Assembly (NCBI GenBank): GCA_016699245.1 | Contig: CP064968.1 | Location: forward strand, 379,331-443,330 | Reading direction: 5' to 3' | Source: Candidatus Kaiserbacteria bacterium | Lineage (GTDB): Bacteria > Patescibacteriota > Minisyncoccia > Phycocordibacterales > UBA918 | DNA: 64,000 nt | Part shown: one piece after another, positions 1-64,000 of the stretch | Numbering within the stretch: position 1 is the first letter of the stretch | Layout of the letters: each line of letters opens with the position of its first letter | Notes under the pieces: model-generated | What the model was told of the DNA's origin: nothing | What the model saw: only the letters and a program-made list of their open reading frames with translations | Databases searched by the model: none | Position numbers and translations under genes: made by a program

Positions 1-404
1 ATTCTAGTTCGTATCTCCCCTATCTTTTTTTCAGTAATAGCACCCGGCACTTCAAAAAATGCCTCATCGATTGAATACATTTCAATAGCACCACATTCTG
101 CTCTCAATGCACTCATCACTCGAGCAGAAATGTCTCGGTACAAATTGAAGTTTGATGAAAAAAGAGTAATCTTCTCTTTTTTGCATTGTTCCTTTATTTG
201 AAAAACTGGGACACCCATTGAAATGCCCATATCCTTTACTTCCTGCGAGCGCGCCACAATACAGCCGTCATTTGAAGACAGCACCGCCACCGGCTTCCCC
301 ACCAAATCCGGCCGAAAAAGCCGCTCACAAGAAACAAAAAAATTATTGCAATCCATCAACCCAAACATGCTACCCAGTATACCAAACCTCTATCACATCT
401 CATT

Positions 405-485
405 ATTGCCGACATCGTAAGTCGGCCAATCTAATCACAAGCGCGAGCAATATGTGCACATGGCCGACTTACGATGTCGGCAATA
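405..485. repeat. REP pair: two inverted copies of a REP hairpin (gccgac-N7-gtcggc, loop ttacgat/atcgtaa) upstream of the RAYT gene
   Basis: ttgccgacatcgtaagtcggcc at 408-427 and its reverse complement ggccgacttacgatgtcggcaa at 462-483; same unit recurs at 644, 1178, 1228, 8316 and 8349. Confidence 0.75.
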
Positions 486-504
486 TTTGATATTGTTAAT
501 TAAT

Positions 505-1170
505 ATGGATCTCTATCATGCTCTCAATAGAGGTGTCGATAAAAGGATTATTTTTCTTGATACTCAAGATTATGCGCGTTTTGTGCATGATATGTACGAG
601 TTCAATTCAACTCTCCCTGCAAATCACACTCGTTACAGCCAAATTGCCGACTTACGATGTCGGCAATTAGACGAAAGGCTTGTTCAGATTCATGGGTGGT
701 GTCTTATGCCTAATCACTATCACCTGCTCTTGAGTGAGTGCATAGAAGGTGGTATTTCACTATTTCTTCGAAAACTTAACGTGGGATACGCAAAATATTT
801 TAATGAACGATATAATCGTATCGGGACTTTATTCCAAGGCCGCACAAAAAAGATTTTAATTGACTCAGATGCTCATTTTCTTCATATTCTTAATTACATT
901 CATTTCAATCCACTCGACATGCAGGAAGGCACATCTGATTGGAGAATGAAAAAAATAGATAATGTCGATGCTGCAATAACGTATCTAAAATCATATCGCT
1001 GGAGTAGTTACCTCGACTACTGGGGTATTAAAAACTTCCCTTCGATTCTCACCACCTCATTATTCCAAGGTGTTTTCAATAATAACTACACGAGCCATGC
1101 AGAAAAATATCTTCGCAGTATATCCTTAGAAACAGATATTCAATCAATCAGACACCTTACATTTGAATAA
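505..1170 (+). CDS. REP-associated tyrosine transposase (RAYT; IS200/TnpA-like HUH enzyme)
   Basis: HUH motif LMPNHYHLLL. IS200-like C-terminal block NRIGTLFQGR...YIHFNP. Flanked on both sides by REP hairpin pairs. ATG at 505 chosen because the upstream part of the ORF is only the translation of a REP. Confidence 0.75.
   Translation: MDLYHALNRGVDKRIIFLDTQDYARFVHDMYEFNSTLPANHTRYSQIADLRCRQLDERLVQIHGWCLMPNHYHLLLSECIEGGISLFLRKLNVGYAKYFNERYNRIGTLFQGRTKKILIDSDAHFLHILNYIHFNPLDMQEGTSDWRMKKIDNVDAAITYLKSYRWSSYLDYWGIKNFPSILTTSLFQGVFNNNYTSHAEKYLRSISLETDIQSIRHLTFE
644..666. repeat. REP copy embedded in-frame inside the RAYT coding sequence
   Basis: ttgccgacttacgatgtcggcaa is translated as IADLRCRQ within the ORF. 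Same hairpin as the extragenic REPs. Confidence 0.6.
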
Positions 1171-1177
1171 AATTGTA

Positions 1178-1252
1178 TGGTCGACTTACGATGTCGACCA
1201 TACAAAAGCAATGAATAAATAGTAACTATGGTCGACATCGTAAGTCGACCAT
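1178..1252. repeat. REP pair (variant gtcgac-N7-gtcgac stems) downstream of RAYT
   Basis: tggtcgacttacgatgtcgacca at 1178-1200 and atggtcgacatcgtaagtcgaccat at 1228-1252 in inverted orientation. Confidence 0.7.
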
Positions 1253-1262
1253 GATGGAGTGA

Positions 1263-1721
1263 TTAAGAAATAAATTGGCGGACACTGCCTACTACTACGC
1301 CCCACACGAAGCAATCGTCGTGACCTTGGACAGTGATGGGCTGATAGGCTTCATTTTCTGAGATAAGTTCGTGCGTGTCGCCACGGGAGCGAAGGCGTTT
1401 TACCACCAGTTCCCCATACACCGCTGCCACCACAATAAGCCCATCCTTTGGGGTAATGGATCTATCTATCACAAGCACGTCACCCGAAAATATCCCCGCG
1501 CCTATCATTGAATCCCCTTCCACACGCACAAAAAAGGTCGATGCGGGGTGTCGCACGACTAAATCATTGATATCAAGCACCTTTTCAATCTGATCATCGC
1601 CCGGTGAAGGGAAGCCGGCCTGAGGACGGGAACTATACATAGAAAATTGCGCATCAGAAGATGCTACGCCACCGAGCACCTCTCCAGTGGCCTCGCGACT
1701 CTCGGATTTTTGATTTTGCAT
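1263..1721 (-). CDS. S24 family peptidase, UmuD/LexA C-terminal-domain-like (no HTH)
   Basis: VEGDSMIGAGIFSGDVLVIDRS...GELVVKRL matches the LexA/UmuD self-cleaving Ser-Lys dyad domain; no N-terminal DNA-binding domain. Confidence 0.6.
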   Translation of the reverse strand: MQNQKSESREATGEVLGGVASSDAQFSMYSSRPQAGFPSPGDDQIEKVLDINDLVVRHPASTFFVRVEGDSMIGAGIFSGDVLVIDRSITPKDGLIVVAAVYGELVVKRLRSRGDTHELISENEAYQPITVQGHDDCFVWGVVVGSVRQFIS

Positions 1722-2932
1722 TACACTATTGTAACACCCGTGAGGAGAGTATGTACTTCAAAGAGAAGTGCCATAACAGCAATAAGTCCGCTGGCATAGA
1801 CAATTTGGATTGGGTTTTGGCGACGCCACTCAATCACGATAGAAAGCATAAGTGCCAGAAACACAATGAGCGCAAGTGCGCCATACACCACCTGAAGCCA
1901 TTCACTGGGCTGGGTCATAAACTTTTCAAACAAAGAAGGGCTACTTGTATCAACTGAAGAAGGTGTATTGGGGTCGATGGTTGCCGGTACACCCTCACGT
2001 GAAGTAGTGGCAAGGTCGGTATACATCACCGTAGTACCATCATACGTGTATGAGGCAATCGTGGTGGAAGTACTCTCTTCCGCTTCAGTAATGGTGGTAG
2101 ATGCTTCAGGAGTAGTGTTTTCCATTACCAAAGTGCTCGATGCAGGGATTGCTGCCACCTCAATAGGCTGCGTTGCGGGCACCACCTTTATAGGAGGCGT
2201 GTTGGACGTTTCACCAAGAATATCAGTTTTAGGTGCTGGTGCTGGTGTCGGTGAAATGGCCTGTGCCACCACAGGCGGTGGAGCCACCACAGCGCTTGGC
2301 GTGCCAAAGAGTTGCACTACGAAAACTGTAGGCTCTCCCTCATAGGTACCTTTTGCAGTACCCACACCAATCTCATTGAAATTACCGTTCATAATATTGG
2401 CACGATGTGTCGGCGAATTCATCCATGCATCTACCACATCAGAAGAGTCAGTAAAATGCACTGCAAGATTTTCTCCCGCATGAATGAAATTGTATGACAC
2501 TTTATCAAACCAAAACCAAGGAGAGACTCCTGTGGGACTATAGTGTGCAAAATACCCATTCTTTGCCATGTCCTGCGCTTTGAGTTCTGCAGCGGCATCC
2601 AGTACATCACTGCGTGAAAGTCGTGAAAGAGAGTCTCCGCCACGTTCTTCATTAGTCAGATCAACTATCACTGCAGGAAGAATAGTAGAGACCATCCAGT
2701 CAGAACCAATCCAGACGAGCGCCTGAATATTTGCAATCGCAAACGAAAGAAGCACGAGCACAAGCATGATGCCCATCGATGCACGCTCAAGAAAGTCTGG
2801 CTTAAAATCATTTTTCTCATGCGGAATGAAATAATTTTTGAGATAGTCTTTTAACATTAATTTTATTATTTGCTCTTCACAGGTAAATATAACAAATTCC
2901 CTTCTCGAGCGTATATACTGTATTATAAGCAA
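1721..2932 (-). CDS. CAP (SCP/PR-1) domain-containing membrane protein with Thr/Pro-rich linker
   Basis: GYFAHYSPTG...HAGENLA...VDAWMNSPTHRANIM..NFNEIGVG is the CAP domain signature. N- and C-terminal hydrophobic segments present; start codon uncertain. Confidence 0.55.
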   Translation of the reverse strand: MLIIQYIRSRREFVIFTCEEQIIKLMLKDYLKNYFIPHEKNDFKPDFLERASMGIMLVLVLLSFAIANIQALVWIGSDWMVSTILPAVIVDLTNEERGGDSLSRLSRSDVLDAAAELKAQDMAKNGYFAHYSPTGVSPWFWFDKVSYNFIHAGENLAVHFTDSSDVVDAWMNSPTHRANIMNGNFNEIGVGTAKGTYEGEPTVFVVQLFGTPSAVVAPPPVVAQAISPTPAPAPKTDILGETSNTPPIKVVPATQPIEVAAIPASSTLVMENTTPEASTTITEAEESTSTTIASYTYDGTTVMYTDLATTSREGVPATIDPNTPSSVDTSSPSLFEKFMTQPSEWLQVVYGALALIVFLALMLSIVIEWRRQNPIQIVYASGLIAVMALLFEVHTLLTGVTIV

Positions 2933-2993
2933 ACCTTTTCGGGAGTGCTTTTGTATTAGCAGTGTTTTTTAGTTTTAACATAATAATTTTCTC

Positions 2994-3407
2994 ATGATGA
3001 AATATATTTATACAGCAATGATTACGCTTCTCCTTGTGGGAGCAGTCGTAGTACCCGGTGCGCAGGCAGCCACCACGTCAAACGAAGCGATGCTTGAACA
3101 AATCAAGGTACTCATGGCAAAGGTAGAGGAATTGCAAAAACAACTCTCTACTATCCGTGGCGAAGTAAAAAGTCTTATAAAAGATGGCCTCGAAGAGGGA
3201 ATGACTGACACAGACATCACAAAACTCCAAGAACTCCTTGCAACAGATCCAACAATTTACCCAGAGGGAAGGAAGACTGGCTATTTTGGCCCACTCACAA
3301 AGGAGGCTGTAATGCGTTTCCAAACACGTCATGGCCTTGAGGTCACTGGAAAAGTGAACGGTGAGACACGCGATATGCTTGAAGAGTATCTCCGTGAGGG
3401 GATTTAA
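2994..3407 (+). CDS. secreted coiled-coil protein with C-terminal peptidoglycan-binding domain (PG_binding_1-like)
   Basis: Signal peptide MMKYIYTAMITLLLVGAVVVPGAQA; TGYFGPLTKEAVMRFQTRHGLEVTGKVNGETRDML resembles a PG-binding repeat. Confidence 0.55.
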   Translation: MMKYIYTAMITLLLVGAVVVPGAQAATTSNEAMLEQIKVLMAKVEELQKQLSTIRGEVKSLIKDGLEEGMTDTDITKLQELLATDPTIYPEGRKTGYFGPLTKEAVMRFQTRHGLEVTGKVNGETRDMLEEYLREGI

Positions 3408-3510
3408 TGGCAAAGTACCAGAGGGACTTCTTAAGGCTCCCGGTATTGCAAAAAAGGTAGAAGATCGCTTCAATCTCCGTTGCGACAAGCACGAGGGAAG
3501 CGGTAAGGGA

Positions 3511-4101
3511 ATGGGTCCACTTTGCAAAAAGTGGAAGATGGAACACGGAGATGATGATCGTGATGACGATGTAGAGGACGAGGACGAAATGGATGATGAA
3601 GATGAAGACGAAATGGATGATGAAGATGAAGATGGTGAAGAATTTGATGTTGAAGTTGAAATAGAAGACGGTGAAACTACTGTAGAATTCACATTTGATG
3701 GTGAAGACTACGAGGTAACCGTAGATTCTACTGAACTTGATGAGGTTCTCGATACTGTCGCAGACGTTATTGACGATGGTGATGACGCAAGCGACCTCGA
3801 CGATGACCTTTCTGATGCTATTGAAGCAGAACTTGAAGATGCAGAAGACGACAGCGCAGAGAGTGACGCAGAAAAGGCTATCGAAGATGCGGGTGACGCG
3901 ATAGACGACGCTCGTGAAGCATCCGATGATGCAGACAACGAAGAAGCGGGAGACAAGGTAGATGACGCTGAAGATGTGCTTGAAGAAGCACTTGCTGCAC
4001 TTGAAGATGAAGACTATGAGGAAGCAAAGGACCTCGCAGAAGAAGCAGAAGAACTTGCTGATGATGCAATGGACATCCTTGACGATGAAGAGACTCTATA
4101 A
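3511..4101 (+). CDS. extremely acidic (Asp/Glu-rich) protein; start uncertain, may be fused to the upstream PG-binding gene by a frameshift
   Basis: Long D/E runs (DDDRDDDVEDEDEMDDEDEDEMDDEDEDGEE...). ORF frame opens at 3361 overlapping the upstream gene without an obvious RBS. Followed by a strong terminator. Confidence 0.45.
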   Translation: MGPLCKKWKMEHGDDDRDDDVEDEDEMDDEDEDEMDDEDEDGEEFDVEVEIEDGETTVEFTFDGEDYEVTVDSTELDEVLDTVADVIDDGDDASDLDDDLSDAIEAELEDAEDDSAESDAEKAIEDAGDAIDDAREASDDADNEEAGDKVDDAEDVLEEALAALEDEDYEEAKDLAEEAEELADDAMDILDDEETL

Positions 4102-4121
4102 TTTATTAACAGCGAGACACG

Positions 4122-4146
4122 AAAAAACCGCGAAGGCGGTTTTTTC
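4122..4146 (+). terminator. rho-independent terminator
   Basis: aaaaaaccgcgaaggcggttttttcgtg: GC stem plus T-run. Confidence 0.8.
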
Positions 4147-4182
4147 GTGTCAGTCATGTATAATACTTCTATAATCCTTTTC

Positions 4183-4694
4183 ATCATGACTCACACTATT
4201 TCATTCGTACGTATTGGTTTTTTAGGAGCACTTCTTGCACTCATCTTTATAGCAACGCCTATTCACGCATACTTCACCACTGCACAAAGCGCAGAAGCAC
4301 TGACTGGAGGTGTGCTTTTTACCATCGATTACTCTTTTGGCATGGCAAAGCATGATGTCTACCTTCCGTTCTTTGCACAAAATCAAAGTTTTGCGCCAAG
4401 TACGAGTACCGTTTCATACACCATCCTCGATGAAAATGATAAGGAAGTGAAAGGAAAGTTCTCTGCAATAGTTTTGAGCAATGCAACTCTCGGTACTAAT
4501 GGTATGTATAAAGTAAAGAAAGGTGGTGCGAAAAATTTACACTTGCAGTAGTATTTGTTCCAGAAACGGTGAATCCTGAAAAAACCTATCGTCTTCAAGT
4601 CACCAATCTCCCATTTAACTTCAACAACACACAGCAACTTCAACTCAATCCTTCAGAACTCAAGTACTACACGACAAAATCTATTGCGCTTTAA
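4183..4694 (+). pseudogene. secreted hypothetical protein, reading frame broken at an A5 run (4531-4535); continues in the -1 frame to 4694
   Basis: Frame 1 ends ...KKGGAKNLHLQ* at 4551, but frame 0 reads on without Met as ...FTLAVVFVPETVNPEKTYRLQVTNLPFNFNNTQQLQLNPSELKYYTTKSIAL* and ends just before a terminator. Confidence 0.45.
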
Positions 4695-4709
4695 AAGTAC
4701 GGTGGGAAT

Positions 4710-4748
4710 CCCCTGCAAAACCTTCGGTTTTGCAGGGGATTTATATTT
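4710..4748 (+). terminator. rho-independent terminator
   Basis: cccctgcaaaaccttcggttttgcagggg followed by atttatattt. Confidence 0.8.
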
Positions 4749-4773
4749 ACTATTCTCTATTCTCTTTTTTCTA

Positions 4774-6037
4774 TTATCTATTATCTATTATTTTGCACAC
4801 GCTATTCCCTGCCACAAATCCTGTTGTCCAACAAAGTTGGAGTGAGAATCCCCCTGAAGGGCGTGATACATCGAGCATATCGCCAACCAGGTACACGCTC
4901 GGATGCTTTTTAGATTGCATCGTACGTGTGTCTATCTCGCGCAAATCAACGCCACCATCAGAAACAATCGCCCAATCAAGTCCTTTAGTACCCGTGATGG
5001 TAAGCGGCATAGCCTTCATGCGCTCTATAAGCGCGTGACGCACCTCCCGGGTGACGCTGTGAGACTTTTGTACCTTTTGCTCTTCTGGAAACATCTCAAG
5101 CACTGCCTCAACAATTGCTTTTGACATCAGTTCGCTAAGTGCGTTTTCCAAAGTTTTATTAGAATGAGCTTGAAGAAGCGTAGTAACGCGTGTACGCAAT
5201 GCACCCACATCTTCATGTGGAAAAAGATCGATAGTTGCCATCACAGGACCAGTCGCAAGAAGCACCTTCACTTCCCGCGCAGTATTCAAAATAAGAGGTC
5301 CCGAAACACCAAAGTGCGTACAGAGTATGTTGCCTTCACGACGCACTTTTCTTGTACCAGAACGAAAAGTAATGGAGACATCGGTAAGTGTCGTGCCCGA
5401 AAGTTCCTTTATCCACGTTTCCTTCGCTACAAGTGGTACGAGATCTGGATTAGGTACTGCCACCGTGTGTCCGAGAGTCTCGAGCCACGGCATAGCATCG
5501 CCCGTAGAACCCGTCTCGGGACGTGAGGTGCCACCACTTGCAATAATGTATGACTGTGCAGAAAGTATGCCATTATCGGTAAGTACACCCACGACAACAC
5601 CCTCACGCATGTGTATTGAGCGCACAGGAGTCTCTGTGCGTATCTCTACACCCACTTCACGTACATACGCTTCCATCACTCGTGTCACATCACTCGCTTT
5701 CTCCGTATGAGGGAATGCGCGCTTTCTGTCTTCCACAATAAAGGGCAATCCACGTTTCAGGAAAAAGTCCACAGTATCCTGTGCTCCAAATTGTGAAAAT
5801 GGTGAAAAGAGGAAGGGTGCCGCATCGCCGTAGTGCGTGAGGAGCGTGCGAATATCAAACTCTACATTAGCAATATTGCAGCGACCACCGCCCGTGATTG
5901 AGAGTTTATTGCCCACCGTCGCATTCTTTCTAAAAGAAGCACACGAAAACCACGTGATGCAGCTTTCCCTGCCGCCATCATACCCGCAGGCCCTGCGCCC
6001 ACCACAATCACGTCCCATGTGTCATTGTTTGACATAA
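4774..6037 (-). pseudogene. NAD(P)/FAD-dependent oxidoreductase of the HI0933/YhiN (aminoacetone oxidase-like) family, frameshifted near 5934-5937
   Basis: N-terminus MSNNDTWDVIVVGAGPAGMMAAGKAASRGFRVLLLE from ATG at 6037 is in one frame. The rest (KNATVGNKLSITGGGRCNIAN...) is in another. A single missing A in ttagaaaga versus expected ttagaaaaga would restore VLLLEKNATVG. Confidence 0.7.
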
Positions 6038-6067
6038 CGGCGAAATAATAGCATAATCAACGTTCAA

Positions 6068-6790
6068 ATGAAAGAGAACGAGTTTCCAATGCGCCTTAAC
6101 AAGTTTTTGGCCGTCAAAGGGTTTGCCACACGCCGTGGCGCCGATACGCTTATTGAAAAGAAGCAGGTTTTTGTGAATGGTAAAATGGCTGTGCTAGGCC
6201 AGAAAGTTGCAGAGACCGACCGTGTGGAAATAAAGAACCACAAGCCGGTAGAGCACCGCTACGTACTCTACTACAAACCACGTGGAATTATTACCCACTC
6301 TCCAGCTCAAGGTGAAACTGATATTGCCTCAGACATTCTCACGCGTCACGGACTTACCGGACTCTTCCCTGTTGGCCGCCTCGACAAAGATTCCGAGGGG
6401 CTCATGGTACTCACTGACGACGGACGCATTACTGAACGCATACTCAATCCCGAAAAGAACCACGAGCGTGAATATGAGATAACAGTTGATAAACGTGTGA
6501 CACAGACATTTCTCAATGGTATGAGTAAGGGCGTGCGTATTGAAGGCTATATGACAAAACCGGCGCGCGCAGAGCGCGCGCCCCACTCTGAATACGTGTT
6601 CACCATCACCCTCACCGAAGGAAAGAAGCACCAGGTACGGCGCATGTGTGCAGCGCTTGGATACCAAGTCACTCAGTTAAAACGCACACGTATGCTTCAC
6701 TTTACTCTCAAGGCGCTCAAGCCTGGTGCAGTGTATGCTCTCAGAGCAAAAGAGATTCATTTCCTAAATGAATCTCTTGGCCTTCACTAG
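6068..6790 (+). CDS. rRNA pseudouridine synthase (RsuA/RluB family, S4 domain plus catalytic domain)
   Basis: S4-like N-terminus MRLNKFLAVKGFATRRGADTLIEKKQVFVNG; catalytic motif GRLDKDSEGLMVLTDDG; possible alternative start at 6089. Confidence 0.8.
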   Translation: MKENEFPMRLNKFLAVKGFATRRGADTLIEKKQVFVNGKMAVLGQKVAETDRVEIKNHKPVEHRYVLYYKPRGIITHSPAQGETDIASDILTRHGLTGLFPVGRLDKDSEGLMVLTDDGRITERILNPEKNHEREYEITVDKRVTQTFLNGMSKGVRIEGYMTKPARAERAPHSEYVFTITLTEGKKHQVRRMCAALGYQVTQLKRTRMLHFTLKALKPGAVYALRAKEIHFLNESLGLH

Positions 6791-7323
6791 GCTTCCTTTT
6801 TTGTAGTTTTCTTTGTGCGCGCTGACTTTACCACAAGTGCTTTTTCTGGCTCAAGACACATTTCGTGCTGATAGTCGTCACTGACATGTTTTATGGTGCC
6901 ATAAAAATAGAGATATGTGATGAGATTGGCAAGTGCAAAGCCTGCAAAGAGCATGTTTGCCTCAATCGAGTATTTTGTAGAATTAAAGACTATCTCGATA
7001 GTGGGCGCGATAATCGCAATTTCGATGAGGTATTTAAGGCTCACATGGCGCTTTTGCGCATAAGAGACAAGAATTTTGTATGCCTTCACGAGCACGATAG
7101 TAAATGCAATAGTATGGAGCAAATCAAGCTCGAGGAGGTTGCGCTCAGGTGCCGAAAGGATAGTGTGTATTGAGCCAGAGATATCCATGAAGCCAGCCAC
7201 CACCGTCATAATCCCTGTCACGAGCGAGGTAATCATATAAAAGACAAGCGTGAGTGCTACAAAGTATACATATCCTGAGACGATAAAATTCATCACCTCC
7301 GCAACAAGACTTTCACGTTTCAT
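6787..7323 (-). CDS. multi-pass membrane protein (PsiE-like?), function unknown
   Basis: Four or more hydrophobic helices; no recognisable catalytic motif. Confidence 0.4.
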   Translation of the reverse strand: MKRESLVAEVMNFIVSGYVYFVALTLVFYMITSLVTGIMTVVAGFMDISGSIHTILSAPERNLLELDLLHTIAFTIVLVKAYKILVSYAQKRHVSLKYLIEIAIIAPTIEIVFNSTKYSIEANMLFAGFALANLITYLYFYGTIKHVSDDYQHEMCLEPEKALVVKSARTKKTTKKEA

Positions 7324-7380
7324 AGTAACTCTATTTAAACACATGAGTGCATAAAAAAGTGCGACTTGTACACAATATAT

Positions 7381-7412
7381 AAAAACCGCGTGCCTATGGC
7401 ACGCGGTTTTAA
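7381..7412. terminator. bidirectional rho-independent terminator
   Basis: aaaaaccgcgtgcctatggcacgcggtttt with A-run before and T-run after; sits between two converging/tandem minus-strand genes. Confidence 0.75.
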
Positions 7413-7423
7413 TATTTGGTTGC

Positions 7424-7627
7424 TTATGCGAGCTTTACGTTCACAGCAGCAGGTCCCTTGTCTCCATCCTCAACATCGTATGAGACGGTATCACCCTCCT
7501 TAAGAGAGTCATACTGAAGTCCATCTACGAGTGATCGAGCGTGGAAGAAAAGATCCTTATCACCTCCCTCATCAGGAGTAATGAAACCAAATCCTCGGTC
7601 AGTAAGACGAGCGATTTTTCCCTTCAT
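7424..7627 (-). CDS. cold-shock protein (CspA family)
   Basis: MKGKIARLTDRGFGFITPDEGGDKDLFFHARSL...GDTVSYDVEDGDKGPAAVNVKLA: RNP1/RNP2 motifs of CSD. Confidence 0.9.
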   Translation of the reverse strand: MKGKIARLTDRGFGFITPDEGGDKDLFFHARSLVDGLQYDSLKEGDTVSYDVEDGDKGPAAVNVKLA

Positions 7628-7871
7628 TTGATTGAAATACTTCTTATCTTTTTAATCAAAACCGTTGTGCTACTGATCCGACTACCTCAGGCCTGTGTTT
7701 TGTTAATAACAATGCTACCATGTATCCAACTATTGTCTATAGCCCATAGTTTATCTATGTCTTGACAACTACTAAAAAGAGTGTACTATTTTAATTAATT
7801 AGTTGTCTTTTATGGCTCATTTTGGCGCCATTCGTACTTTTGAAGGTTTTTAGAGACAGTACTCAATACCT

Positions 7872-8258
7872 ATGTTTTCACATATCCACAGCCCTATTAT
7901 TCTTGTCGTGCTTTTCGTGGTTTTACTGTTTCCTGTACAAAGTGCCTCAGCCGAGGAGACATTCACCATGGGTACTTTTTACCAGACTGCGTCATTTAGA
8001 TGGAACAATGACAACTGGCTTCTCTACTCACAGCCTCGAGTACACACCTTCACCATGCGCGATGATGGCAGTGCATTTGGTCTAACGGAAACAGGTATTC
8101 CTTTTGTGCAATATAATATCGAAAACACTCTCGGCATGCGCATTCAACGCTTTGAAATAGAGGACCACTATCACTACGTCATTGGAGGTGAAGTGGTATA
8201 CACCATCAAAGACTTTTCTGCAGAACTCGCTCAAGCCTACGAAGCCCGTCCTGTTTAG
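7872..8258 (+). CDS. secreted hypothetical protein
   Basis: Signal peptide IILVVLFVVLLFPVQSASA; no known domain recognised. Confidence 0.45.
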   Translation: MFSHIHSPIILVVLFVVLLFPVQSASAEETFTMGTFYQTASFRWNNDNWLLYSQPRVHTFTMRDDGSAFGLTETGIPFVQYNIENTLGMRIQRFEIEDHYHYVIGGEVVYTIKDFSAELAQAYEARPV

Positions 8259-8310
8259 AAAAACAGCCGTCCCCCTACAAGGCTAGCTGTTTTCAGTCAT
8301 TCCCTAATTC

Positions 8311-8372
8311 ATTATTGCCGACATCGTAAGTCGGCAATAAATATAAACGGCCGACTTACGATGTCGGCCGTT
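8311..8372. repeat. REP pair, same family as those flanking the RAYT gene
   Basis: cattattgccgacatcgtaagtcggcaa at 8311-8338 (identical to 401-427, flank included) and ggccgacttacgatgtcggccg at 8349-8370. Confidence 0.75.
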
Positions 8373-8380
8373 TATTATTT

Positions 8381-8926
8381 TTATTGTGCTGATTCCATGA
8401 GGTAGGCGAGCATGGTGTCTGCATCACTTACTGCAAATGGGTCTGATCCGAAGTTATCTGACTTCCCTTCCTCGCTGAAGACTTTCTTAATCTCGCCATT
8501 ATCAACAAACATACTGTATCTCCATGAGCGGTTACCAAAGCCAAGATCTTCCTTTTTTACCAACATCCCCATCTTTTCGGTAAACTCAGTATTCCCATCA
8601 GGAATAAACTGTACGTTCTTTACCCCCTGTGCGCGACCCCACTCGTACATGACAAATGGATCATTCACGCTGAGGCAATACACCGCATCGACGCCGAGTG
8701 CCTTAAGTTCTTCAAACTTCGCTTCGTATCCAGGAAGGTGTGTTGACGAGCAGGTAGGTGTGTATGCGCCAGGAAGCGCGAAAACAATCACTTTCTTTCC
8801 CATAAAAATCTCATCGGTACTGAGTGTTCCCCATTCTGCATCAATAGCAGAACAAACGCCGGTCGCTACTTCATGCGGTACGCGAATCTTAAAGGTTACC
8901 TGTGGTACCTGTGTTGGTGTTTCCAT
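8381..8926 (-). CDS. peroxiredoxin (Prx5-like redoxin)
   Basis: KKVIVFALPGAYTPTCSSTHLPGYEAKFEELKALGVD: PGAxTPxC peroxidatic cysteine motif. Confidence 0.85.
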   Translation of the reverse strand: METPTQVPQVTFKIRVPHEVATGVCSAIDAEWGTLSTDEIFMGKKVIVFALPGAYTPTCSSTHLPGYEAKFEELKALGVDAVYCLSVNDPFVMYEWGRAQGVKNVQFIPDGNTEFTEKMGMLVKKEDLGFGNRSWRYSMFVDNGEIKKVFSEEGKSDNFGSDPFAVSDADTMLAYLMESAQ

Positions 8927-8990
8927 AATAATATATATTAACTAAAAATAGTGAACACACAGTATACTCCACTTTTTTTATGTATGAAAA

Positions 8991-9297
8991 TTATTGTATG
9001 GTATGGCTGTATAGTTTCTCCGTAATGAGTGCTACACATCGCTTTGGATCTTCGTGGAAAAAGTCCACAAGGTCGGGTTCATCTTTAAAGAGTTTCTGGA
9101 GACATCTCCATACGCTTGAGTCCACACACCTCCGCCTTGTTCAAATCTTCATTGAATTCTTTTGGATACTTTGCGAGATATCTCTTGATAAGTAACAATT
9201 GAATTGTATTTGACTCTTCAAGAGTAAGGTGCGGATATTCACCCATAGACCCTGGAATTGTTTTCGCTTCTGGTACTCCTTCAGGTGAATGTTTCAT
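8991..9297 (-). pseudogene. hypothetical protein with apparent homopolymer frameshift near 9083-9090 (cttt/aaa run)
   Basis: ORF ...LKRMEMSPETL* stops at 9085. The next frame reads on as KDEPDLVDFFHEDPKRCVALITEKLYSHTIQ* to 8991. Removing one T from cttt would fuse them. Confidence 0.35.
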
Positions 9298-9308
9298 ATA
9301 GTATTATT

Positions 9309-10094
9309 TTATACTGTAAACGGAGCGGCTTCAACCATCATAAAGAGGGGAAATTCCTTCCTCGAAGCATTTTCTGCTTTCGCGCGTGGCCCTGGCTCAC
9401 TTACCCTATGTGATATCCATTCTTCAAGACGCACAATAGCAAACCCTGCCCCACGGAGCACCTTCATGTATTCCTGCAGTGAGCGATGGAATGAGTACGT
9501 GAGCGAGCGCTTTCCGCCTTTCCCGGGATGCATATCAATAGTTACTTTCTTGCCCGAGAGATATGCATCAATCCTACGGTACTGCGTGTGCGTAGCCTCA
9601 TCATAGCCCCACGCACTTGCCTGCGGCACACGGATAATGGGATGGTTGAGCACAAAGACGAATCGCCCACCTTTTTTAAGCGTACGCGCCACTTCTTTCA
9701 TGACGACATCAAGTTTGTCCATGTTTTGCAGAGTAAGGACTGCAAGTACCACATCCTGCGATGCAGGTTTTACCCAGGAGAGATCCTGTGCCGGCGACAC
9801 GTGGTACGCTATGTCGCCCCCCTGTTCTTTTCCAATCGTAATAAGCTCCGAAGAAATATCACACGCAGTCACCTCTGCACCCTCCTGCGCAAGTGCGCGC
9901 GCAAAAAACCCCTCCCCGCATCCAATCTCGAGCACCGTAAGTCCCTTCTTTGGAAGAATGACACGAATCAAATTCGGCAAAATCACCTTTGCATGATACG
10001 TGTCCTGCCCCTCAAGGTGGTCGCTATACCACGAAGCCTCCTTTCCCCATGAGGTAGAGGATTTCCCTTCTTTTTTTTGTGGTCGTATAGACAT
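9309..10094 (-). CDS. class I SAM-dependent methyltransferase
   Basis: Motif I VLEIGCGEGFFARALA and acidic residue after beta-2 (ACDIS). Confidence 0.75.
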   Translation of the reverse strand: MSIRPQKKEGKSSTSWGKEASWYSDHLEGQDTYHAKVILPNLIRVILPKKGLTVLEIGCGEGFFARALAQEGAEVTACDISSELITIGKEQGGDIAYHVSPAQDLSWVKPASQDVVLAVLTLQNMDKLDVVMKEVARTLKKGGRFVFVLNHPIIRVPQASAWGYDEATHTQYRRIDAYLSGKKVTIDMHPGKGGKRSLTYSFHRSLQEYMKVLRGAGFAIVRLEEWISHRVSEPGPRAKAENASRKEFPLFMMVEAAPFTV

Positions 10095-10221
10095 ATCTTT
10101 GAGACTACCATTATACAGGAGTCATTTTCAAGCATTCACCTTGTATCACTTTCCCCATTGCCCTTTCTTTGAATTTTGGCACAATGAGATATGTGCTGTG
10201 TAACACGCACAATTATTTCAT

Positions 10222-10431
10222 ATGCGAGAACAATTTGAACAGAAAAAGTCGCCAGAACAACAAGTGGCTGAGACTATTTCTCTTGTAGAAGGAGAACTTG
10301 CAGACGGACCTCTGTATTCTAAAGAGCACCGAGATGATTTACTCGCCATGCTCGTCACTGCACTCACTATTACAAGTGATGCGAGAGCAAGAGCAAAAAT
10401 AAACGAACTCATGGATGAAGTGATGAATTAA
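10222..10431 (+). CDS. small hypothetical protein
   Basis: 69 aa ORF, helical-looking, no known motif. Confidence 0.3.
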   Translation: MREQFEQKKSPEQQVAETISLVEGELADGPLYSKEHRDDLLAMLVTALTITSDARARAKINELMDEVMN

Positions 10432-10546
10432 CCCCTTCCTAAGATTCACATCTGGACAATCCGCCATCCCCTATGTCATTATAGGTGCCGGCGCGCTCCG
10501 CGCGCGTCAGGATCATACAGCACAAATCAGAACGAAGTAATAATTT

Positions 10547-10617
10547 TGGGGTATCGTCTAATGGTAGGACATCAGGTTTTGGTCCTGAGTATCGAGGTTC
10601 GAGTCCTTGTACCCCAG
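10547..10617 (+). tRNA. tRNA-Gln (anticodon TTG)
   Basis: tggggtatcg...anticodon loop ttTTGgt...T-arm cgaggttcgagtccttg...acceptor tacccca + discriminator g. 5' end identical in pattern to E. coli tRNA-Gln (UGGGGUAUCG). Confidence 0.85.
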
Positions 10618-11143
10618 CTTGTTAACAAAAAGTCCCGCAAGGGATTTTTTGTGTTACAAGCTGGAGGTAAGCACAGTGTGGGACACTGTGCGTCAAGGAC
10701 TCGAAAACCTTCTCGTGATATTATTCGAGTGAAGCGAAGAATAATATCCGAAAGGTGTACTGAATTCGTAGAATTCGAGTCCTTGTACCCCAGCTTGTTA
10801 ACAAAAAGTCCCGCAAGGGATTTTTTGTGTTACAAGCTGGAGGTAAGCACAGTGTGGGACACTGTGCGTCAAGGACTCGAAAACCTTCTCGTGATATTAT
10901 TCGAGTGAAGCGAAGAATAATATCCGAAAGGTGTACTGAATTCGTAGAATTCGAGTCCTTGTACCCCAGCTTGTTAACAAAAAGTCCCGCAAGGGATTTT
11001 TTGTGTTACAAGCTGGAGGTAAGCACAGTGTGGGACACTGTGCGTCAAGGACGAGAAGACCTTGCCTGCTATTTTGTGACGTAAGGAAACAAAATAGCGA
11101 CAAGGTGTACTGAAGTCGTAAACTTCGAGTCCTTATACCCAAC
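10598..11143 (+). repeat. tandem array of 176 bp units (three copies, third diverged), each beginning with the last 20 nt of tRNA-Gln (ttcgagtccttgtaccccag)
   Basis: Copies of the tRNA 3' end at 10598, 10774, 10950 and degenerate at 11124. Units 1 and 2 are near-identical. Unit 3 replaces the inner hairpin with a different but equally perfect hairpin. Each unit has a terminator-like hairpin aaaaagtcccgcaagggatttttt and a segment caaggactcgaa complementary to the tRNA T-arm. Confidence 0.85.
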
Positions 11144-11176
11144 TCGCCACATTTAGTAATTAGGTGTAATATTAAT

Positions 11177-11503
11177 TTGTATATGGCATCACTCAACACA
11201 CACCGAAGCGGTAGTGTTCGAAGTATCATTTTTCGAGAGAAAGATGAGTGGTTTGGTGTTGCTCTCGAATTTAACATTGTTGAGGTAGGAGATTCACCAG
11301 AGGAGGTGATGATGCTTCTTGATGAGGCAATAAAAGGGTACGTTGAGTCAGCCCAAAAGGCGAAACTTTCTGTTCGGACTTTAAATCAAAAATCTGATCC
11401 TGTATATGAAAAACTGTGGGAGTCTCAGTCAAAACCACACAGAAAAACAGGAAAGCAAATTTATCGAGTCTCCTCTCAACCAATTTCCGCACTTGTTTCA
11501 TAA
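11177..11503 (+). CDS. hicB: HicB-family antitoxin (type II TA)
   Basis: SIIFREKDEWFGVALEFNIVEVGDSPEEVMMLLDEAIKGYVES matches the HicB N-terminal (UPF0150-like) fold. Immediately precedes the hicA-like gene. Confidence 0.6.
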   Translation: MYMASLNTHRSGSVRSIIFREKDEWFGVALEFNIVEVGDSPEEVMMLLDEAIKGYVESAQKAKLSVRTLNQKSDPVYEKLWESQSKPHRKTGKQIYRVSSQPISALVS

Positions 11504-11505
11504 AT

Positions 11506-11739
11506 ATGCCTCGCGGTTTCAACAACTGGAGTGCGGCACAAGTCATGAAGTTTTTGAAACGTCATTCTTTTACGCATTCCCACACACGGGGCAGCCATTT
11601 TTATTATGTAGCCAAAGTGAATGGTATTGATAGACAAGTATGTGTACCCGTACACGCTGGTGATAGTATCCACCCAAAAACCATGAAATCGATTATCCTC
11701 CAATCAGGCATTTCTGAAAACGAGTGGAAGAATAACTAA
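11506..11739 (+). CDS. hicA: HicA-family mRNA interferase toxin
   Basis: MPRGFNNWSAAQVMKFLKRHSFTHSHTRGSHFYYV...VPVHAGDSIHPKTMKSIILQSGI fits the HicA/YcfA consensus. ATG at 11506 lies 2 nt after the hicB stop. Confidence 0.65.
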   Translation: MPRGFNNWSAAQVMKFLKRHSFTHSHTRGSHFYYVAKVNGIDRQVCVPVHAGDSIHPKTMKSIILQSGISENEWKNN

Positions 11740-11742
11740 GTA

Positions 11743-11780
11743 GAATCCCTAGAGACGTTGGACTTGAAGAATCCCTAGGA
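11743..11780. repeat. two copies of a short motif gaatccctag(a/g)gacgttg / gaatccctagga (CCTAGGGACGTT family)
   Basis: Same motif recurs at 14923-14940 and four times in tandem at 15050-15101. Confidence 0.6.
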
Positions 11781-11862
11781 TCTCCCTCATTCCCTCCATA
11801 GGCAAGGCCTATGTATACCCTATTCAGTAGTACAAAGTCTGAGGAGTGTATAATACAAATAT

Positions 11863-12579
11863 ATGGAATCACATTCAGAGTCAACACCACCACAAGAACA
11901 AGGGCTTGGAGAATCACAATTGGAAAATGGTGTGGGGGAAGAGAATCTATCTGAGCAGCACGAGGAGACAATTTCTAAAGAAGAAATGGGGGAAATAATA
12001 GTCGAAATCAAAAAGACATACGAGGGAGTGGTGAATGAAATACTTGATGACGGAGACCCTCTTAAAGAGAAAATATTAGAATATTTTGTAAACAGGGCTG
12101 ATGTTGACGATGAATACACATATATTCTCTCAAATCTTTCTGATACAGAGAAAAAGCAATATCCAGACAGTCTCCGTAATTCTCTTAGTGACTCAGGAGC
12201 TTTTATAAATAAAATGGAGCGCTATTTTAGTACTCAAGCAATACATGAGAGTGAAAAGCAACTAAAAGAACAGCCGAGGACCGCGACTCCCGAAGAGTAT
12301 GAAATCGGTGCATATGCTGACTTCCTTGAACCACAGGTAAAAGACGCTGTCTTTGCTTTACAGAGTAAAGGGTACAAAACGTTTCAGTCGGGCTATAGTG
12401 AAAAGGACCCAAAAAATCAGTTTATTGATTTTTATAATGCAGACGTGCTGATTCCTGGTGATGTAGTAGAAGTGTTACGTTCAAAGGGACTTGAGGTGCT
12501 TGTAGAAAATTTTGATGACCGCACGACAGTTACACTTCATCCGACAGACACGAAGAGTATTATTCGTCAGGATGAATGA
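11863..12579 (+). CDS. hypothetical protein with acidic N-terminus
   Basis: 238 aa ORF. Upstream palindrome cataggc-aag-gcctatg at 11797-11813; no known domain. Confidence 0.45.
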   Translation: MESHSESTPPQEQGLGESQLENGVGEENLSEQHEETISKEEMGEIIVEIKKTYEGVVNEILDDGDPLKEKILEYFVNRADVDDEYTYILSNLSDTEKKQYPDSLRNSLSDSGAFINKMERYFSTQAIHESEKQLKEQPRTATPEEYEIGAYADFLEPQVKDAVFALQSKGYKTFQSGYSEKDPKNQFIDFYNADVLIPGDVVEVLRSKGLEVLVENFDDRTTVTLHPTDTKSIIRQDE

Positions 12580-12724
12580 AAAAGAATCTTAGATGATTTT
12601 TCCGACCAACTTCCAGAAGCAAGCACCGCGCTTGTACAAAATATTGACGAACCAGCCCTGCATCGCAACTTTAGAAAAGTCCAAGATCTTATGAAAAATA
12701 TAAAACAAGGGCCGATGTAATAAT

Positions 12725-12755
12725 AAAAAAGCCGTCCAGTTGTAAGCTGGACGGC
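12725..12755 (-). terminator. rho-independent terminator for the minus-strand small gene
   Basis: On minus strand gccgtccagcttacaactggacggc followed by tttttt. Confidence 0.7.
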
Positions 12756-12851
12756 AGTATTTCACTTCGAGTATTCTTCTTTGAGATTCTAGACATGAAG
12801 AATGGCTTAGCCTGAATCTTCTTCTGCATCGTCGAATGGCACGATGTTTTA

Positions 12852-13049
12852 TTAACCAGTTGTTGAGGTGGCGGATTCTGCCTGCCGTGACATCTCATCA
12901 ATTATTTGCTTGCAACCTGAGCAATTGATGTTCTCGCGGTCAGAGACCCGAGTCCACACGTGCCCAGCAGGCCAAAAAGCAGGAGCATCAGTGGAAAATC
13001 CACACAACGGCTGTCCGTGTGAAAGAGCGTGAACGATTTTGGAACTCAT
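12852..13049 (-). CDS. small Cys/His-containing hypothetical protein (65 aa)
   Basis: ORF ends upstream of a clean minus-strand terminator; contains HGQPLCGF...CSGCKQ. Confidence 0.4.
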   Translation of the reverse strand: MSSKIVHALSHGQPLCGFSTDAPAFWPAGHVWTRVSDRENINCSGCKQIIDEMSRQAESATSTTG

Positions 13050-13226
13050 AAACTTCTCCTAGTTGTGATTTAAGGGGTCAATCACCATAATATAGATTTA
13101 GCATCTTGTCAATTAATGCTGTTCAAGAATTTAATATTCTGTCCTTGCTTCCCTGCTGTAATTCACTACTGGGTGACTCTTATGGAAAGAAGTAATCAAA
13201 TTATGGTTCGACGCACAGTTTTTGAT

Positions 13227-13859
13227 TCAAATTAACTCAATGACTTCTTTAAGATGGTGAATTTGCTTCCATGCAAGAGGCTTGAGTTTTTCATAATTTC
13301 CAATCAGTATCCCCTTCTCTGTTTTCTCAAAAATTTCTATGTCGTTCCTGCTATCACCCACATGGATGGTCTCTTCTGCGTTCACTCCGTATTCACTACA
13401 CACTCGTTCAAAAATTATACGTTTTGCAAGACCGTCTTTCTTTTCATTTTTAATTGTTTCAAAATTCCCCTCCGCGTCAAAAATAATTTCAGATGTGGTA
13501 TACACGAAGTCGGCTCCGACTTGTTCATTAAAGCTTTCAGCAATCTGTTTCATCGTCCCTGAGAGAATAATCGTAGTATGTCCCCTTTCTCTGCACGTAT
13601 TGATTACTTCCTTTGTTTCTGGACGAGGAATAATTGTTTTAATAAATTCCTGCACCCTTTTAGACGTACATTGGTTCTTCTCTTTGAGTATCTTTACAAT
13701 AATACTGTCCCATTCACTATAGGTAATGATTTCGCGGTTATACCAATCCATTAAAGTCTTATCTTCAGAAGGTGACATACCGAAGTACAAATTGAATTCA
13801 TACCAACTATTACCCTCAATAAGCGTGCCATCAAGGTCAAAGAAAATAAGTTTTTTCAT
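13227..13859 (-). CDS. HAD-superfamily hydrolase (phosphoserine-phosphatase-like subfamily IB)
   Basis: Motif I FFDLDGTL from ATG at 13859; motif III/IV ...K...HVGDSRND. Confidence 0.75.
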   Translation of the reverse strand: MKKLIFFDLDGTLIEGNSWYEFNLYFGMSPSEDKTLMDWYNREIITYSEWDSIIVKILKEKNQCTSKRVQEFIKTIIPRPETKEVINTCRERGHTTIILSGTMKQIAESFNEQVGADFVYTTSEIIFDAEGNFETIKNEKKDGLAKRIIFERVCSEYGVNAEETIHVGDSRNDIEIFEKTEKGILIGNYEKLKPLAWKQIHHLKEVIELI

Positions 13860-13887
13860 GTGTGAGTATCCTAGCATGATTTTCTGT

Positions 13888-13910
13888 CTCCATAGGTCTG
13901 ACCTATGGAG
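13888..13910. promoter_or_regulatory. perfect 11 bp inverted repeat ctccataggtc-t-gacctatggag in the promoter region of the HAD gene (candidate operator)
   Basis: Located about 30 bp upstream of the HAD start; related palindrome cataggc-N3-gcctatg at 11797-11813. Confidence 0.4.
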
Positions 13911-14016
13911 AAAAAACTTGATTTTGGTGACTTTCTGTAGCATAGTAGCAACGGCACTGCAATGATGCAACGCCCTTGATCTTTCCACAACTTGGTACTC
14001 CTGAAAGGAACACCTC

Positions 14017-14847
14017 ATGAAGCGCTATTATGACGATTTTACCTTCTCCCCAGCACAAGCGGCACATGCCAGCAGTGTTGTACTCAACCTCATCGTAAAC
14101 CGCCGGTTCTTTCTCCATCCACAGGAAAATGGCCACGGCCTTGACCCAGTCATATTTCGTAAGGAAATCGCGCTCGACGCGGCGCATCGCTTGTCCCACA
14201 TCAATGCACGCAATACAGCAGTGGGAATAATCAAATCTGCTGAAGAACTATTGGGCATCATACCACCAGATCTCAGTGATAATCGACAACTGGTGGTATA
14301 CAATCGGTATGGGGGTGGTTTCGATATCTGTCGGGTCTACCCTCTCTCTGTTTTTAGTGCGGTCGCACCACGAACTATTGAGGACCTCGTAGAGGACGTA
14401 TTTGTATCATTGCTTCAGAATCAAAATATTGATGATATCCCTCCACGAACCCAGCGTAAAAAAAGAGAAATCGCCGCAGTGGTGGCAACAAGAATATGGT
14501 CGGAATTTATGATGCTCGACCTCTTTAATCCTTTAAACGAACGCAGTGTAGTAATGATGGGAGCGAAAGTACCATGTTCGTACAGTGCTCATCTATCCAA
14601 TGATTTTACTGGCGACATTGTTCCAGAAATGCAGGATACTTCGTTCGCCCTGGGGTATTTGTTCTGGAAGTTCTCACAAAAGACTCGCGTCGTCGATCAC
14701 GGCTATGTAGTCTTTAGTACTTCCATAGAGTCCCATGTTAGGGTCCGTCACTGGAAAGAGACGTCCGAGTATGGTGGTAAGCCTTTCATCACATACAGGG
14801 CTACCAACGGTTACAGTGCCCCAGTTCTATTTGTAACTGCACTATAG
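14017..14847 (+). CDS. hypothetical protein
   Basis: 276 aa ORF ending at a terminator; no known motifs; start uncertain. Confidence 0.45.
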   Translation: MKRYYDDFTFSPAQAAHASSVVLNLIVNRRFFLHPQENGHGLDPVIFRKEIALDAAHRLSHINARNTAVGIIKSAEELLGIIPPDLSDNRQLVVYNRYGGGFDICRVYPLSVFSAVAPRTIEDLVEDVFVSLLQNQNIDDIPPRTQRKKREIAAVVATRIWSEFMMLDLFNPLNERSVVMMGAKVPCSYSAHLSNDFTGDIVPEMQDTSFALGYLFWKFSQKTRVVDHGYVVFSTSIESHVRVRHWKETSEYGGKPFITYRATNGYSAPVLFVTAL

Positions 14848-14873
14848 CCACACCCCGCACTACTTTGAAGCGC

Positions 14874-14908
14874 CCCGCTTCCGAACTTGGCTGCGGGGTG
14901 TTTTTTAT
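14874..14908 (+). terminator. rho-independent terminator carrying a repeated about 32 nt core (gcttccgaacttggc.gcggggtgttttttatt)
   Basis: ccccgc...gcgggg stem plus tttttt; same core at 17054-17086. Confidence 0.7.
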
Positions 14909-14922
14909 TCTGGAATTCTGTT

Positions 14923-14940
14923 GAATCCCTAGGGACGTTG
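14923..14940. repeat. CCTAGGGACGTT-family motif copy (gaatccctagggacgttg)
   Basis: Identical to the core of the 11743 and 15050 copies. Confidence 0.6.
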
Positions 14941-15049
14941 CAAAGTACGTATAACCTGAACTCTCATTTATTCTCGATAAAAGGTATAATTTTTTTTATG
15001 CTTGAAAAAATACCAGAACCAAAACCAGAGATGTCTCTAGAGGAACTAT

Positions 15050-15101
15050 AAATCCCTAGGGTTCCCCTAGGGACGTTCCTAGGGACGTTCTAGGGACGTC
15101 C
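15050..15101. repeat. four tandem copies of the CCTAGGGACGTT-family motif immediately downstream of glmS
   Basis: aaatccctagggttcccctagggacgttcctagggacgttctagggacgtcc. Confidence 0.7.
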
Positions 15102-15105
15102 ATAT

Positions 15106-16920
15106 TTACTCCACCGTTACTGACTTCGCGAGGTTACGTGGACGGTCTACGTTCAGTCCGCGTGCAACACCAACATAGTACGCAAAAAGTTGAAGTGGTA
15201 TTACCGAGAGAATCGGTTGCACAATCGGATGCACTTTGGGGATGAATATCACGTCATCAACAAGTTCCCCAATACGCGTATCGCCTTCTGTCGCGATTGC
15301 AATCACTGGCGCATTTCGTGCTTTCACTTCTTCAATATTTGAAACCATCTTTTCATAGACTGCATCTTGGGGGACAATCGCCATTACCGGAAAGTCACTA
15401 TCGAGCATTGCGATAGGGCCATGCTTCAATTCTCCACCCGCATATGCTTCTGCATGAAGATAGGTAACCTCTTTAAGTTTCAGTGAACCCTCATACGCTA
15501 CAGGGGCATGCATATGACGACCGATGTACATCATATCGCGATATGATGCGTACCGCTCAGCAACCTTTTGTATTACAGGTGCAGTATCCAAAATCTTTTG
15601 TGCATATGTAGAAACTGACGCAAGTGCCTGTGCTATCTCGATTCCCTTTTCTTGTGTGAGACCGCGCTCACGTCCAATAAGTAGTGTGAGAAGAACGAAA
15701 CTTACTACCTGTGAAATGAATGCCTTAGTGGAAGCAATACTCACTTCCGGACCTGCATGATTGTACATTCCAGCATCCGTTTCTCGTGCAATAGTAGAAC
15801 CAACCACATTCACCATACCAATAGTAATGAGACCGAGTTCTTTTCCTTTTCGTACCGATGCAAGAGTGTCTGCTGTTTCGCCTGATTGTGTGACGGCGAG
15901 CAATGCGGCGTTCTTTTGTGGAAGTATTGAACGATATCGAAATTCACTTCCCAACTCTACATCCACAGGAATACCCACATATTCCTCAAACATATATTTT
16001 CCCACCTGTCCTGCATAGAAAGCAGAACCACACCCTACCACCATAAGTCTTTCAATCTGAGTAAGTTTCGGGAGCACATACTCGAGACCGCCGAGTTTTA
16101 CTTTCCCCTTATCAGTAATGAGTCGGCCACGAATCGTATTCTCGATCGTTTCTGGAATATCCATAATTTCCTTAAGTAAAAAGTGTTCATATCCTTTCTT
16201 CTGTAATGACTCAACATCCCACTCAATCTTAACGGGTACTTTTGTCATTGTTTGTCCATGGAGTGTTGTGACTTCATATGCGTCCTTTGTAATCACCGCG
16301 AGTTCCCCATCGTCTAGGTAAATTACATCCTTAGTATGAGTTAAAAGCGCTGATGCGTCTGATGATACAAAATTCCCGTCGTCACCAATGCCGAGTACGA
16401 TAGGACTTCCCATCCGAGCAACCACAATAGTATTTGGGTCGTGTTCGCTCAGTACTGCAATACCATAGGTACCACGCACCAAACTGAGTGCAAGGCGTAC
16501 CGCTACACGAATGTCGTTCTGATCAAAGGTACCAATCAGTTTTGCAAGCACCTCAGTATCAGTGTCTGAAGAAAAAGTAACACCACGTGCAACAAGGCCC
16601 TCCTTGAGTTCACGGAAGTTCTCAATGATTCCATTGTGGACAATCCATATAGAACCACTTCTATCTGTGTGGGGATGGGCATTAGATTCGGTGGGCGCTC
16701 CGTGTGTTGCCCATCGCGTATGTGCTATACCAGATGTACCAGGGATAGTCCCCGTAATTTTCCTAGCGAGATTGTCTATAGGGCCTACTGCTTTCAGTAC
16801 ACCATATCCTGGAATAAAAATACCTGATGAATCATACCCGCGATATTCAAGCATACGAAGTCCTTCAATAAGAATAGGCTCAACGGTTCGTGTTCCAACG
16901 TATCCAAAGATGCCACACAT
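15106..16920 (-). CDS. glmS: glutamine--fructose-6-phosphate aminotransferase
   Basis: N-terminal MCGIFGYVG nucleophile Cys; two SIS domains; C-terminal ...KSVTVE. Confidence 0.95.
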   Translation of the reverse strand: MCGIFGYVGTRTVEPILIEGLRMLEYRGYDSSGIFIPGYGVLKAVGPIDNLARKITGTIPGTSGIAHTRWATHGAPTESNAHPHTDRSGSIWIVHNGIIENFRELKEGLVARGVTFSSDTDTEVLAKLIGTFDQNDIRVAVRLALSLVRGTYGIAVLSEHDPNTIVVARMGSPIVLGIGDDGNFVSSDASALLTHTKDVIYLDDGELAVITKDAYEVTTLHGQTMTKVPVKIEWDVESLQKKGYEHFLLKEIMDIPETIENTIRGRLITDKGKVKLGGLEYVLPKLTQIERLMVVGCGSAFYAGQVGKYMFEEYVGIPVDVELGSEFRYRSILPQKNAALLAVTQSGETADTLASVRKGKELGLITIGMVNVVGSTIARETDAGMYNHAGPEVSIASTKAFISQVVSFVLLTLLIGRERGLTQEKGIEIAQALASVSTYAQKILDTAPVIQKVAERYASYRDMMYIGRHMHAPVAYEGSLKLKEVTYLHAEAYAGGELKHGPIAMLDSDFPVMAIVPQDAVYEKMVSNIEEVKARNAPVIAIATEGDTRIGELVDDVIFIPKVHPIVQPILSVIPLQLFAYYVGVARGLNVDRPRNLAKSVTVE

Positions 16921-17053
16921 TGCCTATTATAATATCGAAGATAGACAAATAGTTACGAGTGTATAATCTTGGCTCGAAGGAAAAACGGAGACAACCACCA
17001 TTATTCGATCTTTAAATTAAATGGTGACTGCAATCTTTTCCATTGAAGACCTT

Positions 17054-17086
17054 GCTTCCGAACTTGGCAGCGGGGTGTTTTTTATT
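17054..17086. repeat. second copy of the about 32 nt terminator-like core gcttccgaacttggcagcggggtgttttttatt, here without the 5' half of the stem
   Basis: Near-identical to 14876-14908. Not positioned after any annotated plus-strand gene, so possibly the end of a small transcript. Confidence 0.5.
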
Positions 17087-17221
17087 TTTGTGTAATCTAC
17101 TTTTATGGTAGTTACGGGAGATGACTATTATTAATGAGTGAAATTCAGTCAATCATTCAACTTCTTGTTTTTCGTAGACATTCAAGCGTGAAAAACTCTA
17201 GGAAAATGTTATAATTGGAAT

Positions 17222-17770
17222 ATGAAAACCATTGACGAACAGAGCAAGGAGCGAGCAATTAAACTCTTTGAGAGCCAAGAACAGGCTATGTTCGAGGTGG
17301 GTACTACACGAGGTTTACAGCAGATACACGAATATCTTTTTAAAGGGCTGTATGATTTTGCGGGAAAGATTCGCACAAAAGATATAAGTAAGGGTGGATT
17401 TCGGTTTGCGTCTTGTCTGTATCTTGCCGATAGCCTTAAGGCAATTGATTCACTTAAAGAGCAGACATTCGAAGATATTGTCACTAAATATGTGGAAATG
17501 AATGTTGCTCATCCCTTCATGGAAGGCAATGGTCGGAGTCAGCGCATTTGGCTTGATTTGATTTTAAAGAAAAATTTGTGTCAATGCATTTATTGGCAAA
17601 AGATAGATAAGATGGACTATTTAAACGCCATGGAACGCAGTCCCGTAAACGCACTCGAAATCAGAGAACTTTTACGTAGCGCACTTACTTCAAAAGTGGA
17701 TGATCGTGACGTCTTCATGAAGGGTATCGAACAATCGTACTATTACGAAGAGCCCGATTTCTACAAATAA
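17222..17770 (+). CDS. Fic family protein (AMPylase-like)
   Basis: Fic motif [12 protein letters not shown] (HPFx[DE]GNGR). Confidence 0.85.
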
Positions 17771-17891
17771 AAAAGTTTTCGTAATATTAGTAGAGGGTGC
17801 TATTCACTGTTCCCATATCTCTCTAACTTACAGAAAAACAACCGCGTGAACGGTTGTTTTTTCTATGTATTTTAAATAGATTATTTTAGGA

Positions 17892-18440
17892 CTACTTGAG
17901 TGACTGCCAGTACATCTGTTCCTTGAGGAGTTTGATGACCTCATATAAGAGATCTTTAATCGTGGTAGTAATTTGGTTTATGCGGTCGGTCTTGTTGAAT
18001 TCGACAATTTCACCGGTTATTTTTTTATCTTTGAGCATGTCCTTAATCTCGGGGAGTAAGTCACTATTCATCTCAAGACGTTGGGTGACTTGGTACGTGC
18101 CCGTATGATCGCGAGTCGCGATATAGACACCTTCAGTGTTGTCACCTTTCGGTCCATTGTTACAAAGGTACCCCCAGGTTTCATCTTTCTGATGGTATGC
18201 CATTAATTTACCTTCCACATAGCCTTGATAGGCGGTAACGACGGAGAGTGCTTCAGCAGTATATGTGGTGGCCTCGATTGTGCTATTGGTTTTCGCTGCA
18301 AAAATCACCGTTTCATCATTACCCACAACGCTACTGATATACATGTCGGTAGGGAGACAACTGAGAGCCTGTGCAGGGCTAGAGGTAATAGTAAATACAA
18401 CAAGAACGAGTGCAGGGATGATATATAAGCCTTTTTTCAT
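17892..18440 (-). CDS. secreted hypothetical protein
   Basis: Signal peptide MKKGLYIIPALVLVVFTITSSPAQA. Confidence 0.45.
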   Translation of the reverse strand: MKKGLYIIPALVLVVFTITSSPAQALSCLPTDMYISSVVGNDETVIFAAKTNSTIEATTYTAEALSVVTAYQGYVEGKLMAYHQKDETWGYLCNNGPKGDNTEGVYIATRDHTGTYQVTQRLEMNSDLLPEIKDMLKDKKITGEIVEFNKTDRINQITTTIKDLLYEVIKLLKEQMYWQSLK

Positions 18441-18550
18441 ATGAATATGTATACGCGGTTAATTAAGTATATAGACGATTTACCCTCCTTTGTCTTACGT
18501 TCTTCCATAAAGCCACATTTCGTTAGAGTGTGACTGACTGGAGACATATT

Positions 18551-19192
18551 ATGAGATATCTAAAATCAATATATACTTACTCTATAATGCAAAATCAGGA
18601 AACGGAGTATTCGATAGAAGATTTAGAAAAGTTTATGAAGCTTCTTCATGACGTTGAGCGGGTTAAGCGTGTAGCGAGACGGCCCGACGAAAAGGAAGTG
18701 ACCAATACTGCCGAACACACATTTGAGTTGACCCTCCTCTGTTGGTACATCGTCTCTGTGCAAAAATTAGACCTCAATCTTGAAAAGGTCTTACAGTATG
18801 CCCTCGCGCACGATCTTATAGAAGCCTATGCCGGCGATACCCCTATTCATGATGAAGAAGCCAAGAAGACGAAAGTTGCGAGAGAAGCCGCAGCACTTAT
18901 ACAGATAGAACAAGAGTTTCCAGAATTCGGTGATTTACTCGCTACCATTCATGAATATGAACGACGAGACAATCCTGAGTCTCGATTCGTGTATGCTGCA
19001 GATAAATTGGTTGACCCTTTGAGTATGAGCATGGAAACGACTCAATCTATTTGGAAGGATTACAACGTTTCTTGGGATACAATCATAAAAAATAAAACAG
19101 ACAAAATTGCGTTTTCAGACGTTATTCAGAAATACTGGAATCAATTGATTAAAAAACTTGAGTCAAGAAAAAGTTTTTTCTTTGATGCGTAG
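18551..19192 (+). CDS. HD-domain phosphohydrolase (YfbR-like 5'-deoxynucleotidase family)
   Basis: NTAEHTFEL...HDLIEAYAGDTP metal-binding HD motif; ATG at 18551 has GGAGA 7 nt upstream. Confidence 0.7.
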   Translation: MRYLKSIYTYSIMQNQETEYSIEDLEKFMKLLHDVERVKRVARRPDEKEVTNTAEHTFELTLLCWYIVSVQKLDLNLEKVLQYALAHDLIEAYAGDTPIHDEEAKKTKVAREAAALIQIEQEFPEFGDLLATIHEYERRDNPESRFVYAADKLVDPLSMSMETTQSIWKDYNVSWDTIIKNKTDKIAFSDVIQKYWNQLIKKLESRKSFFFDA

Positions 19193-19418
19193 GGAAACGG
19201 TGAGCAAAGATGTAGACAGATTGCATTCTTTTCGCAAAAAATAAAAAGCCCATGGAAGTGTCCCATGAGCGTTGGTGTTATTGAAGCGAGTACCGTTTCA
19301 TAAACAATGCGTAATTCAACTACAAAATGATAAGGGATGTTAAAGACATCTAAACATACTCAATCATCTCATGATAAAAGAACTGTATTAAAACGCTTGT
19401 CCTTGGCCGAGCGTAAAA

Positions 19419-19613
19419 TTACTTCCGATAATCAGTACTTGTATTACCGTTCTGGTCAGTGTGAACGACTGCGATGAGTTCCTTGAAACCCATCCCCAGA
19501 GAACCTGAGTGATTTTCATGAACATACGCATGAGACGATCCATCTGGATGAGTGTTTATATCGACTTGACCAACAAGTTTCCCGTTATCGTAATGCTTCT
19601 GAGTGCTTGTCAT
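19419..19613 (-). CDS. small hypothetical protein (64 aa)
   Basis: Good RBS aaaggaag upstream of ATG on the minus strand. Confidence 0.4.
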   Translation of the reverse strand: MTSTQKHYDNGKLVGQVDINTHPDGSSHAYVHENHSGSLGMGFKELIAVVHTDQNGNTSTDYRK

Positions 19614-19898
19614 GGCAACTTCCTTTCAAAATCTCTCACTGTGTTGATTCACAAACGAAACCATTAAACACATATGAGAACTACGATTATACAACATATA
19701 CATCCGCATAGCAACCAATTATCTACCCCACCGATTTCTGCATTTCTCTGGTAATTGCTCACAATAATATTCTAAACGTAATTCATTTGGTGTTTAGTGG
19801 TCTCAATCTCTCCTGAAATGCGTGGTCTTATTTCCAGCACGCTTTCATTATCCTCATGTATTTGAAAAATACATTATTCAATATTCTATAATGTGCTT

Positions 19899-20450
19899 AT
19901 GAAAAAAATATCTGCAGACGATAAAAAACTCATAAAGGGACTAGGCGCGGAAGTAAAAGTACTCCAAGAAGAGTTGGTTCGCGCATATAAACTCGAGGGA
20001 AAGGATGACTACATTGCAGTAAAGATACAAAAGAAACAAGCACATGCAGAAAGAATCAAAATAGACGATGCAACAGATAAAGTGATAGCAAAGTTTTACC
20101 TTGAAATAGACATTACCGCAAAGCAAGCAAATGTGTTTATTCCCCTTTCTATTGCTTCAGGAAAAAAGACCGCTGGTTTTATGTATCAGATTGAGGGCAC
20201 CGCTCCAGGCACAATTGCTACTGCAAATGTACGGGTGCGCGGTGCGGGTATCACACAAGTGACCGTGGGCACCTTGCTCTACGCAAAGATTCCTGGAGGG
20301 ACAACAGCATCATTTCAGATTCATACTGAGGTACGCGGTATATTTGGCAAATCATACAAAATTGTCTTCACACGTTTAAATTACAAATTAAGTATCACTG
20401 ACGCACGTTACCAGCAATATCTGAAAGAAATACACTCAGAGAGTATATAG
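19899..20450 (+). CDS. hypothetical protein
   Basis: 184 aa ORF; no known motifs. Confidence 0.45.
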   Translation: MKKISADDKKLIKGLGAEVKVLQEELVRAYKLEGKDDYIAVKIQKKQAHAERIKIDDATDKVIAKFYLEIDITAKQANVFIPLSIASGKKTAGFMYQIEGTAPGTIATANVRVRGAGITQVTVGTLLYAKIPGGTTASFQIHTEVRGIFGKSYKIVFTRLNYKLSITDARYQQYLKEIHSESI

Positions 20451-20592
20451 CGTCTTTTCTATTTTATTACATCCCGAGGTTGCCACTAGGGGTTTGTTTG
20501 CCGTTCCCTACAGGGACATTCATTTCCCCACACCTAAATCTGGTAATACTTTTGTTATTTACACGGCAGGTTAATAAGAAGGCATTTTATCC

Positions 20593-20865
20593 GTGTATTT
20601 AAAATATAATTCTATGGCTGATACAATTATTTCGAACATTCCAGGCACAAATGACGACGCGAGTAGTGGGTGGATAGTGGCACTGGTCATTATTTTTGCA
20701 ATTATTATTGGGAGTACAGTTTTGTATCAAAGAGGTTTCTTTGCTACAGAAACCGGAAGCACCACCAACATTAATGTAACAGTTCCCGACCCGGTAAAAC
20801 CAGTGACACCAGTTGCAGACCCCGTGAAGCCAATCACCACACCAACGACTCAAGTTACCGAATAA
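20593..20865 (+). CDS. small membrane protein with Pro/Val/Thr-rich tail
   Basis: One TM helix WIVALVIIFAIIIGSTVLY; followed by a terminator. Confidence 0.4.
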   Translation: MYLKYNSMADTIISNIPGTNDDASSGWIVALVIIFAIIIGSTVLYQRGFFATETGSTTNINVTVPDPVKPVTPVADPVKPITTPTTQVTE

Positions 20866-20908
20866 TCTAGGACAAGAAAATGCGTATGTGTTTCCTCGGT
20901 GGACATAC

Positions 20909-20940
20909 AAAAAAGAAGCAGGGTAGCTGCTTCTTTTTTG
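20909..20940. terminator. bidirectional rho-independent terminator
   Basis: aaaaaagaagcagggtagctgcttctttttt. Confidence 0.8.
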
Positions 20941-20967
20941 CGGATCTGCTTTTCATCTGCACGTACA

Positions 20968-21138
20968 TTATTCAGACTTGTTTTCTTCATGTTCTTTTGC
21001 GATTTTGGTATGCTCTTCTGCTGCCCTCTCATGTGTTTCGGCAGCATTCTGATGATCTTCTTCTGCTTGCTTCTCAGTGTTTTTCACCGTTTCATCTGCT
21101 TCTTTTGCGTCAACATCTTTTGTATCTATATCTGACAT
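20968..21138 (-). CDS. small acidic protein with His/Glu-rich A-E-x-H repeats (56 aa; not in the >=60 aa ORF track)
   Basis: MSDIDTKDVDAKEADETVKNTEKQAEEDHQNAAETHERAAEEHTKIAKEHEENKSE on the minus strand. The plus-strand ORFs here run through the terminator and are spurious. Confidence 0.35.
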   Translation of the reverse strand: MSDIDTKDVDAKEADETVKNTEKQAEEDHQNAAETHERAAEEHTKIAKEHEENKSE

Positions 21139-21482
21139 AATATTTTAAATTAGTGATGAATATGCGCATCGACCCGTCTCAGAGTGAGCCGTTTTAATCA
21201 GAAGTAAATTACAACAATGCAGATCAGATATTCTACGTTTAGCTATATAGATATCATGAGATACTCAACTTGACCGTGTGGAAGATTTGTAATAGGAGCA
21301 CATCATGCACGGCATGTATGCATACACCTCCAAATCAACATCTGAAAATACAGGTGCAGTCCAAGTACATCGGGTATTGCAATGCTGAAGAAAATCTATG
21401 AAGCACAATCTTTGGGATAGGTCTGAGCAAAACATCTCAGCAAAGACTAGAGAGTACACATGTAATAAACTAATCACAAAAT

Positions 21483-21821
21483 ATGATAAGCGAATCAAGT
21501 CGCCCACTGTATAGAGGGGCGCAAATAGTGTGGTACGCCTTCTCAGTGGTTGAAGGGCTCCTCATAATCCGGTTTATACTGAAACTGCTCAACGCAAATC
21601 CAGAAGCGCTCTTTACCAGTCTCATATATTCATTGTCGAATATATTTGTACTGCCCTTTCTGGCTGTGTTTAAAAATATGAGAGTAGAAACGAGCGTGTT
21701 TGAATGGACAACATTGCTCGCAATGCTCGTATATTGGATTCTCACGGTTGCCTTGATTCGATTATTCATTATGAGTAAATCAGTTTCTTCAATGGAAGCA
21801 GACCAAAAGTTAGTCGAGTAG
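21483..21821 (+). CDS. YggT-like small membrane protein
   Basis: Two or three TM helices with basic loops; weak resemblance to the YggT/Ycf19 family. Confidence 0.35.
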   Translation: MISESSRPLYRGAQIVWYAFSVVEGLLIIRFILKLLNANPEALFTSLIYSLSNIFVLPFLAVFKNMRVETSVFEWTTLLAMLVYWILTVALIRLFIMSKSVSSMEADQKLVE

Positions 21822-21875
21822 AGCAACACAAGTGACGGATCAAAAAAATAATTATTATTTTTAGAAAAAATTTAT

Positions 21876-22127
21876 ATGGAAATTATATTATGGGTGATAC
21901 TCGGAGCAGTTGCAGGATGGATTGGATCATTGATTATGAATACTGACGGACAACAAGGAGTCATGCTTAATATTGTTGTCGGTATTATTGGTGCAGTTCT
22001 TGGTGGCTACATAATGAATTTTTTTGGTGCAGGTGGCGTCACAGGATTTAATTTGTACAGCCTCTTAGTTGCCGTTGTTGGTGCAGTGGCCTTACTCGCT
22101 ATTGTTAAACTGGTACGAGCAAGTTAA
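21876..22127 (+). CDS. GlsB/YeaQ/YmgE family stress-response membrane protein
   Basis: ILGAVAGWIGSLIM...NIVVGIIGAVLGGYI family signature. Confidence 0.8.
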   Translation: MEIILWVILGAVAGWIGSLIMNTDGQQGVMLNIVVGIIGAVLGGYIMNFFGAGGVTGFNLYSLLVAVVGAVALLAIVKLVRAS

Positions 22128-22140
22128 ATGAATACACGTA

Positions 22141-22175
22141 AAACACCGTGACCATTGGTCACGGTGTTTTGTTTT
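22141..22175 (+). terminator. rho-independent terminator
   Basis: aaacaccgtgaccattggtcacggtgttttgttttt. Confidence 0.8.
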
Positions 22176-22223
22176 TCCGAGTAATGATTTGCTATACTTC
22201 TACAATACAATCACAATCTGCAT

Positions 22224-22472
22224 ATGGAATCAAAGTCTATTCAAAAGAATAATCCCCTCCACGGCATTACGCTTAAAACCGTCGTCGAAGAACTCGTATC
22301 TCACTATGGCTTTGAGACACTGAGTCAAAAAATTAAAATCAAATGCTTTACAGAGAAACCAAGTGTAAATTCAAGTCTCACGTTCCTTCGTAAGACCCCC
22401 TGGGCACGAGAAAAAGTGGAAAAGTACTACATCTGGACATTTTTCAAACGTGACGGCACACGGAAGGACTAG
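22224..22472 (+). CDS. DUF2132/VF530 family protein
   Basis: [33 protein letters not shown]...[18 protein letters not shown] is the conserved VF530 block. Confidence 0.7.
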
Positions 22473-22647
22473 CACGAGCATATGAAGATAGTTTGATGCG
22501 TACATTCTTTATTTTTATTACCCCCACAGTGTGAAGGTATATACCCCCTACTCATACCCTGTAATAATCACCTTTCCACAACGGCTTCTATTATAGACCG
22601 ATACTTAACATTGGTGGTTTTGTCACATTATTGAACGTATATTTATC

Positions 22648-23424
22648 ATGGAAAACAAGAAAAAAATTTTAGGAGCTATTGTTGTACTGGGAATATGTCT
22701 AATTATGGTTATTGTTGGTGTACTGTATACGAAGTCCCGCAACATTAATGAACCAACCAATGAAGTTTCTTATATTCAAGAAGTTAAACAGGAAAAACCT
22801 GTTGATATTGCGCTCGACTTCTATAACAAATGGCTTGATGCAGTTGTGTCCACTACGACAACCCCATATGCAACCGGCCTTGCGAGTGAAAAAATTCTGA
22901 GCGATGAACTACGTGCTGTGCTTATAGCAAGCGAACGTCGTTTAAATACAGAAATTGACCCTATCCTCTGCCAAACCACCACTCCTATGCGCGCAACAGG
23001 ACGAGTAGTATCTACAGGAGAGAATGAAGCCCGCATACTGATTATGGCAAAAGAAAAAGAACTCACTGCTCAATCCGTATTTACGCTAAAACGTATCGGT
23101 GACGGATGGTTCATTGATAGCGTCGCGTGTACTCCAGGCGAATTTGCCCCACTTCGAGAATTTAGTTTTGAAAAGGAAGGATATCTTCTCAAAAACCTCC
23201 CCGCCCCATTCGACCCACAAAATTGGCACATAGTCTTTATTGAAGATGGTGAGGAGGGACACGTGGTACCACTTTTCTTTGATACTAAGACTGTATGTCG
23301 TACCACCCCGAAAACTGACGCACCCTGTGTCCCTGACCAATTCATGAGTGGTACAAAGATTCATGTATACAGCCAGATGACCGAGCGTGGTGCTGAGGTG
23401 AAACGACTTGAATTTATTGAGTAA
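22648..23424 (+). CDS. membrane-anchored hypothetical protein
   Basis: N-terminal TM helix ILGAIVVLGICLIMVIVGVLY; no known domain. Confidence 0.45.
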   Translation: MENKKKILGAIVVLGICLIMVIVGVLYTKSRNINEPTNEVSYIQEVKQEKPVDIALDFYNKWLDAVVSTTTTPYATGLASEKILSDELRAVLIASERRLNTEIDPILCQTTTPMRATGRVVSTGENEARILIMAKEKELTAQSVFTLKRIGDGWFIDSVACTPGEFAPLREFSFEKEGYLLKNLPAPFDPQNWHIVFIEDGEEGHVVPLFFDTKTVCRTTPKTDAPCVPDQFMSGTKIHVYSQMTERGAEVKRLEFIE

Positions 23425-23473
23425 TAGTCAAAGCACACAGCGTTGTTAACAATATCATTAAGAACACACATAT

Positions 23474-23722
23474 ATGAGTATTTTATTATGGATTCTCTTC
23501 GGGGGTCTTGTGGGGTGGATTGCATCATTAATCATGGGTACTGATGGACAACAAGGAATTATTCTCAACATCGTTGTGGGTATTATTGGCTCCAGTATTG
23601 GTGGCTATATTATGCATGCGCTCGGCAAAGGTGGAGTGGGCGGGTTCACGGTTCGCAGTTTCGCTGTAGGGGTTATCGGTGCAGTAGTACTCATCGCCAT
23701 CTTTCAATTCATTCGCGGATAA
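23474..23722 (+). CDS. GlsB/YeaQ/YmgE family membrane protein (paralog of 21876)
   Basis: LFGGLVGWIASLIMGTDGQQGIILNIVVGIIGSSIGGYIM. Confidence 0.8.
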   Translation: MSILLWILFGGLVGWIASLIMGTDGQQGIILNIVVGIIGSSIGGYIMHALGKGGVGGFTVRSFAVGVIGAVVLIAIFQFIRG

Positions 23723-23725
23723 CAT

Positions 23726-24133
23726 ATGAAAAATATCATCACACAGATTTTTGTCACACTCGGCGCACTATTTCTTGTACTTCTGTGTATCAGTGTATAT
23801 TTCTTTATCGCTGATCCACTTAATATTAAGCCACTTATCTTTGGTGATGTGTCATCAGAGGCAAATGGAGCGAAGCAGGAAGCCCCTGCACAAGAAAGTA
23901 CCGACACGACCACAGAAGGAACACAACAGTCTACTGGCTTTACTCTCTCCGAGGCACAGAAGTCGGCGCTGACCTCTCTCGGCATCGACCCCGCCGCAGT
24001 TCCTTCAACAATTAGCGCTACGCAAGAGGCGTGTTTTGTAGAGGCACTCGGTGCTTCACGGGTATCAGAAATCAAAGCGGGTGCCGTACCAAATGCGATT
24101 GAACTCCTCAAAGCTAAGCCATGTATTAAGTAG
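23726..24133 (+). CDS. membrane-anchored hypothetical protein
   Basis: N-terminal TM helix then Thr/Gln-rich segment. Confidence 0.4.
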   Translation: MKNIITQIFVTLGALFLVLLCISVYFFIADPLNIKPLIFGDVSSEANGAKQEAPAQESTDTTTEGTQQSTGFTLSEAQKSALTSLGIDPAAVPSTISATQEACFVEALGASRVSEIKAGAVPNAIELLKAKPCIK

Positions 24134-24251
24134 GAGGAATAAAGTGTATCCCACAATGCCACATGTATCACATGTCGCTATGCGCAAATGATTATTTCTC
24201 TATACAGGTTTGCTGTATACTTACACTACATTACTTAATATATTAAATCAT

Positions 24252-24527
24252 ATGCATCAAGGAAATTGGGTGTGCAGTGGGTGTGGAGGAGCAATCACCG
24301 AGTTACCATTTGAACCACGAAACACCACGGGGCTTTTGTGTCGGGATTGCCATCAAAACAAAAAAGGTGATAGCCCACGTCCGCAAAAACAGGAGGGTGA
24401 GCGACCACGTTTTTCGGGCGATTGGAAGTGTAGTGGCTGCGATACTGCAATTACATCCCTACCCTTTGAACCACGCGATACGTCCAATCTAAAGTGTATC
24501 GACTGTTTCAAAAAGTCAAAATCGTAA
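24252..24527 (+). CDS. small protein with two tandem C4 zinc ribbons (CxxC-x17-CxxC, DksA/TraR-like spacing)
   Basis: WVCSGCGGAITELPFEPRNTTGLLCRDC and WKCSGCDTAITSLPFEPRDTSNLKCIDC; start codon uncertain (TTG at 24210 or ATG at 24252). Confidence 0.5.
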   Translation: MHQGNWVCSGCGGAITELPFEPRNTTGLLCRDCHQNKKGDSPRPQKQEGERPRFSGDWKCSGCDTAITSLPFEPRDTSNLKCIDCFKKSKS

Positions 24528-24549
24528 TTTAGGAGTATTCATTGAATCA

Positions 24550-24597
24550 AAAAAACAGACTGCCTAGGGATACATCCCTAGGCAGTCTGTTTTTTAT
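24550..24597. terminator. bidirectional rho-independent terminator
   Basis: aaaaacagactgcctagggatacatccctaggcagtctgtttttt. Confidence 0.85.
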
Positions 24598-24972
24598 TTA
24601 GGCCCTCATCGCCATGCGAACTTGATTCACAACCTCTTTGGGAGTCAGATTTGCTTTAATGATATATTCTTCACTTCCCTGTTCAACTGCGTGCACAATA
24701 TTTTCTGGATCAGTCATATTGGTAAGGTACACCACATTTGCATGTTTGCCCCATGCATCTCTGCGAATAATGCTCATCGCCTCATGACCATTCATAACAG
24801 GCATCATAATATCCATAAGAATTGCATTTGGGTGATGCAGGAGAGCGAGCTTCACTCCCTCGCTTCCATCTTCTGCAGTGAGTACCTTGATTCCCGCAAG
24901 TGTAAAGGCATCTGAATACATTCCTCGAATATTTTTGTCATCCTCGACAATAAGTACGGTTGGTTTTTCCAT
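24598..24972 (-). CDS. single-domain response regulator (CheY-like receiver)
   Basis: VLIVEDD...phospho-acceptor Asp in ILMDIMMP...K at KANL; no output domain; no adjacent histidine kinase. Confidence 0.85.
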   Translation of the reverse strand: MEKPTVLIVEDDKNIRGMYSDAFTLAGIKVLTAEDGSEGVKLALLHHPNAILMDIMMPVMNGHEAMSIIRRDAWGKHANVVYLTNMTDPENIVHAVEQGSEEYIIKANLTPKEVVNQVRMAMRA

Positions 24973-25171
24973 GTGGTACTAGCGTATCACATTTTATTCA
25001 GAATATTTAGTACGCTCCGTGATGTATCTTCAAATTACACTATGTATTCATGGATTTTTTTCCCAATATCGCACTCAATCTTACTTCTACTCATACTGAT
25101 AGTTTACGCGCAGAAAGAAACACCGCTCGCGATAAATTGCCATAATAATATTTTCGTGTTATAGTTTTCAA

Positions 25172-25813
25172 ATGAATAACTTTAAAGGAGTTGACGGGAA
25201 GAAACGAGGGAACGATTTTGGCGGTAAGGCACGATTTGGAGACAAGCGCGGAAGTAGTTTTGGTGGTGGAGAACGACGAAGAAGTGGTGGCGTGGGTGGC
25301 GGTGACAGAGGTGGACGTGAACGCTCATCTGAACTTTTTGCGGCAACCTGTAGTGCATGCAAGAAGTCTTGTGAAGTCCCCTTCCGTCCGAGTGGTGACA
25401 AGCCTGTATTTTGCAGCGCGTGTTTCAATATGAAAAGTCGCGACGAAGAACGTGGCAATACACCGCGTGAATATGGGAATCGCAGCGATGCGCGGCCACA
25501 CAAATCTGCTTCATACGAAAAGCCATATCAAGAACATCGACCATCATACGAGGCCGCTCCGCAGGTAGCAAAGAATACTGATTTAATTGACATGAAGCGC
25601 CAACTCACGACTATCGAATCACGACTTAACCGCATCCTCGACCTCTTAAACCCACCCACACCGCCTACAAAGCCAGCACATGTGGCTAAGGCAGCCCATA
25701 TAAGCGATGATGATGACGCACCAATTAAGAAAGTCCGAAAACCAAAGACGGTAAAAGGCAAGATTCCAGCGAAAAAGAAGACTGCGAAAAAAACGACCAG
25801 GAAGAAAGCGTAG
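25172..25813 (+). CDS. Gly/Arg-rich protein with one C4 zinc ribbon and a Lys-rich basic tail (putative nucleic-acid binder)
   Basis: RGG-like N-terminus; CSACKKSCEVPFRPSGDKPVFCSAC (same CxxC-x17-CxxC/PFxP pattern as 24252 ORF); C-terminal KKVRKPKTVKGKIPAKKKTAKKTTRKKA. Confidence 0.5.
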   Translation: MNNFKGVDGKKRGNDFGGKARFGDKRGSSFGGGERRRSGGVGGGDRGGRERSSELFAATCSACKKSCEVPFRPSGDKPVFCSACFNMKSRDEERGNTPREYGNRSDARPHKSASYEKPYQEHRPSYEAAPQVAKNTDLIDMKRQLTTIESRLNRILDLLNPPTPPTKPAHVAKAAHISDDDDAPIKKVRKPKTVKGKIPAKKKTAKKTTRKKA

Positions 25814-25825
25814 TAATACAAACCA

Positions 25826-25858
25826 AAACCCCCGTATTTTTGCGGGGGTTTTGTTTTG
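25826..25858 (+). terminator. rho-independent terminator
   Basis: aaaacccccgtatttttgcgggggttttgttttg. Confidence 0.85.
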
Positions 25859-25925
25859 TATAACTACCTCGGTACTCTAATTATGTAGGATTTCGAAAAT
25901 TATTTGAGTGTTATCGTTCAAAACC

Positions 25926-25960
25926 ATGATTAACAAGAGGCCTCTCACAAGGGAGGCCTC
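25926..25960 (+). terminator. second rho-independent terminator about 70 nt after the first; may end a short transcript
   Basis: agaggcctctcacaagggaggcctcttttttc. Confidence 0.6.
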
Positions 25961-26150
25961 TTTTTTCTTATTTTCAGTTGACCCTGCGGCCGCATACCTG
26001 ATGAATAGCTACGCCTTCAAGCATATGCTCGTTTGTCTCACTGAGTAACTAGCCCTCACTGGGTAGAAAGAACTATGCGTAGAATGTAAGTATAGATCAC
26101 CAGGAGAACATGTGCTAGTAATGTGCATTATATAGGCGTACTATGGGTAG

Positions 26151-26726
26151 ATGCATAAAAACATCAGTATAGGAGTACTCGTTATCGCTCTCATCGGCTT
26201 TTTCATTTGGTCAAACACAAGTATTGCGCCCACAGAGGACGTGTCTACGTCGAAAGAAAAAGCAGACGATACAACTTCACACGTTAAAAATGAGCCTAAA
26301 GCAACCGCTTCTCAAACTCCATCTACACCTTCAGCAAAAGCTGATGCAGCTCACACACTCGTCCTCGCACACACAGGACTCACCAAAGTTTCAAGTGATG
26401 TGTTTACCAAAACAGACCTTCTCACGCTCGACCTCTCAAACAACAATCTCACGGGGTCACTCCCTGCGGAAGTACGTCTCCTCACTTCGCTCCGCACACT
26501 CAACCTGAGTTACAACAAATTCACCGGTGTTCCTGCGGAAATAGGGCAACTGAAAGACCTTGAGTATCTCGACCTTGCACATAATGAACTCACGGGACTT
26601 CCCCATGAATTAGGTAATTTATCAAACCTCAAAGAACTTATCCTCACTGGCAACAATTACTCACAGGCTGATTTGGATGTTATACAAAAATCACTTCCTT
26701 CAACTACAAAAATAATTACTGAATAG
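26151..26726 (+). CDS. membrane-anchored leucine-rich-repeat (LRR) protein
   Basis: LTLDLSNNNLTGSLPAEVRLLTSLRTLNLSYNKFTGVPAEIGQLKDLEYLDLAHNELTGLPHELGNLSNLKEL: five or six LxxLxLxxN repeats. Confidence 0.75.
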   Translation: MHKNISIGVLVIALIGFFIWSNTSIAPTEDVSTSKEKADDTTSHVKNEPKATASQTPSTPSAKADAAHTLVLAHTGLTKVSSDVFTKTDLLTLDLSNNNLTGSLPAEVRLLTSLRTLNLSYNKFTGVPAEIGQLKDLEYLDLAHNELTGLPHELGNLSNLKELILTGNNYSQADLDVIQKSLPSTTKIITE

Positions 26727-26764
26727 CACACAAAGTGCTCTATCCCGTACGGTATACTGATGAT

Positions 26765-27286
26765 ATGAAAGAAATCAATGCACATGCGTTCAAAGAAGCA
26801 CTCGAAAACGAAAAACGTAATGATGCAGTCGATTTTATTAATGTTTGTACTTCAGCTGAGTTCAAAGAAAAGTATATTGAAGGAGTGCGCAGTGTCCCTC
26901 TTGATACTCTTCAGAATCACCTCCCTGAATTTAAAGATAAAAAAACTATCTACATTCACTGTCGAAGTGGAGCACGTGCTCGTCATGCAATCGACATTCT
27001 CGAGAATCTGGGTGTAGGAGCAGAACTCATCAACCTAGAGGGCGGTATCCTAGCTTGGGAGAAAGCAGGTTTCCCTACAAAGGTATTTACACATCGGCTC
27101 CCAATCATGCGACAAATGCTCCTCACTGCAGGACTTTTGGTGACACTCGGAGTCATTCTCGCACTCACCGTAAATCCAAAGTTTGTATTTCTCGCGCTTG
27201 TAGTTGGATGCGGACAAATGTTTGCCGGTATCACCGGCTGGTGCGGACTTTCACACCTTCTCGAGAAAATGCCCTGGAATAAATAG
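26765..27286 (+). CDS. rhodanese-domain protein fused to C-terminal DUF2892/YgaP-like transmembrane domain
   Basis: Active-site loop HCRSGARA; C-terminal two TM helices with GITGWCGL. Confidence 0.7.
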   Translation: MKEINAHAFKEALENEKRNDAVDFINVCTSAEFKEKYIEGVRSVPLDTLQNHLPEFKDKKTIYIHCRSGARARHAIDILENLGVGAELINLEGGILAWEKAGFPTKVFTHRLPIMRQMLLTAGLLVTLGVILALTVNPKFVFLALVVGCGQMFAGITGWCGLSHLLEKMPWNK

Positions 27287-27462
27287 AGTCTATCTACTAA
27301 CCCCATCTACTTCGTGGTTTTCGTCCTTCTAACATTCACCGTATAATAAAATACGACTCATGTTTTCACTCCTCGACGCCTCGTATCTGAGGTCATTGAA
27401 CAGACTCTAAAATTACAAGAAATCACTAATAACCTACGCACGCAGGACTTTTTTGTACGTAG

Positions 27463-29916
27463 TTACTTCTGTGCAAAATCTGATGCAGAAAATTCAATTA
27501 TATCACCGGGTTTTAATCCTCCTTCGAGGATTTTGAAGGCAACGCGCTCTTCGATTAAATCTTGAATCGCGCGACGCATGGGGCGGGCGCCAAACTCAGG
27601 GTCATAGCCTTCTTTCATGAGCACATTGAGGAGCACGTCATTCACGACGAGGGTAAATCCTTGCTCACTGATGCGCTTTTGCAAATCGACTAGCATCATT
27701 TCTGCAATAGAGCGCTGCTCACCTTCATTAAGCACCTCAAAGAGCACTATAGCGTCGAAGCGGTTGAGTAATTCGGGTTTATAGGTGCGCCTCTCGATAA
27801 TGGCATCGATGATTGCATCTTTTTCATCATCCGGATGCTTTCCTTCTTTTACATAGTTCCAAATAAGGTCACTCCCCGCATTTGAGGTGGCAATAATAAT
27901 CGTGTTCCGTGCATTTATTTTATCACCTCGTGCATCAGTAAAGACTCCTTCATCAAACACTTGAAGGAAGAGGTCATGTACCGCCACCGAAGACTTTTCA
28001 AATTCATCAAGAAGAAGCACACAGTATGGGTGTTCGCGAAGTGCAGAGGGAAGCATACCGACAGCATCAACGGTACCCAAAAGGCGGGTGAGACTATTTT
28101 CATCACTAAACTCCGACATATCGAAGCGCACCATGTTACGTTCATCACCAAAAAATGTGTGTGCAAGCGCTTTCGCGGTTTCGGTCTTCCCAACTCCTGT
28201 TGAGCCAAGGAAAAGGAATGTGCCTATGGGCTTTTCTTTGCTCTGAATACCCGCACGCGCACGACGCATCGCACTTGCAATCACACTGATGGCACGCTCC
28301 TGCCCCACTACGCGCTTATGGAGCACATCCTCGAGATGCATAAGTATGTCGCGCTCACCAGTGCTCACGGGGCCTACTGGGATACCCGTTTTCTGACTTA
28401 CACAAAGATCAACAAAATCAGGGTCGATAATGACTTTTTTGTCTTGTCCCGCGCTTGCTGCCACTTCCGCAAGGAGACTCACGGCTTTGTCGGGCATCAC
28501 TCCTTCAATGATGTACTGATCAGCACTTTCTGCGATGCGCTCTAGTGCTGGGTAGGTGAAGTACACATGGTGCTTGTGTTCTTGTATCCACGAAGCCTCC
28601 TCGAGCACTCGCACGGTGCTTGTATTATCCGGCACCTCAATAAGAATTGGCTCAAAATACTGAAGTAACTGTTGATTGGTTTCGAGTGATACATGATAAC
28701 TACGTGGATCTACCGTCCCCACTATTTGTACATTAGAGGAAGTAAGGAATCTGCCCAAAAGATCGGCTGCATTCGCCTCGAGCGCAGACACACTCGAAAG
28801 AAATGAACTGAAATTTTCAATCACCATAATGATGTTGCCCGCGCGCTCTGCCTGAATCATAAGTTTCAAGAATGCTGCTTCAAACTCTCCCTTAGTACTA
28901 TATGAAGCAACAAACACATCAGTATCAAAGACCTCAATACGCTTCGCAGTGAGTGATGCAATAGAATGTCCTTCGCGCATGCGTCGTCCCAACTCAATGA
29001 GGATGTCCATTTTCCCTACCCCTGGTTCACCTATGAGCATCACATTAGCAGACTTGGAGCGCGTGAGCGTTGTCTCAATTTTTTCAATCACTTCATTCGC
29101 ATAGGCAGTATTGCCGAGAAAAACAGAAAACGCTGATGACGTATTGATGTCCCTTTGATATCGCTTCAAACTCATTGCAATGCCATACGAGAACTCACGA
29201 CCAATACCTGTTACGGTGCCCAGATTGTCACGACTCCACCAACGATTCTTTCGTTTATACTCCGCACGGACACGCCACACCCATTCATTCGCACCTTTAA
29301 AAAGGGATGGGGTAACTGCATGCTTAAAGAGAAATGTCTTAAAAGCAGTGTCTTTTTCTAAAAGAAACTCACCCACGTCCTGAAGGGAAATGAACTTCCC
29401 TCTCTGTATGGTGAGTGTATCAGCCGGAAGTTTTGGTCTATCTCCTTGTAGGAAAGTTTGCACTGCTTCAGAATCCACTCCCGAGCGAATCATAATCTCG
29501 TGTCCATAAGTCGACATTAAAAATCCCTGCGTGAGGTCGTGCTCATAGGAGAGACACACCGCTGCAGTTTCAAGAGTGATACCTTCTCCATCAACCAAGT
29601 CCTCCCCATACACCGTACTTAATCCTCTGAAGTACAATGTGTTATAGAAAAAGGTACACAGAACAAGCACTCCATAAAAACTTGCTATGATACAAAACAT
29701 TCCCACTAAATACCGTGCATCCCCACTAAAACTACTCATTGTAAAGGACTGGTGTACAAAAAAGTCACGGAGTACGAATCCCACAATGGCGATGCCGAGG
29801 AGCGACAAGATTGCTGATAAAAACTTTAACACAAATGAACGCGACTTCTTCGAAAGAAACACATCAAGTGAGATTGCAGGTGTGTACCGACGTATTTCTG
29901 AAGAAAGTGTACTCAT
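27463..29916 (-). CDS. ClpA/ClpC-like two-domain AAA+ ATPase with N-terminal two-TM membrane anchor replacing the Clp-N domain; D1 Walker B degenerate
   Basis: D1 Walker A LIGEPGVGKMD but VIENF in place of DE. D2 Walker A GSTGVGKTETAKALA, Walker B LLLDEFEKS, sensor ATSNAG, ClpB-D2-small GARPMRRAIQ. N-terminal 90 aa hydrophobic. Confidence 0.7.
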   Translation of the reverse strand: MSTLSSEIRRYTPAISLDVFLSKKSRSFVLKFLSAILSLLGIAIVGFVLRDFFVHQSFTMSSFSGDARYLVGMFCIIASFYGVLVLCTFFYNTLYFRGLSTVYGEDLVDGEGITLETAAVCLSYEHDLTQGFLMSTYGHEIMIRSGVDSEAVQTFLQGDRPKLPADTLTIQRGKFISLQDVGEFLLEKDTAFKTFLFKHAVTPSLFKGANEWVWRVRAEYKRKNRWWSRDNLGTVTGIGREFSYGIAMSLKRYQRDINTSSAFSVFLGNTAYANEVIEKIETTLTRSKSANVMLIGEPGVGKMDILIELGRRMREGHSIASLTAKRIEVFDTDVFVASYSTKGEFEAAFLKLMIQAERAGNIIMVIENFSSFLSSVSALEANAADLLGRFLTSSNVQIVGTVDPRSYHVSLETNQQLLQYFEPILIEVPDNTSTVRVLEEASWIQEHKHHVYFTYPALERIAESADQYIIEGVMPDKAVSLLAEVAASAGQDKKVIIDPDFVDLCVSQKTGIPVGPVSTGERDILMHLEDVLHKRVVGQERAISVIASAMRRARAGIQSKEKPIGTFLFLGSTGVGKTETAKALAHTFFGDERNMVRFDMSEFSDENSLTRLLGTVDAVGMLPSALREHPYCVLLLDEFEKSSVAVHDLFLQVFDEGVFTDARGDKINARNTIIIATSNAGSDLIWNYVKEGKHPDDEKDAIIDAIIERRTYKPELLNRFDAIVLFEVLNEGEQRSIAEMMLVDLQKRISEQGFTLVVNDVLLNVLMKEGYDPEFGARPMRRAIQDLIEERVAFKILEGGLKPGDIIEFSASDFAQK

Positions 29917-30296
29917 GCAAGTAATGCTATGCCATAGAAAAAACTATATGCGAGAAGAAACGGCGCGAGAATCCAAAACGCGAATACAGTTCCGAGCGCT
30001 ACTACCCCTAAGCACAGTGTAATAAGACCGACAAAAATAATGACGAGGCGTACAAAAGCACCGAAGACACGTGACATGGTATTCATAATAAACGCTTCCA
30101 TGAACGCTTCAATACTCCTTGGTCTTCCGTCATCCGTCATGCGCTTCCATGGGGAAAAAAGTGTACGAAGTAAGAGTGGGATAGAAAAATAGTGAGTAAT
30201 GAACCACATAAAATTAAACCACACAGAAAGTACATCAATAAAGCCTCGTGTGTAGTACCACAATCCGAAATCTATAATGAACATCGCACTACCCAT
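29913..30296 (-). CDS. small multi-pass membrane protein translationally coupled (atga overlap) to the ClpA-like gene
   Basis: Three or four TM helices; no motif. Confidence 0.45.
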   Translation of the reverse strand: MGSAMFIIDFGLWYYTRGFIDVLSVWFNFMWFITHYFSIPLLLRTLFSPWKRMTDDGRPRSIEAFMEAFIMNTMSRVFGAFVRLVIIFVGLITLCLGVVALGTVFAFWILAPFLLAYSFFYGIALLA

Positions 30297-30351
30297 ATAG
30301 TACTAGTATAGCCTATACCACACGTATAGAGTCGCATCTATAAACAGATTG

Positions 30352-31005
30352 TTATACCGAGGTATTTTTTGGTGTTTTGAAGAACTTTTTTTTATAGATA
30401 AAATATACACACCCAAGTACGATAAGCCCGAGTACACCATACTGCACAAATGATTCAATATGAGTCGATTGCGTAATAAATGTACTCAGTGCCTCGGTAC
30501 CAACATATCCCGCATAGAGATAAAGCCCGTCGCGAATAAGTGTTCCTAAAAACGCCGATACCACAAAAATACGCACCGGGACTTTGAGTACCCCACCACC
30601 CACAGACACCAGTGAACTCGGCATAATTGGTAATGCACGGAAAAGAGTGAGCGTCCAATATGCGCGGAATCCTGTACCAATTTTTGCGCTCAACCGCTCT
30701 ATGTCATGTGGAGTAATTTCAAAAAATTTTCCAAAATGGCGCAACACAAAATCTTCAGCATGGTACGCCACGCCATACACAACGAGTGCTCCAAAGGTTT
30801 TCCCTACCGCACCAATACATACGAGGAATAAAAGTCCTATGTAGCCATACGATTGGACAGACGCAGCCGAGCCTGCGAGCACCATCACGGTGGGTGAAGG
30901 AATAGGTGCAACGATTTCCTCTACAATCGACGCAATAAGCACAAACCACTCGAGCGGTAATGTGTGCACAAGCGAAAGAAGTGATGTTTCAATAGTGTGG
31001 AGCAT
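30352..31005 (-). CDS. DedA/VTT-domain membrane protein
   Basis: Typical DedA topology and G-rich re-entrant loop region (VSVGGGVLKVPVRIFVVSAFLGTLIRD). Confidence 0.6.
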   Translation of the reverse strand: MLHTIETSLLSLVHTLPLEWFVLIASIVEEIVAPIPSPTVMVLAGSAASVQSYGYIGLLFLVCIGAVGKTFGALVVYGVAYHAEDFVLRHFGKFFEITPHDIERLSAKIGTGFRAYWTLTLFRALPIMPSSLVSVGGGVLKVPVRIFVVSAFLGTLIRDGLYLYAGYVGTEALSTFITQSTHIESFVQYGVLGLIVLGCVYFIYKKKFFKTPKNTSV

Positions 31006-31010
31006 ATCAT

Positions 31011-32087
31011 TTATTTTCCTCGGCCATAATATTCTTTGAGTGATGCTACGTGTTCCTCGTATGTCACACTACAATGGAAACCACCTTTCTTGTCATGAAA
31101 ATAGTACATACATTCGGTTTCGATTGGATTGAGTGCCGCTGTGATAGCCTCAAGTGATGCGTTTGCGATAGGTGTCGGAGGGAGTCCCTCATTTTTATAG
31201 GTGTTATATGCTGATGACAAATATTTATCATCGGGGACAACTCGCGGCCACCACGGCTGATTAGCCTTACTCCCCTTTGCATATTGCAGTGTCGCATCAA
31301 TCTGTAGACGCATATCGGTAAAAAGTCTATTCCAAATGACTCCAGAGATATGGCGCATATCATCAAAGTCACGTGCTTCACGTTCAAGAAGGGATGCAAT
31401 AGTAAGAGCATCTGAAAGTGGTACGACTTCTTCAATATCTTGAGGGTACCGCTTGAGAACCTCAGTATTAAAACGTTCGAGCACAAGAGCCGCAACCTCT
31501 CCCGGTAACGCGTCCTTGCTCACTGTGTAGGCACCAGGAAACAATTTACCCTCTTCGAGTACCGGTGCAGTAGTTTCAATTAGTGCCAGAAACTCTTTTT
31601 TTTCTACCGCATCCCACTTCAAAATCTTTCCAAAGTGCTCGGCAACTTGCTCCTTGCGCTCACCTGACTCTACCACCAAAATTCGACTGGAAAGAGATGC
31701 AAGATTTTGATACCACCCCATCAAAGCGAGTTTTCCGAGTGCACGAGTAAACCAGTACGGATTCAGGCTCAGTACTTGGTCTGTAGGCGCAATATGCTCT
31801 CCTATAAAATTTGCAAGAGCAGGATCCTCGCTGATTTCTTTTTCCACAGGATTTACACTTACTGGAAAGGACTCGAGTGTTTCTTCAATGACGGCAGCTG
31901 ATTCAGGAGTAATTTGTGTCACCTCGATAGAAGATGATGGTGCCGCTATGTGCCTACTCTCAAATACAAAAAATGTCAGTGCAGAAGCGCCAAGTATAAA
32001 AAGTGATACTCCAACATAAAGTATTGGCCGGAGCGCGCGCGAAAAAAGTGTGCGTGTGGGTGCTACTTTTCTCGGCCGCAATTTCAT
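31011..32087 (-). CDS. mltG: endolytic murein transglycosylase MltG (YceG family)
   Basis: N-terminal TM anchor plus YceG core with GLPPTPIANASLEAI motif. Confidence 0.8.
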   Translation of the reverse strand: MKLRPRKVAPTRTLFSRALRPILYVGVSLFILGASALTFFVFESRHIAAPSSSIEVTQITPESAAVIEETLESFPVSVNPVEKEISEDPALANFIGEHIAPTDQVLSLNPYWFTRALGKLALMGWYQNLASLSSRILVVESGERKEQVAEHFGKILKWDAVEKKEFLALIETTAPVLEEGKLFPGAYTVSKDALPGEVAALVLERFNTEVLKRYPQDIEEVVPLSDALTIASLLEREARDFDDMRHISGVIWNRLFTDMRLQIDATLQYAKGSKANQPWWPRVVPDDKYLSSAYNTYKNEGLPPTPIANASLEAITAALNPIETECMYYFHDKKGGFHCSVTYEEHVASLKEYYGRGK

Positions 32088-32095
32088 GACAATTA

Positions 32096-32725
32096 TTATA
32101 CCTCATACACGACGCTCCATACACAGGAATTTTTATTCGTTCTACCCATACACTCTACATGAATTACATCAGTGTTCTTCATCTGCTTGATATGCAGTAT
32201 GGTCAGTATGAGACTTTTGAGATCATACATCTTGTTTTGACACATATACGATATCATCATGTTTATAAAAATAGTATGGGAAACTACTATGACTGAAGCA
32301 TGTGTAGGGGTGAGTGATTCAAGATACGTGAGCGCTCGCGTTGCGCGCATTTTTATGTCCGAAAAATTTTCAGCGTCCTCGAAATGCCAAGAAGGACGAT
32401 TTCGCATGAGCGTAGATAAAAACACGTACACGAGTGTCTTCGGATGAAAATGGGACTTACCAAAAAGTGATGAGGGTCGAGACACCTCATAGAAAAAATC
32501 ACTCACTTCTGGTGTGAGCCCAACACACTCACCAATCACTCGGGCAGTCTCACGTGCGCGTGTATACTCGCTTGAAATAAGTAGATCTGGATTAACACTG
32601 CGCAGTGATTCACCCACGGAAAGCGCTTGGTCATATCCTTTTGGCGAAAGGCTTGTGCCCGGGGATTGGTGGACGTGAAGGTCATTCAATACCGTGGATC
32701 CGTGTCGTACGAAGTAAATATGCAT
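32096..32725 (-). CDS. histidine phosphatase family protein (phosphoglycerate-mutase-like)
   Basis: N-terminal FVRHGST (RHG motif) and downstream H in SHT. Confidence 0.65.
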   Translation of the reverse strand: MHIYFVRHGSTVLNDLHVHQSPGTSLSPKGYDQALSVGESLRSVNPDLLISSEYTRARETARVIGECVGLTPEVSDFFYEVSRPSSLFGKSHFHPKTLVYVFLSTLMRNRPSWHFEDAENFSDIKMRATRALTYLESLTPTHASVIVVSHTIFINMMISYMCQNKMYDLKSLILTILHIKQMKNTDVIHVECMGRTNKNSCVWSVVYEV

Positions 32726-32728
32726 AAT

Positions 32729-33763
32729 CTATGAACAATGCTCAATAAGCGCAAGTTCCAGAGGAAGTTGCGGGATGGCACTCTTTCCTACTGACTCACT
32801 TGCGGACAAAAGCCTTAGTACGAGCGCTGAATTAATAGTGGTGACTGCATCTTTTGCTGCAGCACGAAGCGCTGCCGCATCCTCAACACTGTACTGTACC
32901 AAAAAAGAATCAGCATCCTTTGGATTAAAGCGTACTAAAAGCACTGTCCGTACGCGCTCTAAGAGAAGACGCATAAAAAGCTTCATATCAAAGCGTCCCA
33001 CATCGGCGCGCGCAAGTGCCTCGAGTCCTGCTTCAAGATTTTTTGTCGCAAAAGCTGCAAATACTTCTTGGAGTAAAATATTTTTAGGTGCACCAACAAT
33101 AGCTGCGACTTCGTCTGCGGTCAGTACCGCATCTCCCGAAGCCATTATCACCTTTTGAGTAATGCCCAGTGCGTCACGGAATGAGCCATCCGCTGCAAGT
33201 GCCACAACATCTGCCGCATGTGCATCAAGTGTAAATTTTTCTTTTTGCGCTACTGCCATCACCGTGTCACGCAACTCTTCACGAGTTGGTGCATGAAACT
33301 CAAACACTTGGCACCGTGAGGTAATCGTATCAAGCAGTTTATCGCGCTCAGTAGTAGCAAGTATAAAAATCACATGTGCAGGAGGTTCTTCGAGTGTTTT
33401 CAAAAGTGCATTAAATGCTTCTTTGGTGAGCATATGTACTTCATCAATGATATACACCTTGTAGGGGGACTCAAAGGGAGATGTATGTACTGCTTCCTTG
33501 AGTTCTCGTATATCGTCGATACCACGATTTGAGGCTGCATCGATTTCATAGATATCCACGTCGTGAGCACCCACTGCATGTGCGAAAATGCGTGCCACGG
33601 TCGTCTTTCCGGTACCGCGTGACCCCGTAAAAAGGAGCGCGTGAGGAATCATCTTTTTAGCAAGCGCGCCTTGTAATACCCTAATGATGTGGTCTTGATT
33701 GCGTACCTCTTCGAAGGTACTGGGGCGGTATTTGCGATAGAGCGCAAGTGAAATATCGGTCAT
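32729..33763 (-). CDS. dnaX: DNA polymerase III gamma/tau subunit (short form, domains I-III only)
   Basis: Walker A GSRGTGKTT, DEVH box IIDEVHMLT, sensor SRC motif TSRCQ. Confidence 0.85.
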   Translation of the reverse strand: MTDISLALYRKYRPSTFEEVRNQDHIIRVLQGALAKKMIPHALLFTGSRGTGKTTVARIFAHAVGAHDVDIYEIDAASNRGIDDIRELKEAVHTSPFESPYKVYIIDEVHMLTKEAFNALLKTLEEPPAHVIFILATTERDKLLDTITSRCQVFEFHAPTREELRDTVMAVAQKEKFTLDAHAADVVALAADGSFRDALGITQKVIMASGDAVLTADEVAAIVGAPKNILLQEVFAAFATKNLEAGLEALARADVGRFDMKLFMRLLLERVRTVLLVRFNPKDADSFLVQYSVEDAAALRAAAKDAVTTINSALVLRLLSASESVGKSAIPQLPLELALIEHCS

Positions 33764-34674
33764 TCTGCCATTATATCAGATGCGACGGCAAACTTCGCAC
33801 CTTGCGTTCTGAGTATTTCAATATCGTGAATTAAATCAGTACTTCCTAATAGAACGACACCAACATCCTTTCCATCCTCCCCCTCAAAGGCACCCACAAA
33901 TGTACGTCCTGCTTCGTCGGTAAAACCGTGTTTTCCTCCCTTATATGCATCTATCTTGATTGCAGGATTGTTATTCATATACCCATCCCGAAGGGCAATG
34001 TAGATTGGGAGACGAGTAATATCAAGAATATGTGGCTTGTTTTTCGCTAAGTAGGCATAAAAAATTGCTAAGTCACGTACGCTTGAAATATCACGTGGAC
34101 TGAGGCCCGAAGGTTCCACAATATGAGTATGTGAAAGTGCCAATGTTTCTGTAACTGAGTGTATCTGTGTCTCAAACTCAGATCCCATATAGCGAGAGAT
34201 TGCGACTGCAGCGTCATTTGATGATTCAATCAGAAGTGGGAAAAGGAGTGTGTACGGTGTCACCATCTCACCATAGGTAAGTTTCCCCGAACGACCATAC
34301 GTGGCGACATCGGTAGCAGTGATGGTAAATGCATCATCTTTTTTATCACTCTCCATGACTACATATGCAGTAAAGAGTTTTGAGACGGAGGCAATAGGAC
34401 GCTCGGTGTCGAGATTTTCTCCCGTGATGACTATGCCCGTTTTGGGGTCGAAGACACCCCACGTATCCGTCGTGAGTGGCTGTGTGAGCGTAGTAATCAC
34501 AGGAGCACTTTCAACCACTTGTTCCGTCTGCGTCGGGAGGAGCAAAAACAAAAAAACGCCAACCACCGAAGCCACAAAGGCAGTGAGCGCTCCATAAAAA
34601 ATCACAACATCAAAAAAAGAAGTACCGCGTGTTCGCATACCTATAGCATACCGTGTATCCCGATAAAAATACAA
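33760..34674 (-). CDS. D-alanyl-D-alanine carboxypeptidase (S11, PBP5-like)
   Basis: SxxK SVSKLFT, SxN SSN, KTG-like KGGK motifs; N-terminal TM/signal anchor. Confidence 0.75.
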   Translation of the reverse strand: MYFYRDTRYAIGMRTRGTSFFDVVIFYGALTAFVASVVGVFLFLLLPTQTEQVVESAPVITTLTQPLTTDTWGVFDPKTGIVITGENLDTERPIASVSKLFTAYVVMESDKKDDAFTITATDVATYGRSGKLTYGEMVTPYTLLFPLLIESSNDAAVAISRYMGSEFETQIHSVTETLALSHTHIVEPSGLSPRDISSVRDLAIFYAYLAKNKPHILDITRLPIYIALRDGYMNNNPAIKIDAYKGGKHGFTDEAGRTFVGAFEGEDGKDVGVVLLGSTDLIHDIEILRTQGAKFAVASDIMAE

Positions 34675-34728
34675 AACGTATCCCCCGCTCGGGGGATACG
34701 TTTTGTATTAAGGGAAAGTCTTACCCTT

Positions 34729-35211
34729 TTATGCGGCCTTCTTAGGAGCAGTTTTCGATGCGGCTTTTGTTGCAGTCTTTGGTGTAGCCTTCTTAGCAGG
34801 CTTTGCTACTACTTTTTTAGCAGGTGCTTTAACTGTTGGTGCTTTCGCTGCCACTAGTTTTTTGAGTGCCTTGCTTGACTGAAGTTTCCCCCAATGCTCT
34901 TGCATTTCCTTTTGAAAATCCTTTACTTCACCAGCGGTTGCGCTCTTTACCGTGCCGTACGCCTTACACGCAGTCTCTACAAGTGCCTTATATTCGTTTT
35001 CAGTAATTGACTCAGCCTTTTCGAGAGTCTCAAGTACTTCTCCTTTTGCCTTAAGCATCCATCCTTTTACTTTCTTTCGATTTTGCGTTGCTTTTTTACT
35101 TCCGTACAAAAAATATGCACCTGCCGCAGTCACCGCAGCGGCAGTCAGACCAAAACCGATACCAACCTTTTGAGCATTACTTAAATCGCTTGTAGATTTT
35201 TTTTGTGCCAT
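34729..35211 (-). CDS. hypothetical protein with histone-H1-like Lys/Ala-rich C-terminal tail
   Basis: AAKAPTVKAPAKKVVAKPAKKATPKTATKAASKTAPKKAA. Confidence 0.45.
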   Translation of the reverse strand: MAQKKSTSDLSNAQKVGIGFGLTAAAVTAAGAYFLYGSKKATQNRKKVKGWMLKAKGEVLETLEKAESITENEYKALVETACKAYGTVKSATAGEVKDFQKEMQEHWGKLQSSKALKKLVAAKAPTVKAPAKKVVAKPAKKATPKTATKAASKTAPKKAA

Positions 35212-35215
35212 AGTA

Positions 35216-35533
35216 TTATGCTTCGTCTCTTATTTTTAACTCACTTCGTTTACTTGTTCGTTCACGCGCAGTGCGTGTACCTGCTCGTCTTCCGGAGCCG
35301 GTCAGTATTGCAAATACGCGTGCAAAAAAACCTTCTTGGGTGAAAAAATCGCTCACCTGATGTATGTCTTCTACAATGGTTTCAGTTCCTTCTTCAATGC
35401 GAAGCATAATGCGACGCAATGACTTGAGGACCTTGATGGCATGAAACAATGCCACACATAAAATCGCCGAACTTACGATAACGGCAATACCAGTGATAAA
35501 GAAGAAAATATTGGCGTGTAATATCTCACTCAT
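35216..35533 (-). CDS. small membrane protein
   Basis: Single N-terminal TM helix, basic C-terminus. Confidence 0.4.
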   Translation of the reverse strand: MSEILHANIFFFITGIAVIVSSAILCVALFHAIKVLKSLRRIMLRIEEGTETIVEDIHQVSDFFTQEGFFARVFAILTGSGRRAGTRTARERTSKRSELKIRDEA

Positions 35534-35553
35534 TATTCTTAGTATATCAGACT

Positions 35554-36597
35554 TTAATCATTACTCACCCTAGTATCAAAAAACCTGTTTACAACCTGAG
35601 CAACTTCAGTGCTGTTGTGCGTCTTCATGAGTGATGCACGGAGTTCTTTTGCCCCATCAAATTCGTGCACGTATGCCTTATAATGCTTTTTCATAAGTGC
35701 AAAGTTTTTATGGGACAGTATCTCTTCAAAAAGACGCGTATGCTCGAGAAGTGCTTCGAGTTTTTCCTTAATGGAAATCTGTGAGTAGTTGATATCGGGA
35801 TGAAAAAACCATGGGTTCCCAAAAATAGCCCGTCCAAACATGACTCCGTCTGCACTTGTTGCGGCGACTTTTGATTCGGCGTCCGCAAGTGACGTCACGT
35901 CACCATTTCCCAAAATAAGTGTCCGCTCATTTTGGGGAATTGCATTCTGGACTTCATCCCGAATTAACACCGCACGTGCCACATGCTCCCACCGCGCAGG
36001 CACTTTTGACATTTCCTTTCGCGTACGCGCATGTACCGTGATGACATCAGGAAATGCTTCGAGAAGTGCAGGTAACCACGTCTCAATTTCATTTGTATTG
36101 TAGCCAATACGTGTCTTCACAGATATTGCGAGCCCTGGTGCTCCTCGTTTAGCGGCACGAATAACCTCTCGTGCAACCACAGGATTCTTAATCATCGCTG
36201 AGCCACAGCCTTGGCGCTCAATCGTTTTGTCGGGACATCCCATATTGATATCAATTCCATCAAAGCCAAGTTCTGCACAGAGTCGCGCAGCCCTCTCCAT
36301 GTACTCTGGATGTGATGAGAAGAGTTGTGCCACAATAGGGCGTTCTTCCTCACCATAGAGTAAGTCGGCCATAAGCATCGCCTTCCCTGCTTCTGTTGCG
36401 CGCATGAGGCCATCTGCCGATACAAACTCCGTCCACATGACATCGGGCCCACCCATGGTGCCGTTTTTACGAGTATGTCGAGAATACTTTGCAATCATGC
36501 GACGAAAGGAGGCGTCAGTGACGTTTGCCATTGGGGCCAATACCATGAGTGGTTTGGGCAGTGTGTGCCAGAAAGACATAGAATCAAGTGATACCAC
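35554..36597 (-). CDS. tRNA-dihydrouridine synthase (Dus family)
   Basis: APMANVTD...GFDGIDINMGCP...catalytic Cys region of Dus TIM barrel. Confidence 0.8.
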   Translation of the reverse strand: MVSLDSMSFWHTLPKPLMVLAPMANVTDASFRRMIAKYSRHTRKNGTMGGPDVMWTEFVSADGLMRATEAGKAMLMADLLYGEEERPIVAQLFSSHPEYMERAARLCAELGFDGIDINMGCPDKTIERQGCGSAMIKNPVVAREVIRAAKRGAPGLAISVKTRIGYNTNEIETWLPALLEAFPDVITVHARTRKEMSKVPARWEHVARAVLIRDEVQNAIPQNERTLILGNGDVTSLADAESKVAATSADGVMFGRAIFGNPWFFHPDINYSQISIKEKLEALLEHTRLFEEILSHKNFALMKKHYKAYVHEFDGAKELRASLMKTHNSTEVAQVVNRFFDTRVSND

Positions 36598-36605
36598 GTT
36601 TCTCC

Positions 36606-37481
36606 TTATTCTGGAAGTGTCGCTGACACATCCACTGTAGTCGTACTCTCCTCAGCAATTTTTTCGTTTACAAACACCTTATTTTCAAACCGCACGTCAA
36701 TATATTTAAAATTGCCGGGTTCAATGTGTTTAAATTCATCTGAAGCGAGTACGGAGGTGAGATTATCAAAGGCAACATTGAGGTCTTTTTTTCCAGTCAC
36801 AAATATCGCACCCCCACCATTGATACTAAACTCAATATCACCATTCTTCTTATGGAGCACCGATGCAATGCGAAGATTCAGTTGCTCAGATACACGCTTC
36901 ATGAATACTTCAATTTCAGAAAGTGATTTTTCTATATGCATATCACCCACATGGAGTTCATCGACACCCTCAAGTATATGCCGTGGGAGTGCACCACCCT
37001 GCATGGTGGGAGCGAGAGCAAACGCGTACCCTCCTTCAGTTACAAAGTAACATGGCGAGGTACTTGCACTATAGCCACACCATAAGGCGTACGGTACATA
37101 CTCTTTAAAGGATACATTGAGAGTATGTCTATCTGTCCTTTCGAGCACTACATCGTGTATACGTGGATTCTTTAAAAGCACTTCACTCACACGCTCTTTT
37201 GGATAGAGATACGTAAATTGTTTGGGGACAATGAGGAAATATGCTCCTTGAAGTTCAGTGCGTACGTGTGTCCGTATTTCTTCATGAGAAATAGTCTCAC
37301 CTCCAGACACCGTAACATCGGTAATAGTAAAGAAAGGAAGTCGTGTGACATACCACACTAGTCCGAGTACTGCTCCTATAGCAAAAAGTCGCAACACCCC
37401 ACGCATAATCTGCCACACAAAGCTGTGCTGTGTATCACGTCGCCCGCGTACGCGGACTGTTGTTTCGGGTCGTGGTGCCAC
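36606..37481 (-). CDS. FtsQ/DivIB-like cell division protein (POTRA domain, single TM)
   Basis: TM anchor LRLFAIGAVLGLVWYV followed by POTRA-like FFTITDVTVSGGETISHEEI; position next to cell-wall genes. Confidence 0.5.
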   Translation of the reverse strand: MAPRPETTVRVRGRRDTQHSFVWQIMRGVLRLFAIGAVLGLVWYVTRLPFFTITDVTVSGGETISHEEIRTHVRTELQGAYFLIVPKQFTYLYPKERVSEVLLKNPRIHDVVLERTDRHTLNVSFKEYVPYALWCGYSASTSPCYFVTEGGYAFALAPTMQGGALPRHILEGVDELHVGDMHIEKSLSEIEVFMKRVSEQLNLRIASVLHKKNGDIEFSINGGGAIFVTGKKDLNVAFDNLTSVLASDEFKHIEPGNFKYIDVRFENKVFVNEKIAEESTTTVDVSATLPE

Positions 37482-37486
37482 GCTTT

Positions 37487-38749
37487 CTATTGTAGTACAT
37501 CCGCACCAAAATACGGAGCAAGTACGGGTGGGATGGTTACCGTACCATCTTCTCGTTGAAAGTTTTCAATGAGTGACACGAGAATGCGGGGTGTGGGAAT
37601 AGCAGTACAATTGAGTGAATGTGCGTACCGCATCTTTCCTTCTTCATCACGATAGCGGATATTAAAACGACGTGTCTGGAAGTCATGGAAGTACGAAGCA
37701 GAACTAATTTCGCGGTACGTCTCTTCCCCAGGGACCCAGAGTTCAATGTCGTACTTCTTTACCTGCCCCTGTCCCAAGTCACCCCCACAATTCACCACGG
37801 TGCGATACGGAATCCCTAATGACTCAATAAATTGTTCTGTGTTTTCATTGAGCCACTCATGCCATTTCACTGACTCTGCATGGTTTGCCTCACAGATAAT
37901 CACTTGCTCGAGTTTGAAAAATTCATGTACGCGAATGAGTCCCTTGGTATCTTTCCCATGACTCCCCGCCTCGCGACGGAAACAGGGTGAGAACGAAAGC
38001 CACTTAATAGGAAGCTCCGAGCGCTCAAGTACATCATCAGCGTAATAGCCCATCGTAGAGACTTCTGCAGTACCAATGAGATAATCTTCATCCTGCGTCT
38101 TATAGACATCCTCCGCATCATTCGGGAGATGGCCGGTACCGTAGAGATTACTCTTCCGCACAATCGCAGGCACAATGAGTGGGTCGAAGCCTCGCTTCAA
38201 GAAAAAGTCCTGTGCGTAATTCCAAATCGCCCATGAAAGACGTGCACCACCCTTTTGGAGATAGTACCCACGGAATCCATGCACTTTGGTGCCACGCTCA
38301 AAATCCACAATCTTGAGCGCGGTCATGATGTCGACATGACTCTTTGGCGCGAAAGGAAATATGGTTTTTTCTCCCCATGTTTTGATTTCCCTGTTTTCTG
38401 AATCATCTTTTCCATCGGGGACCGACATATCGGGAATGTTGGGGACCTGGAGCATCAGTTCCTGCCACTTCTGCATTACTCCGCGCAACTCCTCTTCTTC
38501 TTTCTGAATATCATCTTTGAGAATTTTCATCTCGGCGATACGTACCGAACGCACTGCTTCATCAGTGATGGTAGCCACCTCGCGTGAGACATTGTTTTGC
38601 TCAGCCTTTTTAGCCTCCATGGAGACAAGGAGTTGCTTGCGCTTGTCGTCAAGGGCAACAAGTCCATCAAGGTCTACGGACATACGCTTCTTTTCCACAG
38701 CCATTTTTATAAGGTCGAGGTTCTCCCTAATGAATTTAATATCTAACAT
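37487..38749 (-). CDS. serS: serine--tRNA ligase
   Basis: N-terminal coiled-coil arm MLDIKFIRENLD... and class II core motifs (FRREAGSHGKDTKGLIRVHEF). Confidence 0.95.
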   Translation of the reverse strand: MLDIKFIRENLDLIKMAVEKKRMSVDLDGLVALDDKRKQLLVSMEAKKAEQNNVSREVATITDEAVRSVRIAEMKILKDDIQKEEEELRGVMQKWQELMLQVPNIPDMSVPDGKDDSENREIKTWGEKTIFPFAPKSHVDIMTALKIVDFERGTKVHGFRGYYLQKGGARLSWAIWNYAQDFFLKRGFDPLIVPAIVRKSNLYGTGHLPNDAEDVYKTQDEDYLIGTAEVSTMGYYADDVLERSELPIKWLSFSPCFRREAGSHGKDTKGLIRVHEFFKLEQVIICEANHAESVKWHEWLNENTEQFIESLGIPYRTVVNCGGDLGQGQVKKYDIELWVPGEETYREISSASYFHDFQTRRFNIRYRDEEGKMRYAHSLNCTAIPTPRILVSLIENFQREDGTVTIPPVLAPYFGADVLQ

Positions 38750-38827
38750 ATAGTACGAATTAACCTGTGGATTATACCGTATTTAAAGAGACATGCGAAT
38801 ATACAGGGTGGTACACTCTATATACAT

Positions 38828-39685
38828 ATGGATTTTCCTATTCGAACGGTATCTGTAGAGATAGAACTTCGTCGGCTCATTGAAATCCCTGAGCCTCCTG
38901 TGGAAGTGACAGTACGTGGGGAGTTGCCACCACATAACATGAAGTGCTTTGCAGTAGTTGGCTCACGCGACTACACAAACTATGGGAAACAAGTGGTGGA
39001 GTATCTCATCGGTGGGCTTCGCGGATACCCCGTGTCGATTATCTCGGGACTTGCGCTTGGCATCGACGCGCTTGCTCACAAAGCCGCCATGAGTAATAAT
39101 CTCTACACTCTCGCCGTTCCCGGCTCGGGTATTGCCGACTCGGTCATGTATCCGCGTACCAACAGAGGTCTTGCTCGTGAAATACTCACCCATGGTGGTG
39201 GTCTACTCAGTGAATTCGAACCCACCTTTATGGCTACCCCGTGGTCATTCCCGAAGCGCAATCGCATTATGGTAGGACTTTCACACGCAGTACTTCTCAT
39301 TGAGGCCGGAGAGAAATCGGGAACACTTATCACCGCCCGCCTCACTGCCGACTACAACCGTGACCTCCTTGCAGTACCCGGAAATATTTTTTCCGAAAAC
39401 AGCAAGGGCGTCCATCAATTTCTCAAACTCGGCGCAACACCCGTCACGTCACCTGAAGACATTTTAATAGCACTCAACATCGAAGAGAAATCGAGCGTAC
39501 CCGCCTCACTCACACTCTTCACTGAAGAAGAACTTTCTGTCCTCACTCTTCTCACTGAACCCAAGGACCAAGATGCACTTATTCGTACACTCCCCTACCC
39601 CCACGAACAAACCCTCACCCTCCTCATGAAAATGGAACTGAGTGGCTACATCACTGAGCAAAACGGAGTATTTTATAAAATCTAG
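38828..39685 (+). CDS. dprA: DNA processing protein DprA (SMF family)
   Basis: Rossmann-like core GLALGIDALAHKAA...LAVPGSGI...SGTLITARLTADYNRDLLAVPG. Confidence 0.85.
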   Translation: MDFPIRTVSVEIELRRLIEIPEPPVEVTVRGELPPHNMKCFAVVGSRDYTNYGKQVVEYLIGGLRGYPVSIISGLALGIDALAHKAAMSNNLYTLAVPGSGIADSVMYPRTNRGLAREILTHGGGLLSEFEPTFMATPWSFPKRNRIMVGLSHAVLLIEAGEKSGTLITARLTADYNRDLLAVPGNIFSENSKGVHQFLKLGATPVTSPEDILIALNIEEKSSVPASLTLFTEEELSVLTLLTEPKDQDALIRTLPYPHEQTLTLLMKMELSGYITEQNGVFYKI

Positions 39686-39747
39686 TGCTTGCATTGCAAT
39701 CTACTTCTAGTGGAGTAGACTTATGACTGCTGAAACTGTATGTTCAT

Positions 39748-40041
39748 TTGGAAAAGGAGAGAGAAGTGAAGGTGACTGAGATTAAAACGGATGGTGAAAA
39801 TTTCTTGTTGCGTGTCCGACGTGGACCACGCACCCATATCCCACACGAACCAGAGGCTGTAGAAGTTTTATGTGCAAATTCAATATCTGAAATAATCACG
39901 AAACTTAAAATATCAGCAAAAGTAACGGTAAATGGATTTCAAGGTATACACATTCAGATTGAAACGACTGACCGTCCCTCATTGAAAAAAATCCGAAAAC
40001 TCGAAGCGGAAATCAATGAATTACCACCAGTCATACTCTGA
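39748..40041 (+). CDS. hypothetical protein
   Basis: 97 aa ORF followed by terminator at 40099-40126. Confidence 0.4.
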   Translation: MEKEREVKVTEIKTDGENFLLRVRRGPRTHIPHEPEAVEVLCANSISEIITKLKISAKVTVNGFQGIHIQIETTDRPSLKKIRKLEAEINELPPVIL

Positions 40042-40098
40042 ACTGGTGAACAAAAACGAAATTCGCGAGGAATAAAAATTCACGTTGGATTAAGTAGC

Positions 40099-40126
40099 TT
40101 GGTCAATCGACCAGGCTTTTTTATTA
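40099..40126 (+). terminator. rho-independent terminator
   Basis: gcttggtcaatcgaccaggctttttt (8 bp stem with one G-U). Confidence 0.65.
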
Positions 40127-40135
40127 TGAAAAATA

Positions 40136-40165
40136 GAAAAAGGCAGACCGGGGTCTGCCTTTTGG
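40136..40165 (-). terminator. terminator for the minus-strand structured RNA
   Basis: On minus strand aaaaggcagaccccggtctgccttttt. Confidence 0.6.
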
Positions 40166-40185
40166 ATTGATTTTCGTGGTGAGGA

Positions 40186-40508
40186 ACCTCCTTCCTAAAG
40201 AACTTGTCGCCGTTTGATGTGGGCGACGATTGGTTAGGGCTGGTGGGGCGGCGAGCGATTCTCGCCACCCCGGGGTTAGCGGGGGAGGATTCCCCCGCAG
40301 GCGCGGCCTTGCCGGAGCGGGTGTACTTCACGCGCGAGCGGCGAGAGGCCAAACAAGTTGCCCGAGAACCGCCCTTGTTGAACAAGAGGCGATTTCGGGG
40401 TGTTACGCCATTGATGCTACCGGTTAGACAATGCTAGCCGATAGTATCCCTGGCCGGCGGCCGGCCCTGGATCAATTATTGCCGTTGGCGCCGTTGTCGA
40501 AGGAAATG
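40186..40508 (-). ncRNA. rnpB: GC-rich structured RNA, candidate reduced RNase P RNA (alternatives: tmRNA or other ncRNA)
   Basis: About 62% GC in a roughly 45% GC genome and no credible ORF. Read on the minus strand it contains CACCCGCUCCGGCAAGGCC...GGGGG resembling RNase P CR-IV (ACNCCACCCGGAGCAAGGCC..AGGGG). AGGGCGGUUCUCGGGCAAC sits at the spacing of AGGGUGCGGUAAGAGCGCACC. GGCGUAACACCCCGAAAUCGCC is GGUAAC-GCC..GAAAC-like. Canonical GGAAAGUCCGGGC of P4 is not evident. Confidence 0.4.
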
Positions 40509-40859
40509 GTCATCAGGTCATCGGTTTTCAAAATATTCGCAAAAGCGGTTTTGATCCTCAAGGTGCAGCTCCTTTCGTAATCACGTCCACATGAACGTCC
40601 CAATATGGTAGCACACCTCAAAATATTGTCAATAGCACCTTTTAATCATATTTTCCGCGACTTTTGTCCTTTTACATTAAGAACGTATGTATTAATCCGC
40701 ATATTTTCCTTTGTAACTCAAAAGACACTTCAATTCCTCATATATAGAGTTTTCTGGCTATAAAGTTGCATATAATAGTATTTTTTGAAGGGTCTAGTGG
40801 GTATTGCATACAAAGTTACCATTTGACAGTATTCCCGTTCCCTAGTATGTATTGAGGTC

Positions 40860-43220
40860 ATGAGTAAAACACTTGTTATCGTAGAATCACCTGCAAAAGC
40901 GAAAACTATTGAGAAATATCTCGGTGATGGATACACCGTGCGTGCATCCGTGGGCCATGTGCGCGACCTCCCCAAAAGCAGTACTGATGCCATAGATATC
41001 GAGGGTGGCTTCGTGCCAAAATATATTCAGTCCGCAGGTAAGGAAAAAGTAATCAGTGAACTGAGGAAGGAAGCGGCGAAGGCAAACAAGGTTCTCCTCG
41101 CAACTGACCCCGACCGCGAGGGTGAAGCAATAGCGTGGCATGTGGCTGAACTTATTAAGGACCAAACCAAGAAGCCGAAGCGTGTTGTCTTTCATGAAAT
41201 TACAGAGCCAGCAGTGAAGGAGGCACTCCTCCATCCGCGCGACATTGATATGCACCTTAAAGAAGCGCAGGAAGCACGGCGTGTTCTCGACCGTCTTGTA
41301 GGGTACGACCTCTCGGGACTCATTTGGAAAAAAGTACGGTACGGACTTTCTGCGGGGCGCGTACAGTCCCCCGCTCTCCGCATCATTATGGAGCGTGAGC
41401 GTCTCATCCGTGCCTTTGTGCCTGAAGCATACTTTGTGCTTACCGCACACACAAAGACTCCAAGCAAAACTCCGCTCCCACTTACCTGTGTTATTGAACC
41501 AAAAGTAAAAGAGGAAGCAGATTCTATAGTGTCTATCGGAAGTGCGCATCCATGGGTAGTGAAAAACATCACCACCTCAGAGCAAAAGCGCGTCCCCCGC
41601 CCTCCCTTCACCACCTCTACGCTTCAGCAGGTGGCTTCAACGCGTCTTGGCTTTTCACCATCGCGCACCATGGGAGCCGCGCAGAAACTCTATGAGGCCG
41701 GCTTCATTACCTATATGCGTACCGACTCTACCAACATGAGTGATATTGCACAAAAGCAAATCATCGCGCTCGTGGCAAAAGAATTTGGAAAAGAATACGT
41801 TGCACCGCGTACGTACAAGACAAAAAGTAAGTCAGCGCAGGAAGCCCATGAGGCGGTGCGCCCAAGCAACTTTGCTAAGCGAGTTGCGGGGAGCACTGAC
41901 GACCAAAAGAAACTATACACTCTCATTTGGGAGCGTGCTGTTGCATCACAAATGAGTGACGCGCAAATAGAGCGCACGAAGGTCACGGGAAATATCACCG
42001 ACTCATCAGAAAGTATCCCAGACTTTGCTACCACAGGCTCGCGCGTACTCTTCCCCGGATGGCTCACCGTTGATACCCGTGCCCGTGGAGAAGATGTGGA
42101 GGTACCACTTCTTAAAGTTGGTGACAGTCTCACGCTCACGATACTCGAGAGTGAGGGTAAGGAGACACAGCCGCCCAGCCGATACACCGAAGCAGGACTC
42201 ATTAAAGAACTTGAAAAACGAGGTATCGGCCGCCCTTCGACGTACGCATCTATTATGAAGACGATTATTGATCGTGGGTATGTGCTAAAGGAAGGACGCA
42301 CGCTTCTCCCTACCGACACGGGTGACCTTGTCTCTTCATTTCTCGAAGAACACTTTACCGAATACATCGGTGATGATTTCACGAGTGAAATGGAAGACAA
42401 ACTCGACGAAATAGCCCTCGGCACCCGCGGCTATACCGAAACCCTCAGTGCCTTTTACAAGCCGTTCCATAAGAAAGTGCTCTCGAAAGAAGATATTGAA
42501 AAAATCACCAACCTCGGCCCAGGACCAAAAGAGTTCCCTTGCCCGCTTTGTAACAAAGAAATGGTTATCAAGCTTGGCCGTGGTGGCAAATTCCTTTCGT
42601 GCGCTACCTACCCTGCCTGTGATGGCGCGCGCATGATTGATGGTTCACTTATTAAAAACGACGAGCCGTTGGGTATCAACCCTGAGACGGGAGAAGAAAT
42701 ATATCTCTTGAATGGACGCTTTGGCCCTTACGTACAAGTTGGCAAAACTCCTGAGAAGGTTAAGGGCAAGAAGGCCATTGCTCCGAAGCGCGCAAGTCTT
42801 CCAAAAGGAAAAGCACTTGCAGAGGTCACTCTTGCTGACGCTCTCCACTACCTTATACTTCCCCGTACATTGGGTACCCACCCCGACACAGAAGAACCTA
42901 TTATCGCAAACACAGGGCGCTTCGGACCATACATCGGTCACGTTGGTGACTTCCGATCACTCAAGAATCCTGACACACCATACGAAGTCACTTTTAACCG
43001 TGCACTTGAAATTCTAAAGGAACCAAAGAAGACGCGTACGGGTGAAAAACTCCTCAAAGAAGTGGGCGTACACCCAAAAACCAAAAAAATGATTAAGGTT
43101 TTCGAATCAAAATCAGGCCGCTATCTCACCCGAGGATTCGCGCGTATCTGGCTCCCCGACAACACCAATATAGATACCTTCAGTCTAGACGACGCTATAG
43201 CACTTCTCGCTAAAAAATAG
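40860..43220 (+). CDS. topA: DNA topoisomerase I
   Basis: TOPRIM MSKTLVIVESPAKAKTIEKYLG, active-site Tyr region GFITYMRTDS, C-terminal zinc ribbons CPLCNKEM...C..C; candidate sigma70 promoter ttgaca-17-tatgta at 40815-40843. Confidence 0.95.
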   Translation: MSKTLVIVESPAKAKTIEKYLGDGYTVRASVGHVRDLPKSSTDAIDIEGGFVPKYIQSAGKEKVISELRKEAAKANKVLLATDPDREGEAIAWHVAELIKDQTKKPKRVVFHEITEPAVKEALLHPRDIDMHLKEAQEARRVLDRLVGYDLSGLIWKKVRYGLSAGRVQSPALRIIMERERLIRAFVPEAYFVLTAHTKTPSKTPLPLTCVIEPKVKEEADSIVSIGSAHPWVVKNITTSEQKRVPRPPFTTSTLQQVASTRLGFSPSRTMGAAQKLYEAGFITYMRTDSTNMSDIAQKQIIALVAKEFGKEYVAPRTYKTKSKSAQEAHEAVRPSNFAKRVAGSTDDQKKLYTLIWERAVASQMSDAQIERTKVTGNITDSSESIPDFATTGSRVLFPGWLTVDTRARGEDVEVPLLKVGDSLTLTILESEGKETQPPSRYTEAGLIKELEKRGIGRPSTYASIMKTIIDRGYVLKEGRTLLPTDTGDLVSSFLEEHFTEYIGDDFTSEMEDKLDEIALGTRGYTETLSAFYKPFHKKVLSKEDIEKITNLGPGPKEFPCPLCNKEMVIKLGRGGKFLSCATYPACDGARMIDGSLIKNDEPLGINPETGEEIYLLNGRFGPYVQVGKTPEKVKGKKAIAPKRASLPKGKALAEVTLADALHYLILPRTLGTHPDTEEPIIANTGRFGPYIGHVGDFRSLKNPDTPYEVTFNRALEILKEPKKTRTGEKLLKEVGVHPKTKKMIKVFESKSGRYLTRGFARIWLPDNTNIDTFSLDDAIALLAKK

Positions 43221-43272
43221 TAGTTCCTGCTTGCTCTGTTGCTCTCCGAGGAACAGAGTGTACTATAAGAGT

Positions 43273-44847
43273 ATGGCTACTCTCATCACTGCGCAGGAAA
43301 TTATTGATGTACTTACCATTACCTCTCCCGATGATGTAGCGCTTATTCGTCGTGCATACGACTATGCTGCAAAGGCACATGAAGGGCGCACACGCTATTC
43401 GGGGGATTCGTATCTCACACACCTTGCTTCGGTAGCAAAAATGCTTGCCGAAATAGGTATGGGTGCACCCACGGTTGCTGCAGGCCTTCTTCACGACAGT
43501 ATCGAGGATACAAACGTTACCCCTGAAGAACTGAAGGCCGAATTTGGCGAAGAAATCTTTTTTCTCGTGCAGGGTGTCACCAAACTTGGCTCCGTACGCT
43601 ACTACGGGAGCGACCGTCACAATGAAAGTCTTCGCAAACTTTTTGTTGCCACGAGTCAAGACATACGTGTCCTCATCATCAAGTTGCTCGACCGTCTCCA
43701 CAACATGCAGACCTTGCAGTATGTACCGCAAGAAAAGCAATTGCGTATTGCACGTGAGACTTTGGAAATTTATGTTCCCGTCACTCACCGCCTCGGTATG
43801 GGACGCATTCGTAAAGAACTCGAGGACCTCGCGTTTCCCTATGTATATCCCGAAGAACACAAGCGTGTCCTTGACGTTACCAAACACATCGCAAAGAGCA
43901 GTGAAGTCGATTTAGAACGTGCGCGCAAAGCACTCCAGAAGCGTCTCGCCGAAAGTGGCATACGTGATTTTCATACATCATTTCGTTCAAAAGGTCTCTA
44001 TAGCCTTTTCCAAAAATTAAAGCGTCGTGAATGGGATATGGACCGTGTATACGACTATCTTGCTATTCGTGTGGTGGTCCCCACTATTGAAGAGTGTTAT
44101 CAGGTTCTGGGTATTGTCCATGAAGTCTGGCGTCCGCTTCCACAGCGCGTAAAGGATTATATTGCGTTCCCGAAGCCAAATGGTTATAAGTCACTTCACA
44201 CCACTGTCATCACCCCCAACCGCACTATTGTCGAAGTGCAAATTCGCACCGAAGCAATGCATCGTGAAGCAGAATACGGTATCGCCTCACACATCATTTA
44301 CAAAAATCGCCAATTGGGGCAAAAGGAGTCTGGTGGTACCGCTGCATGGTTTGCATCACTTGTTCCCGCTCTCTTTAAGCCATTTATATGGAAAAGTAAG
44401 GCGGCGCCTGATGCACAAAAAGAAGTATTGACTGACAAGGATCATAAACTCAAGATCCCAAGGTGGATTCAGGAAATTGCCGACACTCACAAGACAAGCG
44501 ATAGCGAACGCGAGTTTTTTGATGGTCACCGTGATGACTTTTTCTCGTATCGAATCTTCGTCTTCACACCCGAAGGTGATGTGATTGACTTACCCGTAGG
44601 TGCGTCTCCAATAGACTTTGCGTACGCCATTCATTCCGATATTGGCGACCATGTTGCGGGAGCAAAAGTTAACAACAAATTAACCGAACTCAGTACGGAA
44701 CTTAATAATGGAGACATCGTTGAAATAATCACCGGCAAAGCAAACAAGCCCACGCGTAAGTGGCTCAATTATTCAAAAACATCGCTTGCTCGTCGCAAGA
44801 TACGCGCAGCACTTGCCGAACAAAACCCTATAGTGAAAAGTTCTTGA
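43273..44847 (+). CDS. RelA/SpoT-family (p)ppGpp synthetase/hydrolase, short form ending after the TGS domain
   Basis: HD hydrolase motif HDSIEDT, synthetase domain RVVVPTIEECY...YKSLHTTV, TGS FVFTPEGDVIDLPVGASPIDFAYAIHSDIG; no ACT/helical C-terminus. Confidence 0.85.
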   Translation: MATLITAQEIIDVLTITSPDDVALIRRAYDYAAKAHEGRTRYSGDSYLTHLASVAKMLAEIGMGAPTVAAGLLHDSIEDTNVTPEELKAEFGEEIFFLVQGVTKLGSVRYYGSDRHNESLRKLFVATSQDIRVLIIKLLDRLHNMQTLQYVPQEKQLRIARETLEIYVPVTHRLGMGRIRKELEDLAFPYVYPEEHKRVLDVTKHIAKSSEVDLERARKALQKRLAESGIRDFHTSFRSKGLYSLFQKLKRREWDMDRVYDYLAIRVVVPTIEECYQVLGIVHEVWRPLPQRVKDYIAFPKPNGYKSLHTTVITPNRTIVEVQIRTEAMHREAEYGIASHIIYKNRQLGQKESGGTAAWFASLVPALFKPFIWKSKAAPDAQKEVLTDKDHKLKIPRWIQEIADTHKTSDSEREFFDGHRDDFFSYRIFVFTPEGDVIDLPVGASPIDFAYAIHSDIGDHVAGAKVNNKLTELSTELNNGDIVEIITGKANKPTRKWLNYSKTSLARRKIRAALAEQNPIVKSS

Positions 44848-46216
44848 TTGCGTAGAGGTCGGTGTCGTCAACCACTGGTTCAGGCTGAACTGGTGTTTGC
44901 ACCACCTCAGGTTCTGCTACAGGCTCGGGTGTTGGTGTAGGAGCAATATCCGCCGTCACTATGGGTGCTGGGGCAACTACGGAAGGAGTGGGTGTATATG
45001 CTCTATACTCGGGCACTCTCGGTGTCACTTCTTCAGGTACGTGAGATGTTACTGGAGCAGGTGCATATGAAGAGTATGTTGGAGTTGGAATCGGAGTTGA
45101 TGCGACTACAGGCATATCTTGTGCTTCCGATACCTTTTCAAGTACTTCTTCCACTACACCGAAGTCGCCCTGCTCTGCCTGTAATTCTTCTGCATGGAGC
45201 ACCGCTTCGCTTGTCTCTGGAGTTTCGATTGAGTCATATCGAGTAAAGACATCCTCCTCATACGTAGGGGATGCGGGCATATCGGCACGCTCCAGAGGCT
45301 CTGCAATATGCGGAATTGTGGCTGCAAGCGGTGTCGCACTTTCAATGTGTGCAAGCATCTTCGTTGCGGTACCACCGTACACATTGGTTTCGGCTTTATG
45401 AATCACCTCGAGAAGCTTACGTAAATCATCCGATGCAAAATAGTCGATGGTGAGTTTGCCACCAAAGTCGGTCTTCTGAATCTGTACCCGCGTTCCAAAA
45501 GTCTCAGTGAACTGTTTTTCAATTTCAATAAGTTCCGGGTCTGAGTCCTGCCAGTTTTTCTTTCGTACTTTTTCAGTCGCAATCTTGCGAGAAATACGCT
45601 CTACCTCGCGCACCGAAAGTTTCTTTATAAGAATCTCACGGAAGACCACATCCTGCTCTGTGGGACGATCATTGAGCATGAGGAGTGTACGTGCGTGACC
45701 ATCAGAGATATCACCTTGACGAAGCGCACCAAGGATAGTCTCGGGAAGCATAAGGAGACGAATAGAGTTGGCAACATACTCGCGACTCCGTCCCACCTTT
45801 TTTGCCACCAGCATGTGGGAGAGACCAAACTGCTCTGAGAGTTGCTTAAAGGCGAGTGCTCGGTCTACCGCGTTTAAATCTTCACGTTGGAGGTTTTCAA
45901 TAATCGCCAACTCAAGTTTCATGAGTTGTGATTCTTCGCCAGTGCGAATAATCACCGGAACCTGTGAAAGTCCTGCAAGTTTAGAGGCACGCAAACGACG
46001 CTCTCCGGCAATGAGTTCATATTCAGTGGTAAATGCTCCATCTTCACCTATAATCTCGTGTCGTGTCACGACGAGGGGTTGCAGTACCCCGTACATACGA
46101 ATAGACTCCGACAGTTCTTGCAACTTTGCCTGATCAAATTCACGCCGTGGTTGAAACGGATTGGGGACAACTTTTTCTACCTCGATCCAAAAAATCGAAT
46201 TACTTTCGTACGCCAT
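44828..46216 (-). CDS. parB: ParB/Spo0J-like partition protein with about 170 aa low-complexity Pro/Thr/Val/Glu-rich C-terminal extension
   Basis: ParB box GERRLRASKLAG and HTH region SQEELAKKVGRSREYVANSIRLL-like (QLSEQFGLSHMLVAKKVGRSREYVANSIRLL); no parA neighbour. Confidence 0.75.
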   Translation of the reverse strand: MAYESNSIFWIEVEKVVPNPFQPRREFDQAKLQELSESIRMYGVLQPLVVTRHEIIGEDGAFTTEYELIAGERRLRASKLAGLSQVPVIIRTGEESQLMKLELAIIENLQREDLNAVDRALAFKQLSEQFGLSHMLVAKKVGRSREYVANSIRLLMLPETILGALRQGDISDGHARTLLMLNDRPTEQDVVFREILIKKLSVREVERISRKIATEKVRKKNWQDSDPELIEIEKQFTETFGTRVQIQKTDFGGKLTIDYFASDDLRKLLEVIHKAETNVYGGTATKMLAHIESATPLAATIPHIAEPLERADMPASPTYEEDVFTRYDSIETPETSEAVLHAEELQAEQGDFGVVEEVLEKVSEAQDMPVVASTPIPTPTYSSYAPAPVTSHVPEEVTPRVPEYRAYTPTPSVVAPAPIVTADIAPTPTPEPVAEPEVVQTPVQPEPVVDDTDLYAIKNFSL

Positions 46217-46295
46217 GGTGGATATTGTATCATATTGATTATTTCCATCACTGTGTATAATTTGATACACTCATTGGGCACCTATTAGGGCACAT

Positions 46296-46352
46296 GCCGG
46301 GATGGCGGAATTGGTATACGCGCACGACTCAAAATCGTGTATCGCAAGGCTG
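46296..46352 (+). other. partial tRNA-Leu-like 5' fragment (acceptor 5' strand, D-arm, anticodon arm CAA, start of variable arm) with no matching 3' half
   Basis: gccgggatggcggaattggtatacgcgcacgactcaaaatcgtgtatcgcaaggct is about 80% identical to the 5' part of the intact tRNA-Leu 230 bp downstream. Its acceptor stem differs (gccggga vs gctggag), so it is not a split/intron-containing gene. Confidence 0.6.
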
Positions 46353-46378
46353 AAATAATTTGGGAAATTATTTCAGGA

Positions 46379-46497
46379 GGTTGTAAGCAAAGCTTTCTGA
46401 CTGCTCGCGCTCGAAAATAGAAATAATTTTCTATTTTGCTCGCTTGTTTGTCAGTCGATAGTTTCGACTAAAAGGAGAAAGTATCATACAACCTGAA
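46379..46497 (+). repeat. structured element shared with the tRNA-Tyr locus (ggttgtaagcaaagctttctga...tcagtcgatagttt...tcatacaacctgaac)
   Basis: Outer stem ggttgta/tacaacc and mid stem ctgac/gtcag. Inner 10 bp hairpin differs in sequence from the 55661-55786 copy but is perfect in both (compensatory changes). Confidence 0.65.
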
Positions 46498-46582
46498 CCG
46501 CGCCTGTGAGGCGTTCAGAGAACGATAAGGCGGGAGGGTTAACACCTCTATCATAGAAAATTACAAATTTCAGAAATAGTGT

Positions 46583-46663
46583 GCTGGAGTGGTGGAATGG
46601 TATACACGTGCGACTCAAAATCGCATGCCGCAAGGCTTGAGGGTTCAAGTCCCTCCTCCAGCA
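46583..46663 (+). tRNA. tRNA-Leu (anticodon CAA)
   Basis: Acceptor gctggag/ctccagc, anticodon stem tgcga/tcgca with loop ctCAAaa, long variable arm, T-arm gagggttcaagtccctc. Confidence 0.85.
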
Positions 46664-46692
46664 CAGTGTTTCGGAAATCTCTTTATTAAAAC

Positions 46693-46720
46693 AAAAAACC
46701 CGTCGTGAAGCACGGGTTTT
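46693..46720. terminator. bidirectional rho-independent terminator
   Basis: aaaaaacccgtcgtgaagcacgggtttt. Confidence 0.7.
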
Positions 46721-46736
46721 CGTGTTGCGACGGGTT

Positions 46737-47345
46737 TCACCTCCTCATGAGCATATTGAACGTTTGTGCGGACTTCCGTTCCGTAAGCCACGTGCCCACT
46801 GACTCGTTGCCAACTGCAATTTCAATCTTGGTAGCCCAGTCGAAGCGGGGTTTCATGAGGCTGAACAAGTGATAGCCCAGCAATGAAATGTCAAACTTGT
46901 TCTCTTCCATATCATTAGGTTCCCCAAGGACAAAATATGCTTGATATTCACCACTCTGATATTGAGGCATGAGAAAGGTCTCCCAATGAACTGGTAAACG
47001 GACTTTTTTTGGTGTAACGAACTTATTTTCCCCTTGCACGCGATGAACCACTTCAGGGACTTCTTCAATGTCACAGCCCGAAAGGCGTCCCACCGAGACC
47101 CAATACACAGTCTTTGTTTCCATCTCAGAACCACGCGCAAAACTGTGGTTACCGTTAGAAACCCTCGTAAGAAATTCATGATACTTGAGGATGAGATGAC
47201 CACTGAATCCTTCCATGGCTGGTACTAAAACCTGCAACATCAACCTCCTTCGTAAGTCTTCCATGAGATCCTCATCACGTCCTTCTGCAGAATTCCACAC
47301 TTGTTTCAAGACAGCCACTTCTGGACTATTTCCTGTAATAATCAC
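46737..47345 (-). CDS. hypothetical protein
   Basis: 202 aa ORF with GGAGGTGA RBS upstream of a GTG start; no known domain. Confidence 0.5.
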   Translation of the reverse strand: MIITGNSPEVAVLKQVWNSAEGRDEDLMEDLRRRLMLQVLVPAMEGFSGHLILKYHEFLTRVSNGNHSFARGSEMETKTVYWVSVGRLSGCDIEEVPEVVHRVQGENKFVTPKKVRLPVHWETFLMPQYQSGEYQAYFVLGEPNDMEENKFDISLLGYHLFSLMKPRFDWATKIEIAVGNESVGTWLTERKSAQTFNMLMRR

Positions 47346-47481
47346 GATTCACCTCCACATATTTAATTTAAAGGACCCACAAGACTGCTTCCATTTGAAA
47401 CCATACGCCTTCTATGCATAAATGCAAATGTGACTTTGCATGCGCTTTGAATATATTGATAATTTGTAATATAATGGTCAA

Positions 47482-47709
47482 ATGAAAAATATTATTCAAT
47501 TTCAAATCACAGAAGAAGATGGATACTATATTGCCGAAGGTGTAAATGTCGCGATTGTGACAGACGCTCCTACGCTTGACGAACTTGCTAAAAATATTAA
47601 AGACGCCGTTGCGCTTTACTTTGAAAATGAGGACTATTCGACTCTTGGATTTGGGAGCGCTCCGTCGGTACTCGCCAACTTTGAAATTTCTGCACTGACG
47701 TATGCCTAA
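47482..47709 (+). CDS. hicB: HicB-family antitoxin
   Basis: DGYYIAEGVNVAIVTDAPTLDELAKNIKDAVALYFE. Confidence 0.7.
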   Translation: MKNIIQFQITEEDGYYIAEGVNVAIVTDAPTLDELAKNIKDAVALYFENEDYSTLGFGSAPSVLANFEISALTYA

Positions 47710-47944
47710 ACTAAAACGTCTTTCTCAAAAGGATGTTATTTCTATTCTCTTGACTCAAGGTTTTGAGTTGTCTGGACAAACGGGAAGTCATATTAAATTA
47801 AAGCGTTTTTCCGCATATGGTACAGAAGTGCTTATAGTCCCAAATCATAAGGAAATTAAACTGGGTACGCTCAAAAAAATATTCAATCAGGCGAGTAGAT
47901 ACATTCCGCAAGACATACTGAGGAAGGAATTTTATTCCGAATAA
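47702..47944 (+). CDS. hicA: HicA-family toxin
   Basis: MPKLKRLSQKDVISILLTQGFELSGQTGSHIKLKR...LIVPNHKEIKLGTLKKIFNQAS; overlaps hicB by 8 nt. Confidence 0.75.
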   Translation: MPKLKRLSQKDVISILLTQGFELSGQTGSHIKLKRFSAYGTEVLIVPNHKEIKLGTLKKIFNQASRYIPQDILRKEFYSE

Positions 47945-47951
47945 TTTAGCA

Positions 47952-48845
47952 ATGAAAAAACATAAGGCCATAGTTATCGTAGGCCCTACAGCATCGGGAA
48001 AGACTTCCCTTTCTATAGAACTTGCCAAAAAATTTGGTGGCGAGGTTGTTTCTGCTGATTCAAGGCAGGTATATACGGGACTCGATATTGGTACGGGAAA
48101 AGTGACACAGGAAGAAATGCAGGGTATTCCTCACCATCTCCTCGATGTCGCACAGCCAAACGAGGTGTACACCGCCCACGACTACGTCCGCGACGGCCGA
48201 AGAGCAATGAGTGACGTCCTTTCACGGGGAAAATTACCCATTATTGTTGGAGGTACCTTTTTCTATGTAGACGCACTTCTTGGCGATGTCTCAACACCAG
48301 AAGTTTCACCAAACCCCGAATTACGTACTGAACTCGAGAAACTCCCAACTGAAGAACTTTTTTTAAAACTTCAGAAACAGGACACAGCACGAGCCCTCAC
48401 TATTGATCAGAATAATAGAAGAAGACTCATACGAGCGATTGAAATTGCTTCGGCTATTGAAGTAGTACCGAAGACTCAGGCTGTGGAGTTGTATAATCCT
48501 CTTAAAATTGGCATTAGTATCGAAAAGGAGGAATTGGTCAAAAATATACACACACGCCTCATAGAGCGATTAGATAGGGGAATGATTGATGAGGTTGTCG
48601 CTCTCCACAAGAATGGTCTTTCGTATGAGCGAATGACCGAGCTCGGCATTGAGTATGAGTACATTGCAAAATATCTTCAAAATATCATTACAGAAAATGA
48701 GATGTGTGCCCTTATAGAAACAAAAAGTTGGCAATATGCAAAACGACAAATGACCTGGCTCAAGAGAGATGAAGATATACAATGGTTTGAAAGAGAAGAA
48801 TCTGAGAAAATCGAGGAAATGGTGAAAGCATTCCTAAATACCTAA
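47952..48845 (+). CDS. miaA: tRNA dimethylallyltransferase
   Basis: P-loop IVIVGPTASGKTSLSIELAK, SADSRQVYTGLDIGTGK, IIVGGTFFY. Confidence 0.95.
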   Translation: MKKHKAIVIVGPTASGKTSLSIELAKKFGGEVVSADSRQVYTGLDIGTGKVTQEEMQGIPHHLLDVAQPNEVYTAHDYVRDGRRAMSDVLSRGKLPIIVGGTFFYVDALLGDVSTPEVSPNPELRTELEKLPTEELFLKLQKQDTARALTIDQNNRRRLIRAIEIASAIEVVPKTQAVELYNPLKIGISIEKEELVKNIHTRLIERLDRGMIDEVVALHKNGLSYERMTELGIEYEYIAKYLQNIITENEMCALIETKSWQYAKRQMTWLKRDEDIQWFEREESEKIEEMVKAFLNT

Positions 48846-48977
48846 CCACCAACTACATCAAATTGTATCAAGGCGTCGCCTTGATACAATGGTCACTACA
48901 CCACAAGGTTTTGAAACGTTTTTGTTTTGATTCTATATCAGGTATGGGATAATAGGTGTCACTACGCATTATTTCAT

Positions 48978-50459
48978 ATGTACAGCACCTTAAAACAATA
49001 CTTTGGCTACGACGAATTTCGACCGTTGCAAAAAGATATAATTGAAAAAGTAATGGACAAACAGGACTGTGTCGTCCTTATGCCAACTGGTGGTGGGAAA
49101 TCGCTCTGTTTCCAACTACCCGCCTTGCTGCAACCGGGCACCACCATTGTCATTTCCCCACTCATCTCACTCATGAAAGATCAGGTGGATGCACTCACGG
49201 GGAACGGCATACCCGCAGCATTTATTAATAGTTCCCTCCGTCAAGATGAAATCAGCGGAGTAATAGAGAAGGTAAAAAATGGGTCACTTAAAATTTTGTA
49301 CATAACACCAGAACGACTCGCACTTCCCCATTTTGAAGCACTCTTACACACACTGCCAGTGAGCCTATTCGCTATTGATGAAGCGCACTGTATCTCTGAG
49401 TGGGGCCACGACTTTAGACCAGACTATCGTAACCTCAAATCACTTCGACAAAAATTTCCTTCTATTCCCATCATTGCTCTTACCGCTACTGCAACGGAAA
49501 AAGTCCGTGCAGATATCGTGAGCCAACTTGCGCTCCCCTCACCGCACATTTTCACTTCAAGCTTTAATCGGCAAAACTTGAGTTATGAAGTGTTACCAAA
49601 AAAAGATTCCTTCTCCACTATTCTTTCTCTTGTGTCTCTATATAAGGGTGAAAGCATTATCATCTACTGCTTCTCTCGAAAGGACACTGAAACGGTTGCA
49701 GAGAAATTAAATAAGCAAGGATATAAAGCAAGTACGTATCACGCAGGTCTGAGTGCTGATACCCGCAGAGACAACCAGGAGCGCTTTATTCGTGACGATA
49801 TCCAAATCATGGTGGCTACCATTGCCTTTGGCATGGGAATAGACAAACCCGATGTACGATTAGTCATTCATCATAGTCTCCCCAAATCAATAGAAGGATA
49901 CTATCAAGAGACAGGTCGCGCAGGGCGAGACGGCCTCCCTGCACGTTGCGTACTCTTGTTTTCTCTTGCTGATAAATTCAAACATGACTTTTTTAACAAC
50001 AGAATCGCAGACCCAGTGGAAAAACAACAGGTACAGTACAATCTCGAACAATCAGTACAATATGGAAAACTAACGGGATGCCGTCGAAAGTTTTTGCTTA
50101 AATATTTTAATGAAGAGTACACAAAGCAAAACTGCGGAAACTGTGACTACTGTATTTCTCCCACTCCACTCATAATTCAAAAAACTAAGAAGGTGGTGCC
50201 GAAGTCAGTTGTGTCAGTAGTTAAAAATGCGAGTTATGACGTCTCATTATTTGAAGCACTACGTCAAGTGAGAACAAGCGAAGCAGCACGACTTCGCGTT
50301 CCTCCGTACATTGTCTTTGGCGACAAAGCACTTCATGAAATGGCTCTTCATAAACCAAAAACGAATGAAGCGTTCCTCAGCATCAGTGGTGTGGGTGAGA
50401 AGAAGTTGTCTCAGTTTGGAGAGATTTTTATGAATGCGATTCGGGGGTATGAGGGGTGA
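48978..50459 (+). CDS. recQ: ATP-dependent DNA helicase RecQ (helicase + RQC + HRDC)
   Basis: Motif I MPTGGGKSLCFQLPA, DEAH-box FAIDEAHCISEWGHDFRPDY, HRDC-like LFEALRQVRTSEAARLRVPPYIVFGDKALHEMA; ATG at 48978 preferred. Confidence 0.9.
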   Translation: MYSTLKQYFGYDEFRPLQKDIIEKVMDKQDCVVLMPTGGGKSLCFQLPALLQPGTTIVISPLISLMKDQVDALTGNGIPAAFINSSLRQDEISGVIEKVKNGSLKILYITPERLALPHFEALLHTLPVSLFAIDEAHCISEWGHDFRPDYRNLKSLRQKFPSIPIIALTATATEKVRADIVSQLALPSPHIFTSSFNRQNLSYEVLPKKDSFSTILSLVSLYKGESIIIYCFSRKDTETVAEKLNKQGYKASTYHAGLSADTRRDNQERFIRDDIQIMVATIAFGMGIDKPDVRLVIHHSLPKSIEGYYQETGRAGRDGLPARCVLLFSLADKFKHDFFNNRIADPVEKQQVQYNLEQSVQYGKLTGCRRKFLLKYFNEEYTKQNCGNCDYCISPTPLIIQKTKKVVPKSVVSVVKNASYDVSLFEALRQVRTSEAARLRVPPYIVFGDKALHEMALHKPKTNEAFLSISGVGEKKLSQFGEIFMNAIRGYEG

Positions 50460-50480
50460 GGGATGTAGTGAGGTGAGGAA

Positions 50481-50963
50481 TTGGTACACAAAAGAACAGA
50501 CACTTTAATTAATAAAAATTTGTGGTATAGTTGTGGAAATAAGATGAATTATCTCTTACCTCAGATTGAAGGAGTGATAGCTAAAATAAGTAAGTCTAGT
50601 GCATTGTATCCTTTATTGATTGGGCTTGTTTTTGCCGTCGCAGTTGTATGCATTGTTTTTACTCTTTCGGAAAATTCATGGTTAAGATTTTTTTCACTAC
50701 TGTTTCCAACGATAGTGCTTATCATGATTGTGCGGAGTTATGAACATTTTGCCAAGAATAATCCAGACATGCTCAGGTCAGAAACTCATGTTATACAAAA
50801 ACAAGCTTTGTCTCTTATTGGAGATGAAACACATACCCTTGGTACAAAAGCGACACACGTTTTGGCCATTTTGAATCCAAACAAGCCTATCGTAGATGAG
50901 GATTTACTTGAATTATCCCCAATTTCAGAAGTTCAATTGAGTGAACCCATAAAATTAGTATGA
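50481..50963 (+). CDS. membrane hypothetical protein
   Basis: Two TM helices; no motif. Confidence 0.4.
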   Translation: MVHKRTDTLINKNLWYSCGNKMNYLLPQIEGVIAKISKSSALYPLLIGLVFAVAVVCIVFTLSENSWLRFFSLLFPTIVLIMIVRSYEHFAKNNPDMLRSETHVIQKQALSLIGDETHTLGTKATHVLAILNPNKPIVDEDLLELSPISEVQLSEPIKLV

Positions 50964-51235
50964 ATGTCTATCTTATTGCCACAAACAGTAACCCCCCCTT
51001 CAATCTGACAAAGTTCCATAATTTTGTTACGATTAATTTATACCCCACACATGTTTCAGCATGGTGGCACTATCTCAGTGGGTCAGTATATATGGTAAAG
51101 ACGAATTTAAACGTAAACCAATTAAATCAATTAGTAAAACAGCACATGGGTGCTTTACATTACATGGTTATAAAAGTTGATCCGTTAGATGCTCAGGGAT
51201 GGTTACCTAAAGAAGGATGGGATTGGCTAAAGTAA
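50960..51235 (+). CDS. hypothetical protein, translationally coupled to the previous ORF (atga overlap)
   Basis: 91 aa ORF. Confidence 0.35.
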   Translation: MNVYLIATNSNPPFNLTKFHNFVTINLYPTHVSAWWHYLSGSVYMVKTNLNVNQLNQLVKQHMGALHYMVIKVDPLDAQGWLPKEGWDWLK

Positions 51236-51253
51236 ATCTTCTCAAATGTTATT

Positions 51254-51562
51254 TTAGACATTCGAAAGTATTTTTGATATTGTAAACCCAAAAAATAAAC
51301 TTGACGTTAGGGCTATAATTATACCTGCAAAAAATAATCCTATCCCAAAACCAAAACCGAATTTGATTCCAGAACCGACTCCAAGAGATACGTTATTGTA
51401 TTCCTCAGGTATGGTGTACACACTCTCTCCCTTTGCTTGAGCATTTTGCAAGTCTGCAACCACTTCTTTCTCCACCTTCTTGAGATTTTTAACAAAGTAA
51501 TCAATCAGTGCTACGACAATTAGCACTACTGCGGTTAGTACGAGTATTATAAAGGAATCCAT
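51254..51562 (-). CDS. small membrane protein with Gly-rich C-terminal TM region
   Basis: Two TM helices; GIKFGFGFGIGLFFAG. Confidence 0.4.
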   Translation of the reverse strand: MDSFIILVLTAVVLIVVALIDYFVKNLKKVEKEVVADLQNAQAKGESVYTIPEEYNNVSLGVGSGIKFGFGFGIGLFFAGIIIALTSSLFFGFTISKILSNV

Positions 51563-51699
51563 ATACGCTAACTATAGTATGTAGAACTGTAGTTAGCAAC
51601 TTATTGCCATGTATGTAATGAGTTCAAGAATTCTAATACAATTTAACAAAAGAGTGCATGAAGAACTCCTCAAACGCGTTATATCACTGGAGCATCTTA

Positions 51700-52530
51700 T
51701 TTACATGGACCTATTCTCTGTAAATGCTCGTTTTGCGGTCACGAGTTGCTAATTATTTTAGTTCGCTTCGCTTCTAAAATAATAAGCACCTTCATAAATT
51801 CTTTTATGTAAAAGAATTTATGAAGGGCTCAGAAAATATAATCGCTACGCTTATTATTTTCTGGCCACCCCAGCTCGCTGTTCATCACTTTTTGAAAGTG
51901 ACTCACAACGCTCGTGAAATAGTTTCCCAAACTATTTCACCCCGTCGAGCACGTACGTGACGCAGGTCACCTCTTTGCGGTCACGATAAAATTATCTCCC
52001 AGAAAATTTTATCTAAGTCTTTTCAAAGAAAAGTCTAAGCACTCTCGACCCCGACTCACTCGCCTAGCGGCATCGTTCCGTCTCCCGCAAAGGACCGCAA
52101 GCAAAGCAGTTTGCTTGCTACACAAAAGAACAGACACTTTCGTGTCTGTTCTTTTGTGTTCCTTTGCGGGCCCACGAGGGCTCGAAACTTACAGTTTCAG
52201 TACCCCTTTAGGATACTTTTCTTCATTTCATTCGAAAAGATATCTCTAAAGGGCTTCAAATCCTGATCGCACAGTGCCCCGCACTGTGCTTGGGCCCGCC
52301 CAGATATACAAAAAGCTGTCTTATGACAGCTTTTTGTATATCTGGGCGGGCCCACGAGGATTTGAACATTACATGTTCAGTACCCGTTGTGGCTATTTTA
52401 TTTCTTCGCTCTGCGAATCATAAAATAGCACGCAACGGCTTCGAGCCCGTGCTCCTGTTTGCATTCGCAAACAGATGCGCTTCGTGGGCCCGCCATATTA
52501 AAACACCTCATCAAATGAGGTGTTTTAATA
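51700..52530. repeat. non-coding hairpin array: series of perfect 8-30 bp-arm palindromes, including three units carrying copies of the tRNA-Trp 3' end (gcgggcccacgagg...) in both orientations
   Basis: Perfect palindromes at about 51793-51830, 51886-51910, 52105-52160, 52293-52356 (arms include tgggcccgcc) and 52484-52544 (arms = tRNA-Trp 3' end plus terminator). Direct copies of the tRNA 3' segment at 52166-52186 and 52346-52366. Confidence 0.8.
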
Positions 52531-52604
52531 TGGCGGGCCCACGAGGGCTCGAACCTCGGTCGCTGGTTTTGGAGACCAGAATTCTACCACTGAAATATAG
52601 GCCC
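52531..52604 (-). tRNA. tRNA-Trp (anticodon CCA), CCA end encoded
   Basis: gggcctatatttcagtggtagaattctggtctCCAaaaccagcgaccgaggttcgagccctcgtgggcccgcca. Confidence 0.85.
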
Positions 52605-52658
52605 AGGACTCCTATAGTACGGGAAATACGCATTGGGGTCAACGATTATATGAAGAAT

Positions 52659-53114
52659 TTAATAACCTTGGCTAGCCTTCCTTTTTATTATTATCTCCCG
52701 TGCAACTAACTCAGGAACACCAACAGAGACAAGATTTTCTACACTCCAAACGACCGCGGCTTCTGGGATAACTGTCCAACCTTTTTCTGCCGTATACACA
52801 AAAACTGATTCTCCTGCAGAATATCCATCATCCCATTCTTGTAAGGCATAATTTGAAACAATGATGGTATATCCAAGAGTGATTGGGAGTGGTGTCACGA
52901 CTTGCTTTTCAAACGCACTTTTTATCGCTACACGCTTCGTTTGTTCTTCTTGATTGATTGGCGTTTCTGTTGTTCCTGTAGTAGATGATGCTACGGGGAA
53001 AGTTGAGACACTACCATTTGGGGGTTTTGGGAGTTCGTTTGGTGACAGGACCCATAAAGAATAACCTAATCCAATAACTCCGAGAAGCCCAACTAGTATG
53101 ATTATCTTATTCAT
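52659..53114 (-). CDS. secreted hypothetical protein
   Basis: Signal peptide MNKIIILVGLLGVIGLGYSLWVLS. Confidence 0.45.
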   Translation of the reverse strand: MNKIIILVGLLGVIGLGYSLWVLSPNELPKPPNGSVSTFPVASSTTGTTETPINQEEQTKRVAIKSAFEKQVVTPLPITLGYTIIVSNYALQEWDDGYSAGESVFVYTAEKGWTVIPEAAVVWSVENLVSVGVPELVAREIIIKRKASQGY

Positions 53115-53126
53115 AGATTGAAGTTA

Positions 53127-54005
53127 TTAAATTTTATTTATGCTATAGATTCTTCCAGGTCCCGCTTTATAGGATGGGCTAAAACTTGAATCACTTACCC
53201 AAGAAAATGTTTTATTCGATGAACTGTTTGAAATTGTTTTTGTACATCCTGCATTCATGCAAATGCCCGTATGAGATCGTGAACCGTCAGTCACAATAAC
53301 AATATCCCCAGCTTTCGCAGCTGATTGATCAACCAATGTTCCCCTACCTCCTGCAAGTGCTTGCTCCATTGACTTCACACTATTACCATCAATGGGACTT
53401 ATGCCTGCATCTTCTAGTACTTTGTTTACAGCCCATGCGCATGCAAGTGAGCCACCACCAGGACCTCCTGCCGTTGAAAAACCTTGTGCCCCGAGTGCAG
53501 CAGCAGCAATTGATCCTGCACTTCCTCCACCCGGATTCGTCATACCACCCGGACCTGTATTTGTCGTAGCACCACCACTTGGTCCTGTCATCGTGGCGGT
53601 CATCGTTGGATTATCTACACACTGTACTGTACCCCACACCTCAATACCTTTGCCATCACTCATGACGGTCATAAGTATCGTGTTCACAATAAGCCATGCA
53701 CCGAGGAGGATGAAGAAACCTATGATAGAGTTCGACATCATTTCTTTTCCTTCTGAGACTTTTCCAGTGTTCCCTGCGGACATCACCATTTTCATGCCAC
53801 CAAAGGCGAACATGAGGGCAACGATAGTTGCAGATGCGCCTATAAACCAAGTCATCAATCCCTGCCCCATAGCAACAAAGTCACAGACGCGACACATTGG
53901 TTCGGGAGGACCACCACCACAGGGGACTAGGCCTGCAGCGTACGTGACAGAGGCGGTGAGAAGGAAGAGGCTTGTGATGAATAGTATGCGTTGGTTGGTG
54001 GTCAT
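53127..54005 (-). CDS. secreted two-TM pilin-like N-terminal module fused to a C-terminal CHAP/NlpC-P60-like cysteine peptidase/amidase domain
   Basis: Signal peptide plus two hydrophobic helices (VirB2/TrbC-like topology). C-terminus has nucleophile Cys in SLACAWAVN and downstream GDIVIV...SHTGIC His. N-terminal 160 aa about 97% identical to the 54605 paralog. Confidence 0.55.
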   Translation of the reverse strand: MTTNQRILFITSLFLLTASVTYAAGLVPCGGGPPEPMCRVCDFVAMGQGLMTWFIGASATIVALMFAFGGMKMVMSAGNTGKVSEGKEMMSNSIIGFFILLGAWLIVNTILMTVMSDGKGIEVWGTVQCVDNPTMTATMTGPSGGATTNTGPGGMTNPGGGSAGSIAAAALGAQGFSTAGGPGGGSLACAWAVNKVLEDAGISPIDGNSVKSMEQALAGGRGTLVDQSAAKAGDIVIVTDGSRSHTGICMNAGCTKTISNSSSNKTFSWVSDSSFSPSYKAGPGRIYSINKI

Positions 54006-54021
54006 AAAATAAAATTAGACA

Positions 54022-54597
54022 TTATAATGGAACACTACCCGGACAAAAACTAAATCGTAAATCCTGACTTGTGTAAAACTGATTAATAAAATACGGAACG
54101 CTCACCATATAGTCAATCTGGCACAACTGCTCCTCACTGAGTCCAAGATGGGTAAGCAAATATTGCTCAGCACCAGTGCGGGCTTTGCTTATTGGTTCTG
54201 AAGTAAGTGAAATATTGAAGTACTGTGTTTGTGCAACGTACATAATGGTAAAAGGAGGGTATGTTTCTACGAAAGAGCCATCAAGTGGAAAGTGTTCACC
54301 TAAGTGGTAATATCCCTCATTTTGAGGGTCTGCCACGGTGTCTGGGTCACTCATAAAATTACGCACCGAGAGAGTAGCACCCGATGTTGTATTGAGTGTG
54401 AGCAACGTATTACTACTACCCGTATTTGTAGAGGACGTGCCATCTGGATTTTGTGAGGCGTTTGTTCCGCTACTCGGAAACTCTGTTCCTTGATTTTCAG
54501 ACGGAGTATCCACTGCATTATTTGAAATGTAAAACCAAAAACCAAACCCCCCAAGGAGTAGTAATACAATGACGATAATGATGCTTTTATTATTCAT
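54022..54597 (-). CDS. membrane-anchored/secreted hypothetical protein
   Basis: N-terminal TM IIIVIVLLLLGGFGFWFYI then Ser/Thr/Asn-rich region; start chosen at MNNKSIII. Confidence 0.45.
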   Translation of the reverse strand: MNNKSIIIVIVLLLLGGFGFWFYISNNAVDTPSENQGTEFPSSGTNASQNPDGTSSTNTGSSNTLLTLNTTSGATLSVRNFMSDPDTVADPQNEGYYHLGEHFPLDGSFVETYPPFTIMYVAQTQYFNISLTSEPISKARTGAEQYLLTHLGLSEEQLCQIDYMVSVPYFINQFYTSQDLRFSFCPGSVPL

Positions 54598-54604
54598 ATA
54601 CAAT

Positions 54605-55441
54605 TTATGGTCCATACTTTGTAATACACGCTTGAGCTTTTGCATTACAATTGGCACAGGTCCAACTACTATATCCGCTCTGTGACACCAGCTTTTTTGC
54701 TACCTCAGCGTTGCACGATGCATTGGTACAAGACGAAAAACTACTGCAACTCGTGCCTTTTGCAGCACTTTCCCAAGTTGATTTAATGACTTGAAATGTG
54801 CCACATGCACTACCGCTTTTATTTTGCGCTGTAGGATTACCAGAACTCTCTGTCATCGCGATACACGACATGACATTTGCTTGTGAAGGAGTAAAGCCTG
54901 CGGCTGTAAGCGCATTCACACTGCACGCCGGATTAAGGCTCCCACACTGTATACCACTTCCTCCCCCCGGATTCGTCATACCACCCGGACCTGTATTTGT
55001 CGTAGCACCACCACTTGGCCCCGTCATCGTGGCGGTCATCGTAGGATTATCAACACACTGTACCGTACCCCACACCTCAACACCTTTACCATCACTCATG
55101 ACGGTCATAAGTATCGTATTCACAATAAGCCATGCACCGAGGAGGATGAAGAAACCTATGATAGAGTTCGACATCATTTCTTTTCCTTCTGAGACTTTTC
55201 CAGTGTTCCCTGCGGACATCACCATCTTCATACCCCCAAAGGCGAACATGAGGGCAACGATACTTGCAGACGCACCAATAAACCAAGTCATCAATCCCTG
55301 CCCCATAGCAACAAAGTCACAGACGCGACACATTGATTCGGGAGGACCACCACCACAGGGGACAAGCCCTGCAGCGTACGTGACAGAGGCGGTGAGAAGG
55401 AAGAGTGCTGTGGTGAATAGTATGCGGTGGTTGGTGGTCAT
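54605..55441 (-). CDS. paralog of 53127: same pilin-like N-terminal module fused to a C-terminal lytic-transglycosylase (SLT)-like domain
   Basis: CIAMTESSGNPTAQNKSGSACGTFQV resembles the SLT catalytic E-S...GLMQ block; several Cys pairs; N-terminal 160 aa near-identical to 53127 gene. Confidence 0.55.
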   Translation of the reverse strand: MTTNHRILFTTALFLLTASVTYAAGLVPCGGGPPESMCRVCDFVAMGQGLMTWFIGASASIVALMFAFGGMKMVMSAGNTGKVSEGKEMMSNSIIGFFILLGAWLIVNTILMTVMSDGKGVEVWGTVQCVDNPTMTATMTGPSGGATTNTGPGGMTNPGGGSGIQCGSLNPACSVNALTAAGFTPSQANVMSCIAMTESSGNPTAQNKSGSACGTFQVIKSTWESAAKGTSCSSFSSCTNASCNAEVAKKLVSQSGYSSWTCANCNAKAQACITKYGP

Positions 55442-55544
55442 GCTCCCTATATCGTACCATAGTACATTCAGGTACTTTTACTTATAAGTGAATTATGGTA
55501 CTTTAGAGCCTGTCCTCCTTACGGAGACAAATAATTACATATAT

Positions 55545-55561
55545 GCGTCGGTGGTGGAGTG
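55545..55561 (+). other. duplicate of the first 17-20 nt of tRNA-Tyr (atgcgtcggtggtggagtg) about 310 bp upstream of the intact gene
   Basis: Identical to 55854-55872 including 2 nt of 5' flank. Confidence 0.6.
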
Positions 55562-55660
55562 AGAAATGGGTGAGAAGCGAGTTTACGCAGCTTCGCAAGA
55601 CCTTGAGCAGTTTCTGCGAAAGGTGTACAGCAACTGTAAGTCGGGACCCATTTCGCAAGA

Positions 55661-55786
55661 GGTTGTAAGCAAAAGCTTTCTGATTGCACTCGTGTCATGT
55701 ATGAAAGTGAACTTTCATACTGTACACTCGTTTATCAGTCGATAGTTTACGAGTGAAGCGAGATAAACTATCATACAACCTGAACA
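55661..55786 (+). repeat. second copy of the structured element seen upstream of tRNA-Leu; contains the conserved-loop hairpin gatagtttacGAGTGAAGCGAGataaactatc
   Basis: Shares ggttgtaagcaaa(a)gctttctga..tcagtcgatagttt..tcatacaacctgaac with 46379-46497. Hairpin loop matches the loop of the tRNA-Gln repeat hairpin (ttattcGAGTGAAGCGAAGaataa). Confidence 0.65.
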
Positions 55787-55855
55787 GTCCCTGTAAAGGA
55801 GTCAATCACAACAGACTATTAAGTTATAGAGGTCTGAAAAGAACAATACAATCAT

Positions 55856-55938
55856 GCGTCGGTGGTGGAGTGGTCAATCACAACAGACTGTAAATCTGTC
55901 GACTTCGGTCTTCGCTGGTTCGAATCCAGCCCGGCGCA
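55856..55938 (+). tRNA. tRNA-Tyr (anticodon GTA) with long variable arm
   Basis: Acceptor gcgtcgg/ccggcgc (one G-U), anticodon stem acaga/tctgt with loop ctGTAaa, variable arm gacttcggtc, T-arm gctggttcgaatccagc. Confidence 0.85.
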
Positions 55939-55973
55939 CAAACCAAACATACATAACACGTAAGCGTTACGTA

Positions 55974-57002
55974 TCAAATTCCAATACTTGCTATTCTGTA
56001 TTCGATTAATTCATTTTCTTCTCTCCCATCATCAGCGTATGGTTTGTATACACCGTATTTTAATGAATTGCCATCCACCCACTCCATATTAGGATAGGCC
56101 CCACCATATCCAAACTCGCTTTGATGGAGACTCTCATTGGTATTTATTTTTACCACTTGAATCACTGCTCCAAATTCATAATCGTATATCTCGATAGTTG
56201 TTTCATCTGCTAACCGCGCAACTAATTTATTTGACGGAGACAATCTGTCACCACCATACGGATCAAAACCGAAATCAACGTCTTCAAAAGCCAAACTATT
56301 TCCATCAAATCGCAAAACTGAGCAACAATTTGAACCACCAAATAGTCCCTCAGATGTAAAATAAACCGAATTTGTGTCCACAGAGGAAAATAGTTTTACA
56401 ATATATCGACTGCGTCCATAATTAATATTTCGGAACTCAACCGAAAGATTTTTCTTAATATTAAGTTTATTATTCTCAAAGATATAACAAATGACAACTA
56501 CATCCTCAATTAAACACTCATGCTCAGACATAATCGAACCATTTGATAAAACTGTTTGAGTTAGTAGGTCAGTATCTATAAGAATTTCAGTAGATATACC
56601 ATCCTTGAAATTAGTGGGTAATTTTGAAACATAACTGACCGTTTCACTAGATTTCTCGTCTGCAGTTGATGTCTCCGGTGATCTTTGTTCCTCATTAATC
56701 TTCTCATCTTCTGTGAAAGTCAAAATGTCCTCAGTTATTATCGGATCACCTATAGGCGGAGTTCCTGATGAGATAGATTGGTCAGGAATTGGCATATTTC
56801 CAAAGTCAACGAGATCAGGTCTCCATATAGAATCATCCTCTTGCTGCACAATATCCTCTGTCTCCTTAATTATTAACGAATCAATATACAGATAAGTAGC
56901 TGCAATTACAGACACACCAATAATCGATAGACCGATGAGTGCAAAAATTCGAACAGAATTAAAAGAACCATTCTTGGTTATCTCTATGTTTTGTTGATCC
57001 AT
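55974..57002 (-). CDS. membrane-anchored hypothetical protein with acidic linker
   Basis: TM helix IFALIGLSIIGVSVIAATYLY; start at MDQQNIEI preferred because a terminator abuts the upstream Met. Confidence 0.45.
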   Translation of the reverse strand: MDQQNIEITKNGSFNSVRIFALIGLSIIGVSVIAATYLYIDSLIIKETEDIVQQEDDSIWRPDLVDFGNMPIPDQSISSGTPPIGDPIITEDILTFTEDEKINEEQRSPETSTADEKSSETVSYVSKLPTNFKDGISTEILIDTDLLTQTVLSNGSIMSEHECLIEDVVVICYIFENNKLNIKKNLSVEFRNINYGRSRYIVKLFSSVDTNSVYFTSEGLFGGSNCCSVLRFDGNSLAFEDVDFGFDPYGGDRLSPSNKLVARLADETTIEIYDYEFGAVIQVVKINTNESLHQSEFGYGGAYPNMEWVDGNSLKYGVYKPYADDGREENELIEYRIASIGI

Positions 57003-57061
57003 ATCACAAAAGCATAGCACACGCAGTTCGAACCATCTCCAACTCTGCGCACACAAACAAA

Positions 57062-57083
57062 AAAGACCTTGCGGTCTTTTTTT
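57062..57083. terminator. bidirectional rho-independent terminator
   Basis: aaaagaccttgcggtcttttttt. Confidence 0.75.
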
Positions 57084-57455
57084 GGTGGGTGCCTAGGGGC
57101 TATGTGCTATAGTTGTAATCGTTTCTGTCAGCCTGAGGTCTGTACACTTTGTACATATAGTACAATTCTTCCCGAAAGTCATCTGTGAGTGGAGTAATTT
57201 TAATAGGTGTTTGGTTTTGGACCTTTGTTTCTTCATCATGGTTTTTGTATATCATACAATTACAACGATATTTCTAACCTATAAATCTACTGTGTATGTA
57301 AAGAGCCGTAGTTCACTCCTTTTCATTACAAAATAATTATAAAAACAGCACGCTTCCTCCATGGTGGGATATACAGGTGAAATGACGTATCTCAAAGCGA
57401 ATAATAATTGCTGGTATTGTGCCACATCAACATAACAAAATGGTACACTAGAAGA

Positions 57456-58139
57456 ATGAATGATGCAGATATAATTTTAAAACTTGAGAACATAGGTAAG
57501 ACATTTACTACACCGAGTGGTCCGCTCCTGATTTTGGAGAACGTATCATGCACGGTGCGGAAAGGTGAAAAAGTGGCAATTATTGGTCCGTCAGGCTCGG
57601 GCAAGTCCACATTGTTATCATGTATCGGATTGCTCGATAGTCCAACTGACGGCAGTATCGAAATCGCAGGGACGAGAATACATATGCTCACAGAGAACGA
57701 GCAGGCATTATTTCGCAATACACATATTGGATTTATTTTTCAATCGTTTGAACTGATTTCACCGTTTACCGTCAAAGAAAATATTGTGGCACCGCTTGAA
57801 ATCGGTAATCGAGAGATATCTCAAACAGCAGTATCCCATTTAATTGATGATCTTGGTCTAACAGAGCGAAGAGATGCGCTACCACTCACGCTTTCCGGCG
57901 GTGAGAAGCAACGCGTCGCAATCGGACGAGCACTGATGAATACACCCACACTTATACTGGCAGATGAGCCAACAGGAAGCCTTGACCGCGCAACCGGTGA
58001 AAAAGTTTTGTCGATGCTCCTGAGTGCAGTTTCAAAAATTGGTACGACACTACTTATCATCACCCATGATGAATCAATCGCAGAACGCATGGACCGCGTA
58101 TTTGAATTAAAAGATAGAACACTGCATGAACGGAAGTAA
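57456..58139 (+). CDS. ABC transporter ATP-binding protein (YbbA/LolD/MacB-type)
   Basis: Walker A GPSGSGKST, signature LSGGEKQRVAIGRAL, Walker B ILADEPTGSLD. Confidence 0.9.
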   Translation: MNDADIILKLENIGKTFTTPSGPLLILENVSCTVRKGEKVAIIGPSGSGKSTLLSCIGLLDSPTDGSIEIAGTRIHMLTENEQALFRNTHIGFIFQSFELISPFTVKENIVAPLEIGNREISQTAVSHLIDDLGLTERRDALPLTLSGGEKQRVAIGRALMNTPTLILADEPTGSLDRATGEKVLSMLLSAVSKIGTTLLIITHDESIAERMDRVFELKDRTLHERK

Positions 58140-60606
58140 ACTCATCTTTTCATATAGTACCCGTATTGTTCGGCGTGAGTGGCGGCGGTTTATTTTGCCA
58201 TTTCTTTCCTTAGCAATCACAAGTATCGTATTAATTCTTATTCTGCTCCTCACTGGAGCAAGTGCAGATTTACTATCCGAGCAAGCACGAGAACTACAGG
58301 GAGGCGATGTGGTTATTGAAAGCACGTCACCTATCAATGGTGAAGAACTTTTACAGACTGCGGGTGTCGAAACAACAAAGGTATCCGAGCAAATCACTTT
58401 TTCAGGCACACTACAGAGCAACACTGCCACCGCACCCTTTACCATCAATCTCGTAGACACGAATTTTCCCTTATATGGTGAAATCGTATTGCGTGACACT
58501 ATCTTTAGCCAAGTAGCAGACGGGGAGATTTTCATTGATGAAAATGGGCTTGACCGCCTTAACGTACAACCTGGTGACGTCGTTTCTTTTGGCGAGGTGT
58601 CGCTTGTGGTAAGAGACGTGGTCATCACTGAGCCCACCTCGCTATTCGGAGGATTCCAATTTCTCCCTAAAGTATTTATGAGTCAGGCCAGTTTTGAGAA
58701 GGCTGCTATTGATCCTCAACTATTACGCGCTGAATACATATATGCAGTCATAGCCCCAAACCTCACCCCCACCACTATCGATGCCTTGAGAGCGCTTGAA
58801 GACGCCAATCCTGTGCTTGATATTGATATCGCAGGACAGGACCAACGAGGGTTGCAATTTGGATTAGCAACGGTGTCTGACTTTCTTATAATTGCCGTCC
58901 TTATCACTGCTATTCTCGCTGCCGTGAATGTGTATGCCAGCGTGTTATACCTCGTCACCATTGAACGAAAGAGCCTCGCGGTACTACTGTCTCTTGGCCT
59001 TAGAAAAAATAGACTTGTCTCTATACTCGGTGCCGCACTGGGGTACGTTGTACTTCTTGCTAATATCATTGGTATTGGCCTCGGCACGTTCATATTTACA
59101 CAGGTACAAAAATTTGTTTCAGAAAAATACCTCGTAGATCTGCCGACCCCTGATGTACTCTTTTATAGCAGTGTCACCGTCATGCTGATTGTATTAATTA
59201 CAGCGATGTCCTTTCTACCAGCCGTCTATAGAATACTCTCTTTGAGTCCTAAGCAAATCCTCATTGGCGCTGGTGTAATCACTACCAAACGAAGTTCCAT
59301 AGGGTCAATTGCTCTAATCACTATCTCTACCCTCACCCCACTCATTGCCTTAGCATCCTTCCTTCTGCAAAGTATCTTCCAAGGAATCGTTGCCATTAGC
59401 GCAATGGCACTTGCGTACATTATTATCGCTGCGCTGTATACAGTCACCTTAAATCGTCTATATGCAATACGGGCGCGTACCAACTTCTTTTTACGTAGCA
59501 TTCTCAGTCAAAAGTATGCAGACGGTCTCTTTGGTATCATATCGTTTACATCACTCTTTGTCGCACTCACTTCCCTATGCACACTAGCACTCCTTCAGGT
59601 CTCACTCGAACGCTTTTTAATTAATGATCTGAGTGGCACCGTCCCCTCTACCTATGTACTCGACATCCAACCATCACAAAAGGAACAGATTGTATCTGCG
59701 TTTCCTGAATTAGAATTGTTTTCTAATATTCGTGCACGCATTATTGCAATCGATGGACTCATGATCCAAGAAGAAATTGAAGCAGGCAATACCGATGTCT
59801 CGGGTGAATTAGGGAGAGAGTTTAACCTTACCGCTCGACCGGAACTCCTTCCGAGTGAGACAGTGACGCAGGGGGTGTGGTCAAATGGTGCCCCAGGAGA
59901 AATCTCCGTGGATGCAGATTTTGCGGAGCAAGCAAATATCTCACTTGGCTCACGGATAACGTTTTTTATTCAAGGGTTCGAAATCTCTGGTACCGTGACG
60001 AGCCTACGCAGTACCGACTCACGTTCCGGGCTTCCCTTTTTCTATTTTGTCCTCTCGCCTGAGGATATTGGTCAATTCCCCAGTATTTATTTTGGATACT
60101 CGTACTATGAACCCGAAAAACAAGCAGAGCTCGGGCGTTTTTTAGCAACAAATGCCCCCAATGTTTCAATACTTGAAACACAATCAATAGGCCCCTTACT
60201 CCTTCGGATAGTGAGTACTCTTCTCGTGCTTGTGCTCATCGTCACCATTCCCCCACTCTCTATTGCGACACTCCTCATCGCAATGTTGGTAGTATCCTCA
60301 TACTCGACACGGAGGCGGGAGGGGGCTCGGTTTCGTGCACTTGGTCTCAGCAAAAATATTTCTTTCCTTCAGTACATTTTAGAGACTCTTTCCATCACAC
60401 TTGTGGCCTCATTCCTTGCATATGGTATTGGTATTCTCGTAACAGCGATCATGAGTACGACCTTCTTGAAACTTGATTCTATTGTCCTGTTTGATGCCGA
60501 AATCATTATAGGTTTATGCTTCATTATTTTCTTCATAGTGGGGATTGCATTATACTTATACAAAACGGATACAATGCAGTTGCGTGAATTATTATCGTAT
60601 GAATAG
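58126..60606 (+). CDS. FtsX-like ABC permease with duplicated FtsX domains (YbbP-type, about 10 TM)
   Basis: 826 aa; two blocks of 4 TM helices each preceded by large periplasmic domains; overlaps ATPase gene. Confidence 0.8.
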   Translation: MNGSKLIFSYSTRIVRREWRRFILPFLSLAITSIVLILILLLTGASADLLSEQARELQGGDVVIESTSPINGEELLQTAGVETTKVSEQITFSGTLQSNTATAPFTINLVDTNFPLYGEIVLRDTIFSQVADGEIFIDENGLDRLNVQPGDVVSFGEVSLVVRDVVITEPTSLFGGFQFLPKVFMSQASFEKAAIDPQLLRAEYIYAVIAPNLTPTTIDALRALEDANPVLDIDIAGQDQRGLQFGLATVSDFLIIAVLITAILAAVNVYASVLYLVTIERKSLAVLLSLGLRKNRLVSILGAALGYVVLLANIIGIGLGTFIFTQVQKFVSEKYLVDLPTPDVLFYSSVTVMLIVLITAMSFLPAVYRILSLSPKQILIGAGVITTKRSSIGSIALITISTLTPLIALASFLLQSIFQGIVAISAMALAYIIIAALYTVTLNRLYAIRARTNFFLRSILSQKYADGLFGIISFTSLFVALTSLCTLALLQVSLERFLINDLSGTVPSTYVLDIQPSQKEQIVSAFPELELFSNIRARIIAIDGLMIQEEIEAGNTDVSGELGREFNLTARPELLPSETVTQGVWSNGAPGEISVDADFAEQANISLGSRITFFIQGFEISGTVTSLRSTDSRSGLPFFYFVLSPEDIGQFPSIYFGYSYYEPEKQAELGRFLATNAPNVSILETQSIGPLLLRIVSTLLVLVLIVTIPPLSIATLLIAMLVVSSYSTRRREGARFRALGLSKNISFLQYILETLSITLVASFLAYGIGILVTAIMSTTFLKLDSIVLFDAEIIIGLCFIIFFIVGIALYLYKTDTMQLRELLSYE

Positions 60607-61294
60607 ACTGTTTATATACACGAGCATAGCAGTACTTCTCCTTGGTGTATCGGGATGGTGGTTTTTTATGCATAGTACTTCTGTCCCAATACAAGATACT
60701 TTGGAGCCTCGAGCAGTACCAGAGAATACCCGTACCATTATCGCTTTTGGCGATAGTCTCACTGCAGGGTACGGAGTATTACAAAGAGAGGCATACCCTG
60801 CACAACTCGAAGAAGCACTCCAAGAAGCAGGATACGCAGTACGCATTATCAATGCGGGCGTAAGTGGTGAGACCACGCGAGGTAATGTGGAGCGCGTGAA
60901 TTTTATTCGCTCTCAAGACCCTGATATTATCATCATTGGTATTGGAGGGAACGACGCACTCCGCTCGTTACCTATTGAAGAAACAGAAAAGAATATTCGA
61001 GAGACCATACAAATACTAGGAAGTGGTGAAAACCCTCCCCAGTTACTATTATTACAAATGAAGGCACCACTCAACGCAGGGACTTTGTATAAAGCACAAT
61101 TTGATACCCTCTATGTGACAATTGCGAATGACGAGAATATCCCTTTGGTACCTTTCATAGTTGAAGATATATTTCTAGACCCTACGAATAAGATTTCTGA
61201 TGGCATTCACTACAACAAAATCGGCTATCAAAAAGTAGTGCTTCAATATATACTCCCTCAAATAAAAGAGGTGCTTGACACACCTAACCTATAA
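60599..61294 (+). CDS. SGNH/GDSL hydrolase (TesA-like arylesterase/lysophospholipase)
   Basis: Block I AFGDSLTAG, block III GGNDAL, block V DGIHYN; ATG at 60599 overlaps permease stop. Confidence 0.8.
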   Translation: MNRLFIYTSIAVLLLGVSGWWFFMHSTSVPIQDTLEPRAVPENTRTIIAFGDSLTAGYGVLQREAYPAQLEEALQEAGYAVRIINAGVSGETTRGNVERVNFIRSQDPDIIIIGIGGNDALRSLPIEETEKNIRETIQILGSGENPPQLLLLQMKAPLNAGTLYKAQFDTLYVTIANDENIPLVPFIVEDIFLDPTNKISDGIHYNKIGYQKVVLQYILPQIKEVLDTPNL

Positions 61295-61380
61295 AGAACT
61301 CTGCTTCAAGCGAGAGCACTCGATAAAGGGGACAGTTCGCAGCCACCATTTCTCGGTCTGCCAACCCCATTTTCCTCATT

Positions 61381-61650
61381 CTACTTATACACATCTTTTC
61401 TATGCTTGATACTTAAGATGGTCAGTATTGTAATATTCCCATTTTCATCAATAGTAAAAATAGCTCGATAATCACCAATCCGATACCGGTATTTACCTGA
61501 CAATGTACCTTGCAGTGCTTTGGCACGGACGAGCGGGTCATCCTGTAAAACATTATCGGCAATCTTTAGGACGATACGTTTTGAAAGTGCAGGACTGAGT
61601 TTTTTTAACTGACGTAAAGCATCATCAGAATAAATAATCGTCACGTGCAT
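61381..61650 (-). CDS. RelE/ParE-family toxin
   Basis: GKYRYRIGDYRAIFTIDENGNITILTILSIKHRKDVY. Confidence 0.75.
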   Translation of the reverse strand: MHVTIIYSDDALRQLKKLSPALSKRIVLKIADNVLQDDPLVRAKALQGTLSGKYRYRIGDYRAIFTIDENGNITILTILSIKHRKDVYK

Positions 61651-61653
61651 AGA

Positions 61654-61902
61654 TTACGCAATACCTAAAACCTTCATCACTTCTTCATGTGTATGATAGT
61701 TACCTCGAGCAACATCTGCCTCGGCTTTCGCTATATCTGCGACAAATGAATCAAGATATTCATCCTCGGCAAATGCCTTAATCTCGAATAAAGGTTTGTT
61801 TCGATTCATCACTATATACCGAGTATCACTCTTTTGAGCACGCTTAGCATAATCAGAGATGTTTTGACGAAAGTCTTTCACTCCAATAAATTTAGTATTC
61901 AT
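61654..61902 (-). CDS. Phd/YefM-family antitoxin
   Basis: MNTKFIGVKDFRQNISDYAKRAQ...RYIVMNRNKPLFEI; start at MNTKF so the upstream palindrome lies in the promoter. Confidence 0.7.
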   Translation of the reverse strand: MNTKFIGVKDFRQNISDYAKRAQKSDTRYIVMNRNKPLFEIKAFAEDEYLDSFVADIAKAEADVARGNYHTHEEVMKVLGIA

Positions 61903-61904
61903 GA

Positions 61905-61936
61905 CAGAAGTGTACACTTTGGTGTACACTTCTGTC
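61905..61936. promoter_or_regulatory. perfect palindrome agaagtgtacac-tttg-gtgtacacttct immediately upstream of the phd/relE operon (candidate autoregulatory operator)
   Basis: 12 bp arms; each arm contains the self-complementary gtgtacac. Confidence 0.5.
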
Positions 61937-62114
61937 AATCACCTATTCAGAGATAAGGTGTTTGCATGTTTCAACCGCTTTATTTTCCTTCCGAGATGGA
62001 GAAATGGGAACACTTGCTGTGAATTTAAGGACAACTGTTGACTTTGTTTAATTGTTGGAGTTTACTTCTTCCATCTTGCCTACATCGGCATGTGTTCTTC
62101 AAAGAGAGGTAGTC

Positions 62115-62501
62115 ATGCGACAAGTTACAATGGAGGATCTGGGGACGATTCGATTCACTTCAGTTCCCCTTGGCGGAGTGCCTTCGTGGGTCCGTGAGGA
62201 GTGGGTCGGGCTCGAAGTACCATGCCTGTTTTCCCACGATGGTGTACCACTAAACAAAGGTGACATTGTACGTGATTTGGGAACAGGCCTCGAAATCCCA
62301 GACTTCCCCGGCTACATCGTGCTCCAATCTCAGGCAATCAATGCCTTGGAACAGAAGTCACCCGAAGCAGCAGAGTATTGGATGGACCGAGGTTTTCCAG
62401 AGCACCCGTATGCACAATTTCTCTTCGACCTGCATTGTGCTGAGGTTGTGAAGCCCGTCATGACGCGCAAGGAGTTTTGGCAACGTTTCAGCGACGCGTA
62501 A
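62115..62501 (+). CDS. hypothetical protein
   Basis: ATG at 62115 with AGAGAGG RBS 5 nt upstream; no known motifs. Confidence 0.5.
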   Translation: MRQVTMEDLGTIRFTSVPLGGVPSWVREEWVGLEVPCLFSHDGVPLNKGDIVRDLGTGLEIPDFPGYIVLQSQAINALEQKSPEAAEYWMDRGFPEHPYAQFLFDLHCAEVVKPVMTRKEFWQRFSDA

Positions 62502-62673
62502 ATCCTTCCAATCGCCCGATGAAGCCGTTCGGCTTTGTCGGGCGGTTTCTTTTTATACTAAAGCCAAAGATTCGAACCACCTCAGGCTTAGCGTACTTAA
62601 AAATAGTATATATACAAAACAAAAGCTCACCGTGAATCGACACGTCCGTCAAATATCTCACATATGAAAAAAC

Positions 62674-63486
62674 TTGAGTCTTTCTGCTTCAGTTTTGCAA
62701 AAAGGTTGCAATTTTGTAAAAAATGGGTACAGTTTGACATTATTTTGCTATATGGCATTTTTACAAGAATTCTTCTCGACACTATTGAATCCACGTGGTC
62801 AAATACACACTCATGCTACATATGTAGAAAGAGTATATTGTCCGTATTCTCTTTGTGAAAAAGAGTTATTGTCAGTACCACAGAGAAGTAAAAAATGCCC
62901 TTTTTGCCATGAACAAATTATGGTGAGGACACATCCGTATACAAAAGAAAAGAGTATTTATACGGAGGAACAAGCAAACGTATTTGATGGCGATCTTAAA
63001 AACTACAAGCATTTCAGATATTTCTTGGAGTCCATGAAGCAGTTTTTAGACGTTAATGATATTTCGCTGCTTGAGCTGTACCGTGAACACCAATCGATTC
63101 TTCGCGCGCGAAACACAAATGAACCCCTCTGTAAGGAGGTGGTCATGAACATTTCAAATTACCTAATTGCAATATATCCGAATGTCGGAGTATCAATACA
63201 CTTTCAACATGCAATTTTTTTGTTTGAATCGGGGGAAAGGTACCATCACATACAAAGAAATGGTTTCATGCTCCAATTACAAGAATTCAAACGTCGTGGG
63301 TACCAAAAAGTACACATCACCACGCATCAAGAAAAATCATGTGCCAAATGTGTAGCCCTCGATAAAAAAGTACTTACCATTGACCAAGCAATGACAAAAC
63401 AATTACTGCCCTGCACTAAATGCACCTTCGCTTTCAAAAAGGAAGGCCCTGCAGGATGGTGCAGGTGCTCATATACCGCTGTGTAA
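62674..63486 (+). CDS. Cys-rich hypothetical protein (putative zinc-ribbon motifs CPYSLC...CPFC and CAKC...CTKC)
   Basis: 270 aa ORF; start uncertain (62674 or 62752); an overlapping 64 aa ORF in another frame at 62664 is probably spurious. Confidence 0.45.
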   Translation: MSLSASVLQKGCNFVKNGYSLTLFCYMAFLQEFFSTLLNPRGQIHTHATYVERVYCPYSLCEKELLSVPQRSKKCPFCHEQIMVRTHPYTKEKSIYTEEQANVFDGDLKNYKHFRYFLESMKQFLDVNDISLLELYREHQSILRARNTNEPLCKEVVMNISNYLIAIYPNVGVSIHFQHAIFLFESGERYHHIQRNGFMLQLQEFKRRGYQKVHITTHQEKSCAKCVALDKKVLTIDQAMTKQLLPCTKCTFAFKKEGPAGWCRCSYTAV

Positions 63487-63505
63487 TAAGCCCTCCACAT
63501 CTACA

Positions 63506-64000
63506 CTATTCGCTATAGTGAGCAAATAACGCAGTGACGCCAGCGAGATTCTTCTCCCATTCGATAGTCTCATGGGTCTTGAGTTCAACGGTTATTGCAG
63601 GGACCCCAATAGACGCAAGCCACCCTTCCACATCTCCCGTGATTGCATATGCACTAAAGGAATCGACCGCTGGATACTCGGCTGCTTTTGCATATATATC
63701 CATAAGAGTACGAGTCTCGGAAAGAATACCCTCGGTGCACTCAGAAGCATATACTGCATTGGACTGACTGTGCCAAAAGATACCAGCAGCGGGTTTATAT
63801 TTAAGCACAAAGTCACGGATAGCGGATGCTTCGGGTTCGGAAAAGGGTGCAGTACCGGCACTCACAATGCTATTTCTCCACGTACTCTCTGGCTTCCACT
63901 TGCAATCAAAATTCCGATTGAGGTCGACGTCATGGGCATTGAAACGCCCCTTCCCCGCACCTCCTGTACTAAGCGGCACATCAGCACCTTCAAACCGCCC
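63506..64000 (-). CDS. M14-family zinc carboxypeptidase, 5'-partial (runs off the window end)
   Basis: NRNFD and downstream motifs typical of M14/gamma-D-glutamyl-DAP carboxypeptidases. Reading frame is open to position 64000, so the GTG shown in the ORF track is internal. Confidence 0.6.
   Translation of the reverse strand, partial: GRFEGADVPLSTGGAGKGRFNAHDVDLNRNFDCKWKPESTWRNSIVSAGTAPFSEPEASAIRDFVLKYKPAAGIFWHSQSNAVYASECTEGILSETRTLMDIYAKAAEYPAVDSFSAYAITGDVEGWLASIGVPAITVELKTHETIEWEKNLAGVTALFAHYSE

Follow-up and report, generated by a model that had tools for sequence, protein, structure and literature searches.

The short palindrome that lies in-frame within the REP-associated tyrosine transposase (RAYT)-like gene of a Candidatus Kaiserbacteria bacterium is probably an ancient REP copy, tolerated in the gene of a domesticated Y1/HUH enzyme and kept current by ongoing REP turnover. 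The gene lies near the start of a 64,000-nucleotide stretch of DNA (the window; Table 1) and was compared with homologous loci of other Patescibacteria. According to this explanation, the cognate site of the enzyme would be a palindrome of 25-27 nt that stands at three fixed places, namely before the -10 box, in-frame within the gene, and at the stop codon. The internal copy would descend from an ancient REP insertion, which could be tolerated because two reading frames or all three run through the 27-nt unit (9 codons) without a stop and because the loop of the protein that receives it accepts any sequence. All REP copies, including the internal one and those within housekeeping genes, would undergo repeated replacement or conversion, and inversion, at their existing sites, and it is this turnover that would keep them matched to the current cognate hairpin of the enzyme and the internal copy free of decay.

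Table 1. Position of the RAYT-like gene, its neighbours and the associated REP copies in the window.
Feature	Position	Strand	Remarks
umuC-like Y-family DNA polymerase (IMS) gene, 5' part	1-356	-	ATG at 356; divergent from the RAYT-like gene
Upstream REP, left copy	401-428	-	Core 408-426, exact; plus-strand loop ATCGTAA; left arm of a REPIN-type inverted pair
Upstream REP, right copy, promoter-proximal	455-484	+	Core 463-481, exact; loop TTACGAT
Extended -10-like box, TGaTATTGT	488-496	+	8 nt upstream of the ATG
RAYT-like Y1/HUH gene	505-1170	+	221 aa
Internal in-frame REP, 27-nt perfect palindrome	642-668	+	10-bp stem, loop TTACGAT; encodes I47-L55
HUH motif codons H71-Y72-H73, in NHYHLLL	715-723	+	H71 and H73 invariant in alignment A1
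Candidate catalytic Tyr Y131, in YIHFNP	895-897	+	Y131, H133 and N135 invariant in alignment A1
Downstream REP, left copy	1173-1205	+	Variant stem ATGGTCGAC, loop TTACGAT; begins 3 nt past the stop codon
Downstream REP, right copy	1228-1252	-	Variant stem; plus-strand loop ATCGTAA; REPIN-type pair with 1173-1205
umuD-like S24 peptidase gene	1263-1721	-	Pfam Peptidase_S24, E = 8.6e-30; convergent with the RAYT-like gene
Dispersed REP pair between convergent genes	8312-8375	.	8312-8340 stem TTATTGCCGAC; 8343-8375 stem ATAAACGGCCGAC

The protein encoded at 505-1170 is identical to QQR65280.1, annotated as 'transposase [Candidatus Kaiserbacteria bacterium]'. An earlier note on this DNA had ascribed to it the HUH motif and the IS200-like C-terminal motifs of RAYTs, and its RAYT-type identity is supported by a match to the Pfam Y1_Tnp profile (PF01797) over residues 53-113 (E = 5.1e-6; 27.1 bits, the cut-off being 23) and by the invariance of H71, H73 and Y131 in an alignment of 44 sequences (A1), where Y131 is the candidate for the retained catalytic tyrosine. 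In the AlphaFold model of the protein (pLDDT 81), this residue lies within a predicted helix spanning residues 122-133. The best structural match of the model found by Foldseek was 4er8_A, the E. coli RAYT in complex with a REP hairpin (E = 3.7e-6, target-normalised TM-score 0.66), followed by ISDra2 TnpA and IS608 TnpA (E ~3e-4); a sequence-profile search of the PDB with the same protein gave no match, the relationship to RAYTs being seen there only by fold. With 38.4 bits, the protein falls under the cut-off of 80 of the NCBIfam RAYT equivalog NF047646 (REP_Tyr_transpos), and on this score it is related to the curated equivalog and not a member of it. A Pfam scan of the 221-aa protein found neither an HTH nor a DnaA_C domain. 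Judged by its sequence, ORF 505-1170 encodes a RAYT-type Y1/HUH protein in which the HUH motif and the tyrosine are intact. The enzyme probably falls within the REP-associated tyrosine transposase superfamily, with TnpAY1 subclass 2.1 as its nearest relative.

The 19-nt REP core has seven matches in the window, where 100 shuffles gave an expectation of 0.00. The sequence GCCGACTTACGATGTCGGC occurs exactly at 408-426(-), 463-481(+), 646-664(+), 8317-8335(-) and 8350-8368(+), and a GTCGAC...GTCGAC variant, whose two mismatches compensate each other, occurs at 1180-1198(+) and 1231-1249(-). Inverted REP pairs bracketing the ORF, a variant gtcgac stem in the downstream pair, a third pair with the same left flank and a full REP inside the RAYT reading frame had all been described in the earlier note, and all were recovered, with small corrections to their coordinates (Table 1). 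The shared flank 'cattattgcc', identical at 401-410 and 8310-8319, is mostly part of the extended stem ATTGCCGAC, and the extended hairpin of the window can be written as ATTGCCGAC-TTACGAT-GTCGGCAAT. A single long hairpin of the REPIN type is predicted for the upstream pair (region 399-490; -32.5 kcal/mol, z = -9.5) and likewise for the downstream pair (region 1170-1258; -29.2 kcal/mol, z = -11.1), while the dispersed pair, 7 kb from the RAYT-like gene, forms two separate hairpins totalling -26.2 kcal/mol. The internal copy, aattgccgac-ttacgat-gtcggcaatt, reads in-frame as I47-A-D-L-R-C-R-Q-L55 and folds as single-stranded DNA at -10.6 kcal/mol (z = -6.3).

The earlier note had made its reading depend on the existence of a wider REP family, and a dispersed family was indeed found: besides the window pair at 7 kb, 37 of 68 classifiable copies in a metagenome sample are not beside a RAYT gene, and 559 kb of far flanks hold 21 family-type hairpins, or ~1 per 27 kb, a low density that sets the family apart from classical REPs and speaks against the favoured explanation. 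Of the 37 orphan copies, 24 are in-frame within an ORF of 150 aa or more, and the ten such ORFs that were checked in Pfam are all recognisable genes, including those for PurL, UvrA, PheT, ThrC, PurB and MiaA. One copy stands out as a clean insertion of 9 aa when its gene is compared with a homologue, and orthologous pairs of housekeeping genes have been found with the hairpin at the same site and with different arms or a flipped loop.

Within the RAYT-like genes themselves, an in-frame palindrome with a conserved T-ACG-A / T-CGT-A centre was found at the homologous codon position in 67 of 80 Patescibacteria loci, where a call required an in-frame T(ACG/CGT/CGG/CCG)A centre together with 6 or more of the 10 flanking pairs; in all 67 this centre falls at codon position 1. 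In homologues of 55-85% identity the palindrome keeps its codon position and phase and encodes, for example, MVDLRSRP, MADIVSRP, MFDLRSRT or YRDFVNPDI, and it is therefore an ancestral, family-wide DNA feature, whose arms have altered in step with the flanking hairpins. The segment IADLRCRQ had been read in the earlier note as either an in-frame REP insertion into its own transposase or the ancestral template. An insertion peculiar to the 505-1170 gene is contradicted by the alignment of homologues and the DNA of the 80 loci: the copy in the coding sequence is, on this comparison, old and shared. Perfect stems of at least 9 bp occur at 4.55 per kb in the interval around the internal site, compared with 0.027 elsewhere in the gene and 0.233 in the far flanks. 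The internal arms covary, with 90% of cells paired versus 64% when shuffled and at most 44% with slid partners, a covariation score of 0.631 versus 0.166, and both-sided changes in 10 of 12 stem pairs. Since G·U accounts for 17 of 97 non-Watson-Crick cells in the internal stems, which is its chance share, complementarity is maintained at the DNA level. At the protein level, residues 47-54 lie in a coil (33-59) whose pLDDT of ~53 is the lowest in the model outside the C-terminal tail. The internal copy thus falls, in the AlphaFold model, within a surface loop of low confidence that connects helix A to the HUH-bearing strand pair and precedes the HUH motif.

The internal copy is matched by hairpins on both sides of the gene. 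All three hairpins are present in 40 of 70 parsed homologous loci, a matching upstream hairpin in 54 of the 70 and a matching downstream hairpin, which abuts or overlaps the stop codon in homologues, in 57. Identity over 9-nt arms between internal and flanking copies of the same locus is 0.94, as opposed to 0.54 between the internal copies of different loci, and 31 distinct arms were counted among 47 internal copies. The hairpin is a near-perfect palindrome of 25-27 nt with the consensus AT(G)nnnGA(C/T)(T)-TACGA-(A)(G/A)TCnnn(C)AT. When base frequencies were tabulated by position for 53 upstream, 47 internal and 57 downstream copies, AT at ±11-12, G/C at ±6, A/T at ±5 and the TACGA centre were conserved, and no GT[AG]G foot of the canonical REP was. 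A perfect DNA palindrome of this kind would equally suit a dimeric dsDNA-binding protein.

The RAYT-like gene is vertically inherited, and the arms and loop orientation of its hairpins change in place. The homologous loci fall into two synteny groups, and 17-19 syntenic orthologues are found beside rpiB and GAPDH; the umuC-like upstream neighbour, whose orthologue in L081 is annotated PF00817 IMS / IMS_C, is common to L001, L004, L005, L008 and L017, and the umuD-like downstream neighbour is conserved in L001-L005, L017, L081 and L082. RAYT identity follows the identity of the neighbouring GAPDH (rho = 0.67), a correlation that none of 2000 Mantel permutations equalled, and syntenic orthologues nonetheless carry more than 8 different arms. 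In L081, the closest relative of the window locus at ~90% identity, both the upstream and the downstream hairpin have been swapped for other arm variants; its internal hairpin differs from that of the window by 2 uncompensated changes in 25 nt, which is about the average divergence and thus gives no sign of short-term protection of the internal hairpin. Where loci have identical arms, their loops point the same way in 22 comparisons and opposite ways in 22, as expected of random orientation. Very recent loop flips were looked for in ten 90%-identity protein clusters, and the single candidate, P0142, is doubtful. Some genomes hold two to three divergent RAYT paralogues. An active insertion sequence or phage cargo was considered and rejected in view of the conserved synteny and of a search of viral contigs, in which no relatives were found. 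Low copy number, vertical inheritance and a fixed position, the marks of domestication (Bertels 2017), all characterise the gene.

The turnover of arms and loops would be driven by the enzyme and not by general recombination or template switching. A more far-reaching proposal, which we put forward only tentatively, is that the enzyme continuously overwrites and flips every 27-nt hairpin in place, copies in essential genes and in its own gene included, so that REP 'dissemination' in these reduced genomes would mainly be site-for-site replacement and not transposition to new sites. The internal hairpin would then be a built-in specificity tag that matches the enzyme to its sites and swaps a 9-residue surface peptide with each change of arm or loop.

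The upstream copy has a close link with the promoter. In 49 homologous loci the upstream hairpin ends between -3 and +7 nt from a -10 box, which reads TATACT in 20 loci and TATAAT in 6, and in 47 of the 49 the distance from the end of this box to the ATG is 6-8 nt. Five or all six positions of the -10 box are matched in 61% of loci, compared with 1.4% of control positions. In the window itself, a generic promoter scan did not list the site at 488-496. Such a box adjoins 4 of 10 upstream copies as against none of 148 orphan-copy sides, and the idea that it forms part of every REP unit was discarded, as it is absent beside orphan, internal and downstream copies. From the sequence, the placement of the box implies a transcript that would be leaderless or nearly so. 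The promoter-overlapping copy is probably autoregulatory and would repress the gene, possibly helped by the internal copy ~180 bp downstream.

It is possible, if rather doubtful, that the internal hairpin has itself been selected as a regulatory site and forms a two-site operator with the promoter copy, the enzyme or an extruded cruciform blocking both initiation and early elongation of the RAYT-like gene and so keeping a dangerous nuclease scarce. Internal operators such as galOI and lacO2 offer a comparison. The abutment of the upstream hairpin on the -10 box of a putatively leaderless promoter is specific to the RAYT gene, and the internal copy, whose position is kept clade-wide, always lies 144-174 nt into the inferred transcript. 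Arm identity is also tightest between the upstream and internal copies (9.5/10, versus 9.0 between internal and downstream), and in L001 the loop variant CGG is common to the proximal upstream and internal copies and is missing from the other flanking REPs. However, copies in housekeeping genes are kept equally well at orthologous positions without any such role, and the internal copy of L081 has decayed uncompensated. The internal hairpin has moreover been lost from ~13 of the 80 loci, with the upstream and downstream copies retained (e.g. L022, L034, L035), from which it follows that the internal copy is dispensable. DNA looping between the upstream and internal copies was also rejected: the distances between them, 161-251 nt, do not cluster with a period of 10-11 bp (Rayleigh p = 0.3-0.6), and this absence of helical phasing leaves a looped two-operator repression complex without support.

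It is improbable that the palindromes are instead double-stranded sites at which a protein dimer binds, be it through the enzyme's own C-terminal domain or as an unrelated regulator, in which case the apparent covariation of the arms would reflect symmetric half-sites. Strict Watson-Crick complementarity with no excess of G·U fits a symmetric operator as well as a hairpin, the upstream copy stands at the promoter where an operator would, and HTH-like C-terminal domains have been described in some subclass 2.1 proteins (PMC6006769), but Pfam detects no HTH in the 221-aa protein. In addition, arm positions 7-10 vary among close orthologues far faster than usual for the drift of a recognition code (31 variants, with a swap at ~90% identity), the asymmetric central triplet flips freely, and an operator role is implausible for the copies in housekeeping genes. 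The core fold matches that of enzymes crystallised on DNA hairpins, and under the favoured explanation of a tolerated REP copy in turnover the enzyme would bind its sites as single-stranded DNA hairpins, by analogy with E. coli TnpA_REP and IS608 TnpA, from which the mode of cleavage and the strand used may likewise be extrapolated.

A role in RNA, where internal and downstream stem-loops of the mRNA would control translational pausing, stability or termination and the resemblance of the upstream copy would be incidental, is very unlikely. The internal and downstream copies are transcribed, the downstream hairpins stand at the 3' end as stabilising stem-loops do, and REPs act as RNA elements in other bacteria (PMC3733652); yet the upstream copy is equally conserved even though it precedes the inferred start of transcription, G·U pairs are not enriched, free inversion would alter the loop on the transcribed strand, and Rfam gave no match in positions 1-9000 of the window. 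The downstream hairpins were also set aside as generic intrinsic terminators, no conserved T-run following them across loci; those of the window look terminator-like on the minus strand only. Hardly credible, finally, is a recent in-frame REP insertion into the 505-1170 gene or an internal copy that is the master template of the REPs of the genome (the 'ancestral template' of the earlier note), for although the internal core does not differ from the upstream and distant cores of the window and in-frame insertion of 27-nt REP units of this family does occur, the palindrome is found at the same codon and phase even in homologues of only 55% identity, and in L081 the internal copy carries two uncompensated mismatches beside replaced flanking hairpins that are intact and of other arm types, so that the internal copy acts as one REP among others.

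A full cycle of REP transposition is not known to have been demonstrated. For the question of how RAYTs act on REPs in vivo, the Patescibacteria clade described here, of tiny groundwater bacteria, provides a compact natural system, with one small gene, three fixed copies of its site, very few others and many syntenic sequenced orthologues. Comparative data reveal directly where arms have been replaced and loops inverted while the sites stayed fixed, which makes in-place replacement or conversion a testable mode of REP maintenance. The findings also extend REP/RAYT systems to the Candidate Phyla Radiation and to a TnpAY1 subclass that had been reported without REPs, and they offer a concrete candidate for RAYT autoregulation in the form of a hairpin in the promoter of a putatively leaderless transcript. 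In addition, they show that these streamlined genomes tolerate a 9-codon palindromic cassette inside, for example, uvrA, pheT, purL and thrC.

Among known systems, RAYT/TnpA_REP (the 'REPtron' of E. coli YafM and Pseudomonas; Nunvar 2010; Bertels & Rainey 2011; Ton-Hoang 2012; Messing 2012; PDB 4ER8) shares with the present one the Y1/HUH fold with its HUH and Y...NP motifs, a gene flanked by its own palindromic repeat, partly in REPIN-type inverted pairs, paralogues that each have their own arm family, and a vertically inherited gene at a fixed chromosomal position. The Patescibacteria system differs in its host, in having no GT[AG]G foot and instead a near-perfect palindrome of 10-13 bp with a conserved T-ACG-A centre, in a very low number of dispersed copies, many of them inside genes, and in the fixed placement of one copy within the reading frame and of another at the promoter. 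The earlier note had regarded an in-frame REP as unusual, a view that has to be given up, since the hairpin is also in-frame in many housekeeping genes and REPs in-frame within tnpA_REP are known from TnpAY1 subclass 2.4 (Quentin 2018; PMC6006769). As in that subclass, REPs of the own family lie within the tnpA_REP frame, leave it unbroken and occupy a peripheral region judged tolerant (PMC6006769). Subclass 2.4, however, has the motifs NH[IFV]H / WQ / YIxNNP and is hosted by Cyanobacteria and Bacteroidetes (PMC6006769), whereas the 505-1170 protein has NHYH / FQ / YIHFNP, those of subclass 2.1, and a single 27-nt unit stands upstream of the HUH motif (residues 47-55 versus 71-73) at one homologous codon position clade-wide.

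Subclass 2.1 is characterised by the motifs NH[YF]H, FQ and Y[IV]HLNP, an SS tail and a length of ~238 aa (PMC6006769, Table 1). By motif inspection only, the 505-1170 protein resembles this subclass (Bertels group 1, or 'TIRYT'; Di Nocera 2013; Quentin 2018) in its NHYH, FQ (LFQGR) and YIHFNP motifs and its SS tail (RWSSY), to which may be added a length of ~220-240 aa and a C-terminal extension. Members of subclass 2.1 have been described as having no REP-like sequences nearby and only terminal inverted repeats with GGGG[AT][CG]A[CG] (PMC6006769); unlike the subclass as published, most loci of the Patescibacteria clade are flanked by hairpin repeats.

The TnpA proteins of the IS200/IS605 family (IS608, ISDra2, IS200) have the same catalytic fold and are likewise encoded by genes flanked by hairpins. 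The left-end hairpin of IS200 also interferes with expression of the transposase. In contrast to that family, the present system gives no sign of multi-copy near-identical elements, and it shows conserved synteny, divergent paralogues, a Y...NP motif in place of Y...Q, and perfect palindromes of variable orientation where IS200/IS605 elements have imperfect subterminal hairpins on one strand. Rickettsia palindromic elements (RPEs) are ~100-150 bp long and are not known to have an associated RAYT. Like RPEs and other intragenic REPs (Di Nocera 2013; PMC3733652), the hairpins described here are short palindromes inserted in-frame into housekeeping genes, some of them for DNA repair, and orthologues have kept them; unlike RPEs, they are 27-nt units linked to a RAYT-like gene, and their copies at orthologous sites differ in arms and in loop orientation.

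Seven matches to the REP core were found in the window, as opposed to none in 100 shuffles, and a looser 15-nt core returned the identical seven sites. The internal REP is the centre of a 27-nt perfect palindrome (642-668), which is read in-frame as I47-L55 of the RAYT-like gene and is predicted to fold as single-stranded DNA at -10.6 kcal/mol (z = -6.3). The upstream and downstream REP pairs each fold into one long hairpin of the REPIN (inverted pair) type, at -32.5 and -29.2 kcal/mol, respectively, where most other loci have single hairpins. The earlier note had described a RAYT reading frame that is bracketed by inverted REP pairs and carries a further copy in-frame, and both points are borne out.

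Features of the RAYT-like locus and REP copies in the window
Feature	Position	Strand	Basis or remark
umuC-like Y-family polymerase gene	1-356	-	flanks RAYT-like gene upstream
REP core GCCGACTTACGATGTCGGC, exact	408-426	-	core match
REP core GCCGACTTACGATGTCGGC, exact	463-481	+	core match
-10 box, TGaTATTGT	488-496	+	sequence reading
RAYT-like gene	505-1170	+	Pfam Y1_Tnp
REP core GCCGACTTACGATGTCGGC, exact, internal copy	646-664	+	core match
REP variant GTCGAC...GTCGAC, two self-compensating substitutions	1180-1198	+	core match
REP variant GTCGAC...GTCGAC, two self-compensating substitutions	1231-1249	-	core match
umuD-like S24 peptidase gene	1263-1721	-	flanks RAYT-like gene downstream
REP core GCCGACTTACGATGTCGGC, exact	8317-8335	-	core match
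REP core GCCGACTTACGATGTCGGC, exact	8350-8368	+	core match

The internal palindrome is a family trait. It had been proposed that IADLRCRQ is an insertion in this gene, which does not hold, as homologues of 60-86% identity align without a gap opposite this segment and instead carry M-x-D-[LIFV]-[RVG]-x-R-x, whose second and last residues covary like stem bases (A..P/Q, V..P, S..S, F..T) and in which DLR swaps with DIV or DFV, the hairpin loop read from the opposite strand. In 67 of 80 homologous DNA loci, all from Patescibacteria and picked by protein similarity, a T(ACG/CGT/CGG/CCG)A centre lies at one shared codon phase, and six or more of the ten flanking pairs form. Perfect stems of at least 9 bp occur at 4.55 per kb in the internal window, as opposed to 0.027 per kb in the remaining coding sequence (~170-fold). 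In the alignment of these 67 sequences, whose detection via the conserved centre brings some ascertainment bias although so many of the loci qualified, 90% of cells are paired, a share that drops to 64% on shuffling and to no more than 44% when partners are slid; covariation scores 0.631 as opposed to 0.166, and both sides have changed in 10 of 12 stem pairs. One subclade (L001 5136-5166, L004 5134-5168, L006, L045, L052, L055, L062) has CGG/CCG in place of ACG/CGT as the central triplet, encoding ...DVGRR... or ...DVRRQ..., a change common to the promoter-proximal and internal copies within one locus; in L074 (~5140-5200), the hairpin-encoded peptide is tandemly duplicated (MSDFSMSDFANRS) and the stem has decayed.

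The encoded protein is identical to QQR65280.1, from a Candidatus Kaiserbacteria genome (1.05-Mb contig), and exceeds the gathering score of Pfam Y1_Tnp. The HUH motif and tyrosine are retained, with H71-Y72-H73 and the candidate catalytic Y131 (in YIHFNP) invariant in an alignment of 44 homologues. The best solved-structure match of its AlphaFold model (pLDDT 81) is 4er8_A, the E. coli RAYT with bound REP hairpin, followed by the ISDra2 and IS608 transposases. In this model I47-L55 falls within the coil (33-59) that links helix 20-32 to strand 60-67, which is the least confident stretch apart from the C-terminal tail, and the internal-hairpin peptides are unrelated from locus to locus (MFDLRSRTF, YRDFVNPDI, ILDLRSPEL).

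In most loci the same palindrome is found upstream of, within and downstream of the gene (all three in 40 of 70 parsed loci), with the consensus AT(G)nnnGA(C/T)(T)-TACGA-(A)(G/A)TCnnn(C)AT. Within a locus, the internal copy agrees with the flanking copies at 94% over its nine-nucleotide arms, as opposed to 54% between internal copies of different loci, and 31 distinct internal arms occur among 47. The downstream copy abuts or overlaps the stop codon, with TGA inside the stem in 14 loci. The upstream copy is followed, at -3 to +7 nt, by a -10 box that reads TATACT in 20 loci and TATAAT in 6, and of whose six positions at least five match in 61% of loci, against 1.4% of controls. This juxtaposition is specific to the upstream copy, as no such box lies beside orphan (away from a RAYT gene), internal or downstream copies. 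In 47 of 49 loci, the box stops 6-8 nt short of the ATG, so that the transcript is probably leaderless, and no Shine-Dalgarno sequence is visible in these 49 loci (e.g. L007, L012, L018, L032, L060) or at 488-504 of the window. With gene starts and promoters read from sequence only, the upstream copy probably takes up the spacer and -35 region of the promoter that drives the gene, outside the transcript, and this position makes it very probable that the copy also serves as an autoregulatory site. In L058 (4949-5000), two head-to-head upstream hairpins form a 48-nt double palindrome.

These hairpins change in place. L081, the closest relative (~90% identical), has ATGAGCGAC as arm of its upstream pair where the window has ATTGCCGAC and ATGGCCGAC. 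In its downstream pair, ATTGCCGAC stands in place of the ATGGTCGAC of the window, and the loops are flipped. Loop orientation of the internal copy is random at identical arms (22 same, 22 different), even at 83-89% protein identity, and since the triplets ACG and CGT have no position in common, a loop change reflects inversion or replacement rather than point mutation. Over all loci, CGT prevails upstream (36:13) and ACG downstream (32:18), while internal copies are even (21:21).

The reading that we favour, and hold to be reasonably probable, is that the internal copy is an ancient REP that a domesticated RAYT-like enzyme has tolerated in a permissive loop. Continuing turnover of REP copies, by replacement, conversion and inversion, would preserve its palindrome and its match to the flanking copies. 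By likeness to E. coli TnpA_REP and IS608, the enzyme would recognise REPs as single-stranded DNA hairpins and drive this turnover. It is unlikely that the internal copy is instead a selected second operator, as a required role is opposed by its loss in ~13 of 80 loci that keep the upstream and downstream copies, by its average-rate decay in L081 (two uncompensated G>A changes), and by upstream-to-internal spacing without helical phasing. That a dimeric protein binds the palindromes as an operator in double-stranded DNA is improbable, and that they act as RNA structure is more doubtful still, as G·U makes up 17 of 97 non-Watson-Crick cells in the 67-sequence alignment, equal to its chance share, which indicates that the constraint is DNA complementarity. 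A recent insertion or master template is scarcely credible.

Hairpin copies also occur in other genes; copy number is taken from locus flanks and from a metagenome sample. A scan with ATGNNCGACTTACGAWGTCGNNCAT matched at least 120 metagenome stretches, of which 80 were analysed. Among the 105 hairpins listed from these, NN pairs are complementary in 88; 31 lie at RAYT genes, 37 are orphans (no RAYT HUH motif within 800 nt) and 37 are unclassifiable. Of these listed orphans, 24 are in-frame within ORFs of at least 150 aa, and all ten orphan-bearing ORFs checked against Pfam are recognisable genes (PurL, AMP-binding enzyme, UvrA, PheT, threonine synthase, adenylosuccinate lyase, two beta-lactamase-fold proteins, MiaA and a UmuC-like polymerase). 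Aligned with a homologue, one copy stands out as a clean insertion of 9 residues (27 nt). Orthologous pairs share the site of the hairpin and differ in its arms (L083/L108, L090/L118, L100/L117) or in having its loop flipped (L086/L091, L123/L143), and such changed arms at non-RAYT sites indicate that persistence at fixed codons is general to the REP family and not special to the RAYT copy. Housekeeping hosts in the metagenome stretches (L083-L162; 25-27-nt palindromes, e.g. L086:3650-6604, L146:2652-4598, L147:6966-8795, L089:8332-9810, L103:3504-4985) also include an IscS-like gene, and two or more reading frames run through the palindrome, giving ...MNDLRSRS... or ...[YN][EV]RLTKS[FN]I....

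The RAYT-like gene is not moving, and its synteny is shared in two groups; relatives in viral contigs were not found. The umuC-like and umuD-like neighbours are common to the window, L001-L005, L008, L017, L081 and L082. While umuD and umuC normally form one umuDC operon, here it is split by the RAYT-like gene, which sits antisense between them in ~10 related genomes (L081 1601-4219). The left upstream REP overlaps minus-strand promoter-like hexamers facing the umuC-like gene (376-429; TTGGCC-16-AATAAT and ATGAGA-16-TATACT), so the REPIN in this divergent intergenic region could touch both promoters. On the minus strand, the downstream REPs (1173-1252) resemble an intrinsic terminator (a stem, then TTTTATTCAA) directly past the umuD-like stop codon, and as terminators might uncouple the umuD-like and umuC-like genes. 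In the second group, 17-19 loci lie beside rpiB, GAPDH, rpe and tkt, and the identity of the RAYT-like proteins rises and falls with that of GAPDH (rho = 0.67, a value that none of 2000 Mantel permutations reached), yet these orthologues have more than eight different arm sequences.

QQR65280.1 is a member of the Y1/HUH superfamily, and is RAYT-like in its own flanking repeat, fixed locus and paralogue-specific arms. In a limited literature search, which leaves room for earlier description, the host clade, the promoter/in-frame/stop-codon triple, the T-ACG-A palindrome, and the comparative evidence of REP replacement and flipping in place are new. Intragenic REPs in general are already known (PMC3733652), and in-frame REPs within tnpA_REP genes have been described for TnpAY1 subclass 2.4 (PMC6006769). 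Small clusters of adjacent orphan hairpins from different arm families (L004 8142-8195, L057 7141-7264, L036 5769-5828) resemble BIME-like REP arrays. Unlike canonical RAYT systems, the family's hairpins have no GTAG-REP feature, with no conserved GT[AG]G foot in the consensus of homologous loci, and the protein scores 38 bits against the NCBIfam RAYT equivalog model, under its cut-off of 80. It matches the NHYH, FQ, YIHFNP and SS-tail motifs of TnpAY1 subclass 2.1, which has been reported without REPs nearby (PMC6006769), whereas hairpins are present at loci of the QQR65280.1 clade.

Follow-up and report, generated by a model that had tools for sequence, protein, structure and literature searches.

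The window, i.e. the whole stretch of 64,000 nucleotides analyzed here, harbors a tRNA-Gln(UUG) gene without an encoded CCA, which is followed on the same strand by a tandem array of short units (Table 1). The repeated stretch corresponds to the final 20 nt of the tRNA (10598–10617, TTCGAGTCCTTGTACCCCAG) and extends from the T-loop to the discriminator. Beyond the tRNA itself it recurs without mismatch (20/20) at 10774 and 10950, whereas the copy at 11124 has three mismatches (17/20). As 0.01 matches are expected by chance, the sequence being exact at three sites confirms that the repeated tRNA ends described in an initial annotation of this locus are real. Tandem Repeats Finder reported an array from 10598 to 11140 with a period of 176, 3.1 copies, 93% matches, and a score of 921. 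The spacing between copies is 176, 176, and finally 174 bp; hence, the periodicity of exactly 176 bp claimed initially applies to the first two intervals, but not to the last one. The array as assembled consists of three units plus a decayed copy, in agreement with the earlier count of three to four.

Units 1 and 2 show no difference over all 176 nt. Unit 3 is the same as units 1 and 2 in its first half, and its divergence is confined to the second half. Downstream of the decayed copy (11124–11143), both the hairpin and the antisense segment present in the units are absent. The promoter-like site located upstream of tRNA-Gln is the only one between positions 10300 and 11300, and none was detected within the units; this match is weak, with one site found as compared to 1.9 expected in shuffled sequences.

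Table 1. Features of the tRNA-Gln and tRNA-Trp loci within the window.
Feature	Position	Strand	Evidence
Promoter-like site TGGACA-18-CATTAT with TG extension, 5' of tRNA-Gln	10453–10482	+	consensus match
tRNA-Gln(UUG) gene	10547–10617 (Rfam end 10617/8)	+	ARAGORN; Rfam tRNA 59.9 bits
Unit 1, 176 bp	10598–10773	+	R1 covariance-model match 10694–10789, 90.2 bits
Unit 1, tRNA-end copy	10598–10617	+	
Unit 1, terminator-like hairpin (A-run, GC core, T-run)	10618–10660	+	
Unit 1, antisense to acceptor 3' strand, CTGGAGGTA	10661–10669	+	
Unit 1, side hairpin, GCACAGTGTGGGACACTGTGC	10671–10691	+	
Unit 1, antisense to T-loop and 3' T-stem, CAAGGACTCGAA	10694–10705	+	
Unit 1, type A body, ~70 nt	10706–10773 (small hairpin reaches 10776)	+	fold; covariation
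Type A body, outer stem and 10-bp A/T-rich hairpin	10706–10756	+	
Type A body, conserved linker GTACTG	10757–10762	+	
Small hairpin GAATTC-GTA-GAATTC with GTA loop	10762–10776	+	
Unit 2, 176 bp, same sequence as unit 1	10774–10949	+	R1 match 10870–10965
Unit 3, 174 bp, type A variant body	10950–11123	+	R1 89.9 bits
Decayed last tRNA-end copy, TTCGAGTCCTTATACCCAAC, 3 mismatches	11124–11143	+	sequence comparison
HicA	11506–11739		PF07927, E=6e-10
Second locus, tRNA-Trp and units	51717–52604	-	
tRNA-Trp	52531–52604	-	
Type A units after tRNA-Trp	52351–52451, 52171–52266	-	R1 matches
Type B unit after tRNA-Trp	about 52100–51975	-	
Weaker A-like match after tRNA-Trp	51717–51805	-	

Anatomy and predicted fold of a unit

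An imperfect palindrome of ~108 nt (10598–10705) is made up of the tRNA-end copy, the terminator-like hairpin, and the split antisense. The antisense is divided by the side hairpin exactly at the junction of acceptor and T-stem, and this same junction carries the side hairpin in all loci read (Gln, Trp, Val, and Ser examples). The 12-nt segment CAAGGACTCGAA is the exact reverse complement of TTCGAGTCCTTG. Such a complement to the T-arm had been ascribed to every unit; it is exact in units 1 and 2, but unit 3 carries two mismatches (CAAGGACGAGAA, 11046–11057).

The type A body is composed of two hairpins joined via the GTACTG linker, and the 3' strand of the small hairpin (GAATTC) merges with the following tRNA-end copy. 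The palindrome CACAGTGTGGGACACTGTG was found in all three units, as annotated. In unit 3, with its body at 11058–11123 and GTACTG at 11107, the 10-bp hairpin GATATTATTC/GAATAATATC is replaced by GCTATTTTGT/ACAAAATAGC; this previously noticed swap is real, and each version folds.

For the RNA of a unit, a fold of -78.4 kcal/mol (z = -9.4) was predicted, and for unit 3 the values were -67.6 kcal/mol and z = -6.9. The hairpin 3' of each tRNA-end copy, initially designated terminator-like, is predicted to fold strongly, but it was not called by a simple terminator scanner. In the minimum-energy fold of the tRNA plus a unit, the antisense sequesters the tRNA's own 3' half and the 5' strand of the tRNA pairs with the downstream copy. 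Were such a fold to occur in vivo, it would be detrimental to the tRNA. Hence, upon read-through either co-transcriptional folding of the tRNA would have to win, or the long hairpin would have a role of its own.

A second array and related loci in Patescibacteria

A second array is located on the opposite strand of the window behind tRNA-Trp. Its parts follow the same order as in the tRNA-Gln units, but their sequences differ, and it includes a type B unit with a body consisting of CGAGGYGGGGTCGMGA, a hairpin, and TCGTGACC.

The host belongs to the Patescibacteria (Paceibacterota): the GlmS protein encoded in the window shares 88% identity with its counterpart in a Ca. Paceibacterota MAG, and its best ~50 relatives are all labelled as Patescibacteria-group or as unclassified 'uncultured bacterium'. 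Using GlmS as an anchor, tRNA 3' ends were surveyed in 80 loci and the window, which provided 85 Patescibacterial tRNAs with enough flanking sequence. Direct copies of at least 12 nt and inverted copies of at least 10 nt of the last 23 nt were scored within 400 nt downstream. A direct copy was found behind 14 of the 85 tRNAs (upstream control 1) and an inverted copy behind 21 (upstream control 2). The tRNAs concerned comprise at least ten species, namely Val, Ser, Glu, Phe, Arg, Asp, Thr, Lys, Gln, and Trp.

The repeated block starts within the T-loop in all examples, and related loci carry one to four units each. One body type recurs behind many different tRNAs, and the same body types are found again in genomes with a GlmS 62–88% identical to that of the window. 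At two loci (L138, L005), the antisense is a contiguous, perfect 18–22-nt inverted copy right after the hairpin. Some type A bodies lie away from tRNAs, for example directly 3' of glmS (L006). Furthermore, the exact tRNA-Gln end was detected at 120 or more metagenome loci, and about ten of those listed bear a single unit behind tRNA-Gln. Two exact copies of this end were present at none of the listed loci, and no close orthologue sharing the genes that flank tRNA-Gln was recovered among the listed matches.

We conclude with high confidence that the cassettes constitute a family occupying many tRNA trailers in Paceibacteria/Patescibacteria. The repeats behind tRNA-Gln are more general than first noted; their closest precedent is provided by the tRNA-linked repeats (TLRs, e.g. 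rtT/RttR) of E. coli. Neither this precedent nor the tRNA-Trp array had been mentioned in the initial annotation. No description of such repeats in Patescibacteria was found in the literature searched, including a survey of Patescibacterial tRNA genes from 2026.

Conservation of structure in type A bodies

Sixteen type A bodies were aligned and gave a consensus of two hairpin domains, with compensatory changes in 19 of the 23 predicted pairs. The covariance model R1 built from this alignment produced 35 matches in 1.27 Mb; matches with E < 0.01 occurred in Patescibacterial loci only, 13 being outside the seed, and 17 matches are located not more than 430 nt behind a same-strand tRNA. In 34 distinct matches, 91.8% of the cells were paired (62.2% after shuffling and no more than 48.4% when the partners were slid), both sides had changed in 21 of 23 pairs, and the covariation score was 0.579 (0.158 in shuffles), the pairing figures being somewhat inflated towards structure because the alignment was fitted to R1.

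The type A bodies contain 33 G-U pairs and 12 A-C pairs, an excess that favors folding of the tRNA-sense strand. Additionally, 11 compensatory pair changes were found between orthologous tRNA-Gln trailers from three related metagenome contigs (L191/L206 vs L227), which indicates that selection also operates within a single locus lineage. The substitutions preserve stems, not codons. Type A bodies are under selection for the structure of the sense strand.

Polarity and turnover of the arrays

The antisense segments were compared with the tRNA-end copies on either side, using positions defined by covariance-model matches and units with differing flanking copies as the informative ones. In six of seven informative type A units, the antisense matches the preceding tRNA-end copy and not the following one. 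One further case is the locus L073, where the acceptor antisense bears the variant base of the preceding copy. Within the tRNA-Trp array, the first antisense fits TTCGAGCCC, the tRNA itself, at 10 of 13 positions (7/13 for the other copy); likewise, the second antisense fits TTCAAATCC, the copy that separates units 1 and 2, at 10 of 13 positions as compared to 7/13. This small sample shows that the antisense follows the preceding copy, as would be expected if each cassette came with its own replacement tRNA end.

Terminal tRNA-end copies are decayed in most loci, and orthologous tRNA-Val loci differ in the number and type of their units. Over 67 nt, the body of unit 3 shares 91% identity with a body behind tRNA-Val (L003) in a species with a GlmS only 78% identical to that of the window. 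This identity between tRNA-Val and tRNA-Gln loci speaks for movement of DNA no less than for constraint, and the hairpin 'swap' in unit 3 is therefore better read as a different body variant. The initial view that structure is kept while sequence is not agrees with the compensatory changes, but the swap itself more probably reflects a different body variant than compensatory evolution in place.

At L073, ~3.1 kb of cargo encoding a Shedu (SduA) protein and an ankyrin-repeat protein follow tRNA-Ser. The 3' side of this cargo carries an antisense, a type B body, a tRNA-Ser-end copy, a hairpin, another antisense, a type A body, and a second copy. Taken together, the features of polarity and turnover fit cassettes that arrive, or are copied, with their own tRNA end on the tRNA-proximal side.

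Neighboring genes and search for mobility functions

The array had been reported to be followed by a HicB-HicA pair. HicA was identified by its Pfam family, its gene starting 363 bp 3' of the last tRNA-end copy, but the designation HicB found no support, as the ORF at 11186–11503 upstream of HicA has no Pfam, NCBIfam, or PDB match. The adjacency to the hicA locus appears incidental since related arrays have other neighbors. The rest of the window encodes housekeeping functions (SerRS, DprA, ParB, MiaA, RecQ, RelA/SpoT, and GlmS).

With 176 bp and no credible ORF, the units are too small for ordinary integrated elements, as already stated in the initial annotation. Integrase, recombinase, transposase, or reverse transcriptase domains were not detected by Pfam in 30 ORFs of the window, comprising mostly ORFs of at least 240 amino acids and all neighbors of both arrays. 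The L073 island likewise yielded neither integrase nor transposase nor reverse transcriptase domains. In 2.9 million viral contigs, the unit motifs were not detected; both the type B core and the side-hairpin motif gave 0 matches. A loose type A pattern gave 40 matches in these contigs, 36 of them with non-complementary 3-nt flanks; the remaining four were rejected as all other family features are absent. The 3' end of tRNA-Gln occurs on two viral contigs as part of complete tRNA genes without units.

Comparison with the RNA families of Rfam revealed no ribozyme, RtT, Y-RNA-like, or group I intron match, and only generic hairpins (miRNA precursors) appeared below threshold. A primer-binding site, i.e. 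an antisense to the tRNA 3' end including CCA, was rejected as a general rule because it holds for tRNA-Trp, where CCA is encoded, and not for tRNA-Gln. Readings as Box C/D RNA, hammerhead, or external guide sequence were dropped since the defining motifs are absent.

Origin and role of the cassettes

We favor the explanation that the tRNA-Gln array is a stack of three structured non-coding cassettes, which is transcribed in sense and grows tRNA-proximally; for this statement as a whole, including the RNA mechanism, we estimate a probability of about 0.5. That the array represents three small non-coding cassettes of a tRNA-trailer family, a counterpart of the TLRs in layout, is regarded as highly probable. 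By analogy to E. coli, the cassettes would be read on the tRNA strand via read-through of the terminator-like hairpin. Their transcript may fold into a chain of long hairpins, and this fold would be the target of selection. The tRNA-end copies could act as tRNA-type 3' ends and processing signals, as has been described for the TLR transcripts of E. coli; both read-through and processing of the cassettes are thus presumed. Recombination or duplication between the tRNA-end copies may extend the array at its tRNA-proximal end. In this case, the newest cassette would supply the working tRNA 3' end, and older ends would be displaced downstream and decay. Units 1 and 2 probably stem from a very recent duplication, and unit 3 may be an older or an imported body variant.

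Some findings argue against an explanation by RNA. If an acceptor-stem-like pairing with its own 3' end copy were needed, the antisense should track the downstream copy, but it tracks the upstream one. A purely RNA-based model assigns no role to the decaying terminal copy. Furthermore, the 91% match of bodies across tRNA-Val and tRNA-Gln loci and the occurrence of some type A bodies away from tRNAs speak against it.

The units may instead be miniature non-autonomous integrative cassettes, which act at the DNA level and insert in the T-loop of the tRNA. Such a cargo-less element would bring a replacement 3' end and a terminator, and displace the old end; serial insertions would proceed with a recombinase provided in trans, and the antisense might aid the choice of target. 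We consider this possible, at well below even odds. Islands in tRNA genes comprise a regenerated target and a displaced fragment (PMC4383910). Serial integration, as suggested in the initial annotation, is consistent with the start of the repeated block inside the T-loop in all examples, the decay of the distal copies in most loci, and the match of the antisense to the preceding copy (6/7 plus one). Further support comes from the variable number and type of units among orthologous tRNA-Val loci, from one body variant being 91% identical across different tRNAs and species, and from the position of the L073 cargo between tRNA-Ser and an antisense, a body, and a tRNA-Ser-end copy. On the other hand, no integrase, recombinase, transposase, or reverse transcriptase was found among the 30 ORFs scanned, nor an integrase, transposase, or reverse transcriptase in the L073 island, and 2.9 million viral contigs lack the unit motifs. 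At least ten tRNA species are targeted, which a sequence-specific integrase recognizing one att site would not explain, and the covariation on the tRNA strand together with the G-U excess suits a transcript better than arm sites for protein binding. Group II introns were reported to be absent from Patescibacteria (PMC13011429), which argues against retro-mobility of the group II type. More speculatively, and in our opinion doubtful, the cassettes might be a new mobile element that lacks a recombinase, homes to tRNA 3' ends, and is retargetable by its antisense of 18–23 nt serving as an 'address'. Such an element would also supply a new tRNA end and a terminator, and it could carry cargo such as defence genes, as in the Shedu island of L073; without cargo, it would be reduced to the 176-bp units as its minimal form. 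A structured-RNA cassette and a mobile DNA cassette are not mutually exclusive.

It appears improbable that the array is a neutral by-product of replication or repair, in which template switching extends a terminator hairpin beside the tRNA end to a long palindrome, and slippage or unequal crossing-over then multiplies the region, without function or mobility. The identity of units 1 and 2, as for a recent duplication, and the contiguous, perfect inverted copies right after the hairpin at L138 and L005 would be explained in this way; however, compensatory changes keep bodies and side hairpins across loci and between orthologues, the same body types stand behind many tRNAs in genomes with a GlmS 62–88% identical, and the side hairpin is found at one junction in every locus read. 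We also hardly believe that the array or its copy number is an artefact of short-read metagenome assembly. The 176 bp over which units 1 and 2 agree exceed the length of many reads, and the true number of identical units could therefore be higher or lower than assembled. Nevertheless, unit 3 and the terminal copy each have a sequence of their own and follow on in register, the independent tRNA-Trp array in the window has non-identical units, and single or multiple units are present in many independent assemblies. Finally, the repeats might belong to a toxin–antitoxin locus with a type III-like RNA antitoxin, or encode a small protein, given the hicA gene 363 bp downstream and the overlap of E. 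coli tyrT repeats with an ORF. This is very unlikely: HicA belongs to a type II family, related arrays have unrelated neighbors and no toxin gene next to them, and a type III toxin–antitoxin system, in which short tandem RNA repeats directly precede a gene for a ToxN/AbiE-type endoribonuclease, was rejected. Neither period (176 or 174) is divisible by 3, the sole ORF overlapping the array (10546–10908) begins within the tRNA and has no family match, and stems are kept rather than codons.

Comparison with known systems

REP/BIME and REPIN elements are short non-coding hairpin repeats located behind genes or terminators, which are arrayed and vary in number between strains; REP elements are mobilised by RAYT transposases. 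To our knowledge, REP elements carry no duplicate of the end of the gene that precedes them. The Patescibacterial units are larger and composed of several domains, and a RAYT-type gene was not seen among the ORFs of the window that were scanned. The attC hairpins of integrons have R''/R' boxes of the form RYYYAAC/GTTRRRY, with an IntI integrase nearby. An integron cassette array was rejected, since the palindrome ends GTTCGAG/CTCGAA misfit these boxes, ORFs between the hairpins are absent, and an integrase was not found among the 30 window ORFs scanned. A CRISPR array, with short identical repeats and unique spacers, was also rejected, as units 1 and 2 share one and the same highly structured 156-nt 'spacer'.

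Islands in tRNA genes, as compiled in Islander (PMC4383910), are defined by the regenerated target and the displaced fragment. The tRNA-Gln array resembles them by a 3' end regenerated next to the gene, a displaced and decaying copy downstream, identity beginning in the T-loop, and the possibility of tandem accretion. It thus shows the regenerated target and the displaced direct repeat, but neither an integrase, searched for among 30 window ORFs, nor cargo between the repeats. Unlike islands, the units have 176 bp and are free of genes, the same body type stands behind many tRNA species, and the bodies show the covariation of a folded strand.

Repeats linked to tRNA genes have been known in E. 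coli since 1978 (Egan & Landy 1978; Rudd 1999; both as cited in PMC8144298). [quoted passage not shown] The TLRs rrA, rrB, and rrF behind 5S rRNA lie between two terminators and are transcribed via read-through of the first one; the function of TLRs is unknown, except for a proposed binding of CsrA/Hfq by the three copies behind 5S rRNA (PMC8144298). We have analyzed the E. coli tyrT/tyrV trailer, which consists of 3.1 units of 178 bp, each ending in 19 nt of tRNA-Tyr. The tyrV units bear GGGGAAGGAT, the complement of ATCCTTCCCC, and this pairing closes the predicted fold. The tyrT repeats overlap an annotated small ORF, tpr.

The likeness to the tRNA-Gln array is considerable in layout. The array is located directly downstream of the tRNA on the same strand, and each unit includes 18–20 nt of the upstream tRNA 3' end beginning in the T-loop. 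The dimensions are comparable (176 bp × 3.1 here, 178 bp × 3.1 in E. coli tyrT), as are the units per locus, with three plus a remnant here and one to four in related loci as compared to one to five TLRs. In both systems, an internal segment is complementary to the tRNA-end copy. However, E. coli and Patescibacterial units share no homology by sequence or covariance model. The Rfam model RtT (RF00391, gathering threshold 45 bits) had no match in the window, and none with E up to 10 in 10400–11300 and 51700–52700, whereas the positive control E. coli gave three matches of 134–138 bits; in turn, the type A model R1 found nothing significant in E. coli. The Patescibacterial units further differ in that every copy is followed by a terminator-like hairpin; they also have a longer antisense of about 21 nt, which is split, a far more stable fold (z = -9.4 as compared to -1.1 in E. 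coli), and interchangeable bodies (A, B, and others) common to many tRNAs.

The TLR layout is now found in a very distant, genome-reduced lineage, and there behind a sizeable fraction of tRNA genes. E. coli copies are nearly identical, whereas the interchangeable modules and abundant compensatory changes of the Patescibacterial units provide comparative leverage; it can now be asked which base pairs are under selection, to which copy the antisense corresponds, and in what way new cassettes are acquired. Bacteria with minimal genomes retain hundreds of bases of structured non-coding DNA behind their tRNA genes. If expressed, the cassettes would represent a new and common class of structured RNA in Patescibacteria; if mobile, they would represent a new way of targeting tRNA genes. 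With its location, its identity of 18–19 bp to the upstream tRNA end, and its number of repeats within the range of one to five, the tRNA-Gln array has the architecture of a TLR locus and is best regarded as a new variant of the TLRs, which is not homologous to those of E. coli and is widespread in Patescibacteria.

Body types of the repeat units

Type A, a body of ~70 nt with two hairpins joined by the linker GTACTG, was also found apart from tRNA genes at related, mostly Patescibacterial loci (L handles), beginning ~20 nt past the glmS stop codon in L006; therefore, the type A body is not strictly tRNA-bound. Its place in the unit can be occupied by a second common body, type B, which consists of CGAGGYGGGGTCGMGA, a hairpin GTRCTTAG...CTTAGYAAC and TCGTGACC, with a conserved G-U pair within the closing stem. 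A third body type follows the pattern ..GGCGGAGCRATGT..GTGTCCCGCGGCACTTATGA..GTGACCRTCAGGA. Furthermore, a hairpin-loop motif was repeatedly met in bodies and trailers, for example as GAGTGAAGCGAA and GAACGAAGTGAAT, and might serve as a protein-binding loop. In L170, three hairpins of ~65 nt lie in tandem 3' of tRNA-Gln.

Positions of the features described
Feature	Position	Strand
Loop motif GA(R)YGAAG(Y)GAA	many loci, e.g. window 10729-10741, L170, L006, L013	
Type A bodies apart from tRNA genes	L006 11527-11623	+
	L002 12740-12816	
	L068 2319-2414, 4693-4773	
Type B body	L002, L003, L005, L006, L010, L014, L015, L022, L026, L035, L068	
	window ~52100-51975	-
Third body type	L005, L012, L014, L068	
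tRNA-Trp array	window 51717-52604	-
ORFs adjoining tRNA-Trp array	window 53127-55441	-
ORF upstream of hicA	window 11186-11503	+
Island in Ca. Nomurabacteria MAG JACKGE010000001	L073 15400-18934	-
Layout behind tRNA-Lys and tRNA-Asp	L076 (unclassified MAG) 1087-1337	-
	L030 15272-15493	-

tRNA-linked arrays and neighboring genes

A second tRNA-linked array of the window, ~800 nt in extent and located 3' of tRNA-Trp, has two units of type A, one of type B and additional modules; its tRNA-end copies are not alike (TTCGAGCCC, TTCAAATCC and TTCGAGCCC). Two neighboring ORFs adjoin it, in which a T4SS-pilin-like N-terminal domain is joined to CHAP or lysozyme-like (SLT) domains. At the tRNA-Gln array, the ORF preceding the HicA toxin gene was presumed to encode HicB; relatives were undetected in Pfam, NCBIfam and PDB sequences, and it may encode a novel antitoxin that partners HicA.

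In L073, ~3.1 kb lie between tRNA-Ser and its units, of types B and A, and tRNA-Ser-end copies. This stretch codes for a defence protein of the Shedu type (SduA_C) and for one with ankyrin repeats; no recombinase was found within it.

The same unit grammar was observed behind tRNA-Lys and tRNA-Asp in L076 and L030, with the antisense shortly 3' of the tRNA, followed by a copy of 20-23 nt at +147 to +177. The bodies are unrelated and richer in GC. Because both genomes are only distant kin (GlmS 44-54% identical), the layout may be wider than Paceibacteria.

Follow-up and report, generated by a model that had tools for sequence, protein, structure and literature searches.

The window analysed here, a stretch of 64,000 nucleotides from a Candidatus Kaiserbacteria genome, carries arrays of a short repeated unit behind its tRNA-Gln(UUG) and tRNA-Trp(CCA) genes. 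The unit is 110-190 nt long, non-coding and heavily folded; in the Gln array it repeats with a period of 176 nt in 3.1 copies (TRF). Read 5' to 3', the tRNA is followed by a terminator-like hairpin and by the reverse complement of the tRNA 3' end, which consists of a part complementary to the acceptor strand, then a hairpin (hp1), and then a part complementary to the T-loop and T-stem (T comp). The second half of the unit comprises a stem (P3) bearing another hairpin (hp2), the tetranucleotide GTAC, a small GTA-loop hairpin fused to a T-loop, and a copy of the tRNA 3' end. A core made of P3/hp2, GTAC and the GTA hairpin was classed as type A, and other cores as type B or further types. Five units in the window are of type A, three behind tRNA-Gln and two behind tRNA-Trp; related variants lie farther behind tRNA-Trp and upstream of tRNA-Tyr. 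The features are as follows (CM, covariance model).

10547-10618, plus strand: tRNA-Gln(UUG), host of the first array, T-loop starting at 10598 (ARAGORN; Rfam tRNA, 59.9 bits)
10619-10794, plus strand: Gln unit 1, type A (sequence; TRF period 176; CM match at 10691-10788, E = 2e-19)
10624-10655, plus strand: terminator-like hairpin of Gln unit 1
10659-10669, plus strand: acceptor complement of Gln unit 1
10671-10691, plus strand: hp1 of Gln unit 1
10694-10705, plus strand: T comp of Gln unit 1
10706-10715, plus strand: P3 5' arm of Gln unit 1
10717-10748, plus strand: hp2 of Gln unit 1
10749-10756, plus strand: P3 3' arm of Gln unit 1
10757-10760, plus strand: GTAC of Gln unit 1
10761-10778, plus strand: GTA-loop hairpin of Gln unit 1
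10774-10794, plus strand: tRNA 3' copy of Gln unit 1
10795-10970, plus strand: Gln unit 2, seemingly identical to unit 1, hp2 at 10893-10924 (CM score equal to that of unit 1)
10971-11143, plus strand: Gln unit 3, an older distal unit (CM, E = 5e-17)
51740-52164, minus strand: two more, type-B-like units behind the Trp array (core type also found in other genomes)
52165-52344, minus strand: Trp unit 2, type A, hp2 at 52204-52253 (sequence; CM, E = 1.3e-19)
52345-52530, minus strand: Trp unit 1, type A, hp2 at 52392-52429 (sequence; CM, E = 4e-17)
52531-52604, minus strand: tRNA-Trp(CCA), host of the second array (ARAGORN; Rfam)
55545-55855, plus strand: variant element 5' of tRNA-Tyr (sequence; weak CM matches, E = 0.64 and 2.9)
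55856-55939, plus strand: tRNA-Tyr(GUA) (ARAGORN; Rfam)

Gln unit 3 has the same left scaffold as units 1 and 2 up to T comp, which is degenerate (CGAGAAG); its hp2 (11058-11088, loop GACGTAAGGAA) differs, and its tRNA 3' copy (11127-11143) is decayed, with 3 mismatches. Behind tRNA-Trp, the T comp of unit 1 (GGGCTCGAA) fits the T-loop of tRNA-Trp itself and the terminal 3' copy of that unit is a variant, TTCAAATCCTCGTGGGCCCGCC; the T comp of unit 2 (AGGATTTGAA) fits the 3' copy of the unit that precedes it, Trp unit 1. The Gln and Trp units have hp1 in common, that of Trp unit 2 (52269-52289) being almost identical to the Gln version. The cores of the type-B-like units read GAGTCGGGGTCGAGAG...CGTGACC in the first and GAGCTGGGGTGGCC...CTCGTGACC in the second, which also has an hp2-like hairpin (approximately 51748-51787, loop AAGCGAAGCGAAC). 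The Tyr element differs in architecture, with its junction in the D-loop, on the 5' side of the tRNA. It is flanked by duplicated 5' tRNA pieces (55545-55561 and 55801-55817) and contains a degenerate type-A/C core (55583-55654) and an hp2-like hairpin (55741-55772); its 'type C' module is also present in L103, one of the loci from other genomes that are referred to below by such numbers.

The hairpin recurs at tRNA genes as part of a larger unit

A sequence-only reading of the window had described the hairpin at 10717-10748 and 10893-10924 (Gln units 1 and 2), at 52392-52429 and 52204-52253 on the minus strand (the Trp units) and at 55741-55772, 5' of tRNA-Tyr, and each of these copies was found again in the sequence. 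Two copies of hp2 were added to that list, one at 11058-11088 in Gln unit 3 and one at approximately 51748-51787 on the minus strand, farther downstream of tRNA-Trp. Every copy in the window is oriented like its tRNA, as the earlier reading had it, and the tRNA-Leu locus in the window has no hairpin copy. With up to 3 mismatches allowed, there are 3 occurrences of the loop motif in the window against 0.05 expected, and the adjoining motif GGTACTGAAnnnGTAnnnTTC occurs 5 times against 0.16 expected; the recurrence of the hairpin pattern is far above chance. A covariance model built from other genomes recovered the five type-A units of the window (E = 1e-19 to 5e-17). The hairpin does sit inside a larger unit, as had been proposed, but it is not an element in itself; as hp2, it is the distal arm of P3, a longer stem within a unit of ~176 nt. 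Similarly, the stems covary heavily, but the description of them as freely varying goes too far, as an A/T-rich consensus (..ATATTTT../..AAAATAT..) with conserved bulges is kept across genomes. The consensus of the hp2 loop is GAG-nn-(loop)-nn-CGAA.

The family is widespread in Patescibacteria

The pattern TCGAA-N(40-70)-GTACTGAAnnnGTAnnnTTCRA was scanned against 185,579 species genomes, with one genome per species, and gave at least 120 loci; among the matches listed, all but three of those checked were in Patescibacteria MAGs. An intact tRNA on the same strand lay 90-160 nt upstream of the motif in ~85 of 120 loci, and the host tRNAs were of at least 16 identities, with the units always in tRNA orientation, both again among the matches listed. 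The family is conserved from Saccharibacteria to Paceibacteria. When tRNA genes that had not been selected by the scan were considered, a T-loop complement was present downstream of 35 out of 78 (45%), compared with ~1% by chance. Two arrays in public MAGs contain gaps filled by runs of N.

In the window, only tRNAs reached the gathering score of Rfam 15, with no match to another family and no self-cleaving ribozyme, and scans by E-value, covering the Gln array and four loci that contain type A and B units, gave nothing credible; an sX4 match in L124 overlaps tRNA-Ser and is below threshold. A full-text literature search returned no description of the element. Thus, the earlier statement that no described class matches holds for both Rfam and the literature searched. 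Inspection by eye gave no fit to the hammerhead (CUGA, no GA/GAAA), to an HDV-like ribozyme or to a k-turn.

The fold of the unit is under selection

At the positions left free in the scan pattern (nnn/nnn), the two sides are perfectly complementary in 114 of 125 units among the matches listed. Across 131 distinct units, 91.8% of cells are paired compared with 63.7% in shuffles, the covariation score is 0.614 compared with 0.153 (slid controls, 0.06-0.11), and double changes occur in 23 of 25 pairs. For Gln unit 1 the fold has a z of -11.7 as RNA and -12.4 as DNA. The folding of the unit is under selection. The hairpin does belong to a longer repeat, but covariation is abundant in it, unlike in an ordinary repeat, and it is no degraded IS unrelated to tRNAs, the association with tRNAs being strict. 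The earlier proposal of a single family of tRNA-associated structured elements is therefore borne out: it is phylum-wide, is bound to tRNA 3' ends in tRNA orientation, and has stems that covary.

The conserved unpaired nucleotides are GTACTG, a GA/GAA internal loop and the bulges. The plus strand is the better folder in 84 of 106 units, a wobble T.G is conserved on the tRNA-sense strand in 118 of 131, and the type-B helices, as read from alignments, also have G.T wobble pairs on that strand; as a test of RNA against DNA, wobble asymmetry is weak (82 G.T versus 63 A.C; 57 versus 52 G.U in another count). T comp, the GTA hairpin and the 3' copy are able to form mutually exclusive helices, in the manner of a switch. 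Two ideas about the hp2 apex were rejected. One was that of a DNA mini-hairpin (GCGAAGC or GNA triloops; PMC13037366, PMC3201870): no more than 44 of 120 units have a GNA triloop with a 2-bp closure at the apex of hp2, compared with 25 in shuffled sequence, which is a weak hint. The other, a kissing interaction of the hp2 loop (YGAA) with the T-loop (UUCR), is contradicted by L087, as read from the alignment.

Units occupy a junction in the T-loop

An occupied locus consists of an intact tRNA, then the element, then a second tRNA 3' segment. The duplicated segment, of ~16-20 nt, begins within the T-loop, at a point between positions 56/57 and 59/60, and extends to the tRNA 3' end; in variant units the tRNA-derived copy begins at G57, and the reverse complement ends exactly opposite T54. 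Of 86 units, 23 have extra bases (2, 3 or a 14-nt hairpin) precisely behind position 59 of the T-loop, and the 14-nt hairpin insertion keeps the pairing on both sides. The distal 3' copy has the sequence of the tRNA in 50 of 86 units, which fits recent insertion or gene conversion and also selection for pairing. The alternative of an intron in the T-loop, whose true 3' exon would be the distal piece, was rejected, as many distal pieces are decayed or carry insertions. The units are also not a relic of the group I introns of CPR tRNAs, which lie at another site, anticodon-loop position 35/36, and whose description does not mention downstream elements (PMC13011429). At two loci an intron-containing tRNA lies upstream of a unit.

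The presence or absence of units at related tRNA loci, a comparison suggested by the sequence-only reading, could be followed in 48 metagenome loci with the tRNA-Gln of the window, mostly 100% identical. About half were empty, in a relative sense given that some 'empty' sites hold other hairpin elements, and the others carried different, non-homologous cores; loci with a common upstream gene differed in occupancy or in core type. A CCAAC/GTCG trailer lies directly behind the tRNA in 8 of the 22 loci that have neither T comp nor 3' copy, whereas in the occupied loci L138, L142, L147, L170 and L182 it lies behind the distal 3' copy and never behind the tRNA. Metagenome contigs thus hold both empty and occupied tRNA-Gln sites, with the trailer displaced, which supports the idea of a miniature tRNA-targeting integrative element and favours an insertion element over a mere co-transcribed small RNA.

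In the Gln array of the window the proximal two copies look identical and the distal copy is decayed. Elsewhere, L070 and L124 contain near-identical tandem copies, two units at different tRNAs in L034 apparently have an identical P3/hp2, and mosaic exchange at the TCGAA boundary is seen in L151, L159, L164 and L170. Larger gene-bearing inserts occupy the same tRNA sites in L078, L147 and L154; the ORF-bearing inserts of L147 (a CYTH-domain gene) and L154 (an ORF read as Nudix-like) end in a hairpin fused to the T-loop.

No recombinase gene lies near the units

Clustering of the ORFs in ~8-kb regions around 120 loci revealed only housekeeping neighbours, with no enrichment of a recombinase, transposase or reverse transcriptase, and none of these was found among the 12 window ORFs scanned against Pfam (the housekeeping genes for DacA, FtsQ, DprA, MiaA, DnaX, Dus and YceG, plus HicA). 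An HUH Y1 transposase (RAYT/TnpA) was absent from the window ORFs examined and from the locus ORF clusters, and no integrase remnants were seen in the ~8-kb loci. The 110-190-nt units themselves contain no ORFs, and no sigma-70-like promoter was found inside them. A terminator-like hairpin with A and T runs separates tRNA and unit in 71 of 103 cases (69%); a simple terminator scanner made no call on this first hairpin, as its A and T runs pair with each other. The units of L023, L025 and L046 have no terminator hairpin, and so must be co-transcribed with the tRNA.

Discussion

We lean towards the view that the hairpin is an arm of a modular, non-autonomous insertion element, specific to Patescibacteria (CPR), that targets the 3' part of tRNA genes with a folded single strand as its substrate. 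Insertion would put the element behind an intact tRNA, with a second T-loop-to-3'-end segment behind the element and the original trailer behind this distal copy. With nothing encoded in the units and no recombinase in their vicinity, a trans-acting enzyme would have to move them, and as asymmetric bulges, conserved loops and compensatory changes have been kept, this enzyme most likely recognises the folded single strand of tRNA sense. The strand may be single-stranded DNA, as it is for integron attC and for phage CTX with its folded attP, or it may be an RNA copy. Crossover would take place in the T-loop, and a duplex resembling the target would be rebuilt by pairing between the complement of the tRNA end and the tRNA 3' copy. 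On this view, tandem arrays are built by repeated insertion, unequal recombination and gene conversion, with modules swapped between copies within a genome. Against insertion stand the lack of an enriched recombinase, transposase or reverse transcriptase in the ~8-kb loci, with none among the 12 window ORFs scanned, and the problem of specificity: an element that supplies a new tRNA 3' end would be expected to give a chimeric, dead tRNA on entering a different tRNA, whereas the same core families are found at tRNAs of many identities, each time with flanks that match perfectly. Foldback or templated synthesis might provide a complement and a copy specific to the target, which is a guess only; we know of no mobile element with templated target matching.

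The units share several properties with known systems. Like integron attC sites they are short, lie in arrays next to a fixed site and all in one orientation, have an imperfect terminal hairpin that is conserved in structure rather than in sequence, with extrahelical bases and a variable tip, and use bases of the neighbouring unit for a hairpin-closing pairing that spans the crossover point; like cassettes they are non-coding or ORF-bearing, and the presumed substrate is a folded single strand. P3/hp2, with its conserved bulges and variable apex, the co-oriented arrays and the inserts of L147 and L154 are what attC hairpins would lead one to expect. However, no intI or attI was found in the ~8-kb loci or the window genes scanned, and the fixed site is the tRNA T-loop. 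The R''/R' consensus (RYYYAAC/GTTRRRY) is lacking, the junction being nnnTTC|GA(N)TCC and the complement ending in ...TCGAA; the fold has three domains rather than a single hairpin, and the tRNA-specific complement and target copy are absent from attC.

Elements that enter tRNA genes by means of a tyrosine integrase (islands, prophages and the Prochlorococcus tycheposons; bioRxiv 10.1101/2020.12.28.424599) also insert in the 3' part of the tRNA with crossover in a loop, supply the new 3' end, leave the old 3' fragment and trailer distal, and build arrays of tRNA 3' fragments by repeated insertion. The units likewise have a flanking direct repeat of the tRNA 3' segment and a trailer displaced distally. 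Unlike those elements, they are only 110-190 nt long, have no integrase and usually no gene, carry a covarying folded core in place of arm-type protein sites and an inverted target copy, and show the same core families at many tRNAs. REP/BIME sequences (RAYT, HUH Y1) and IS200/IS605 PATEs are also short extragenic palindromes. A conserved tetranucleotide precedes the hairpin in both REPs (GTAG) and units (GTAC), and REP/BIMEs are clustered in arrays at gene 3' ends, homogenised within a genome and mobilised in trans on single-stranded DNA, as the units would be. REPs, however, are scattered behind many genes rather than tied to tRNAs, and have neither a target complement nor a target duplication, which in the units is ~16-20 nt. 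In phage CTX, which depends on the host XerCD, two inverted target-like copies on one strand pair to mimic the double-stranded target; it too forms tandem arrays, and its recombinase is host-encoded, as that of the units would be, but its target is dif rather than the tRNA T-loop, and the units have no genes and a fold and enzyme that are predicted only. Nor is the pattern that of a classical MITE, as the inverted repeat (complement plus tRNA 3' copy) is target-derived and differs with each tRNA, and the duplication is ~16-20 nt.

Some of these observations might instead reflect a functional structured RNA, arising by readthrough of transcription that starts at the promoter of the tRNA or by processing into a tRNA-like minihelix, although we regard this as rather unlikely. 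Its complement and 3' copy would form alternative helices with the T-arm, and it would have a role in the maturation of the tRNA, in termination, in insulation or as a decoy; a protein or ligand would bind to its core, and such an RNA may have been domesticated from the mobile element. The units are strictly co-oriented with the tRNA and lie directly next to it, which speaks for an RNA, as do strong covariation with conserved unpaired nucleotides, the better folding of the plus strand (84/106 units), the switch-like exclusive helices of T comp, the GTA hairpin and the 3' copy, the pairing that the 14-nt hairpin insertion keeps on both sides, and the three loci (L023, L025, L046) at which co-transcription must occur. 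The conserved wobble pairs on the sense strand and the conservation from Saccharibacteria to Paceibacteria fit a functional RNA equally well. However, about half of the identical or near-identical tRNA-Gln genes have no unit and the others have non-homologous cores, a terminator-like hairpin precedes the unit in 69% with no internal promoter, distal units and 3' copies decay, tandem arrays and ORF-bearing inserts share the same site, and G.T pairs are barely more frequent than A.C.

Direct repeats of the tRNA 3' end are, as Williams reportedly set out in 2002, the classic signature of integrase-mediated insertion into tRNA genes, and their presence at the units, together with the larger gene-bearing inserts at the same sites (L078, L147, L154), raises the idea that the units are leftovers (attP arms between core repeats) of larger tRNA-integrating prophages or islands whose own integrase has since been deleted. 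This is improbable, as random deletion would not leave more than 130 units, from across a phylum, that agree precisely in architecture and size and have covarying stems; moreover, the ~8-kb loci hold no integrase remnants and no IMG/VR viral contig matched. A viral origin in general was rejected on the same scan, in which the 17 matches to the core motif were all due to chance, inside coding regions and without the hairpin. Slippage that duplicates the tRNA 3' flank locally and in tandem, with drift afterwards and neither mobility nor function, could account for the identical look of the proximal two Gln units and the near-identical copies of L070 and L124, but it is hardly credible: it leaves unexplained the same core at unrelated tRNAs and across the phylum, the compensatory changes, the inverted copy of the tRNA end, and the mixed units within one array behind tRNA-Trp.

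Beyond the insertion element that we prefer, it is conceivable, if doubtful, that Patescibacteria have an unrecognised cassette-type recombination system that docks at the T-loop. Its modules would be bounded by hairpins, 110-700 nt long and mostly non-coding, some with an ORF; an enzyme that acts in trans and is possibly encoded by the host would insert them as folded single strands, and the direct and inverted target copies would arise by templated foldback.

The genomes of CPR/Patescibacteria are among the smallest and most streamlined of bacteria. In the genomes sampled, roughly half of the tRNA genes not selected by the scan nonetheless have folded non-coding modules behind them, often in tandem. 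If the units are mobile, they would represent a new way to parasitise or use the tRNA T-loop, the most conserved sequence of the cell, by an element that carries no genes and whose target matching would necessarily be templated rather than fixed. If they act as RNA, they would form a large new class of structured RNA tied to tRNA biology, in a phylum for which, to our knowledge, almost nothing is known of RNA regulation. On either reading tRNA annotation and assembly are affected, the units mark hot spots for gene cassettes, and the cultivable Saccharibacteria offer a system in which this can be tested.

The hairpins are parts of larger tRNA-associated units

The sequence-only reading had noted hairpins with a conserved loop and varying stems at three of the four tRNA genes of the window, and had taken them for one family of tRNA-associated structured elements. 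Inspection of the sequence located every one of these hairpins, confirming the observation, and the single-family interpretation was also supported, without a fit to any known family. None of the hairpins is isolated; all are parts of larger units. Both the loop motif and the motif GTACTGAA..GTA..TTC occur in the window far more often than expected.

tRNA genes (ARAGORN and Rfam) and distal units in the window
10547-10618, + strand: tRNA-Gln
46583-46664, + strand: tRNA-Leu
52531-52604, - strand: tRNA-Trp
55856-55939, + strand: tRNA-Tyr
about 52164 to 51740, - strand: two type B units, further downstream of tRNA-Trp

Behind tRNA-Gln, Tandem Repeats Finder reported a period of 176 nt in 3.1 copies (10598-11140). 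Reading in the tRNA sense gave one order of parts for every unit behind tRNA-Gln and tRNA-Trp.

Order of parts in the units behind tRNA-Gln and tRNA-Trp (tRNA sense)
Part 1: terminator-like hairpin containing runs of A and of T
Part 2: reverse complement of the tRNA acceptor 3' strand
Part 3: hairpin hp1
Part 4: T comp, the reverse complement of the T-stem 3' strand and T-loop, ending exactly opposite T54
Part 5: stem P3 (7-9 bp), whose distal arm, hp2, is the hairpin first noticed
Part 6: GTAC
Part 7: small GTA-loop hairpin, its 3' arm being the TTC of a T-loop
Part 8: tRNA copy from the T-loop to the 3' end

Parts 5 to 7 make up what we call the type A core. The type B core of the Trp-distal region reads GAGnnGGGGTCGaGA, hairpins, then TCGTGACC, and one of the two units has another hp2-like hairpin, with the loop AAGCGAAGCGAA. 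The tRNA-Tyr element, on the 5' side of its tRNA and flanked by duplicated 5' tRNA pieces, is a third variant that also occurs at L103 (L numbers denote loci from other genomes and metagenomes). At six loci (L023, L025, L046, L056, L074 and L078) the terminator hairpin is lacking, and purine-rich GAACGAAGTGAG / GAGCGAAGCGAAG, in essence the motif of the hp2 loop, comes within 3-5 nt after the tRNA; one motif thus caps two different helices of the element.

A covariance model (R1; 107 rows, 103 from other genomes and four being the window's own distinct units) recovered exactly five units when run on the window (E = 1e-19 to 5e-17), with weak matches in the Trp-distal region and on the 5' side of tRNA-Tyr.

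The fold is conserved through compensatory change

The 198 nt at 10598-10795 fold with z = -11.7 under RNA parameters and -12.4 under DNA parameters. In a model-based alignment of 133 matches (131 distinct), 91.8% of paired cells were complementary compared with 63.7% after shuffling, and the covariation score was 0.614 against 0.153 for shuffled and 0.06-0.11 for slid controls. Changes on both sides were seen for 23 of the 25 pairs in the distinct units, RNAalifold found many compensatory pairs in P3 and the GTA hairpin, and the unconstrained triplets that flank the GTA loop were perfectly complementary in 114/125 units. The conserved unpaired features are GTACTG and a bulged GAG/C where P3 meets hp2, and the variable hp2 tip sits over a conserved GA/GAA internal loop, the loop motif of the sequence-only reading. 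Judged from the alignment, these patterns indicate that the structure is under selection.

The units are spread across the phylum and linked to tRNAs

GTDB, with one genome per species, was scanned with the pattern TCGAA-N(40-70)-GTACTGAAnnnGTAnnnTTCRA, and at least 120 loci matched. The matches listed came from MAGs titled Saccharibacteria, Paceibacteria/Parcubacteria (Taylor-, Nomura-, Zambryski-, Kaiser- and Lloydbacteria), Minisyncoccia, 'Patescibacteria group' or unclassified bacterium; the only exceptions listed (Pseudoalteromonas, Planctomycetota and Chitinispirillaceae; three checked) were chance matches of unrelated sequence. In IMG/VR the core motif gave only chance matches in coding sequence.

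About 85 of the listed loci have a same-strand tRNA 90-160 nt upstream of the motif, and the identities comprise Ser, Cys, Gly, Tyr, Gln, Leu, Pro, Val, Arg, Asn, Glu, Ala, Lys, Ile, His and Asp. Among tRNAs of the same loci that the pattern had not picked, 12 of 79 are followed by a type A unit, and behind 35 of 78 (45%; chance expectation about 1%) T comp lies no more than 220 nt downstream, with type A, type B or other cores. Some listed loci without a detected tRNA have an intron-containing tRNA or decayed units upstream. At L062 (about 6230-6400) and L115 (about 2430-2600) the upstream tRNA was missed by ARAGORN and the sequence contains GATGATGATATAGTCC, which we take to resemble a group I intron core; a type A unit nonetheless comes after the 3' exon. 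This would fit the intron-containing CPR tRNAs of PMC13011429, in which group I introns lie at position 35/36 and units behind tRNAs are unmentioned.

Runs of N, marking assembly gaps, lie within arrays of identical tandem units in public MAGs (L070, 3600-3720; L117, 1840-2060). Such repeats break short-read assemblies, so unit counts from MAGs are likely to be underestimates.

Occupancy and displaced trailers at tRNA-Gln, and the junctions of the units

When metagenomes were scanned with a 29-nt piece of the window's tRNA-Gln, 48 loci matched, and in most of them the tRNA is identical to that of the window. Where the sequence reached far enough downstream, about half of the loci lacked both T comp and the 3' copy, and the remainder carried type A, type B or other cores. 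Units are therefore present or absent behind tRNAs that are identical or nearly so: the window, L158 and L183 share an upstream gene and differ in occupancy or core type, as do L138 versus L165 and L148 versus L173.

In 8 of the 22 loci lacking T comp and the 3' copy, a CCAAC/GTCG trailer directly follows the tRNA. At occupied loci the tRNA is followed by element-specific sequence and never by this trailer, which is displaced to a position after the distal 3' copy (L138, L142, L147, L170 and L182; in degenerate form in the window). This is the arrangement that would be expected from insertion into the 3' part of the tRNA gene with target duplication. The inverted tRNA copy ends at T54, the tRNA-derived sequence of variant units begins at G57, and 23 of 86 units carry 2 or 3 extra bases, or a 14-nt hairpin, exactly after position 59; these positions place the junction, as read from the units themselves, inside the T-loop. 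Where a unit stands between two unlike tRNA 3' copies, T comp agrees with the preceding one, as in both Trp units of the window and at many other loci.

Of the Gln units, the proximal two look identical, and the distal one is diverged, with a decayed 3' copy and an identical left scaffold up to T comp. The hp1 hairpin is nearly alike in the window's Gln and Trp units and in L170, a related metagenome locus with a different core; L151, L159 and L164 have one left scaffold in common, but their cores differ or are truncated; L021 and L064 have a common core and unrelated terminator hairpins and hp1; and in L034 two units at different tRNAs have an apparently identical P3/hp2. Modules have therefore been swapped at conserved boundaries, among them TCGAA| and GTACTG.

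Other inserts and neighbouring genes

The tRNA-Gln site also holds ORF-bearing inserts, one of about 700 nt with a CYTH-domain gene (L147) and one whose ORF we read as Nudix-like (L154). Both are closed at their end by a perfectly paired hairpin of 13-15 bp, ..ACGCGTCTCGTGC-TA-GCACGAGACGCGTT, which is fused to bases of the T-loop; a tRNA 3' piece in decay comes next, and then the ancestral trailer. The palindrome of this end recurs in the 'ancestral' CCAACTCGTGC.. trailer.

Genes beside the units in the window
11177-11503: 108-aa ORF, no Pfam match, preceding and overlapping the HicA ORF
11416-11739: HicA toxin gene (PF07927, Pfam), directly after the tRNA-Gln array
53127-54005 and 54605-55441, - strand: ORFs of 292 and 278 aa, between tRNA-Trp and tRNA-Tyr

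The 108-aa ORF may encode a HicB-like antitoxin partnering HicA. The pair (11177-11739) might have arrived as a cassette, but has no other 3' copy of tRNA-Gln behind it. The N-terminal half is nearly identical in the 292- and 278-aa products (a CGGGPPE..CRVCDF motif preceded by a signal or transmembrane segment); they have different C-termini and look like duplicated secreted or pilin-like proteins. A GATGAA-rich tandem repeat at 3568-3670 (periods 6, 24 and 30), unrelated to the hairpins, encodes, at a guess, an acidic low-complexity stretch inside an ORF. The window genes scanned are ordinary chromosomal genes, and none of the genes that recur beside the units is a recombinase, transposase or reverse transcriptase.

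Discussion

Literature searches turned up no description of the element, and no Rfam family matched the units. At L124 (6641-6818, - strand) a sub-threshold match to sX4, a proteobacterial sRNA (51.9 bits; gathering score 70), spans tRNA-Ser and the start of the unit; the tRNA portion probably accounts for it. The closest likenesses to the element are integron cassettes, tRNA-integrating islands and REP/BIME repeats, but it departs from each of them in defining features.

The main rival explanation, that the units are functional RNAs, possibly a domesticated element, is viable and compatible with insertion. The folded molecule may be either RNA or DNA. The fold is better on the tRNA-sense strand in 84/106 units; on that strand a T.G wobble at the base of the GTA hairpin is conserved in 118/131, and the type B helix GGTCG/TGACC has a conserved G.T wobble in examples read by eye. 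In the stems, G.T pairs barely outnumber A.C; a terminator-like hairpin separates tRNA and unit in 71/103 cases, and no sigma-70-like promoter was found within the units. GNA triloops, GTA and GCGAAGC among them, typify very stable DNA mini-hairpins (PMC13037366, PMC3201870); at the hp2 tip such triloops are only mildly enriched.

Under the insertion reading, a trans-acting recombinase would recognise the folded sense strand, T comp might pair with a tRNA 3' copy, mimicking the target like an attC or CTX-like substrate, and the T-loop would be the crossover region. Each insert carries a complement and a copy matched to its own tRNA; more speculatively, foldback synthesis running off at a T54 nick would match the complement's end point. 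The best-supported interpretation is that the units are insertion elements, modular and non-autonomous, which form a family specific to the phylum and dock in the T-loop of tRNAs.
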